The notes below the pieces were generated by a model that worked only from the letters and a program-made list of their open reading frames with translations, had not been told where the DNA came from and did not search any database. A DNA stretch of 64,000 nucleotides from Octopus vulgaris (taxonomy: Eukaryota): assembly GCA_951406725.2 (NCBI GenBank), contig OX597824.1, forward strand, positions 47,554,001 through 47,618,000, given 5' to 3'. Positions within the stretch are counted from its first letter, which is position 1, and each line of letters starts with the position of its first letter. The position numbers were made by a program, and so were the translations under genes. Of the stretch, positions 1-64,000 are shown piece after piece.

Positions 1-1257
1 TTTTTAGAAGTGCTGTGTTGTATTGACACACTTGCACTAAAAATTCCTGCATTTCAAATCAAAACTTGTTAGTTACTATGGTGACAACACTAATCTGTCT
101 GTCTAACCATCTATCTTTCACACATACACAGTCTCTCACACTGTATTTCTTTCTCAACAACTTTTCTTCTCCTCTTCTATGCTGTGACAGACAGCCAGAT
201 GGAGATTTGCTTCTCTTTTATAATATAAGATGTAAACAATTTATGTGTGAGTAAATATCCTTCTAAGAATGTATTTGTAGATATTAACTGAGAACAAACA
301 AATAAGGAAGTAAAACAAATACACAAAATAGTGAGTACCAACTGAAGACTGTTGAAGTACAAAAGCCCTTAATAGCTTTAAACTTGTGCATATTTCATGT
401 CAAATTTCTAACAGTCACTTTTCTGATATTTAAGAAAGTAAGAAAAATCTATAAACAAATAGTTTCTTTAGGTTATTTAAAAGAATTGTAAATGTAAAAT
501 AATCCAATTGAAAAACTTGCCAGAGACAAAGCAGTATACATGTAGTTTTCTGGAAATCAAAGAATAAACTCTATCAATCACATTATGCAGCTATATCTAA
601 AGAGTCACCTTCAGTGAATCAGAATTTCTAGAAATGTCCAGTTTACAAGGCATGCCACTTTTTACTTTCTGTCGTGATTTTTTTCTATAATTTTTATTGA
701 AAAAATTTTTGTCTCAAAGAATACATACTGATAATTAAACTAGAAGCAATAAATATAACTTTTGGTTTATGACTATTCAACCATTCTGGGACATACATTT
801 TATATATAGTGTTATGAAGTGTTATGAAACATTAAAAAAAATCAGTAAAGCAACATAAATAAATAATCAACAAAACAAAAGATAACAAATTCTATGAAAA
901 TATGAAACAATTATTACAAAATGTGATCGATCAATTTTATGGTAATTCAATGAACACTAAAACAAATTATTAACTTTGACTAATTAATCTTAATTATTTT
1001 TTCTTTTATCAAACTACTTATATATAATTATATATGTGTGTGTGTGTGTGTGTCTGTACATATACATATACACACAAACACATGTAAGTATATATATATG
1101 TGTGCATGTGTGTGTGCATGTATGTCAATATTATGTGTATGTATGTATATTTTGAATTTGCTTTGCAAGATTTTTCATGCATCTTGAAATCTTGTCAAAA
1201 CAGATAATAATTTTGTCCAATATGAAACATGAAACACATGCATTGGTTCTAGTTCAC

Positions 1258-1708
1258 CAATTAGATAGCCAATTAACCAATTTACTAATCGATTACTTGA
1301 TTAATTGTTCAATCAATTAATCATTTAGCTGGCTTGTTAGAGTCCTTTCATTGCTATTCATGACCTCACTAATGACATGCTCTCATTACTTCAGGTTTGT
1401 CTTTTGTCTCATATGCATGTATGTATGCATACATATCATATATGCATACATATATATATACATATATATATATACATATATACATACATATATACATATA
1501 AATACATATATACATACATATATACATACACACACACACACACAATCACCATCATCATCCTAGAAACAGACCTAGTGTAAAGAGGGCATGTGATTTGTGA
1601 GGTTTTCAAATAGAAACAAACATTCACAAACCAGCTGATAGACTGATTGATTGAACAATTAATGAAGCAATCAATAAACTAACTGGTTAATTAGCTGACT
1701 AATAATTG
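1258..1708. repeat. Degenerate foldback element with ~150-bp inverted arms around a (TA/CA) microsatellite
   Basis: 1258-1405 is the reverse complement of 1562-1708, for example ttaattgttcaatcaat / attgattgaacaattaa. Confidence 0.7.
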
Positions 1709-1709
1709 T

Positions 1710-1890
1710 TTCTAGTTTAGGTACAAGGCCATTGATTTTGTTGGGAGGAGGGTTATTCAATACCATTGACTCTGAAAGGATAAAAGACAAAGTTGACCTC
1801 AGCGGGGTTTGAAATCAGAATGTAAAGTGCTGTAACTAAATACTGCAAGGCATTTTGGCCTATGTACTAAATGACTCTGCACCAATTTAC
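1710..1890 (-). mobile_element. Degenerate tRNA-derived SINE of the same family as 59501-59700 (other copies ~10550-10750, 24445-24660, 26900-27070, 34815-35020, 37790-37930)
   Basis: Shared motifs gaaaggcaaagttgacct, atttgaactcagaa and aagcattttg. Confidence 0.6.
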
Positions 1891-2419
1891 TATTATGATT
1901 AGTTATACAAAGAATGATAAAAAGAGATGAAAGAAATAAAACCATTACATGTGTTTCTGATGGCAAGATGATTTTCCCAAGAGACAGCATATATATATAT
2001 TACACACACACACATCTGTATATGCATATATACATACATATCATCCTTTCAATGCTTTAACAGTCACATTTCCATGCTTACTTGGGTCAGATGAAATTCA
2101 GTGAGGCAGATTTTCTACACCCTAACATTCTTCCTGTCATTAACTTTCACCTGTCTCCCAGCAAGGTAATATTTCCCCTAGTGCTTCAAACATGAACAAC
2201 ACAATAGCTGGTCATGTTTTCATAGAAGATTGCAAATGAATAACATTGCTTCTTGTAAATGTTTATTTGCAATTACAATGACATGAGGATATACATACAT
2301 GCAAATGCATATATACAGTAAGTTTCTTGCAGTTTCCACTGAACAGTTGCTTGCAGGCAAAGGTCTCTTACACATGTCCAGATATACAAGTATTATGAAG
2401 CACTTTTGCATATTACCTC

Positions 2420-3030
2420 AATGATGATGAAAGACAATGACTTTATCATTGTAGTTGATGATTTTAACACACACGTTGGACAAAACTAATGGATTCCAAG
2501 ATGTACACAGAGGCAATACCTATTTTATAGAAATGAAAAAGGAACAAGATTGCTGGAGTTCTGTGAAACAAATGACTTTATTATCTGCAACAATAATTTC
2601 AGGAAACCAGCCAACCACCTGATCACCTATTAATATGATAGATGGACACACAAGCCAGGTTGGCTACATGCTCTCCAGAAAACAAGGTAGATGGTTTGTT
2701 ACAAATGTGAAATAATTTTCCTGGTGAAGAATATACAATCTAATATAGGTTGGTGATTAGTGACTTTAGACTTAGAGCTAGAAGGACTCAGAAATACAAA
2801 CCAGTCTGGAAATAAAAGATATGAAAATTTAATGGCCCATTGAAGAGTAGAAATTTGGAGAAATACTAATTAAAACATTTGATGGAAAGACAAAAGAAAC
2901 AAACACATAGCATACAGGGCAACTGAAAATTTCTATGGGACAATCTGTTGAAGGCTAAAACCCTGATCTGAGGCTGGTGCAAAGTTCCAACCAAACTATG
3001 GGCAATGTAGTAGTGGGACAGTGAGGTAGT
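2420..3030 (+). mobile_element. Decayed RTE-type LINE fragment, APE endonuclease region
   Basis: Translates as IVVDDFNTHVG...RNEKGTRLLEFCETNDFIICNNNFRKPANHLITY with stops and frameshifts. 2936-3030 is homologous to the 5' end of the RTE copy at 47682. Confidence 0.75.
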
Positions 3031-3545
3031 TTTCTTCTGTCATCATCTATCTGCTATCCACCCTCTTGGTCATATTGTACTGAGGGATCAGACCAATATA
3101 AAGTAGTGAGGCGGGAGCTAACTTCACTAGTATTAGTGCCACAATAAAATGTACCCAGTATGCTCTATAAACTGGTTAGTGAATGATCAAAAACATCATA
3201 GTTGGGAGCATTCTTGTCTTGTCAAGAATATGACATTTCTGGTGCCAGTGCCACAATAAAATTACCCAGTAGACTTTGTAAGGTGGTAGGCAAATTGGTA
3301 GAGAAGGCATAAAGTCAACAGGAACTTATAGTCTTTTGGGGGTCATGACAATTTCTATAGTGTTGGTGCCATGTTACATGCACTCAGTAAGGTTACTGGT
3401 GATAAAAAATGGCATCTGGCCATAGAAGTCATGTGGGAAGGTATTAACTTTGAATAAGAACTGACTTGAATCAAGACAGCTAACCCAAACCAGTTTGGAA
3501 AGACTTTAAATGTGCCCGCTGGAAATTGTAATTCTGTGTGTGTTG

Positions 3546-3587
<42 letters not shown>

Positions 3588-6545
3588 TGTGTGTGTGTGT
3601 GAGAGGGAGAGAGGGGGGGATCTTGTGTTGTGTGATAATGATTCAGTTGTTCAATCAACTGAATTATCTACTCCTGAACTAACATATAAGTGACTAAGCA
3701 TTCTCTAGATGCATGCATCCTTAAGATAAATCTAAGGCAGAGTCGGCACCATACAGTGTTTGTGATAAGGCCGTACCTTTTGAATTACAGGTACAATCCA
3801 TTTGACAGGCTACTATGCAGTTCCTGTTTACTCAAGTTCACTCATGAGATATAGGTCAACCCAAGGTTAGAGAAAATGGTGTTTGTCCATGATTCCATGT
3901 AAAGGGGACAGCAAACCTAGGATATAATGGTTACGAAGTTAACTTCTTAAACATTTGGCCACATAATGTTATAACGGAGAATCTTGGGTTGAGTTTTATT
4001 ATTGCACATGGTTTTGTATTTCAATAATTCTACTAAGAAAAGCATAAATATCACATAATTTGCTTCTCGTGTAAACTGAAATCTTGTGCATATGTATGTA
4101 TTATTGGTCTAAGTAGATGAATGCAGTTGGTTTTATCCATATATTTAATTCAAAAGCTTATTTCTTTTATGACAAATCATTTTCTATAATAAATACTGTT
4201 GAAATATAAATTCTAATCACATGATAAAAGTCTTTGTAAATTTACTCCAGTAAATATTGGAAATTTAATACTGTATTTGATACTAATAATGACATTGATA
4301 ACAATAATCAATAATAAAATGTAGTATTTTATCAATAAATATCAATATTAACTTAATCCCCCCGCCCCACAAAAAAATGCTCACTCAACAGGTATTTTAT
4401 TTTTAATTCTTTTCAGTCTTAAAGACAAAGAAAGAATAAGAAATCAATTTATGATTATATTTGTGAAAATAAGCATAACAATTTCCCATGCATTTATTCA
4501 TTTCTTAGATTTGAAAAAATAGCAAGTCATAAAGACAGGAAAATAGAAACAGAACAAAATTTGTTGCAAGGTAATATAGAACCAAATAACTCAAGAAAAC
4601 AGTATCAAGCTTTTAAGTATGTAGCAAGAGTAATTCCATTTGAGTGCAGTGCAGGGACAGAAAACCAAAGGAAGTCATGTTGCACATCTTCACGCACGCA
4701 TGCATACACACATGCGTGCGTGCACACACACACACATGAAGAAATAGGAAAGAAAGAGAGGGAAACATATAAAAAGTTACAGCTACTCTCATAAAAACTA
4801 GTATGAAAATAAAATAGCAACAAATGTTTGTGAGAAGCTAGGTAGCTTAACATTATATTTGACCAATGATTTTATCTTTAATGCATGCATGAAACATAAT
4901 CTTTAATAAGACAGAAACAAACAAAAAAATAATGACATTGAAAAAAATATCTTATATTGCCATGTTTTTTACTAATGTGTTTATCTTGCTTATTTCCTTG
5001 TGTCTCAGTTAAAGGCAATGCTGTTTTTCATCAGTGAGCTTCATGAATATTATTTATGAAACAGGTTTTGTTCAGTTATGCCTTGTATGTGAAATAAATA
5101 TCTGAAATGTTTTTTATTCTCTCTTGTGGCTATTTCTTTTGAGGATAGTTTTTAATTGCATGCTCAGTGATTTGCCTTGATAAGTTCTAATTTTACCCAT
5201 ACAGTGGATCTGACATATGTAACCAAAACTTCACTTAACTGAAATTATTCATGCAATCAATAAACACTGTTTCTGGGGGGTTTTAAAATCTAAAAGCAGG
5301 GACAGTAACTCCAGTGATATCAGAAAATAAAGATGATGTAGATGCTTACATATTTCTAGGCAAAGTTATTGTCACAAGAGATTGGTTTTTCTTTTGATTT
5401 GCATGAGAATATTTTAAAATTACTCTTATTGTTATTTGGATACTATCAGAAACTATTTTGTATGAATATCTTCATCTTATATCATTTAGTTATTTGAGTT
5501 TGTATATTGCTCACCTTAGTTAGTGATGCACATGTAAATACATCTGGCCAAGATTGAATACCTTGACACAAAGCAGAGAAATGGTTTTTGACATTCATGC
5601 ACAGTCTGTAATTATCTCCTGGCTAAGTCAAAGAAGGAGTCTTTATGTGGTCACTAGATCTGCTAGAAATTGTAACCAAATATTCTTTATTTCACACATC
5701 TTACCATCTTAAAAATAGATATATTGATAATGTAATTTGGGATACACAATGTTTGAAAAGATATGCCTCTGATCATAGCTCTACTCAGTCAGGGTTGACC
5801 CAGGCTAAATGACAACAGCCATCAGCTAATAACATTTTCGTGTAGTTTCCCATGGGTAAGTTCTGGATATATGTAATATTGATGAAGCTTAATGTTTCTC
5901 TTTTAGACAAGAGATTCTAGGTCCCTTATGTCAGTATTATATATTCATTACTGCCCTATGCAGTCCTGCTGGTTACCATCCAAGAAATTTATTTTGACTT
6001 TCTTTGGTTATGGTAAATTTTTTACACATTGTTTCTACTATCTATTTAATTTTGGCCTTAATGTTTTATCTTTATTCTCAGATCTCTCAACACAGCCAGC
6101 CTTTGTTTCTATCTAGTCATTTCTTTAACATAAGAAAATAGATTTCTTTAGATGTTTCTAAACTAAATATAAACCTTGCCTTAATTTCTGAGATGGTTCT
6201 TTTGTAAATCTTACATAAGTTATTTTGTAACAATTTCCTATTTGGATAATTATTTCTCCTTTCATTAATATCAAATCCTAATGTTGGCTACTCAATTATA
6301 TCATTTTTTTTTTAATGTTTAGAGAGAATAATGAATCATCTTGCAAACAATATTATATTTTCTATTCTTTTACTGATACTGAAACTAGTAATTTATCAGG
6401 TCAGCCAGTATGTTTTTCTAATTACTTTCTAGTTAGTATTGAGGAGTTCTCAGAACTAATTTAATTTATTGGCAGTATACTTATTTTTTTCATTTTTAAT
6501 ATATCGTTTTTACTGGCTTTTCTTAATTCCTATGTGTGTGTATCT

Positions 6546-6745
6546 TTTCTCTTATACTTGTTTCAGTCATTGGACTATGGCCATGCTAGGGCACTGCCTT
6601 GAAGAGTTTAGGCGAACAAATTCACCACAGTACTTATTTTTGTAAGTATGGTCTATCGGTCTCTTTTGCTGAAACTACTAAGTTACAATGATGTAAACAA
6701 ACCAATGCCAGTTGTCAAGTGGTGGTAGAGACAAATGCAGAGACT
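6546..6745 (-). mobile_element. SINE 3' half carrying the CR1-like tail (same family as 34268-34666)
   Basis: tttcagtcattggactatggccatgctagggcactgcc ... ccagttgtcaag. Confidence 0.7.
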
Positions 6746-6769
6746 CACACACATACACATATATTTGCA

Positions 6770-7390
6770 TCAGCTTGTCATAAATTCAGTTTTACAATCA
6801 GTTTCAAAAAGACTGAAGTCATGTACTAGCCTGCTCCTGGAAAGTCTTACATTGAATCACTCCTGAGAATCAATTATCAACCTCTCCAAGCTGTAGGGAG
6901 ATTCACCTACCTTGGAAATACACTGTCAAGAAGTGTTCATATTGATGATGAAGTGAATACAAGGGTAGCAAAAGTCATCTCTACCTTTGGACATCATCAT
7001 CACAAGATTTGCAAAGGACATGATCTGACCATAAAAACAAAACTTGACAAATACAAGGCTATTGTGATGACTACACTACTTTATGGTTGTGAAACCTGGA
7101 CAGTTTACCAAAGACGTACCAAACAATTTAATCATTTCCACCAAAGGTACCTATGAATAATTCTTAACATTAGGTAGCAGGCTGAAATTCCCAACTCAAC
7201 TGTGTTCAAGAGAGTTAATATGTTGTGTATATATACCTCCCTGAGCAAATTCCAACTCCTGCTGAGTGGACATGTAGCATGCATGCTACATGCCCACTTC
7301 CCAAACAGATCTTTGATGAACTAGTAACTGGGTCTTGGTTACAAGGTGGACCAAAGAAAACATACAGACCAAAAGGAATCAGCCAATGTT
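6770..7390 (+). mobile_element. Decayed RTE/BovB-like LINE, C-terminal RT fragment
   Basis: KKTEVM...FTYLGNTLSRSVHIDDEVNTRVAK...KAIVMTTLLYGCETWTVYQR...LPKQIFDEL..G..LQGGPKK, interrupted by stops. Confidence 0.8.
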
Positions 7391-7444
7391 TAGAGCTTTG
7401 TTTGTTGTTAACAAGAACATAATTGAACTACAATATTTTTCTGT

Positions 7445-7670
7445 TATTTATTATTATCATTATCATTATTATTATTTATCATTATTTATTAATTATTTAT
7501 CATTATTATCAATTACTATTATTATTATTTATTAATCATTATTATTAATTACTATTAATATTATTTATTAATTATTAATCATTATTATTAATTACTATTA
7601 TTATTATTATTATTATTATTATTATCATCATTATTCATCATGATCATCATGATGATGATCATCATCATCT
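7445..7670. repeat. (ATT)n/(ATC)n trinucleotide microsatellite
   Basis: Direct reading of the sequence. Confidence 0.9.
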
Positions 7671-8164
7671 TTCAATTCTATTTCCATTCCTTGCCGAGTA
7701 TCTTCCTGGTACCTAGGGCAGAGAAATGCGCTGTATACATTGGTAGGCCATTAAAATAAACACACTAGATTATTCATTTACAGAGTCATGTGACAGAGAA
7801 AAAGGGGAATCTCTCTGTCTTACTGCTTTTTTTTCTTATTCATGCATAGTGATAGCTGCTTCAGAGACAAAGGTTGTCCTATTTTCTATCAGCTATACTA
7901 TAATGGGTAAGTTCTTTAAGCTGAAGCAGATATTTAGTATTATATGTTTATATGTATTGTGCCTCACTCTTATAGAAAATATGTTGAATGTTTGTAACTG
8001 CAAGATTACACAGCTCACTTCTGTGGGCCATGCTGTACAGTTCCTAGCATCCTTTTGTGCATGGCGGTATCACCCCTTTGCCCCTTTGATGGCTGCCAAC
8101 CTCTTTGAGAATTTTTACTTTTGTTTTTGTGATAGTTGCATTGGGTTGCTGATTTTGGTATCCT

Positions 8165-9257
8165 GATATGTTCAGTTTGGCTTACAGATTTTTTGATTAA
8201 TTTTTTTTAACTAAACAGTTTCAAACTTCACATACTGGTGTAATTTCTCACACAGAATGCACTTTACTTTGAAAACTTTTGACAAAATTTCGTATTTTAG
8301 AAGTTGTTGTATTTGGGTAATTTTAACCAATCAATGATGTGTATTCAGTTGAAGAAAGCTACTGTTGTTTGTAATAGTAATTGAAGAGGAACAACTGCTG
8401 GGTCATCTCTACTAAATGTCACCACTCTGTTCTATTCATATGTTATCTTTTCTTCTTTTTTAGTCAGCACTGTGCATTCCTTACTCTTTCTCTCTCTACT
8501 GGCAGAGAGCCACTTCTACACCATCAACTACCAACCAGTGAGTGAACTTGTCACTGCCACTACAATTACCGTATTTTCCAGTGCATACACTGCTATTTTT
8601 TACCTGGAAAATTAAGTATGCGGCTTATAGAAAGGTGCGCCTAATATGTGTACTTTTTTATAAGTTTCAGGAAGAAAATAATTTGTGTATGGAGATTGTC
8701 TGATTCCACTGATTTTTTCAGAGGAAAGGTTGGTTGGTGAACAATGTAAAAGACTATGGCTACAGTACATTGGTGTCTGGAAGAAAACAAAGTATATTTG
8801 TTTTGTTTTACTTTCATGTTTTGATAATGTTATTTTTAATCTAATAAAGACTTTTATATTGACGAAATGTGTCTGTTGTTGATTATAATAAGATAAAATC
8901 ATAACAATAACAATACATCTCATAGTTGTAAGATAAGGCATTTTGAAACCTCATACACATCAACAACAAAAAAGTTAGCTGTGGACCCATAGCTCTATAG
9001 GTCTTTTAAACACCAGTGCGCTTTATGTGTGGATAGCATATAATATGCAACACAGGCAGTTAACAAAAAAATCATTGATTGGTTAAAATTATCCAAATAC
9101 AACTTTAACATGAAATAACTTCTAAAATACCAAATTTTGTCAAAAATGTTCAAAGTAAACTGTGTTCTGTCTGAGACATTCCACCAGTATACAAAATTTC
9201 AAACTGTTTAGTTAAAAAAAAATTATTAAAAAATCTGTGAGCCAAACTGAACAAATC
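8165..9257. mobile_element. Non-autonomous DNA transposon/MITE-like element with ~175-185-bp terminal inverted repeats
   Basis: 8165-8337 (gatatgttcagtttggcttacagatttt...aaccaatcaatga) is the reverse complement of 9072-9257 (tcattgattggtt...tgagccaaactgaacaaatc). No transposase is recognisable inside. Confidence 0.85.
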
Positions 9258-12200
9258 CAAAGTAAAATATTTTAGTTAGTTCTTTTTCTTATAGAAGCTG
9301 TAAGTCAATTGGATATTTTGCTTTCAGAGTCTTGTAGGCCACTGTGTCTATCAGGTGGCATTTTGTGCAGTAGTTTTTCTGAAGGTGCTTTGTGCACATC
9401 TAACACCTTCACTTTTACCATTCCTGTTTGGGACAGAGGAATGCATCTGTGTACACTTCCATGTTGTTTGGCACAGGTGATAAAGTCAGTGTCACTCCAT
9501 ATTTTTTTCAAGCATTTTTTCACTTGGGTGTGTGACTCTTTATACTCAACAGTTCTTAAGTAACATACACTGTTTTCCTAGCCAATGTGTTGCTATTCTC
9601 TAAGACATTTTCAACAGAGGCAGTATCCCCAGAACTCTGGGGGTACTGCCTATGTTGTTTTCTTTTGTCTCTCCAGATGAGCTTTTAAGTCTCTCTCGGG
9701 TTTGTTTGTTTATTTTCTGGAGAGACTAATTTAATTATTTTGCATCTCCAGTAAAGGAGCTGGTTTTTGGTGTAAATTGTTGTTTATGCTACTGCTGTTG
9801 TTGCAGGTGATTCCAACAACACAATGAATGAGATAGGGGTGGTGCTTTTGGTAGTGGCAGTGGTGGTACTACTGCTGAAAATGATGTTGGTCAATGAATG
9901 GAGAGGCAAATGACACTACTGCAGTAGCGGAAACATTGGTAATAGTGGCAGTGTTGTTGTTATTTCTCTTTCTCTCCTTACTCTAGTCATTCGTTTCATT
10001 GACATTGTAGGTGTTATTATTGAGTTAATGTTATTGCTACTGTTGCTCCTTCTTTGAAACTGGCAGAGCTGGAAATTCCCTTTCATTAGAAGCAATGAAA
10101 TGTGAGATCTTATGATGGTTTCACTATTATTGTTTCTGATGGTACTGTTGCTATTATTGTAGTTGTTAATGGTGATGATGGTATTGCACTTTGTGGTGTG
10201 GGTGATAAATATTTGAGAAAATGTTTTGAAGAAAATCATACTTTTTCTTTCACAATCAATAACCTTTGATGGACTGCTACAGTGACCATGAAGTTTACTG
10301 CCCATCACTCTCCTATTTTCAAAACTTTACAATGCTGACATTTTTGTATGATATAGTTGTCTGCTAAGTAGCAGACTAAGAGGTAGCCATAGTTATTTTA
10401 CAAATAAACTCAAAAGAAAAAAAAAAAAAACGAAAAAAAATCAAAAAATTTAAATTAAAATATTTTTAAAGAAATTAGATAGAAACAAGTATTAACTTAT
10501 GGAATGTGTGCAGCTCAGATATGAAAACAACAACCACAATAATAATGGTTCCTAGTTTAGGCACAAGGTCATTAATTTTGATAGGAGTGGGTAATTTGAT
10601 GCCATCATCCCGGTATTTGACTGGTATTTTTTATTTTATTAACTTCAGAAAAATGAAAGGTAATGCCAACCTTAGCAGGAACTGAATTCAGAACATAAAG
10701 AGTTGCAATATCACAAGGCATTTATTCCAATACTCTAACAATTTTCCCATCAGGTCAATAGACGATGGAGAGAATTACAAAGACAGACATAAAGTGAAAG
10801 GGTTCACACAGAAAACTGAATGCTAAAAGAATGAAATATAATTATACATAGTATACAAATAATAATTGATGATGATGCAACCTTCCTGATACAAAAGGAC
10901 CTTCATTTATAGCCAATCAAGAAACCACTTAGATTTAAAATCACTCTAAATACCAAGAGTAAATGTGTTCTATAACTATCATTCTCCAACCATCAGATGC
11001 ATTGTTCCTCATACCATTTTTGAGGCTCAGATTTTTCTAAAATTCACTTGAAGACAGCACTTCCTTCTCCATCTTCACCTTCCTTTTCAAATGAAATTTG
11101 AAAAAGTTGATGTTGGCTCAACTGATGAAGAAAGTGTCTATCCCTAAACTTTTCAACCTCATCTTCTACACAACCTCTTTCACTATAGACACCAGAGGAA
11201 AACTCTACCTAGTTAAAGGAAGATGGTAGGGCAATTATCACAATGGATTCAGCTGGTTGTCAGATTTGTCCTGCATGCATTTGTGAGGTTATATCAAACA
11301 TAGCACCACAAATAAGGCACAGAACAAGTGCATACAGATGGTTTTGTTGCCCTGTGCACATCTCATACAAGCCTGTCTGGTTGTACTTCTGTACTTAATG
11401 TCCTTATTTATTCTCTTAACCTGAAACATGAGATGAATAGTAGACAGGGAAATAGGAAAGCTTCAATATTTATGCTGTGAATACTTTTAAGATGCAAACC
11501 AGCCACTGTTCCAGGAGATCTATGTTTAAAGGCATTCCAACTATGAAAATCCTCATTTTTTCTTACTATCTGGGATAATATATTTCAATGTATTTCTTTT
11601 TAAGATGGTAGTGTGTACTTTAAAGAGAGATTTAGCAATTATTTTTAGCAAGTAAAATTAGCATATATAGATTCCCTCTTTGGACACCCATGTTTACCCC
11701 AAAGACATGAATTATGTAAGAGAAATAAAATAATCCAACCAAAAATCCTAATTAGATCCTTGTATTCATTAATAACAATGCAGAACCACACACATATACA
11801 TACAAACTAATGATGCTAATTAAAACAAATATCCTAACAGGATTTTAGATATGGATAAATTTTATCTTGCAATTTCTAATAATTTCTACTTAAAACTTTA
11901 AAATTAAAAACAAAAAATTATCTTTTCAAGGCAATAATAATAATAACAGCAATAAGTTGCTCTTTCAAAAATTTTTCTTAAAATTTAGTGGTCCCTATTT
12001 GAGAGTATTAAACGATATCAGTGTTTTGGAGTTATTAAATTGATCATCACTGAAGGTATATTAATATTGAATAAGATTTATTAAAAGATTAGAATTCCCT
12101 GTTTTCAAATTTTCTAAAATGGTGCCATTTTTGGCATATAAATTTAGAGGGAACATTATTCAAATAAAGTAGCTATCATTTTCAAGACTGTCTAGAAATA

Positions 12201-12601
12201 ATGGATTGAATGAATCATTTGATGATCTTTAGGAACACAGGGGAAATAGATAGAGTGGTATTTACAGTTAATCATAATGTATGTATGTGTGTATATATAT
12301 GTATGCATATGTGTGTGTGTGTTTGAGTGTGTGTATATATGTGTGTATGTATATCTATATCTATCAATTTATAAATATATATATATGTGTGTGTATGTTT
12401 ATTATATACATACACGCAAGATATATATGTATAATGTATGTATATATATATATAAAGTACTCATATTTACACATACAGGCATACATGAATATATACATGC
12501 ATGTATGTATGTGTGTATGTGCATATATATACATACACATATATATATATGCACACACATATATATACATATATATATATATGTATATATATATGTATAT
12601 A

Positions 12602-12683
<82 letters not shown>

Positions 12684-13883
12684 CAGGGTGCGGTGAATAA
12701 ATTGTTATCTAAATTACACAACAATGAAAATAACACTGACATCTCATTTTAACAGATATATTTACCAAAATTACATAAAAAATATCTTGAAATGCTAAAG
12801 AGTAAACTTATTCCTGTAAAATCGCCATTGGCTTCAACCATGGCCTCCAGATGACTTCAGAATCTCCTGCAACTCTTCTGGATGGTTTCCTTGTTTAAGT
12901 TGGTAAATGCTACCATAAGCCTTGCCTTCAGTTCATCTTTGGGTTACAAGGAGTTTTGTTAGTCTCTCAATCACTCAACTGTGCCTCACATATAATAATC
13001 AAGGGGGTTGCAGTCTGGGGAGTTAGGTGGCTAGATGTTAGGAGTGATGTGGTTACAGAAATTGTCTGACAGTCATGACTGGGTTCTCCTGCATGTGTGG
13101 CATGATGCAGAGTCGTGTTGCCAGACATAGTGTCTTCCAGTAACCACCCTTTTCACCCAGTGCAGTACCATCTCCTCCAGGCACTTGATGTAGGCCTCCT
13201 ATGGGAAGATAAATAGGAGCATAATACTACCATCACTGGTGATCACTCCAAAACCATGATGTCCAATGGATATTTGATTTTAATCACTCTTGGTACATGT
13301 TTTGGGGAGATGGCAAGCCAACAGTTGTTCTGTGTGTTCACCATCAGATCCTGGCAGAATTTTTTCTCATCTGAGAAAGCGTGTTTGGTTGGAGGGGATG
13401 CTTAAGTTTGTTCAAAAGCTTTGTAACATGGTCTTCCCTCTTGTCCTTGATGGCTTGGGATAAAAATTAGCCCTTTCTTATCTTGTATGAGGAAAACTGA
13501 ATGTCTTCATGCTCTACCTGCCTGATAAGAAACTCAGACATTCCCATGTCCCTGGTGATGGATCTCATTGACTTGGAGGGACTGTAGTCAATCATGGGCT
13601 GGATGTCACCAAAAAATTGAGGAGTTCTTTTCTTACCAGAATGATCAGAGTGAATTTTCTGAGCTGCTGTATCTTTGTAATCACCGTAAGATTCATTCAG
13701 CTCTTTTTGAATCCTCTGAATTGTTCTCAGATTGACACCCAAACACTCTGAAATGTGTTATGGTGCTGTTTTTCTCACAGATGGTGCCCAACTGATCCTA
13801 CTATACTGTGTAGTCAACAAAATCAAAAACAAACAATGCACATGTATGAAATAAAAAAAAGGTGACAATTTATCCATCACACC

Positions 13884-13886
<3 letters not shown>
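12684..13886 (-). mobile_element. Tc1/mariner-superfamily transposon, DD37D (maT) type, with a pseudogenised transposase
   Basis: TIRs cagggtgcggtgaataaattgt and acaatttatccatcacaccctg, with TA on both flanks. Remnants include an HTH region (ORF 13467-13742), FSDEK, and WQHDSASCH...PPNSPDCNPLDYY with exactly 37 residues between the second and third Asp. In-frame stops replace Trp codons. Confidence 0.92.
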
Positions 13887-15000
<1,114 letters not shown>

Positions 15001-15101
15001 ACATTGTGTCGTAACATTACAAAATAAGAGTTGTAAGAGTAACTTTAGTGGTAGTATTAGTAGTAGTAGGTAGCTAGCTGTGGTACTAGAAGAAATCCTA
15101 C

Positions 15102-15147
15102 CTGATACAAACACTCCAAACAGTGCATGAAACAGCCATGTCCAAAT
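15102..15147 (-). CDS. HDHD5: HDHD5-like 46-nt exon ([16 protein letters not shown])
   Basis: atttcag acceptor and gtagga donor. Phase 2-0 completes the PR-FGHG motif begun in the previous exon. Confidence 0.9.
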
Positions 15148-15666
15148 CTGAAATCAAAATCATATCTAGTCTTGTGTTCTAATAGTTACATTTATGAGGG
15201 ACCCTTCATAACTGGTAAGTAAAAGGTTAGTGGTTGTTAAAACAAGAGAGAGATATAGAAAGAGAGGAAAAGAAAGAAAAGACAGAACTGGAGAAAGAGA
15301 GATAAATTAACAGAAAAAATAAACAAGAACAATATTTATGAATCAAATATGAGAATTAGCAACCAAACCAATGAAATATATCAAACATGGTTGGTGACTG
15401 CAAAAAATATGACATACATACAAATACATATATAGTACAATGTGTTGTATACGTTTATTACAACAAAGGTCATTCAGTAAAAATATAATTACTTGGTGTT
15501 ATCTGAATGCTTTCCATTTACGTTTGGTGATCATTTTAAATAAATCTTATATTAAATATATTTTCAGATGTATCTTATAAATTAATTTATTTTTAAACAG
15601 AAATATTTGGGATGGAGAATGAGTATGTGTATGTGTGTGTCTGTGTGTGTATATGTATTATCAAGC

Positions 15667-16624
15667 AGTATATTCTTGGTTACAACATATAATCACTCAG
15701 AATGTTGCTACCAATTATTTCACACTAACTATTGCACTTGGCAATATTGACAACTCTTCAGACATACTGGCTGAAAGGGCATAACCTCTTTTATAGAGAG
15801 GGTAAATATACAATCCTTGTTGGTTTGATGATGATAAAAACCAGAACAAAAGCAAAAATGATAAATTATAACATTTTCCAGGAAGAAAAAGATGAGTTGC
15901 ATCCCATGGGACGCTGTTAGTTGTGGCTGAAGGGCATCAGCTTTGCATGTGTACATATTTTCTGTTCTTTAGTCGTCCCACCCCCAAAAGGCAGGGAGGG
16001 GACTATCACACTGCCAAAAGGAATTTATTTTCTATCATGAAGCCAAGATAAATAATCACAAGTCCCATTTTAGAATCTAAGGGAGACACAATATTACAAT
16101 ATTAGCTAGTTATATAAAGCAATTGAAAGGAGAAAGAAGATCATACAAAATCAACAAGAAACAGCTGGGGCAGCATTGGCCATATGGATTTTGAATTGTT
16201 TGCTTGGTCAAGAGAAGAATCATTTACAAAAATTTATACAATCCAGGTGCCTTCCTGAACTAAAAAAATTGAAATATTTTGTTGTTGTCCTCGTAACAGA
16301 AGGTTCATTTTAGCAACATGGTTGTTCTCTTTTCAGCCAAGAGAATGGAAAACTTGTACACATACACATACAATTGACAATGTCCCATGGGAGGCAATTC
16401 TTTTTTCCTTCTTGGAAAGTGTTATAACTTTTCATCACTTTATTTTGTTTAGTTTTTTATCATTACCAAGCAAACCAGGACTATATGTTTACCTCCTATA
16501 TAAAAGAGGCTATGCACTTCTGGATAGCATATCTGAAGAGTAGTCAATATTGCCAAGTGCAATAGTCAATATGAAACCATCAGTAATATTCTGACCAGAA
16601 ATATGCCATAACCAGGAATATACT
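15667..16624. mobile_element. Old foldback/MITE-like element with ~300-bp degenerate inverted arms
   Basis: 15667-15975 is the reverse complement of 16335-16624, for example actattgcacttggcaatattgac / gtcaatattgccaagtgcaatagt. Confidence 0.8.
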
Positions 16625-17299
16625 ACTCAACAATATAAAAGTATAACCACTTAATCTCTCTTTTAGAGGTGCTCTGTTTTCTGACTAATTATATATGTAG
16701 TTTAAATGCCTAAATAGGAGAAAAATACTTGGAAGTTGGTTAGTGTTATTAGGATTTGTTTGTAATACTGGAGCATAGTGAATTGTTTCAATCATTCAAA
16801 TTTCATTGATTAGCTTGGTTAAGTCATAAAGTGTATGGCAATATGGGTTTGGCATGCTGTTGATGGGTAGTAGGGTGACAAGTAAAGTAACCATTTTTAC
16901 AATTATCCTACCATCTGCCCACCAACTGTCAGCCAGCCCCATAACTTATTAACTGACCAATGAAATTTGGATTATTTGAACAATCAAATTTTCCCCCAAG
17001 TTTTTTGTTTCTAAATCCACTCACCAAGGTCTTTCATATATATGTATGTAATGTGTGTGTATTAATAGTTAAAATTTTAATTATAGATTTAATAATACTA
17101 ATATGGAACAAAAAAAAATTAACAATAGGCCCTTCAACAGGATTTTAATCATTATCCCTTGCATATAATAGCAATCTCTGTATTGTAATTGGTAATGCAG
17201 TAGCGTAGCAAGCAAAAGATACATGGATCAAATCCTGTCAGAGGGGATGTTGTTATGTTTTTATCTATTCCAAATTAGTGCTTTCATGTGTGTGTGTGT

Positions 17300-17378
<79 letters not shown>

Positions 17379-18802
17379 TTGGACTAATTCATTTAACAAA
17401 TGATTCCTATAAGATCAACTATGTACTCATGAGGGCTATATAAGCTGAAATACCCAAATATATAAACTAATATAGTCTAACTATTCTCATGAATGATTTA
17501 TGGCCAGTTAAAATAGCCCTTTACTTTGGATTTATTCTAGGTTTCTTGTTCGGGTTCAATGATTAATATTTTAAGAAGTGATTTACACATTAAAGACAAA
17601 ATGTCTTTTGCTTTCTAATTAGTTTTTTTTAATAACAAGAATAAGTTAATAAAGTGAAGATTTGGAAAAACAAACAAAGTCTTTACTTCACTAGAGTGAA
17701 GTAAAGACCTTGTATGTCAATTTTCAAATTTCATATTTTTAAACATTCTGGCTCAGTTTCAAGTTTAGTTAACTTGGTTCTCACTGTTTGACATAAATTA
17801 ATAAGAAGCCGGAATAAAAATAAACATTAAGAAATATTATGTCATTCTTTTATGAGTTGAATATCCTTTTCAGACTTTCATTTTATGTTATTCTTACTTC
17901 ATTTCCCTTAATTTCCCAAGTGGATACTAAATGAGCTATTTTCAAAATCATATCCTTATGAAGTTACATTTTCATGTCACTACTTACACTTAAGTTAATT
18001 AAAATATAATGAACAAAGTGCTGTATCTGTTACTAATATTTTACTTAATTCTACCAAGATGGGAAAGGGAAAGTGATGTTTTTTCAATCACAACCCCAAG
18101 TTTTCTCAAAGTATTACATCATAATTTGTCTGTGAGTTGATCTGAGAGCCTTATGGAAAGCAAAAATTGAGATTTAAAAAAATATAGATATATATTTCTT
18201 ATTTTATGGAATATAATTCCAAAACAAATTATAGCTTTGACCATAAAGAAATCATGAACATTTATAGAATCTCTTCAGGTTATGGCATCAAAATTTAGAT
18301 GGTAAGATTCAAAATTTAGGCATAGTCCAATAATCAATGATTTGGATTTTTGTTTTCAATATTAGAACAAATTTTTTTGCTGGCCTTGTGCCAAAATTTG
18401 AAACCAATATCAGAACAGATTTTAAGAGTAATTTCACCTGTATAAAATCTGAGAAAAATGGATGAACAGAAGAACTGTATCTACAACAACTTATGTATTT
18501 GTAGAATGGTTTTCAAATATTAAACAGTATTTCTTCTAATAATAAAAACTGAAAAACATTAGACAACTCTGATCAGTGAAATCATAACCAAGTTGTGAAC
18601 AGCATAACGTGTACAGAACAAAAATGGAAATCTGCCACTATGGATAATGGTTTCTATTACAGGCATATATCCGCTATCAAAGCCAACAAAACATCATAGA
18701 AATCATTAGATATAGTAGTACTAATGAAAACCTATCAGTAAACTCATTTATAAGTCCAATCAGTCTCTGAATTCAGTCCTAACTTGTTATAATGAAAAGT
18801 AA

Positions 18803-18818
18803 GAGAGAGAGAGAGAGG

Positions 18819-18861
<43 letters not shown>

Positions 18862-18895
18862 TGTGTGTGTGTGTGTGTGCGTGTGTGTGTGTGTG

Positions 18896-18954
<59 letters not shown>

Positions 18955-18976
18955 ATGTGCATATGTGTGTGTGTGC
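18803..18976. repeat. (GA)n(GT)n compound microsatellite
   Basis: Direct reading of the sequence. Confidence 0.95.
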
Positions 18977-21900
18977 AAAGGTATGTATTTGAAAAGATTT
19001 TGAGAATGTACTGACTGAAACAGTATCAAGAGGTACTAGAAACATTCAGATAAATATTCTTTAAACACTTATAGTTTGTGTTTATAAAATATAATAATCG
19101 TTTATTAAATATTTAATGAAAACATATTTACACACACAATGTACTTTGTTGGGATGATTTATTAAATAATATTTTTGCAATACAAACAATAAGTTTGGAG
19201 TGGAGTGCATTCAGATAACAAGTAAAAAGACAATAATACAGGCTAGCTATCCTGACAAATAATTAAAATATATTATGTCAGATTGTCAATAAACAACTTC
19301 ACAGATCTAAGAATGAAATATGATACACAATATCTGAAGAGAGCAAATCAATAGTTAATAGATAAACAATATAAACAAAATGTTCAAAATATTGTGCCTT
19401 AGTGAAAATCCTTGCAAAGCAACTCTAGTGAATTCCTTTTAAAAAAATTAACGACCTAATTCTATTGTAGCAATGATAATTAATAAATATATTAGAATGC
19501 CATAAATAAGTAAATACATGATTTAATTACGGAACTTAATTTGAATCTGATTATTTCAATTTCATGTTTTAGTTACTCAAAAAGTTGTACATCAGTAAAC
19601 CTAAATGCTATGTAGTTACAATAAATTAGGTAATTCTGAGTCTTCATAGTTAACAGTGCTCAAAGTGTTGAAGTTCAATGCTTAGCTAAATATATATTTT
19701 TTATTTTACCATAGGTTTTTCCAAAGAACTGAGGTTAGTGCAGTTGATGTTTAGACAGAAATTCTGTAGGTTGATAACTTTAAGGATGTAGGTTGATGCC
19801 TTCAAGGAAAGACAGGTTGGCATGGAGGGTCCAGAGAATATTAGGTATGATTTTGTGGGGCTGTGGAGCAGTAAGGATGCTGAGAGGTTAGTGTGTCAAG
19901 TGGGTTTGAACAGAAGAGGTACACAGCTTTCTATTTGCGAAAAACAGGAACTATCATATTAGCAATAAAGAGAGAGAGAGTGTGTGTGTGTGTGTGTGCG
20001 TGTGTGAGTGTGTGTGTGTGTTAGAATATACATCATGTCACAGTGTGAAGTTTAATAACACTCATGAGCCAAAAACTCAATAGATTTTTTTTCATTTATT
20101 TATCATAATTTCTTATTTAATTGATCTAATTATATGAATGAGTATGCACAATTTACAGGAATCCAATCTATGTAAAGGTTAGTCTTTTCCTCTCTGCTCT
20201 CCAGCTTTGCTTGTAATGTGCATTGTTTGTGAATATATATACCAATTAAAGAGAGGAGGAAACTCTCAAAATAACAGATGGAAATAGGAAATTATATAAT
20301 CTTGGAACAAATAGTAATCATATCTTAAAGGAAATAGATTGGAAGTAAACTATATTTTGTTTCAATTGATTTGCTTCTGTTTCTATTAATAAGAAAACAC
20401 TGAACATTAAATTTGACAGACTCAAAATATTGTACACCAACACAGTTTTATTTTTAATATAAGAGAAGACTTTGCTGGAAAGTATTAAGTTATTTTTTTA
20501 ATATATAACATTTACCAAAATTTAGATATATTTATGGCATTCAAATTAGAATAAGACAAGTGTAGAGAAAATACGTAAGTATTTTTGGAGTACATCTATA
20601 AAATATTTTACTTTTCTAATGAATAAATAATGTTTAAATGTGTGTCCTTTTGTCAGTTCAACAGAGACACTGAATATAGATCATGTATCAAGTGTAACCA
20701 GACAGTGATTTTGTAATGAAAAAGATAGCAATGGACAGATTAGAAAAGATAAAAAGGCAAAAGAAACAGAAAATATATCAAGAGGCATGTTTCTCTACCT
20801 TTTTCTCTTGTCAGTAGCTATTACTGCCATTTCCATTTACACTGCATCACTTACCTGCTTAAGTTCAACAAAGAATAACCCACCTGAATTAGTTTTACCT
20901 GAAGAAATTAACACAGTTTCACAGTCATATGATCAAATCACTTTGGGTTACTGCCTTAATATAAGACTTACTGCATCAATGACATGATTTAGAGCTTCAA
21001 AACATGTATCTCACGTATGTGGTTGTGAAGAAAAAGCAATTATACAAAGAGATGCAATATCTCACCAATCTACATGTGGCAGAAGTTTAATACAGGAAAC
21101 AAAACTGTAATGGTTAAATACATGAGTTATAGCACTCCATTTTGTATCACAGTTTAAAAGCTAGCCAGTCTTTAGTAAGACATTGATTCAGTGACTAAAT
21201 TGTAGACTTGGTAATAATGGTAGAACTATTATTGCAACCTGTCCCTTAATTATGTATGAGTAGCTAAGAAGTAGTAAAATAAATACATAATAGATGTGAA
21301 ACTTGACATAAGCATAAACTAAGATATATCTCTTTCAAACAAATATAAAGAAGCTGTCTTCCATTAAGCTCTTCACATAGGAAACCATTCATTTGCATCC
21401 ACAAGTAAGATATTTTACTTCCTATGATTATCAACCAAATGTCCTGTGAGTTGTCTACCAAATTTATTCTGCAGTTTGGATTTTTAGATCCTTTAATTCA
21501 ACCAAAATATTAACTAAATAAAAGTAAAATATTTCCAAACCACAGAATAAAGATTCAATCTCAACTTGTGAACAAACTTGCATTTCTTAATATTTCAATT
21601 CTGTTTTCATCGGCCGTCCTAAATTAACAAATGTTATCATCAACCAAAATTATATTTATAATTATTCTAACTGTAAGTTCTATTGCTAAATAGTTAAAAT
21701 ATGAATGTAAGATATATAAAAAGAAACTTAGAATTAGTTATTTTCCAGTGTTTAAGTATTAACTAGGTACTTCTAATTGAACTTGATCTGTAAATTTAAG
21801 GAGTCAAATCAATATAGTGCTATACAAAATCAGTGACGTAGACTTAAGCATCAATGCATTTTAATCTCTATTTTTATCCTTCTGTTCCAAGCCTTTATAG

Positions 21901-22004
21901 ATTATAAAACCAACCCTTTACTTTATAAAAATGTAGGACATAAAAAAAAATTACTATTGCATGAAAATAATCAATCAGTTTATATATATATATATATATA
22001 TATA

Positions 22005-22232
22005 CTGTTGTGCCTGGGGAGAGTCATTCTCTTTTGGTGCCTTATAATTTAACACACTCACCAGTAAAATTTCCACTTATCTCCTTTTCAGTAGTTTTGA
22101 TAAACTATTGAAAAGGTTGCAAGATGTAACGAACATTTTAGAAAAATAAAAAAGAAATAAGTGGAAATTTTACTGGTGAGTGTGTTAAATTATAAGGCAC
22201 CAAAAGAGAATGACTCTCCCCAGACACAACAG
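22005..22232. repeat. Young foldback element with ~75-bp near-perfect inverted arms, next to a (TA)n tract
   Basis: ctgttgtgcctggggagagtcattctcttttggtgcc...ttccacttat is the reverse complement of ataagtggaa...ggcaccaaaagagaatgactctccccagacacaacag. Confidence 0.9.
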
Positions 22233-25200
22233 AATATGCTGCAACACACGAACTCAAATAAAATCTTGCAAACCAAATCCAAAAACGAAATGTGTATATA
22301 TATATATATTTATATATATATAATGGAGAAATTGTATAAAATGTATATAAATGGATAATGAGTAAAGCACCAGCACAGTTTTGATTACCTGTTGCTATAT
22401 ATATATATATATATATGCTTTAAAAAAGTATTATATATTGTGTGCTTGGATTAATTAATTTTCATCTAATCTAAAAATCTTATCTAAAAATCAGTACATA
22501 AAATGCAAGTCTTCACTATTCCTGTCATTATGAAAGAAGATAATACTTAGGAACAGATTGCTAGCTTTACATCCTTGGGAGATAATTTAAAAATTCTAGC
22601 TGCCAGCTATAAATGTGAAACCTCAACCAATATATGGTGACATATCCAGATACATACCCTATGATGGCAATAATGTCAGTTTTGTTCTATATAGGCATCT
22701 ATATGAGGAATTGCATGCACATTTAAAGAACAGTTTACAAAGACTGGTTTATTATTCTTGAAAATAACTGTAAAAAGTAATGCTGTCACTTTTTATTTGT
22801 AAATAATCATAATACTCAATATTTACTTTGTTTGCGTTTTCCCGTAAGACAAATAACACAGTTTTTCAGTTCAATGTAGGAGATTTAATACAATTTTGGT
22901 GATCAACTAGAAAGGCTGATCACTGAACAAGTTTATTACATATATAACTAAAAAGTACAATGACTGAAAAAGTTAAGAAGGTGGGTAAATTACCACTACT
23001 ATTGTTTTAAAACATTGTGCAATACATAATCCTGCTTGCTCTAGTTTGGTTGTTCACAGATTTCCCTTTTATAGTTAATAGTAAGAAGAGTAGTGACTAG
23101 CTGTAAAACGATAACCTAGATATTAAACAATGAAAAAAATAGTTGTTCTATGTAAAATAATTTGTCCTACAAAATATCTGAATACTTTTAATCCCAAAAT
23201 TACTGTTACCATTATAAAAAATGTTCTGAGTTATAACAATTTAGTTCCAGGAAAATACCTCAGAAAGTGTTCTGCATACTAAATATACATATGATAGGGT
23301 ATCACATACAGAATATAGTGAATTGAAAAACTGATCAACTGAGATTATTCCTTCAGTCAATAGACAAAACTTTTCTTGGGGTGCTTAAAATAAAAGCAAC
23401 TAATTGAAATTTTTGGAACTTAAAGACAATGCAGATAAAGTGGATCTTTGAAGTCAATAGGTGAAAGCATCAGGCATGTTTCAGCCTTATTTACATCTCC
23501 TCAGCAAGACGTATTCTATACAACTGGTAAAACTTAGAAGCAACCAATTATATAATGAAGGAAGGAATGTGCTGATACCAATCATGAATATCAACAATAA
23601 AGTTGAAAGATAATATACCATGCTAAATACACATTAGGTACGCCCTCAGATATATAATATATAATAAGTTGAAAAACTTTGAATAACTGAAATTATTCAT
23701 GCATTCAGTAGACAAAATTCCCTCTAGAGGCATTTAAAAATCTAAAAAAAAAATTATCAGCAAAAAAGTTAACCTCAATAAAATCAACAAATGGAAATTT
23801 TCAGATACAAAAATGATGCACAATGAAAGGGACCTTGTCTTCAAAGGCAGTTGGTGAAAACAAATCTCATTAAACCTGCCATGTGGAGTATATTCTATTC
23901 ATTTGACAAAACTTAGTATATATTGAATCTAACTGCTTTGAAAACCATAAAACTTGTTAAGGTTTCTGATTATATACCAATTTAAGAAATAATCATACAT
24001 CAACAGCTATTTTGAATAACAGCCAAATAATTAGGTTAGTCATTAAAGTCATTTGGTATCATTTAGTGTACATATTTCTGAGCTAAAATCCTGCTAGGAT
24101 TGACTTTATCATTTAACCCATGGGGAGAATAAGTATGTACTTTTTTTTTTTTCTTAAGAAAAAAAGCCATTAATACTTCTCAATTTTATGTCCTGAGAGA
24201 CTTTAATAATTTCAATCTAGGCAAGCTACAAAAATTTAAATATAATTCAAGTTATCATTTGAGCATGAATTATCTTAAGGAAGAAATGATTAACTTTAAA
24301 CTTACAAACTTCAGTAAGAGAGACTGGAAGCTATGGTAAACTAAAAAATAATGAATTAATTAATCAATCTATTAATCAACAAATGACTGGTAATCTAGGT
24401 AACTTATTTATTTTTCCTATCTTATGTTAATGAAAAATTGTTGGTTTCAAATTTTGGTACAAGGCCAGCAATTTTGTGGGAGGGGCTAAGTCAATTACAT
24501 CAACCCCCCACTAGTATTCAAGTGGTACTTATTTTATTGACCCTGAAAGGAGGAAAGACAAAGTCAACCTTGGCAGAATTTGAACTCAGAACATAGAGAC
24601 ATGAAATGCCACTAAGCATTTTGCCTGGTATGCTAACAATTCTGCCAGCTTGTCACCTTAGAAATAGTACATATTAAAAAATATTTTGAATAGCATATAA
24701 ATTGTAAACCTCAATGTGTTGAAATTATTAAAAGAGTTTTGAGAATGATAGAGATAATGTAAAGAAAATAGTGTATGTGTGGTTGAGCATGTTTAGGTGT
24801 GCATGTGATTTTTAAAAGCTTTTTTTTTTTTTACTGCTGAGACCTAAAACGGAAAACAATGCTTATAGCCAGTCAAATCAGAAAAATATAGGCTGTAAAT
24901 ACAACTATACATTCATAAGTCATGAACTTCAAACTTGCTACAAGCATAGCGTTAAGCCCTTTTTGCATATAATACTCTGTTTTGAAGTATTTGCTGAACT
25001 TCAGAGAAGTATGTTTCACCCTTAGAAAGTTGGCTTTAGAAAACGACTAACACTCTTTCTAATGTGAAAGCATCATTGGAAATGCTATTGAAAATATACA
25101 ATTTAGAATTCTTACTCAACAGGTTTGAAAAGGTTTTGTTCAAATTGCTTTTACAGCTCTATTTCTTTGACCATAATTATTATTTTAATGTCTATTTTTC

Positions 25201-27324
25201 CATGCTTACATGAGTCAAGTAGAATTCATTGAAGCAGATTTTCTATGGCCATATGCCCTTCCTCTTGTCAATCCTCACCTGTTTGCAAAGAAGGTAATAT
25301 TTCCTCATAGTCAGACATGTTTTCAGAGATCAGAAACAACAGACACTGTTTGTATGATGGTGTCACTTGTTTTGCATCTATCATGTGATGTCATGACAAG
25401 GAGACACATACCCATGCATATACGATGGGTTTCTTTCAGTTTCTGACTAATACCAAATCCACTCACAAGGCTTTGGTCTGGGGCTACAGAAGACACTTGC
25501 TTAAGGTACCATGCAGTGGGCCTGAACCTGAAACTACATGAGTGGGAACCAAACTTTTGAACCAAACAGCTATGCCTGCAGCTAAGAAAAAAATCAAACC
25601 ATCCAATCAATTTAAAATTTGAAAAAAGAAATGGAAGATATTTTCAGCTACATTTTGTATCCTAGTTTGAATAACTGTCTGGTGTTTTTAAACCTAAACA
25701 GTAAGTAGTAACAGTCATGTTATGTATGACATTAAGGATTTCCTTTTCGTAAGCATAATTCCAATTTCATACGAGAAGCAGCTAAGTCAGCAGCAATACA
25801 TTAGTAGCATTTATTCAGTTAAACCCAGAGAGATAAAAAATGAAGTCAATTTAGCAGGATTAGAGTTCATGTGTTAGACACCAAACTAGATAGATGAAAA
25901 ATGTAGTAAAGTGCACTACCACTTTTCCCTATCTAATATATAACACTGAGTAGTTAAAAAATTAATGAAAACCATACTAGATATTTTATTGAAAAATTGG
26001 AAAATAAAATAACAAATAGAAGCTTTCTGAGAAAAAATAAAGGAACAAATAAAGCAGATATAAAACAATTTAATTAATGAAAGTAATATTAATGAAAACA
26101 GAAATATAGTATATAAAAAGGAGCTGATAACAGCTTCTTTTCTTAGAGTAAAGCAGTAAAAATGTATCAGTTTAAATATTTTCTAGGGAAATTGTTGAGA
26201 ATTGTATGCAAATTAGTAAAAATTGTAGAAATATTGCAGTGAAAAAGCGAATGAATCGAATACAGCACTCAGACAATGAGAACAGAACTTCATTAATGAA
26301 AAGAATAGAGGAACTAAAGGAAATCTAAGATCCTATCCATTATCTAACAAAATAGATAAAATCTGAAACTGAGTTGCTTTACAAAGATTTTGGTATTCTC
26401 ACAGTTTAAAATTTAACATTAATAATATTTCAAAAGACCTAATAAAGTTTTTTAAATACTAATTTTAAAATAGAAATTGTATGTCAAATAAAAATACATT
26501 TTCTTTTTACATGAGCAAAAATCCTTGTATTTATAGAGTTGTAAAAAATGAGAGTTTTGGATCTTTATGTATTTCTGAAAGGAATTACTACACCCAAAAG
26601 AAACAATTTTTGTTGGAAACAATAACAGGGTCATGGATTCATCTTGAAGAAAACTAAATTTAAATAAATTAATTGGTGGTTATTATAAAACAATAAAAGT
26701 CCTTGGTAGTGGTCTGCAGACCAGTTTCAGTTTGCAGTTGAAACCATTTCATTGATGCTACAAAAGACTCTTGAAAAAGGCATGATAACCACAATATTTT
26801 ATTTTCACTATTCTCCTGTATATTTTTGACATCAGGCGTTTAAATAAACTACCATCACTATTATTAGAATTGTTGTTGGTGTTGTTGATGCTGTTGTTTA
26901 TTGATTTTTTTAAATAAGCAAAAGGCCTCAAATTTAGAGGAGAGGTATAGTCAATTGTATCAACCCCAGGACTCAATTTATGCCCTATTTTAATCAACTC
27001 TGGGTGGAAGAATGTTGACCTTAGTGGGATTTGAACTCAAAATATAAAGGATTGTAAGTAATTACTGCAAAGAGTTTTGGAAAACACAAATTATAGTCTA
27101 AAAAGACAAAAATAATTATTTTTCATCTTGAAATAGTTATGATGTAAATAGATTAGAATAAAAAATATCTTTTAATCTTTTATTCTATAATTCTTTAATA
27201 CAGAACTGCTTGTAGTTTTGATGCTATGTTACACAGTAAAGTTTTTAAGCAGTGAGAATAAAAGAGCAATTAACAAAGACACGTGAAAAAAAATCAATGA
27301 AATGTAGAATCAATTATTAGCTTA

Positions 27325-27612
<288 letters not shown>

Positions 27613-28159
27613 CTATTGAAGTCGGGTCATAACTGTATATCCAGTTTAATAGTCACAAATTTGTATCTACTAACTAGTATTGTACTGTATCCAGGATAAT
27701 GCAACTCAAATCCATCTGCAAGATAATGAATACTTGATTCCCACTAAGCATATTATATTAAGTTAATTTGATACTGTTAGTGGACAAAATACAACACATT
27801 AGGGTCATGAGTTCCCAACTCACTATAGTTAGTGGCTCTCTTGCGCTTGGGTAAAGTATTGAATTTTACTTACAGAAAAGTATGCACCAGACATATGGCA
27901 CTTTCTTCTGACTCACTTTCAAAAAGACAAGTGATAAGACTAACATCAGAGTAATATTCTTTGCAAACTAGTGGCATATGGGTGGGTACCATAACTAATA
28001 TGGCTAGAGAGAGAAAGAGAGACTGAGAGAGAGGTCTGTAAACCTGTAAATAAGTGAAAGATATTTTTAAAAAGTGGGATAAAAACTGTATTTATAAGAC
28101 AGTATTTTGTTTTCTTAAGTACAATTCACCATCCACCATATATCAATATGATAGGCTTA

Positions 28160-30325
28160 AATCAAGATACAAATTACTGTCCTTAAATTCCCAAAGTTTA
28201 TGCAACAGGATCTACCTTTTTGACTCTTACATCAGAAGTATAGACCTTGATTTCATTAGTCACAGAAACATGAGCACACTCTTTACTTTGCAATGGTGTT
28301 TTTAATATAGCTGGTCACTTGTTTTGTAAAGACCACATTAATCATCATGAAGGTGATGTGATAGTTTATGCTTGTTCAAAATTTTCAGCAATTCCTTGTG
28401 ATAATCTGAACAAATCACAAGAGGTATTTTTATGTAATATATGTATAAATGTGTCAACACTTCTACTTGGGATTGTTTACTACCCACAAATTATCATCAG
28501 GACACACAACTTCTTGACATGCTCAGAGCTGCATCTAAGATAACAGTCACTTATGTTTTCATTGTTGATAACTTCAATTACCCTAAGATTGATTGGGAAA
28601 CCTTTCAATGGCTGCAAAGTGCAAATGATTTCCTTGATTTAGTGTTAGATTTAAGCTGGTTCCAAGTAGTCACCTCCCCAACAAGAGTTGACAACACTTT
28701 GGATCTGATCTTTACCACTAGCCCTGAAACAATTATCAGTGTCACTACTGAGAAACATTTAGGTGACAATAACTGTGCCTCTTCTGGTCTTCACAGTGTT
28801 GCTTATCTGCTTCTCAAACACAGGTTTTTCTTTTGCACTTTTTCATTCTTCTTCCAATTTTTCCTTAATAAATGTTCACCCCAGAGCAATGGGAAATTGC
28901 CAGCATCATTCTCTTGTTGAAAAAGGGTGATTGCACATCACTTGTCAACAACCATCCAGTCAGTTCTACTAGCTGCATCACCAAACTGATGGAGTCCTGT
29001 GTCAGAGAAACACTCTGGAACTTCTGGAACTCTCACAGCCTTATTCAACCCTCACCAGTTGAAGTTATCCTTAACTCCAGCTGCTGTGGCCAACTCATTG
29101 AGTTTCCTGAAGATATCACCTGAATCACAGATGGTGGATCATGGATAGATGTTATCTATCTTGACTTTGAAAAAGCCTTCGATTCTGTTCCATACAAACA
29201 ACTTATGGCAAAACTCTCTACAATGGGTGTGAAAGATGATCTTTATAATTGATTGAAGTCCTTCATTCTTGTTCGAAAAGAGGTAGTCAAGACTCTTAGA
29301 CAGCAGTCTTCAGCCTATAAAATGACATCTAGTGTCCCACAGGGATCTGTTCTTGGACCCCTGTTGTTTGTTGCATATATTGATGACATTGATGCCAACT
29401 TGAAGAATGTTGAAATATACAGATGACATCAAGCTGTACCTTGAGATAAAAACGAACAGATCCTATATGCTATAGATCTTGCAATCAGGTCTGGACACAA
29501 TGCAGCAATGGATTACTGACTAGCAACTCAAGCAGGCATTTTGGGAGGAAAAACCCAGCTTTTACATACTCCCTCTACAATACCAACCTTAAGAAGTCTG
29601 CAATGAACATGACCTGGGCATTATTGTCAACAGCAGCTTGCACTGGGCAAACCACATCTCTAAAATTGTCAAGGCCAAGGGTTATTTAGTATCACTCAGC
29701 AAGATCTTTGTCAGTCACTCTTCAGCTATCTATTTACAGCTGTATATGGCTATGGCACGTCCACACTTAGAGTTTGCATCACCAGTCTGGAACCCCTATC
29801 TTGCTCAGTAATGGTTTGTGTGTTTTCTCAGCATATCGGTCTCCTAAAAACTATTCAGAAATGTGTACAGATAAATACCTGCCATCAGGTACATATAATA
29901 CTCTAAACATCTTGCTTCCCTGGACATGGACACATTAAAGCTCCAGTGTTTGGCAACTGACTTAGTAGATGCCCACAGGATTATCCACCATCTTTCCCAC
30001 AACAACCTTGGGCACCTTTTTGAATACCATATGTCTAACATTTGTGGACATGCTTACAAAATCAGAAAACAACACAGCACCCATGACTTTTGGAAACATT
30101 TTTTTCACATTCAGAATTGTTGAATCATGGAAAAACTATCTGCACCTGAAATTTGCCAACAGTACACATGATGTTCCCTCTCTTTTTTTTTAATGATTCA
30201 TTCACTGTTCACTTCCCATGAGTTATTCTATGTACTGTTCATGCACTTTCAGCTACTTTTCTGATGAGATGTAGTGCACCTAAGCCCTGTATACAATAAA
30301 TTCATTTCATTATCATTATTATTTC
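28160..30325 (+). mobile_element. Decayed CR1/L2-group LINE ORF2 (APE + RT) with an internal deletion and an (ATT)n tail
   Basis: DNFNYPKIDW, VTSPTRVDNTLDLIFT, PVSSTSCITKLME, DVIYLDFEKAFDSVP, SSVPQGSVLGPLLF and RPHLEFASPVWNP. It ends in aataaa followed by ttcatt/att repeats. Confidence 0.85.
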
Positions 30326-30940
30326 ATTGCTTTTTTATTTGTGGAGTGAATGTGCAAGTTTCAATTATCACATGAATTAGTAGCTTCATTTAAATATTTA
30401 TTAGAACAATGAGAATGTCATTCCAACAGGCAACTTCCCATGAGAGGAAAATTTGATTTGTTTTTTAAGTCTCTCTTTTTCTAGACTTACCATAGATCTG
30501 TTCCACAAAACACTTAGAAGTTGTAACTGTGGACACCCAAAATGCAATATCAATATCCCTTGTCTAAGTTGCTCTACCTGTTTTTAATCTATATAATATT
30601 TAATCTAAAAGATCCTAAGGGACAAAATGTCAAGTCAGTAGAATTTGAAAAGCAGAACTCATAACCATCAATTATCAATTCTCTGCCAATACAGTATCTT
30701 TATCTTTTGTTTGTTTCAGTCATTTGATTGTGGCCAAGCTGGGGCACCACCTTGAAGGGTTTTAGTTGAACAAATTGACACAAAAACTTATTTTCTTAAG
30801 CCTGGTACTTATTCTATCAGTCTCTTTTGTTGAACTGCTAAGTTATGGGGACACCAGTTGTCAAGCTGTAGTGGGGGACAAACACAGACACAAAGACCAC
30901 ACACACACACATTAAAAAAAAACATTTGTCAAAAGCTTAC

Positions 30941-30977
30941 CTTCAATTTTAGGGAAGTATTTCTCAAAAGCACAAGG
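30941..30977 (-). CDS. HDHD5: HDHD5-like 37-nt small exon (PCAFEKYFPKIE)
   Basis: aacag acceptor and gtaagc donor. Phase 0-1 bridges the flanking exons exactly. Resembles the FPRIE segment of HDHD5. Confidence 0.88.
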
Positions 30978-31319
30978 CTGTTAAAACAGAAAAAAAAAGG
31001 AATTATGTAGTGTATCATTTAATCATTAAAGCTGATATGCAAAAGAAATTATGAATGTGTAATAAAATCTAATTAAGAAGTTAAGCCACTAATGATTTTA
31101 TAAACAATGTCTGTTGTTATGTGACCTGTGGTTAGAAGCCTATGCTTATATAGTTCAAATTCTGACTAAGTTAACTATTTTGGTAGTTTCAAAGAGATGA
31201 AAGGCTAAATACTAAAATAGTTCAATTGCTCTATAAATAAATAAGGAAGAAAGTAATGATTATGAAATATTCTTGATTAATATTATCAATTAATTTTTAA
31301 AAATGCAATATACAACTCA

Positions 31320-31544
<225 letters not shown>

Positions 31545-32064
31545 CTAGAAACACAGTAATAAAGAAAACATTTATTTACATAATCATATTTTTTAATACA
31601 GAAAATAGAAAACAAAATAAAAGATAGTATATTGAATGATTAACAAGACAATTGGCTGAAATAAGATCTGCAAAAACTGCCATTTTCCTATTTATTTAGT
31701 ACTAGATTGTTACCCATTTTATGACAGGTAATGATGGAAATACCATTGTGGGTAATATCAGTATTAAACAGGTACACTAATATAATTTTACTTTTTCAAA
31801 TTTCATGGTGTATATACAAAATAACGAAATGAATTATTTCCAAAATAAAAATTTTTAAATTGAAATAAAATTGAATAAAAGCAAATAATACTGCTTGATT
31901 GTCAATTCATAAAAGATATACTGTATTCATTCCATGTCAGTTAATATGACGTTTTTGGTTGGAACAAGCAACCAACAATAAGTCTTAACAGTAGAAGTTA
32001 CTCATTGTGTGAGAGTAATAATTTCGGAAATAATTTTACTTCTTTCAAATTTAAGGGGTTTTCG

Positions 32065-32530
32065 AAATCAAATTCGATGACTGGCATCCATGCCAGTGGA
32101 GCACTAAGAGCACCATCTGAGCGTGATTGTTGCCAGAGCAGCAAACTGGCTTCCATACCAGTGGCACATAAAAAGCATCATTCGAGCATGATCATTACCC
32201 ACGTCGCCTTACTGGCACGTGAAAAACATTCGAGCAAGGTCGTTGCCAGTGCCGCCGGACTGGCTCCCGTGTGGGTGGCACATAAAAACACCATTGGAGC
32301 GAAGCTATTGCCAGTACCGCCTGACTGGCCCTCATGTCAGTGGCATGTAAAAGCACCCACTACACTCTCGCAGTGGTTGGCGTTAGGAAGGGCATCAAGC
32401 TGTAGAAACTCTGCCAGATCAGATTGGAGCCTGGTGCAGCCATCTGGTTTGCCACTCTTCAGTCAAATCATCCAACCCATGCTAGCATGAAAAGCAGACG
32501 TTAAACAATGATGATGATGATGATGATGAT
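32065..32530 (+). mobile_element. 5'-truncated RTE LINE 3' UTR with (GAT)n tail
   Basis: Matches the 3' UTR of the RTE at 49860-50113 (aaaagcacccactacactc...gtggttggcgttaggaagggcatc...gacgttaaac-gatgatgat). Confidence 0.8.
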
Positions 32531-34267
32531 ACAAAATAATGAAATTTATCTGATTTTAAAAATTAAAAAAATCATCAACTTATAATTAAGATTGAATACA
32601 ACAGTATTTTTACCTGCATGTTTTCAATAAATATGTTATCAATAAAAATTATACTGTTTAATTACAAATAACTATAAGACTATAATACTCAGATATTTTC
32701 ACTGTTTTACTTACTAATACTTATTTCTTTTATACCAGTTCTTCATATAACTACATTTTACTAAAATTATTTAGAAAACTGTAGATTCAAACTTAGAAAT
32801 TATTGCAACTGAGTATGTGAAACTGCTCAGTTTCATTCTTACAATTTTACAAAAAACTAATCAAAATCATAATGATTATAACATTTCTTTAACCACTGAA
32901 GCATATTGTATTCATATTTTAGTTAACTAAAGTAAATTACTACTAGTAGTAGTAGTGGTGATAACAGAAATAGTTGTATAAACATTCAAGAGGGATAACT
33001 TTGTAACTGTATTCAAGAATTGTAATGAATATTCACCTCAAGCCCTTTGTTTCATACACTCACCTCTTCTTTTAACTCATGTTTCAATTTGCTCTCCCCC
33101 ACTCCCTTTTCCTGACAGATACACAGCCTGAGACCAATACAGATTGTGTATCATAGTGATAGATTAACAACATATACAACAATCAGTTAAATGAAATCCA
33201 CTTTTTCATGGTAGCATAGGTTAACCAGACTTGCAATACAGTAGCTCCCCTTCCTTCTCAACTTGTCTGATACACTATATCTCCATTCTTCCCAATTTTA
33301 CATTGTCTCATCTATGTGGCATCATGTTTTTATATGTGACCAGACTACATAACCTCTTCAGTCCTACATCTGCCATGATGCATCTGTCACAGTAAACTCA
33401 TATCTACTCTTCACTCAATGAACATAATCCAATTATCTCATGTATAAAAAAACAGTATAATCCATCTCTCCTGATTAGCTTCTTGACTCATTTCTACTCA
33501 ACAGCAGTGAAATCTAGCCATGCTAGATTTTAGCTACTATTAAATTTTTGTGTCTATGAAACCAATAAACCATAGCAAAGAATAACCTTTCCAAATTGCA
33601 AGAAATAAACACTTCCCTCTTACCCAGTCTACATCTTTTTTCACAGTTCTTTGATAAATTTTGTGCTGGGAAACAGATTATCATACGAAATTACACAAGA
33701 AAATTTAGCCTTGGACCTCTATGTAATTGCCTCAAAGACTATTATAAAAGAAGATGGCTGTGAACAGAAGAGCATCAGCGGACACTCAGCCACAAACACT
33801 ATTAAGACCTTTAGCATTAGTAAGTACCTTCACACATGGCTTGACCAATTTTCACAACTCATTTATCAATACCAAACTTTCTCATTATAGAGAAATTACA
33901 GAATTACAGAACTTAGCAAAAACCTCATGCAACAGTAGAATTATAGCAGTCAACAATAATGGTGCTGTGCTGTACAACCTGCTTAACTACACAAGTAACT
34001 AGCTTTCCATCAACACTTTTATTTCAGTTGACAGCTATGTAGAGAATGTATGACAAAACATGATAGAGAGAACAATGCATATGTTATCGTTGTTGTTTGT
34101 TAAACTCCTGAACACTGTAGCTATGAAACTAACACTGATATTGTTTGTGTGTGTGTGTGTTTTGTGCATATTTTTTGTTTGCTTGTTTGTCATATGTCAT
34201 ACATAACATAAACAAAATTAGATAGTAAACCAAGGCCTTCTCAGCTGATTTAAAAGAATTAAAAACA

Positions 34268-34666
34268 CTCCTTTACTCGTTTCAGTCATTTGACAGTGGC
34301 CATGCTGGAGCACCGCCTTTAGTCGAGCAAATCGACTCCAGGACTTATTCTTTGTAAGCCTAGTACTTATTCTATCGGTCTCTTTTGCCAAATCACTAAG
34401 TTACGGGGACGTAAACACACCAGCATCGGTTGTCAAGCGATGTTAGGGGTACAAACACAGACACACAAACGTATACACACACACATACACATATATATAC
34501 ATATATACAACGAGCTTCTTTCAGTTTCCGTCTACCAAATCCACTCACAAGGCTTTGGTCAGCCCAAGGTTATAGTAGAAGACACTTGTCCAAGGTGTCA
34601 TGCAGTGGGACTGCACTCGAAACCATGTGGTTCGTAAACAAGCTACTTACCACACAGCCCCTCCTA
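34268..34666 (-). mobile_element. Near full-length tRNA-derived SINE with an internal (CA/TA) repeat and CR1-like 3' tail (other pieces 25435-25580, 30705-30900, 37556-37715, 40270-40470, 55477-55516, 61137-61275)
   Basis: The minus-strand head has A-box-like ggctgtgtggtaag and a degenerate B-box. The 3' end reads ggcggtgctccagcatggccactgtcaaatgactgaaac. Multiple dispersed copies occur in the window. Confidence 0.8.
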
Positions 34667-35029
34667 CACAATTCTAACACATTCAATGCCAAAGACTAAA
34701 TATACATTCAATCTACATAAAATAGTAGCTAAATTCTCTCAACTCACTACCTTATCATTTTAAAGAAAATGTTCTTGAAAAGGCTGACCTAGTTAAACAG
34801 CAAAAGAATATTGGTTTTAAATTTTGGCACATGGTCAGCAAATTCAGGGGAGGGGGTCAGTTGATTACATTGACCCCAATGCTCAATTGGTACTTATTTT
34901 ATCAATACCAAAATGACGAAAGGCAAAGTTGACCTTGGCAGCATTTGAAATGAGAATGTAATGACAGACAAAATGCCACTAAGCATTTTGCCCAATGCAC
35001 TAACAAATCCGCCAGTTTGCTGCCTTTTT

Positions 35030-35835
35030 TATCATCATCATCATTTAACATCCATTGTCCATGCTGGCATGGGTTGAACAGTCTGACCAGGGCTGGTAAG
35101 CTGGAAGGCTGCACCAGATTCCAGCCTGATTTGGCATGGTTTTCTACAGCTGGATGCCCTTCCTAATGCCAACCACTCCAAGAGTGTAATGGGTGTTTTT
35201 ATGTGCCACTGGCACAGATGTCATTTGTGCAACACCAGTATCTTCCACGACTGAAACTTTGCTCGGCTTGATGGGTCTTCTTCTCAAACATGACATAATG
35301 TCAAAGGTCTTCGACATTGCCTCCGTGAGGAACTCAAAAGGAACTCAGCCACTTTGCCTCCATAAGACCCAACACTTGAAAGGAACTCAGCTGCTTTGCC
35401 TCTGTGAGGCCCAATGCTCAAATGCTTGAAAAGAACTCAGCCACTTTGCCTCCATGAAGCTTAATGCTCCAATGGTGCTCTTTACGTGCTATCAGCATGG
35501 ATGCCAGTTATGTGACACCAACATCAGCCATGACAACGATTTCACTTGGCTTGATAGGTCTTCTCAAGCACAGCATATTGCCAAAGGTCTTGGTCACAAG
35601 TCATTGCCTCTGTGAGGTTCAAAGTTCAAAGATCATGCTTCACCACTTCATCCCATGTCTTCCTGGGTCTACCTCTGCCACAGGTTCCCCCCACAGTTAG
35701 AGATTGGCACTTCTTTATACAACTCTTCTCATCTATACACATCATATGACCATATGAGTGCAGTCACCTCTCTTGCACACCACATCTGATGCCTCTTATG
35801 CCTAACTTTTCTCTCGAACATGCACATTCACATTG
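35030..35835 (-). mobile_element. RTE LINE 3' fragment (RT C-terminus and 3' UTR with ~42-bp subrepeats)
   Basis: The minus strand encodes RGRPRKTWDEVVKHDL. The UTR and (GAT)n tail match the element at 47682-50113. Confidence 0.8.
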
Positions 35836-35972
35836 CACTTCTAGCAAAGCATACTAACTTCATTTATATATATGCATGGAAGATGGACGTTAAATGATAC
35901 TGATGAAGATATATATATATACATATACTGGTACACCGGCGATTATAATTAATTTTATTGTATCGCATTTAA

Positions 35973-36872
<900 letters not shown>

Positions 36873-38877
36873 CAGCTGCTTTGAAGAAGCTGAAATCAGC
36901 AGTCTAATAGGATTATATATTTTAGACAGCTTGTTATACAAATTTCATTCTATAGAATTATGATTATACAGGGACAATGGTCTAATATTGACCTGTAATG
37001 AAAATGACTACCAATTAGACAAACTTAGGAAGAATTTAATCAATATTTTTTTAGAAATTCCAACATTAACATTACTGTAATTAACTATCTAAGTAACAGA
37101 GCTAATTTTGTAGACTTTATACATTAATCTAGCTTTAGGTGTTTACAGCTTGGTGAGTGTTTTTTACATATACTCCATCTTACATTTGTATACACCCCAT
37201 TATATTCTCCATGTTTTTGTACAAATATTCTTCTCTGCTCTCTAATCATCTACTCCACATTATGTCATATTACATTTCTTTTATACACACAACTGTCACA
37301 TATTTATATGTATGGACACATTTTTCTCTTTGATATACCATGAGAAGTATTCATTTATTGCCAGCCTTTTAGTGGCCTAAGGTCCTTTGTTGTAACCATT
37401 AATGTAAGACCCTATTTTTTTATATAATGTATGAAATGAGCCTTTATAGTTTCAGGGGTATGTATATGCACTTGTATGCATGTTTAGATATGCATAAGTG
37501 TATGTTTCATAAGTGTTCGAATGCTTTTTGTACGATCATATATACACATATATGATAGGCTTCTGCACAGTTTCCATTGACCAAGCTGCCTTCACCAGGC
37601 ATTGAACAACTTAAGGTGATGGCAAAAGCCAGCAACTTAAGGTGCCATGCAATAGTATTAAACTAGAATCAACATGCCTATAAAACACATTTCTGAACCA
37701 CATAGTCATGCGGTTACTAGAAATACATAAGGTATATAAACAGAAATAGTACATAAGTAGATTGTTTTATTAAAAAAGAAAAAATGATGATTTCAAATCC
37801 TGCCAAGGTTGATTTTGTAGCTTATCCTGCCAAGATTGATAAAATATGTACAAGAGGATTGATATAATTGACTGTTCCTTCCCTCAAAAAAGTTTCTGGT
37901 TGTGTGTCTATGTAAAGAAATATCAATATGTATAATATGCTATGTGTCTTTGTATTTGAAGCTGTTGATTTTTGTTCCACTTTATAAGATTTACGTTCTA
38001 AATCATTTGACATGAGCTGAAGTCATTCTGTTTATTTTCTAAATTAACCAACAGCATTTCTATTTTTGCACTGCAACAACATCTCTATTTAGTTCTGTTT
38101 GTCTTTTGTATTTGAAAGTTTATTCTTATTCTCCTTTTTTAATGCTTAACTAATGTTTTAATATTAATTTTAATGATTTACCATGCATCACAACATTTAT
38201 AAGAGATCTTCATCACTACTATAGCTCAAACAGTTATTTTAAGGTAAGTTACTGCCATACTAGAACAATGAAACTTGAGTTTCATCCTATTTTCCCACTA
38301 AGACCAATAACATTTTTTCTCTCTAAATTTTCAAACAAAATCTTCACTTATTTGCCGGAGTTGTTCTGTTTATTTTTTGTATTTGGAAGTTCATTCTGCA
38401 ATCTTCATTGTGTTATAATGTTTTAATGTTCATAAATTCAGGTGATTTGTCCAACTTCACAGAAATCATAAGAAATTTCTATGCTACCTTAGCATGTAGT
38501 CTACTGCTGTACCTGTACTGTATGCTATGAAATGACTTGGGTTAAGGTTAGGGTTAGGAACACTTTGAAATTACAGACTGAAAATTCTGAAAGCCAAGAT
38601 ATGTTAGTGTCTCCTCATGACTGCCCAGAAATGTTGTTCTTCATTAACTTCTGCTGTGAATCACACCCATATAGTATTTTGGAAATAATAAATATAATTT
38701 TCTTGTTTTCCTGTTAATTTTGCATTTTTAAATTTTATTTCCTCATCCTCTACTTGTCAATTGTCATCAGATATCTTTTTTACTAAAATTCCATCATCAC
38801 TGACGGCTCAGGAACTCTAGTTATATATAAAGCAGTAAATAAACATAATAGTTATTTTAATAGCAAAAAACAATTAC

Positions 38878-39087
38878 CTGTACATCCAGCCATTTAGAAA
38901 GTTGTTTAGCTTTTTCTTGTCGTAACATATTACCAGCATTTGTAACAAATAATGCAGGTACTATAAACCTGCCATATTCATCAGTCAAAAGTTTGAACGC
39001 CTCTTTTGCTGAAGGAAGGAGGTTTTTACCTCTTACAATTACTCCATCAATATCGAACAGAAACCCAAAGCAGGGTTTGTTGGCACT
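38878..39087 (-). CDS. HDHD5: HDHD5/CECR5-like HAD hydrolase, internal coding exon with HAD motif I (SANKPCFGFLFDIDGVIVRGK...FVTNAG...WLDVQ)
   Basis: 210 nt, phase 0-0. Acceptor ttttcacag and donor gtaatt. The FDIDGV and FVTNAG motifs are typical of HAD-IIA/CECR5 proteins. Confidence 0.93.
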
Positions 39088-39565
39088 CTGTGAAAAATAT
39101 GAATTAAAAAGAAAAAAGTGTAAACATATATAAAAAAAAATCATGAGGCAAATACTTATATACATTGATTGTTTTTGTATGTTGTTCAGTCAAACTAAAG
39201 TAGAAATTAATACCAATCTCATTCCATAGTTGAGTAATTTATAGAAGGGAATCCATGAAAAATTGCTTTGAAATAGTCATATTTGCATAATATAGGATAG
39301 TAACAGTAAAGGAAATAAATTGAAGGGGAAAAAAATTATTTTCAGTTGCTTCTTATATCAAAGTCTTAAACTGTAGTTGCAAGTTCTTCACATTTCATTG
39401 TTCTTAGCTTTCTTAAATACATACATACATATAAATATATACCTATGCCAGTATCAACAATGGATGTTAAATGATGCCTCAATTTAAGTGCCTAATTCAA
39501 CTGATTCATAATTATACATATGTACATATACATATTACACATACAAAAATGTGTGTATGTGTGTG

Positions 39566-39940
39566 TGGAGGGACAATGACCCAGTGGTTAGGGCAGCGGT
39601 CTCGTGGTCATAGGATCGCAGTTTCAATTCCCAGACCGGGCGTTGTGAGTGTTTATTGAGCAAAAATACCTAAAGCTCCATGAAGCTCCAGCAGGGATGG
39701 GGGTGAACCCTGCTGTACCACAACTTTCTCTCACACATTCTTCCTGTTTCTGTTGTACTTGTATTTTGAAGGGCCAGCCTTGTCACACACTGTGTCATGC
39801 TGAATCTCCCCGAGAACTACATTAAGGGTACATGTGTCTGTGAAGTGCTCAGCCACTTGCACATTAATTTCATGAGCAGGCTGTTCCGTTGATCGGATCA
39901 ACTAGAACCCTCGTTGTCGTAACCGACGGAGTACCACGAT
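39566..39940 (+). mobile_element. tRNA-derived SINE, third family (diverged minus-strand piece at ~3640-3800)
   Basis: A-box-like tgacccagtggttagg and B-box-like gtttcaattccc, followed by a ~300-bp non-tRNA body. Confidence 0.7.
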
Positions 39941-40024
39941 ATATTATATATATTACATATATACATATATATATATAAAATATAGTTTAAAGATTCAATA
40001 GAGGTAGAATCAACAAGAATATCA

Positions 40025-40238
40025 ATTTAAATACACAACTGAAAGAGCTATTGATAGTTGCCTACTTTTATGATATTTGAGCAGGCATATTCATAAAATA
40101 CACCATGTACCTTATATAATGCATAAACAGAGCCTAAAAGATTGCTTTAAAATACATGGTGTATTTTATATATATGCCTGTTCAAGTATTATAAAAGCAT
40201 GAAACTATTAGCAACTCTTTTGGTTATGTATTTAAATT
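40025..40238. repeat. Degenerate foldback element with ~90-bp arms, between TA tracts
   Basis: ataaaatacaccatgta / tacatggtgtattttat and atttaaatac / gtatttaaat pair as inverted arms. Confidence 0.75.
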
Positions 40239-40473
40239 TAAATATTTATATATATATATATATAATATACTCTTTTACTTGTTTCAGTCATTTGACTGCA
40301 GTCATGCTGGAGCACTGCCTTTAGTTGAATGAATCAACCCCCAGGATTTATTCTTTGTAAGCCTAGTACTTATTCAATTGGGGTCTTTTGTCAAACTGCT
40401 AAGTTACAGGGATGTAAACACACCAACAACAGTTGTCAAGCAATGGTGGAGGGCAAACACAGACACACATATA

Positions 40474-41525
40474 TAGCAGCCCTCACAATTTGTTTCACTG
40501 TCCTGTTTTGTTACCGACTTTGACCCTCCGCAAAATCCCAAATTTTACTTTGGTTTGCTGGAGCATCTGTTTTCTCAAAGGCACATATTGTCGTGAATTG
40601 CTCGAAATGTGGAGTAGATAAACAGCCGACAACTGATGAAGAGTCATTCTTTATGTTACTTGTCTTGTTTTCCATTTGTTTCTCTTGCTGTTTGCAAAAA
40701 AAACGTTTGTCTTCATATTTCATGTTGTTTTTCGTATTTCATGTTGTTTACATTTTGTGATGTCCTGCACTCATATTTGCATATATATATACTTATATAT
40801 GTCAGTATGTACATATATGTATGCATATATGCCTATATATATATATATATATTTTATTTATATTATTATATGATTGAACGCCACACATCTACATCTATTT
40901 CCAAGTAAGTTTATCTTCATAATTTGATGCGACTCTATACTGTTCTCTCTCTCTCTCCTTTCGTTTTTCTCTTTCTTCCTTTCTCTAATTCTTTTTTCTC
41001 CCCTTCACCATTTCTATCTGTCCCTCTCTCTCCCTTCCTCCTTTACTCTCTCATTGCTCACACGTGACCATCATCCATGAACACGTGTTCATTTTACTTT
41101 TCTTTCAGTCTGTTGCACAGACCAGACGTATTCTTGTCTGTCTCCTCTCCTATCTTTTCTCCTGTCAAAGAATGTTCCTCAGCGTTTGCCACCTTATCCC
41201 ATCTGGCTTAGCAACCCTCACTATTTGTTTCACTGTCCTGTTTTTGTTACCAACTTTGACCCTCCACAAAATCCCAAATTTTATTTTGGTTTGCGGGAGC
41301 AACTGTTTTCTCAAAGGCACATATTGTCATGAATTGCTTGAAATGTGGAGTAGATAAACAGCAGACAACTGATGAAAAGTTGTTCTTTATGTTACTTGTC
41401 TTGTTTTCCATTTGTTTATTTCGTTGTTCACAAAAAAAGTTTGTTTTCATATTTCATGTTGTTTTTCGGATTTCAGATTTCCTGTTTTCGTATTTCATTT
41501 TGCTTATGTTTTGTGATGTCCTGTA
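40474..41525 (+). repeat. Pair of ~300-bp diverged direct repeats (40474-40770 and 41209-41525) with a ~440-bp CT-rich spacer, possibly a Penelope-like pseudo-LTR relic
   Basis: Both copies read agca.ccctcac.atttgtttcactgtcctg...aaaatcccaaatttt...acaactgatgaa...ttttgtgatgtcctg. Confidence 0.7.
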
Positions 41526-41579
<54 letters not shown>

Positions 41580-41580
<1 letters not shown>

Positions 41581-42387
41581 CCTTAAAAATGTTTTAGCCT
41601 GAAGGCCGCGGCCATGCTGGGGCACCACCGCTGAATGAGCTACACTAATTTGTGAATCCACCTCTGATACGTGGCACTTGATCAACAAGGGAGTTCGATG
41701 CTGCTGCCCGCATCCGCGTCTCCTGTCGTGAGGTAGGTTCATCTGGGACTCCCAACAAGAAGAGATCCAGTTTAGTTTTAAAGAAACCCACATCCACACC
41801 ATGTAAGTCTCTCAGGCATTTAGGGAGGATGTTAAAGAGCTGTGGTCCTCTGAAACCCAAGCTGTTGCAGTATCTGGACCTGTATTTTGATGGTGATGTT
41901 GGAATCCTTGGCACCATGCAGTGGCGCCCGTTCTGCGGTTGGAGTAACTTTGAATGCCAAAGTTTGGGACAAGACCCTCCAGGATTTTCCAGATGTATAT
42001 CACCGCATATCTCTCCCGCCTCCGCTCTAGGGAGAAGAGGTTTAATACCTTCAGTCTTTCCCAGTAGCTGATATTTTGCATTGAGACAATTTTCTTTGTG
42101 TAGCTTCTCTGAATTGCTTCGAGTTCTGCTGTTAGTTTTATATTGTGTGGTGACCAAAGTTGGGAGCAGTAGTCCAAGCGGCTGAGGACGAATGTTTTCC
42201 ATAGGACCATCAGTGTCTCCTTCTCTCTTGTTCTGAAAGTTCGGAGAATCCATCCAGCTAGCCGTCTGCATTTTATCACCAGATTAGCAATATGCACTTG
42301 GAAAGATGCATCATTGCTCATGTCAATGCCCAGGTCACGCACTGATTTTGACTCAGGGATTGCAATTCTTCCTGGGCCAGTGTATCC
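41580..42387 (-). mobile_element. 5'-truncated CR1-group LINE (RT C-terminus and 3' UTR), related to the copy at 50812-54703
   Basis: RDLGIDMSND...[10 protein letters not shown]...[24 protein letters not shown], then a frameshift, then [13 protein letters not shown]...VPDEP...RAAASNSL. Confidence 0.9.
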
Positions 42388-42392
42388 AGTGT

Positions 42393-42483
42393 CCTACGCT
42401 GATGAGAAAAGAAGTTGGGTAAGATATAATTATCTAATTCTTATGCTTTCCTAAAACTTAATTTCGAAAAGTACGTCCGTAGG
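42393..42483 (+). ncRNA. Type-I hammerhead ribozyme motif, copy 1 (stem III variant GAAAAGTACGTC)
   Basis: cctacg-CTGATGA-[stem II]-GAAA-agtacg-TC-cgtagg. Stem I is 6 bp. Stem III is weakened by a C>A change. Confidence 0.65.
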
Positions 42484-42975
42484 TGACTTAAAATTGTATG
42501 ATAGATTGCCGTCATTTCATTCTCTCTTACCTGTCTGTGTTTGCCTTTCAAGTGCTGTGTTTTTACTGAGATCTCCCTTTTAGTAGAAAGAATAGCTATA
42601 ACTCTTTGACTGCTATTTCTAAATTCGATGTGTGGTGAGGCAATTCGTTGCTAAACCTTTAATTGCTTAGTATTACTTAAACTTTCCTCGAATGAGGCTT
42701 TTACATGCCGAAATCTACTTGGTGTAATTAATGATTATTCCAAATTAATTAATTTCACCCTATATTGTTACTGATAACCATATTTCATCCCAGTAAATGA
42801 CCACAGCATCTTGTCTTGGCTACACGCTGGTGGGAAGGGGTTGGTGACACAAACTTTCATTCACACTTTGAATTTGGTGATACTGGTAACGGCTTTAGCT
42901 CGCTCTGATACTGAGTTGAGATGATGCCTTCTAGTATCTCGAAATTTAATATACAATTATTCATAATTGTAGTGT

Positions 42976-43066
42976 CCTACGCTGATGAGAAAAGAAGTTG
43001 GGTAAGATATAATTATCTAATTCTTATGCTTTCCTAAAACTTAATTTCGAAACGTCCGTCCGTAGG
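42976..43066 (+). ncRNA. Type-I minimal hammerhead ribozyme motif, copy 2 (predicted GUC cleavage after 43060)
   Basis: cctacg-CTGATGA-gaaa..aagtt..taaga/tctta..aactt..tttc-GAAA-cgtccg-TC-cgtagg. The core consensus is complete and stems I, II and III can all pair. Confidence 0.8.
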
Positions 43067-43256
43067 TGACTTAAAATTGTATGATAGATTGCCGTCATTT
43101 CATTCTCTCTTACCTGTCTGTGTTTGCCTTTCAAGTGCTGTGTTTTTACTGAGATCTCCCTTTTAGTAGAAAGAATAGCTATAACTCTTTGACTGCTATT
43201 TCTAAATTCGGTGTGTGGTGAGGCAATTCGTTGCTAAACCCTTAATTGCTTAGTAT

Positions 43257-44850
<1,594 letters not shown>

Positions 44851-45067
44851 TGGGACAGCTTGCTGAGTGCCACAGACCGAGTCTGTGGATGGTGCAAAGT
44901 CCCTTCCAGACCTAGAATTACGTGCTGGTGGAATAGTGCAGTAGATAAAGCCATCTGTGAAAAGAGACGGGCCTGGAAAGCCTGGAAGGATGGAGGCAGC
45001 AGGGAACTGTACCAGATAGCCAAAAGGGAGGCTGGGCGGCAGGTATACATAGCCAAAGATGTAGCAG
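44851..45067 (+). mobile_element. Duplicated 5' piece of the RTE LINE at 47682
   Basis: Matches 47682-47898 apart from one substitution. Confidence 0.9.
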
Positions 45068-45126
45068 GTCACGCACTGATTTTGACTCAGGGATTGCAAT
45101 TCTTCCTGGGCCAGTGTATCCAGTGT

Positions 45127-45217
45127 CCTACGCTGATGAGAAAAGAAGTTGGGTAAGATATAATTATCTAATTCTTATGCTTTCCTAAAACTTAATTTCG
45201 AAAAGTACGTCCGTAGG
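45127..45217 (+). ncRNA. Hammerhead ribozyme motif, copy 3 (same sequence as copy 1)
   Basis: Same sequence as 42393-42483. Confidence 0.65.
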
Positions 45218-45709
45218 TGACTTAAAATTGTATGATAGATTGCCGTCATTTCATTCTCTCTTACCTGTCTGTGTTTGCCTTTCAAGTGCTGTGTTTTTAC
45301 TGAGATCTCCCTTTTAGTAGAAAGAATAGCTATAACTCTTTGACTGCTATTTCTAAATTCGATGTGTGGTGAGGCAATTCGTTGCTAAACCTTTAATTGC
45401 TTAGTATTACTTAAACTTTCCTCGAATGAGGCTTTTACATGCCGAAATCTACTTGGTGTAATTAATGATTATTCCAAATTAATTAATTTCACCCTATATT
45501 GTTACTGATAACCATATTTCATCCCAGTAAATGACCACAGCATCTTGTCTTGGCTACACGCTGGTGGGAAGGGGTTGGTGACACAAACTTTCATTCACAC
45601 TTTGAATTTGGTGATACTGGTAACGGCTTTAGCTCGCTCTGATACTGAGTTGAGATGATGCCTTCTAGTATCTCGAAATTTAATATACAATTATTCATAA
45701 TTGTAGTGT

Positions 45710-45800
45710 CCTACGCTGATGAGAAAAGAAGTTGGGTAAGATATAATTATCTAATTCTTATGCTTTCCTAAAACTTAATTTCGAAACGTCCGTCCGTAGG
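45710..45800 (+). ncRNA. Hammerhead ribozyme motif, copy 4 (same sequence as copy 2)
   Basis: Same sequence as 42976-43066. Confidence 0.8.
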
Positions 45801-45990
45801 TGACTTAAAATTGTATGATAGATTGCCGTCATTTCATTCTCTCTTACCTGTCTGTGTTTGCCTTTCAAGTGCTGTGTTTTTACTGAGATCTCCCTTTTAG
45901 TAGAAAGAATAGCTATAACTCTTTGACTGCTATTTCTAAATTCGGTGTGTGGTGAGGCAATTCGTTGCTAAACCCTTAATTGCTTAGTAT

Positions 45991-47681
<1,691 letters not shown>

Positions 47682-50113
47682 TGGGACAGCTTGCTGAGTG
47701 CCACAGACCGAGTCTGTGGATGGTGCAAAGTCCCTTCCAGACCTAGAATTACGTGCTGGTGGAATAGTGCAGTAGATAAAGCCATCTGTGAAAAGAGACG
47801 GGCCTGGAAAGCCTGGAAGGATGGGGGCAGCAGGGAACTGTACCAGATAGCCAAAAGGGAGGCTGGGCGGCAGGTATACATAGCCAAAGATGTAGCAGAA
47901 AAGAAGAAGTTTGCCAAAGTCCAGCGACGCGAGGATCAAAGAGCTGAAGTATTTCGGGTTGCCAGACAGTGTGTCAGAGAAAATAGTGATGTTATAGGAG
48001 AGAAATGTGTCCGCATGGATGATGGGGCACTTGCTTTTACTGCTAGTGAAAAGAAAGAGGCTTGGAGAAGCCATTATGAAAGACTGCTGAATGAGGAGAA
48101 TGAATGGGAGGAGGAGAGCCTGCCAAATGTTGACCCAGTAGAGGGACCAGCTACCCGAATAGACAGCTCCCTTGTAGATAAGGCAATTAAGGATATGAAA
48201 CCAGGCAAAGCCCCTGGCCTATCAGGAATCACTGCTGAGATGCTTAAAACAGCTGGCTATGTGGGTTATACCATAGTCACCCGCATTGTAAACCAGGTAG
48301 TTCACAATGGAGTCATACCCAATGACTGGTGCAGCAGCACCATAGTCAACTGCTACAAGGGTAAGGGTGATGCTCTAGATAGAAATAACTACAGAGGTAT
48401 CAAACTGTTGGACCAGGTGATGAAGGTCTCAGAGAAGGTCATAACCCATCTCATTAGGGAGAGAATTTGTTTAGATGAAATGCAGTTCGGTTTTGTACCA
48501 GGTAGAAGCACCACTGATGCTATATTCCTGGTTTGACAACTGCAGGAGAAGTACCTAGCTAAAGATAAACCCCTCTACATAGCTTTTGTAGACTTGGAGA
48601 AAGCTTTTGACAGGGTTCCCCGTTCCCTTATCTGGTGGTCGATGCAGAAACTGGAGATTGAAGAATGGCTAATAAGGGCTGTAAAGGCTCTATACAGAGA
48701 GGCTGTCAGCAAGGTTAGGATTGGCAACGAATATAGTGAAGAATTCCGGGTAGAAGTAGGTGTGCACCAGGGCTCAGCCCTCAGTCCCCTTTTATTCATC
48801 ATAGTCCTTCAGGCAATAACAGAGGAATTCAAAACAGGATGCCCCTGGGAGCTCCTCTATGCCGATGACCTAGCTCTCATAGCAGAATCACTACCGGAAC
48901 TAGAAGAGAAATTTCGGGTGTGGAAGCAAGGGTTGGAATCAAAGGGCCTTAGAATAAATGTAGCAAAGACCAAAGTATTAGTAAGCAGCAAGAGGTACTC
49001 AGCACACACCCCCTCGGGTAGGTGGCTCTGCTCAATCTGTGGTTAAGGTACAGGTAGAAACTCCATAAGATGCACCCAATGTAAGTTATGGACACATAAG
49101 AGGTGCAGCAACATTAAAGGGAAATTAACAGATAAGATAGCTTTCATGTGCGCAGATGCACAGGGACAATAGACACAACAGACACTCAGAAAACAGATTC
49201 CATCACACTCCAGGGAGAGAAACTAGAAGTAGTTGATAGTTTCCGCTACCTGGGTGACCAAGTTAGTAGCGGAGGTGGATGCACAGAGAGTATCACCACT
49301 AGAATACGAATAGCCTGGGCAAAGTTCAGAAAGCTCCTACCCCTACTGGCAACAAAAGGTCTCTCCCTCAGAGCGAAAGGTAGATTGTATGATGCATGTG
49401 TGCGAACTGCCATGCTTCACGGTAATGAAACATGGGCTGTGACTGCAGAGGACATGCGTAGACTTGAAAGAAATGAAGCTAGCATGATCCGCTGGATGTG
49501 TAGTGTCAGTGTGCATGCAAGACAGAGTGTAAACATCCTGAGAGAAATGCTGGATATAAGAAGCATCAGATGTGGTGTGCAAGAGCGACGCTTGCGATGG
49601 TATGGTCATGTGCTGCGGATGGATGAAGAGAGATGTGTGAAGAAGTGCCACTCCCAAACAGTTGAAGGTATCAGGGGGAGAGGTAGACCCAGGAAGACAT
49701 GGGATGAGGTAGTCAAGCATGACCTCAGAGCATTGGGCCTCACTGAGGCAATGGCGAAGGACCGAGATCTCTGGAGATATGCTGTGACTGCAAAGACCCG
49801 GGCTGCTTTCTGCAGCAATTCCACATACCCCCTACCCATTCAAAGTACCCCGGACCCCGTTGCCCCCGTGCCGCTGGCACGTTAAAAGCTTGAACCGATC
49901 GTGACCGATGCCGGACCCCCCAGCCCCTGTGCAGGTGGCACGTAAAAAGCACCCACTCCACTCACGGAGTGGTTGGCGTTAGGAAGGGCATCCAGCCGTA
50001 GAAACTCTGCCAGATCAGACTGGAGCCAGGAGCGGCCCCTGGCTTCCCAGACCCCGGTCGAACCGTCCAACCCGTGCTAGCGCGGAAAACGGACGTTAAA
50101 CGATGATGATGAT
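47682..50113 (+). mobile_element. 5'-truncated RTE-clade LINE, RT nearly intact (two stops, one frameshift), PHD-like finger, (GAT)n tail
   Basis: [65 protein letters not shown] and RGRPRKTW. Stops at 48534-36 and 49044-46, frameshift near 49150. Confidence 0.93.
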
Positions 50114-50811
<698 letters not shown>

Positions 50812-50900
50812 TGATTGATTGATTGATTGATTCCAGTTCCAGCCTGTGAGCTGTGGCCATGCTGGGGCACCGCCATTTGGTGTTGCTACTTGGTTTTACT

Positions 50901-53900
50901 TCATGGGGGCTTTCTAGCAACTGCTATTTGGTGCATGAGAGAGTTCGATGCAGCTGCCCTCATCTGCCCCTCCTGCCGTGAAGTTGGTTCATCTGGGACA
51001 CCAGACAGGAAGAGATCCAGCTTCATTTTAAAGACATCTGTATCCACCCCATGCAGGTCTCTCAGGTTCTTCGGGAGGATATTGAAGAGCTGTGGGCCTC
51101 GGAAGCCCAGGCTATCACAGAATCTTGTCCTACATCTTGATGGCAGGTTTGGAGTCCTAGGCACCACGCAGTGGCGCCCAGTTCTGGCATTTGTGTAACT
51201 CTCGATGCCAAAGTTCAGGACACTTCCCTCCAGGATCTTCCAGATGTATATTATGGCATATCTTTCCCGCCTACGCTCCAGGGAGTATAATTTTAATCTC
51301 TTGAGTCTTTCCCAGTAGCTTACATTCTGCATAGAGGCTATCTTCTTTGTGTAGCTTCGTTGGATCGCCTCAAGTTCTGTGATCAACTTGACACTGGATG
51401 GTGACCATAGCTGAGAGCAATAGTCAAAGTGGCTTAGGACAAGTGTCTTCCAGAGGACCATCATGGTTTCTTGTTCTCTTGTTCTAAAGGTTCTAAGAAT
51501 CCAGCCAGCCAGCCGTCTACATTTCACTGTCAGTTTAGCAACATGTACATGAAAGGTCGCGTCATCACTCATGTGAATACCCAGGTCACGCACTGATTGT
51601 GCCTCTGGGATTGCAATCCCTCCGGGTCCAGTGTATTCATTGGGTATTGCATTCAGTTTTGCATGCTGATAGTATAAAGCTTGAAACTTTCCAGCATTGA
51701 ACTGCATGCTATTCTTTTCAGCCCACTTGTATATTTCGTCCAGCTCACATTGCAGGTTTTTAGTGTCCTCAGGGTTCTGTATTGCCTGTGAAACTTTTGT
51801 ATCATCTGCATAACTTGTGATCGTGGATCTCTGCGTGGCTGAGGGCATGTCTGAGAGGGCCATTATGAACAGTAGTGGTCCCAAAACAGTGCCCTGTGGA
51901 ACACCACTCATTATTTGCGTGTTAATGGAAGTGGCCCCATTGGCTACTACCACCTGACTTCTATTCTTCAGAAAGTCGTGAAGCCATTCTCCTAGTTTTC
52001 CAACTATGCCAAGATCACGCAACCTGTGACATATCATTCCGTGATCGACTTTATCGAAGGCCTTTACGAAGTCGAGATATATGACTTCCACATTTGAGTG
52101 GTTGAGCAGTTGTTTCAGCACCCAGTCATAGTGCTGCAGGAGCTGAGTTAAGCAGCTTCTTCCTGGTCGGAAACCATGTTGGGTGTCAGGCAGCAAGTCA
52201 TTTTCTTCAAGGAAGGTGATTAGTTTCCTTCTGACTATTCGTTCCATGACCTTGCTGATGTGTGAGGTCAGAGAGATAGGTCTGTAGTTCTTTGCCTCCG
52301 CTCTGCTACCTCCTTTATGAATAGGGCATATTTTACCTTCCTTCAGTCCCCTTGGAAGTTTGCCAGCTGCAAGGAAGCTCTGAAAGAGGGACTGCAGTGG
52401 TCTTGCTAAGACTCTCTTACATACTTTTAGGAGGATTGCCGGGAATCCATCGGGGCCAGTAGCTGAGTCTATTTTCATTTCATCTATAGCCTTTATTACA
52501 TCGTCTTCCTTTATCTCGATGTAACTTATCGTCGCCGCCTCTGATTCTATATCTGCAGTGGTAAAGAAGTCAGTTGGATTGCTGATTTGGAAATGCCCAA
52601 GGGGTGGAGTGAAAACACTCTTGAATTGTTCATTCAGTATTTCACTTACCCTCATTGGTTTTCCTGTGAGTGTGCCATCCTTTTCAAGGAGTGGCCCTAT
52701 CCTACAGTGCACTGTAGCCGTTTCTTTGGCATACCTGTAGAAAGCTCTGGGGTTAGTTTTTATGTTGTCTATAGCCCAGGCTTCTTTGTCTGCTCTTTCC
52801 TTCTCATGGGAAAGTTGCAGACAATTTTCAATTTCCAACAGTTTTATTTTCAGGCGGGACTTTTCACTACTTTCAATTTGTTTGTTTAGGCGATTTGAAA
52901 TTTTTGTACGCCGTCTCATTAAAATTTTCCTCTCTCTGGGGATTTTGTTCTTGTGTACAGTGGCCTTTCTCTCTGGGACACATTTGTAGCATATGGCTTG
53001 CATTACAGACATGAATTGTTGAAGTATCATGTCGATGTCCGGCGAGGAGAGACATTCAGGCCAGTTTTGTTTGAGGATCTCTTTCTCAATTTGTTTCCAG
53101 TTTGCCTTATTGAAGTTCAAGCTGGAAAGATTCTGAGGGTTTCTTGTAGGCTGCATGTCCGTGCTCTCTTTTGGCCCGTACATGGTCAGCTCTACCATGT
53201 TGTGATCCGAGAGTAGTGTCGGTGTCACTTTCACATTATGGATGAGATCCATATTATTTGTGAAGCAGAGATCCAGTGTGTTACCTGCTCTGGTTGGTTG
53301 CAGTATTACTTGCTCCATGTACAGGGTGTTGGTGAGGTTCAGGAGGGACCTCGCCTGTCCACGTTCACATCTTGTCATTCCTGGGAGAGAAAGGCCCTCG
53401 GGCCATCTGACATTCGGTAGATTGAAGTCTCCCATGAGAAGTACACTTATGTGTTGTTCTAATGTGGTTAGAACTTCTTCTATTTTTAAAAGGCAGTCCT
53501 CGAACTTGCCCATATGACTTGGGGCATCTGGAGGGCGATATGTAGCACACACAACTACATCAAGTTGCCTTATGTGTACAATTAGTGTGTCACACACCGA
53601 GTTTGAGTATGACAAAAGGACCTGGGGTGTGAGGTCCCCACGGATGTACATAGCAACTCCTCCATGACTCCTTTCTTTCCTGTCGGTCCGTAGTACAACA
53701 TACTGTGGTATGTGTAATTCCGCATCTGCTATGTCCGGTTTCAGATGCGTTTCTGTGAGTGCTATGCATAAGGCTTGATTGCATGCGACAAAGTCTCTCA
53801 GGAACGGGACTTTTGTCCTGTTACTGTGTGTTAGTAAACCTCTGATGTTCAGTAGGAGCATCGAGGTGAGGTGTATGCTGTTGCCGGCGTTGTCCACCCT

Positions 53901-54005
53901 GGGTCCATCTGCTGTGGCGGTCTTGTGAACTGTGGGCAGTTCCATCTGCGAGCCTGAGCCTGATGGAGCCAGGTTAGCTGCTGTACAATCTTTTGTGCCA
54001 TGCAC
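50901..54005 (-). CDS. LINE ORF2: APE endonuclease + reverse transcriptase, 1034 codons uninterrupted (track start is GTG, first ATG at 53945)
   Basis: [32 protein letters not shown] and SDHN (APE). [49 protein letters not shown] and RDLG (RT). Confidence 0.93.
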
Positions 54006-54700
54006 AAAAAAGATTCCTGCTCAGCAGCTGCCCTTTCAACAACACGTTGGTGGTTTGTGGTACGCACCACATCTGCGTACCTCCGTTTTGGGGCAGGTGA
54101 TGCCTGGTCCATCCCATTTCCTTTCGGTGGTTGGTTTCTGTGGCAGGGTCCCGGATGTGCAAAGCGGCAGCCTGCACCTTCCTCTCCATGCCGGCAGGCA
54201 CCTTTCAGGTAGAACCTACATACCCGTGTGCGCTGCTTGTTTCCATCCTTTTTGGCATATGGACCGTTAGGTTTGCCTCTGTCCCTGGCTGCCTTGTCCC
54301 TTGGCTTTGTCTGAGTTTTAGCTTCAGTTTTTCCTCTTTTTTTGGCCTCTTCATCTCCATGTCCACGGCTTTTGGAGCCGGTAGGAGCATCCGTACCTGG
54401 GTTCACCTCCCGGGCAGGCCTATCGTTGGAGTTTTCTTCCTGGGCGTCCACCAGGTGGGGGTGACCCTCCTCATCTGCGCCCACGTCTCCATCCTTGCCA
54501 TCTTTACTTTGTTCGCGTTTTTCGCTGTTAAAAATGGCATCCAGTGTGTTTATGTGCGATCTGACAAGTGCGTATGAGCGTACGAACTCTTGCCTCTTCC
54601 GCTCTATTTGTGCTGATGTCCTTTTGAATCCTTTGTTCTTTAGTGCTGCCGCAATTATGTTACTTGGACTTTCTCCGTCAGCGCATTGCCATCCTCGCAG

Positions 54701-54703
<3 letters not shown>
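53849..54703 (-). CDS. LINE ORF1, 5'-truncated, with a trihelix/Myb-SANT-like segment and a CCCH zinc finger
   Basis: Non-repeat part of ORF 53849-55393: [28 protein letters not shown] and [22 protein letters not shown] (C-x7-C-x8-C-x3-H). Confidence 0.75.
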
Positions 54704-55478
<775 letters not shown>

Positions 55479-55523
55479 TTTCAGTTTCCATCTACCAAAT
55501 TCACCCACAAGGCTCTATATATA

Positions 55524-56560
55524 CAGTGGTGGGCACGTTTCTGCTAATTCGCTAACAGCTAATTAGCAAAGCTAACTTTTTGTTTAGTGGATTAGCATTT
55601 TCGCTAACTTTGGAAACCGTTAGTGGACCAATTAGCTTCTGCTAAATTTAGTTCCACTAACTTTAAGTCCACTAATGAAATTCATAAGTTTGTTCCTGTC
55701 TGTTGTGGGCATGTCTTGAAGAGTCTGTCAGGCATACTATTGGCTGACTACGTGTACACACGACAAGGTGTAATTGGTCAATGCAGCAGCAGCTAACTGA
55801 GCAGCATTGTATAATTCTGCAGTTTTGAGCTGTGTTCACATATGATGATGTTACATTACAGACAGTCTTATGGTGTCAGCAACAGCAGTGTACATTATCG
55901 GCTTATCAAGTTATCGCTTATTGTTATGGAAAGTGAAAATGTTTCTGTTCGGACTGAGGATGAAGGGGCTATTGAGGAGTCTGCAATGGCTGTGGGTGAG
56001 GAGAGGTTGCTCAGGTTGAGAGCCAGGAGTCTCAGAACCCATGGCTTCACATGGAGGACTACTTTATCTTTATGCCAAGAGATAAGAGCAATGCCAAAAT
56101 CCTGTACTTCCAGTGCATCATTTGCCAGCTCAAGGAGACCACCATCACGGGACAAGCAGCGAGCTTCTACAACTTGAAGTCACGTGCACCCAGTGCATGC
56201 CATCCAGTTTTAGGAGAGGATCAAGGCCAGCTCTTCCTGTGGGAAACACAGACAATCTTCTGGTAGCAGTGCCAGTAGTCAGTTGTTGCAGCCATATACA
56301 AAGAAAGCACACCAGCCCAACATTGACAAGGCATTTGCCCAAACTGCTGGCACTGGCGTTCATAAGTCTATGGTGGTCAGAAGGATTGTAGACCTATTTG
56401 TTGACAACATGCTACCTACCACTGCATGTAGTGGAATCCTCCACCTTGGTCAGCCTGATCAAGACGCTAAACCCCAGTAAGACGTCAATGTCCTGCTGCA
56501 CTCTGGGCAGGATGATCTTGGCCAGCCATAAACAGCTGGAGGAGTATCTTACAAGGTATT
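55524..56560 (+). mobile_element. hAT-like DNA transposon, left end and decayed transposase N-terminus (BED-type zinc finger)
   Basis: CAGTGGTGGGCA terminus and dense gctaa/ttagc subterminal repeats. Peptides NPWLHMEDYFIF...YFQCIICQLK...FYNLKS and RRIVDLFVDNMLP. No right TIR was found. Confidence 0.7.
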
Positions 56561-56582
56561 TATAAATTAAAATTATACCAGA

Positions 56583-57096
56583 CTAGCAGCATAGCCTGGT
56601 ATTGCCCGGGTATGTAAGAGCCTCTGGAGCAGACATGATGCTCGCTGTGAATTAAAAAAAATTCCTGCCAATTTGTGAAAGATATTGTCGAAAATATGTC
56701 ATCTTGAATTTGAACACGATTTCCCAAAATGGCATGATTTTATCGATTTTTTCTGATGGTAAGGTATTGCATGGAAAACTATCGTCAGAATTAAGTTTCT
56801 TAGGGTAACATTAAGCTTCACCGTGAGTTTGGTGAAAATCGATTGCAAGTTGTGAAAACTACAACAGAAAATGTGTTGCAAATAAAAAGCTTAGATTCTC
56901 GACCCCATGTCGAATTTATCAATTTTTTTCAGAACTAGGGTAACTATTCAAAATTTTCGCTGCGTTAGTTTTGAATTACGACATTGGGCTATGTGTGTGT
57001 CAAGTTTCATCAGAATTGGTTGAAAGCCGTGGTCAGGGTGAGGGTACAACCTGACAGACACACAGACAGACAAACTGCCGTTTATATAGAGAGAGA
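56583..57096 (-). mobile_element. Non-autonomous Helitron, ~514 bp
   Basis: Minus strand reads A|TCTCTCTCTATATAAA...(ctgt)n...cccgggcaataccagg (imperfect hairpin)...CTAG|T. This gives a 5' TC, a 3' CTAG, an AT target and no TSD. Confidence 0.8.
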
Positions 57097-57649
57097 TTAT
57101 TAAATTATTATTATGGCATACTTCATATTTTCTTAATTTAATTAAATTATGTAACTATTTATTAAATGATGTAATAAAATGTATAATAGCTAATTGAAAT
57201 AAATGTCGTAATATATAATATATGGTATATATAAATATTCCACTCATGTTTAAATCTGCACAGTCAAAACAGCAGTCTTTAATGAAATAACGAATAAACA
57301 AATCTTAAGTTCTGAACTTATCAAATTCCGACTATCATTCCATCCCTCATCTTGGTTATTCATCACCACCAGTGCATCACTTATTAAGGTAGTGTCACAA
57401 TTTCCAAAAGTTTAATAACAAGGCTTTAAATTATAAGCAATATTTCTATGAATTTAGAACAGCCTAGTAACAAATGTTAAACTACAATCTGTATGATTTC
57501 TATAAACAAAATATGGTTATAAGATACTGCAATCAAATGTCCTGCCTCCTTCCTACTTGCAAAAAAATTGTACAAACCATGTGCTCACAAAAAGCATTGC
57601 AGCTTGCATGGAGATGCTGATGAGAGGCTAGTTATTATTTTTTTTTTCA

Positions 57650-59010
57650 GTAGGCCTTGATCATACTCTGTGTTAGTTTATATATAGTGATGGTGAATTA
57701 TTTCCTTGTTGGTTTTAAATTGTTGTGTAGCATAGCTCGGTGATATCCTCACTGTTTGAGAGAGATCATAGAAATGATGTCGTATCAGAGAGCAGCCACC
57801 TTTTGGTTGCTTAGGATCAGTTGTGTCTGCTACTCTGATTGGTTGGTTTTGGTGCAATTTTATTTTGTGCTATTGTGTAAGCCAACCAATCAGAACCTTC
57901 GGATAAGGTCCCATGACACAGTCTTTTTGGGTTTTCACTGGAGCCCACCTTCTGCTTTAAAAGGCCCCAGCATTTGCTATATCTCTGTCTTTGGTCTCTG
58001 ACCATTGACCATACAGCAGCTACAGACAACCAGACAGCCATCTGATGATACAAAATTATTACAGCCAATAAGAAATTCAGATGATGTCACAAGTTTACAG
58101 TCAGACCTGAATGCAATATACAAATAGACTGAAGTAAATAACATGCAGTTTAATGCTGGAAAATTTCAAGCACTGCACTATCAATTCACATGCACTGCAG
58201 CCTACATATATGGGACCTGACAGCACTGCAATCCCAGAGTCATAGGTAGTAAGAGATTTGGGGATCAGTATGTGCAATAATGCATCATTGCATATGCACG
58301 TTACCAAGTTCAAAGTGCTGACAGTTAGTGGGATGGATACTAAGGTTCTTCAAGACAAGAGACCAAGAAGTTAATCCTGTGGAGGACTTTTGTTCTCAGC
58401 TGCTACATAGTGCCAAACTAACAGTAGAGCTTGACGCGGTCTAATGACACTACACTAAATTGTAACAGCACAGGAGTTGAGCTACAAGGAGAGGCTGAAA
58501 AAACTACAACTATACTCTCTGGAGCGAAGGCACAACAGATATGTAATGATCTACATATGGAAAATTCTGGAAGGACTAGTACCTAATTTTGGCACTGAGT
58601 GTTATACAAATACCAGAATTGAATACCATTGTATCATATCAAAGGTACCATTCACTTTATTTAAATTCAGGACCAGGTACTTGCAATAGCTTAGGCTTCA
58701 AAAGCCCGCAGCTCTTCAATGCCCCACCACAAAATTTAAGAAACCTACATAATGTGGATGGAGATGTCCTCAAAAAGGAACTAGAAATTCTCTTCTCCAC
58801 AATACCGGATAGACCAATGGTTCAGTATGAGGTACAGATAAGGGCAGTGGAATTAAATTCCCCCATACACCAAATGGGCCAACAGCTGGGACAAAGGTAC
58901 ATGCAGGAGTGGTGATGTGAAACACCACCACCATGACAAAATCAGCTGAAAGAGAATCATAAGTAATGCTGCAAAATAATAGTGGTGCTCCTGCATGACA
59001 GCAGCCAAGC
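57650..59010 (+). mobile_element. Older decayed CR1-group LINE 3' fragment of the same family as 50812-54703
   Basis: [38 protein letters not shown]...NSLGFKSPQLFN, with tail motif gtggtgctcctgcatgac at 58982. Confidence 0.85.
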
Positions 59011-59173
59011 AGAGTTAGCAGTTATAGTAACTGACTAAGGGATAAAATATCCGTATTTACTATCAGTATCAGTTACCTGTGTTATCTCTGGGCATGAGTA
59101 TGCTGGCACACTATGCTTGTAGAGTACAGGTAACAACAGAATGAAGAAAAGTTTATCAGGAATCAAATTTAAA

Positions 59174-59380
59174 TAATCAGAAAATGGAGAAAACTTTAGA
59201 TCAGCAAAAAATCAATTGAACCACATCTGTAGCTTATTATTTAATGCAAAACATGACATAACATTTATGTGACATAAATGCCACATAAATGTTATGTCAT
59301 GTTTTGTATCAAATAATAAGCTACAGATGTGGTCCAATTGAGTTGTTTGTTGATCTAAAGTTTTCTCCATTTTCTGATTA
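59174..59380. repeat. Near-perfect ~207-bp palindrome (~98-bp arms, ~10-nt loop) abutting (TA)n
   Basis: taatcagaaaatggagaaaactttagatca...ataacatttatgtg is the reverse complement of cacataaatgttat...tgatctaaagttttctccattttctgatta. Confidence 0.92.
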
Positions 59381-59398
59381 TATATATATATATATATA

Positions 59399-60586
59399 GG
59401 ATGTGTAATGTCAGTGTGCGTAGTCGACAGAGTGTAGGTACCTTGAGAGAAATGTTGGACCTAAGAAGCATCAGATGTGGTGTGCAAGAGAGACGCGCTG
59501 GGCGAAATGCTTAGTGGTATTTCGTCTGCCATTATGTTCTGAGTTCAAATTCCGTCGAGGTCGACTTTGCCTTTCATCCTTTCGGGGTCGATAAATTAAG
59601 TACCAGTTACGCACTGGGGTCGATGTAATCGACTTAATACCTATGTCTGTCCTTGTTTGTCCCCTCTATGTTCAGCCCCTTGTGGGTAATAAAGAAATAG
59701 GTATGGTCATGTGGCAAGAATGTATGAGGACAGCTGTGTGAAAAAGTGCCACAACCTAGCAGTTGAAGGAACCTGTGGAAGAGGTAGACCCAGGAAGAGC
59801 TGGGATGAAGTGGTGAAGCACGACCTTCGAACTTTAGGCCTCACCAAGGCAATGACTAGTGACTGAGACCTTTGGAAATATGCTGTGCGTGAGAAGACCA
59901 GGCAAGCCAAATGAGACCATAATCTCATGGCCTATGCCAGGGGTGTAACCAGCCCACTTATGCGTACCTTTTCCTCCTTGGAACACTAAAACTCTGCTTG
60001 CGAAGACCTGTTGAGGCAAGTGAAATCAATCAACCAATCAAAAGCAAAATCAAATTCGATGACTGACGTCCATGCTAGCAGGGTGCAAAGAGCACCATAC
60101 GAGCGTGATTACTGACAATGGCTAACCAACTTCCATGCCAGTGGTGCTTAAAGGGCACCATTTGAGCATGATCGTTACCAGCGTCGCCTTACTGGCACTT
60201 GTGCCTGTGCTAGTAGGGTGCCAAGAGCACCATCCGAGCGTGATCGTTGCCAGAGCAGCCAACTGGCTTCCATGCCAGTGGGCACGTAAAAGGGCACCTT
60301 TCGAGCGTGACTGTTACCAAAATCGCCTTCTGGCACCTGTGCTGGTGGCATGTATAAAAAGATTTGAGTGAGGTCGTTGCCAGTACCGCCTGACTGGCCC
60401 TCGTGCTGGTTGCATGTAAAAGCACCCACTACACTCTCGGGGTGGTTGGCATTAGGAAGGGCATCCAGCTGTAGAAACTGCCAAATCAAGACTGGAGCCT
60501 GGTGCAGCCATCTGGTCCACCAGCCCTCAGTCAAAATCGTCCAACCCATGCTAGCATGGAAAGCAGACGTTGAACAATGATGATGA

Positions 60587-60591
<5 letters not shown>
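59399..60591 (+). mobile_element. RTE LINE 3' fragment (RT C-terminus, long repetitive 3' UTR, (GAT)n tail) interrupted by a SINE
   Basis: LREMLDLRSIRCGVQER, then the SINE, then YGHVARMYEDSCVKKC...RGRPRKSWDEVVKHDL. The UTR resembles 32065-32530. Confidence 0.85.
59501..59700 (+). mobile_element. Young tRNA-derived SINE (5'-truncated) nested in the RTE fragment
   Basis: B-box gagttcaaattcc, CpG-rich body and aataaagaaata tail. It splits the RTE W-Y-G-H codons. Confidence 0.8.
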
Positions 60592-60628
<37 letters not shown>

Positions 60629-60645
60629 GCACACACACACATGTA

Positions 60646-60698
<53 letters not shown>

Positions 60699-60727
60699 GT
60701 ATGTATGTATGTATATAATATATATAT

Positions 60728-61065
60728 TGTCCATGCTGGCATGGGTTGGATGGTGTGATCAGAGCTTGCAAGCCAGAGTGCTGTATCAGACTCAGTCTGA
60801 TTTGGCATGGTTTCTATGGCTGGATACCCTTCCAAAAACCAACCACTTTACAAAGTATGCTGGATGCTTTTACGTGGTACCACACGGGTGTCTATACGTG
60901 ATATCACACAGGCGCTTTTACATGAAACCACAAGAGCACTTTTACGTGTCGCAGCACGAGCGCTTTTATGTGTTGCCACATGGGCACTTTTACGTGTTGC
61001 CGCATAGGCACTTTTACGTGACAATGCCATGAGTGCTTTACACAATCAGAAGGAAGGTCTTAACA
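60728..61065 (-). mobile_element. RTE-type 3' UTR fragment containing a ~24-bp tandem minisatellite (60865-61040)
   Basis: ccatgctggcatgggttgga...tggcatggtttctatggctggata, followed by about 7-8 units of cttttacgtg-N14. Confidence 0.7.
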
Positions 61066-61767
61066 CTTCTGCTGCAGGGTCTTCTTGAATATGGCCAGGC
61101 GCCAGGCGTCACACACACATATATACATATATATGACGAGCTTCTTTCAGTTTCCATCTACCAAATCCACTCACAAGGATTTGGTCGGCCCGGGGCTATA
61201 GTAGAAGATACTTGCCCAAGGTGCCAGACAGTGGGACTGATCTCGGAACTGTGTGGTTGGGAATCAAGCTTTATTAGAGATCGCCTATTTATACACCCCT
61301 ATCCCACCCGCTGACACATATTTCGCTTAGGTAGGGCGAGACAAAAACCTGGTGTAGAACTCAATATACTTTTTCTTCAGAATGAAGCATTAGTTGTTGA
61401 GTACAGAGCGGTAATAAGAAAATGAAACGACAAAGGAATAAACGATTATCTTATGAACATCATCTTACACACACACAATACGATCTGGGGATCCGAGTGT
61501 AGGAACTTTGTAAGCTTCAAGCAGTAAGCAGCTGATAAAAAAGTTAAGTGGATAGTATATGATAAGATACAATAACAATTTATTGACATTAGGAGTTACA
61601 CAGTGTTTCCATATTGAAGTGGCGAAGAAATTCGATGAGCTGATAGTTTCTATATAGCTCATTGTTAGCAAGTATTCCTACTAAAAATCCAGGTGTACAT
61701 ATGCATGTAGGTATGTTGGAGCAAACAGGAATAATTGAACTCAAAACATGAGAATATATATATTTTT

Positions 61768-61904
61768 ATTAATATTAGCAGAAGTAACAGAGTGACTCAA
61801 GGTCCGAAAGTTTAGTGCGTTAGCACTTATAATTAGTTTGATAAGTGCTTACTTCCGAAACTCTCGCACCTTGAATCACTCTGTTACTTTTGCTAAATAT
61901 TAAT
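61768..61904. repeat. ~137-bp foldback palindrome adjacent to (TA)n
   Basis: attaatattagcagaagtaacagagtgactcaaggt is the reverse complement of accttgaatcactctgttacttttgctaaatattaat. The inner agcacttat / ataagtgct also pairs. Confidence 0.85.
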
Positions 61905-62249
61905 ATATATATATATATACACAAATACATACACCTATACACACACATATATATACACATACATTTGTTTATCTAGATATGTGTGTGTGTGTGTGCGTAT
62001 GTAAATCATTCCACATATAGAAAGATGCGTATGCTATGACCGTGTGAACACTTATTACACACACACACTAGTTCACATGTAAAGCATCCACGATTGATGG
62101 AAATGTTTTATAGTACTAATATCGAACACATGAATGCAGATGCTACACTACTTGCAGTGTTATGATGGAACACACACACATACATCATATAAATATACAT
62201 ATATATAACTAATGCTACATAATGTATCATATACTTTCTGTTTAGACAT

Positions 62250-64000
<1,751 letters not shown>

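Follow-up and report, generated by a model that had tools for sequence, protein, structure and literature searches.

The elements closest to the one analysed here are the metazoan non-LTR retrozymes and the Penelope-like elements (PLEs). Retrozymes of coral, mussel and axolotl are non-coding tandem repeats of low G+C content with one type I hammerhead ribozyme per unit, a short stem III with a palindromic loop and a self-paired monomer, and they co-occur with PLEs (PMC7229834; bioRxiv 10.64898/2026.07.22.740005). The palindrome of loop 3 allows two hammerheads to pair (PMC4209133). Published retrozyme units span 51-972 bp, with an average of 650 bp in ray-finned fish, and come from 35 species, with no mollusc in the accessible part of this account (bioRxiv 10.64898/2026.07.22.740005). 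In PLEs of the Neptune and Poseidon clades, a hammerhead lies upstream of two reverse transcriptase (RT) start sites, and partial tandems, inverted 5' arms, a tail on one arm and AT-rich or (TA)n targets have been described (PMC11167929, PMC8557442, PMC3846280, PMC4209133). Non-autonomous PLEs, e.g. MRC1 of Chlamydomonas, are non-coding, form pLTRs, are multicopy and head-to-tail, and are moved in trans, usually with the 3' sequence of an autonomous family (PMC8557442).

Here, a stretch of 64,000 nucleotides from Octopus vulgaris (GCA_951406725.2, contig OX597824.1, positions 47,554,001 to 47,618,000 of the forward strand) was analysed, which is referred to as the window. We conclude that an insertion at window positions 42388..43256 represents a non-LTR retrozyme family that is new, i.e. 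a non-autonomous parasite of PLEs, for which cleavage is predicted from the sequence and circles are proposed. As in known retrozymes, every unit has a type I core, at least two hammerhead units are consecutive, the unit is non-coding with low G+C content, and the monomer is predicted to be self-paired. A frame with RT and GIY-YIG domains between pLTRs, as in an autonomous PLE, is absent from the unit and from its flanks in the 305 loci analysed. Two internal RT start sites, a tail on one end, 5' truncation, inversion, partial tandems and a TA target are the features of a non-autonomous element mobilized by PLEs. A plant-type LTR retrozyme, with a type III hammerhead in true LTRs, does not fit the type I topology and the variable repeat length.

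Unlike the metazoan retrozymes described in the accessible literature, the family has a helix II region of 60 nt which is missed by Rfam, is only a candidate for circle formation, and consists mostly not of arrays but of insertions into (TA)n that are short, truncated at the 5' end or inverted. Furthermore, the two-site priming of PLEs can be read in its copies, which was not met in the retrozyme literature examined. In contrast to Neptune and Poseidon PLEs, it lacks an ORF, and its tail from site A to site B (see below) comprises ~100 nt, compared to 30-40 nt in the published elements. It differs from the Chlamydomonas non-autonomous elements in that no partner was found, and from most Chlamys elements, which are without canonical hammerheads (PMC8557442), in that it retains its hammerhead. 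Its unit length of 583 nt, which the original prediction had taken to exceed that of known animal retrozymes, lies inside the published range. Mobilization of animal retrozymes by PLEs has so far been argued from co-occurrence and pLTR phylogeny (PMC7229834; bioRxiv 10.64898/2026.07.22.740005), whereas here the insertion anatomy of the non-coding family itself bears the PLE signature. Thus, our analysis adds this insertion-level signature in a retrozyme, a rule by which the two ends of inverted insertions use sites A and B, a long tail, a long helix II and a conserved structural module. In line with the proposal that the family is undescribed, no account of it or of any cephalopod retrozyme was found in the literature searched, which included few subscription journals. 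The word "ribozyme" does not occur in the accessible main text of an octopus repeat annotation, the repeat library of which may contain the family (PMC13282606).

The insertion in the window and its hammerhead motifs

The insertion on the plus strand comprises 1.49 units, i.e. unit positions 1-583 plus 1-286. It is truncated at its 5' end, and its 3' end at 43256 coincides with priming site A. The two 286-bp direct repeats spaced by 583 bp that had been noticed before are present at 42388-42673 and 42971-43256 and differ at 4 of 286 positions (98.6% identity). They had been interpreted as delimiting, LTR-like ends starting at the ribozyme; instead, they are where a partial tandem of 1.5 units overlaps itself, between a 5' break at a random point and an internal priming site at a fixed one. 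The exact start of the element at AGT is likewise a chance truncation without a special role, being one of many scattered 5' truncation points in the family. As stated in the original prediction, the unit is without an ORF: the longest stop-to-stop frame over unit and junction encodes 69 aa, the longest on the plus strand 48 aa. Its G+C content is 36%. The target of the insertion is a (TA)n microsatellite at 43257..44851, to which no strand is assigned.

A second, identical copy of the element is located at 45122..45990 on the plus strand. It is part of a tandem duplication in which 42331-45064 is repeated from 45065 to ~47895, with CAG microhomology at the join. Besides the element and its flank, the duplicated segment takes in the (TA)n tract and 213 bp of a LINE-like repeat. 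Both element copies agree at 926 of 926 bases, including 57 bp of flank, and one mismatch is seen within the 213 bp. This 2.7-kb duplication could be a real recent event or an assembly artefact. For the insertion itself an assembly artefact is unlikely, since its 5' junction was found in a contig of sequencing run X5.

As context, an internal exon of an HDHD5-like gene (Hydrolase_6) with its splice acceptor lies at 38878..39087 on the minus strand. The element, described before as antisense to HDHD5, is indeed opposite in sense to this exon. The element may lie in an intron or upstream of the gene, exon 1 of which was not located, and no effect of the element on the host gene is indicated. Elsewhere in the window, the endonuclease and RT domains of a LINE are encoded by a 1,039-aa frame without interruption (50901-54020, minus strand), which is preceded by a 529-aa frame (53849-55438); in addition, there is a direct repeat pair unrelated to the element (40474-40870 and 41209-41577, ~735 bp apart, 91% identity over 269 bp).

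Type I hammerheads were assigned to 42388..42488 and 42971..43071 on the plus strand, with predicted cleavage after 42477 and 43060, respectively. The corresponding predicted monomer of 583 nt (42478..43060, plus strand) was used to compute a circular fold. Both motifs contain stem I CCTACG/CGTAGG, CTGATGA, the 60-nt helix II region, GAAA, a short stem III and the GUC triplet; in hammerhead 1, stem I corresponds to 42393-42398/42478-42483, the core to 42399-42405, helix II to 42406-42465 and GAAA to 42466-42469. Thus, all core letters of the complete hammerhead claimed for the head of each repeat are present, but the two cores are not identical. An A at 42470 breaks the C-G pair of stem III in hammerhead 1 and was seen in 0 of 113 other copies, while a C at 43056 breaks the loop 3 palindrome in hammerhead 2 and recurred in 1 of 156, many of the compared loci having been chosen on an intact motif. 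The predicted 8-nt loop duplex is weakened by these mutations from -9.8 to -2.4 kcal/mol. With a mutation in each of its two stem IIIs, this copy of the element is probably impaired and a poor candidate source of 583-nt monomers, contrary to the release suggested originally.

The Rfam and folding checks that had been recommended gave no support: two Rfam searches of the sequence returned microsatellite noise or chance matches without a hammerhead, probably because of the long helix II, and in the minimum-energy fold stem I forms while the three-way junction does not (z -1.9). The assignment rests on the core letters and covariation. For the latter, 26 hand-picked rows were aligned (21 of 102 distinct segments and 5 of an older lineage). 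In the hammerhead helices 94% of 624 cells are paired, compared to 21-46% in slid alignments as a control, and 8 of 24 pairs are changed on both sides, although the rows are related to each other and represent few independent events. Between lineages, stem I CCTACG/CGTAGG is replaced by CCCATG/CATGGG and loop 3 GTAC by GCGC, with retention of the palindrome. Stem covariation among genomic copies, on which the original prediction had made the motif depend, is therefore present between lineages. Overall, the family motif is a real type I hammerhead with predicted self-cleavage, and its sequence pattern indicates that the ribozyme is under selection. As a caution regarding cleavage, 8 of 9 predicted retrozyme dimers of Xenopus failed to cleave in vitro (bioRxiv 10.64898/2026.07.22.740005). 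A ~90%-identical subfamily, which includes several of the longer arrays seen, has the core variant CCGAUGA (U4 to C) in the hammerheads of loci L052-L057, L061 and L064.

The family, its insertions and a conserved module

A genome search with the 583-bp unit yielded 2,677 candidates; the 40 that were scored contain full units at 92-100% identity. The core 3' hammerhead motif has at least 1,102 exact genomic matches compared to 0 for the reversed control, which argues against a chance family. A motif near site A gave 1,500 matches (4 in the control) and a pattern of the module common to the lineages 4,763 (0 in the control). Arrayed in tandem, ~10 units were seen at C8 and 5-7 on C1. The copy-number search proposed earlier thus revealed a dispersed high-copy family with tandem arrays.

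The family is part of a clade of hammerhead repeats with 545-600-bp units, the lineages of which diverge to 56% identity. One sister lineage with a ~590-bp unit shows 69% identity to the window family and has 579 candidates. Another one, with units of 545-563 bp and 55-57% identity, accounts for most of the 100 matches listed of 309 (control 1). At L283, L285 and L282 (C1:180.56 Mb, C1:71.60 Mb and C5:54.20 Mb), this sister family agrees with the window family in the palindromic loop 3 and in both priming sites but has another stem I and a helix II of 30 nt; its arrays contain 12 hammerheads. In every lineage read, a non-coding unit rejoins itself end to start. Some arrays have a higher-order structure: L051 (1298-7012) alternates two unit types with hybrids, and L052 (1568-5256) has a period of 3, alongside common private variants. 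Array homogeneity was dropped as proof of rolling-circle copying, as such alternating and period-3 patterns can be explained by local duplication.

The anatomy of the insertions was analysed in 120 loci with 185 arms, whose 3' ends were classified as site A (bin 255-300) or site B (bin 360-400). A total of 106 arms end at site A (mostly 282-292) and 68 at site B (mostly 379-396), with 11 ending elsewhere, and the 3' flank is TA-like in 167 of the 185. As defined by these arm ends, site A (unit 282-292, with 286 used in 65/185 arms) corresponds to 42669..42679 and site B (unit 379-396), ~100 nt downstream, to 42766..42783 of the plus strand of the window. Target-site duplications are unreadable in (TA)n, and the apparent TA microhomology at both sites is perhaps partly due to alignment running into the repeat. 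The copies show scattered 5' truncations, inversions, partial tandems and (TA)n joined to their 3' ends, and the length of their repeats depends on where truncation and priming took place.

Among 56 head-to-head pairs, A is combined with B in 46 and with A in 1, there is no pair of B with B, and in 9 one of the ends is unclassified; hence, A+B is found in 46/47 classifiable pairs (p 3e-13 against 0.5). Non-inverted insertions end at A in 52 cases and at B in 17. A second set of 93 loci, mostly of sister lineages, contained 49 pairs (45 A+B, 0 A+A, 0 B+B, 4 unclassified); many of these loci had been selected for reaching past A, so that only the lack of B+B is informative, and about three locus pairs look duplicate. 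In both sets together, 91/92 classifiable pairs are A+B. This near-strict rule limits the ways in which PLE enzymes can join the two ends. A tail delimited by two internal RT start sites is a PLE mechanism seen in vitro, where no start-site difference between the strands was observed (PMC11167929), and a tail on one inverted arm has been reported for PLEs (PMC3846280, PMC8557442). Both features are specific to PLEs. Fixed internal ends, (TA)n, 5' truncation and inversion are the footprint of PLEs. The family is therefore very probably a non-autonomous hammerhead element mobilized by PLEs, whatever the form of its template, and these hallmarks support the mobilization in trans suggested in the original prediction.

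Folded as a circle, the 583-nt monomer has a predicted free energy of -147 kcal/mol (z -4.6 compared to 40 shuffles) with 62% of its nucleotides paired. In six helices outside the ribozyme, 96% of 546 cells pair over 15 rows, compared to 33-49% when slid, the structure having been derived from the same 15 rows that were used to score it. Double-changed cells number 15 in these helices and 6.9 in shuffles, while pairs with double changes in P1-P5 (6/41) are equalled in 168/500 shuffles and are thus not above chance. Four of the six helices flank the two priming sites and form the module P1-P4 (42591..42759, plus strand), which is common to lineages down to 56% identity. Helix P5 (42871..42946, plus strand) shows compensatory changes between lineages. 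P1-P4 might be a docking signal for the PLE reverse transcriptase.

The template and a proposed route of mobilization

On balance we lean towards reading the window stretch as a 1.5-unit copy of a non-coding family that uses PLE enzymes in trans and most likely a circular RNA template. In the proposed route, tandem units would be transcribed, and two hammerheads are predicted to pair via the palindromic loop 3, which is conserved, and to excise monomers. If so, the monomers would somewhat more probably than not be ligated to ~583-nt circles, by analogy with the coral, mussel and axolotl retrozymes. A PLE protein with RT and GIY-YIG domains would then bind P1-P4 and cut (TA)n DNA, the target observed in the insertions. 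Reverse transcription would be primed inside the RNA at site A or B, where the arms are seen to end. Priming of one DNA end at A and of the other at B would give the head-to-head pattern observed, and RT crossing the ribozyme junction would give partial tandems such as the window copy. Some long arrays may subsequently enlarge by local duplication.

Priming occurs 200-300 nt downstream of the cleavage site, so that on a cleaved linear monomer the cDNA would end at unit position 91. Stops at this site were counted in 80 arms from 61 C1 loci with the site-A motif; four C1 loci of the first search, each of which spans the site, did not enter the count. Position 100 is reached by 45 arms, 43 of which pass the cleavage site, and the 2/45 arms that stop at 81-100 correspond to 4% per 20 nt, compared to a background of 65/767 (8.5%). 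Since there is no stall at the cleavage site, the template would be either a ligated circle or uncleaved RNA, between which the genomic data do not discriminate. The circle is modestly favoured because the dimer palindrome was kept over deep divergence in a non-coding element and because related elements make circles (PMC7229834).

In the main alternative, tandem copies would be transcribed into a linear multimer that serves as template without being cleaved, with a hammerhead that only trims transcripts or acts late and no circle required for insertion. We regard this as a serious but clearly less probable explanation. In vitro, where a single PLE was tested, the template was predominantly and preferentially unprocessed RNA, and ribozyme mutants were still inserted (PMC11167929), and the smooth passage across the cleavage site fits a linear multimer as well. 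So do the mixed units in the arrays L051 and L052, which are unlike the prediction for a single circle and would there need later local duplication or mixed templates. Most copies are moreover short; two cleavage sites are spanned in only 3/80 arms, so that the layout in the window is a minority one. On the other hand, about one unit would be lost per generation from a linear multimer unless arrays regrow, and the dimer palindrome is retained across lineages that are only 56-69% identical. Copying of one terminal unit of a mixed multimer by both inverted arms looked promising in three arrays, but was null over 30 comparisons (23 vs 29 sites, p 0.49; 8 vs 9 comparisons, 13 ties), which also speaks against this template. 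Cleaved linear monomers, at whose 5' end RT would make a precise jump to the 3' end of another monomer or of the same one, would account for partial tandems and for selection on cleavage without a ligase, and jumps between molecules would match the mixed array units. This explanation is improbable, as it predicts a surplus of 5' ends at unit position 91, where stops are below background.

The short, young, high-copy unit with its defined module offers a compact substrate for the question of circle versus uncleaved linear RNA. More speculatively, the circular template could belong to an old, independently evolving clade of circular RNA parasites of ~550-600 nt, whose several lineages diverge to 56% identity and which have no homologous autonomous element left. 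These would have captured PLE enzymes via a four-helix docking structure and would insert by a rolling-circle mode of reverse transcription in which each of the two cut DNA ends must be primed at a different one of two RNA sites, spaced by 100 nt. We consider this wider scenario tentative; if it is true, thousands of natural insertions record an asymmetric, two-ended PLE mechanism with circles as template.

Contigs of 4/24 listed sequencing runs (three guessed to be RNA, one larger and of unrecorded kind; none on record as RNA) all cover the unit, and those of one run join it end to start, as tandem DNA also would. A possible intron directly after the hammerhead, seen by eye, had no skipping joint in the contigs of these four runs. 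Record 30 of run X5 is a 1,330-nt contig with a depth of ~109 in which unit positions 233-522 are followed by unrelated sequence, possibly an element copy inside a host transcript. Runs X11, X16 and X17, labelled as three other organisms, contain 23-58% of the words of the element, which suggests that the family is present in relatives.

Search for a coding PLE partner

The genome contains 6,136 GIY-YIG candidates. Of 150 that were scored, 148 are matches, 16 of them in open frames of 781 aa, and the one 781-aa frame checked has RT and GIY-YIG domains. Copies of this family run into (TA)n at either of two positions with a spacing of 35 nt, the counterpart of the ~100-nt tail described above. 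Thus, active TA-targeting PLEs exist in the genome. By its cysteine linker, the 781-aa family appears to be of the Neptune type (PMC8557442). The 781-aa PLE is a plausible enzyme donor for the 583-bp family, with which it has no sequence in common; its hammerhead-like core is a variant, in contrast to the canonical core of the 583-bp family, which shares no sequence with any PLE sampled. With 150/6,136 candidates scored, module or unit sequence was found in 0 of 40 PLE loci by blastn and in 0/37 PLE-only loci by profile.

Altogether 305 loci were analysed, of which 253 contain the module, 48 PLE protein sequence and 11 both. None of the 305 has a coding PLE continuous with the unit or in pLTR geometry, nor was a partner found at 16 single-hammerhead loci with another helix II and 20 loci with a diverged module. 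In 10 of the 11 loci with both (counting one duplicate), module and PLE sequence are kept apart by a TA tract or by unrelated DNA. At the remaining one, L118 (about 1300-1320), the site A end abuts, across only a few TA bases, a same-sense PLE which is 5'-truncated at residue 325 and has 65% identity to the 781-aa protein. L030, L084, L038, L118 and L234 were rejected as links between element and PLE, being separate neighbours mostly across TA tracts; the sequence after the L030 hammerhead appears to resemble a mariner C-terminus. Five further loci have same-sense PLE fragments within 1 kb past the TA tract.

The adjacency check named in the original prediction, i.e. whether all copies are pLTRs of a coding Penelope element, thus found no such geometry in the loci sampled. 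That the copies are truncated pLTRs of a coding Penelope element outside the sample is very unlikely. Room for it is left by the sampling, with 150/6,136 GIY-YIG candidates scored and a few hundred of several thousand loci read, but at least three lineages have arrays, of up to ~10-12 units, in which the unit rejoins itself without an ORF, and the single abutting PLE at L118 is itself already truncated. Least probable of all and largely refuted is a satellite with a relic ribozyme spread only by DNA recombination, which would match the DNA-level copying seen in higher-order array repeats and in the local duplication of the window, whereas recombination does not yield fixed internal 3' ends, TA targets, 5' truncation, inversions or RNA covariation.

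Hammerhead-like motifs were also seen outside the clade. In the 781-aa PLE (L071, 1745-4087 and about 5060-5170; L040; L044), CUGAUGA is replaced by UUGAUAA, a variant core kept in diverged relatives, and another PLE family (L082) has the core CCGAAGA. Lone hammerhead-like motifs unrelated to the clade, with stems of their own and a palindromic or near-palindromic loop 3, are present in L267, L268, L271, L273 and L280 (about 4500-4620) and are probably relics of other PLE families.
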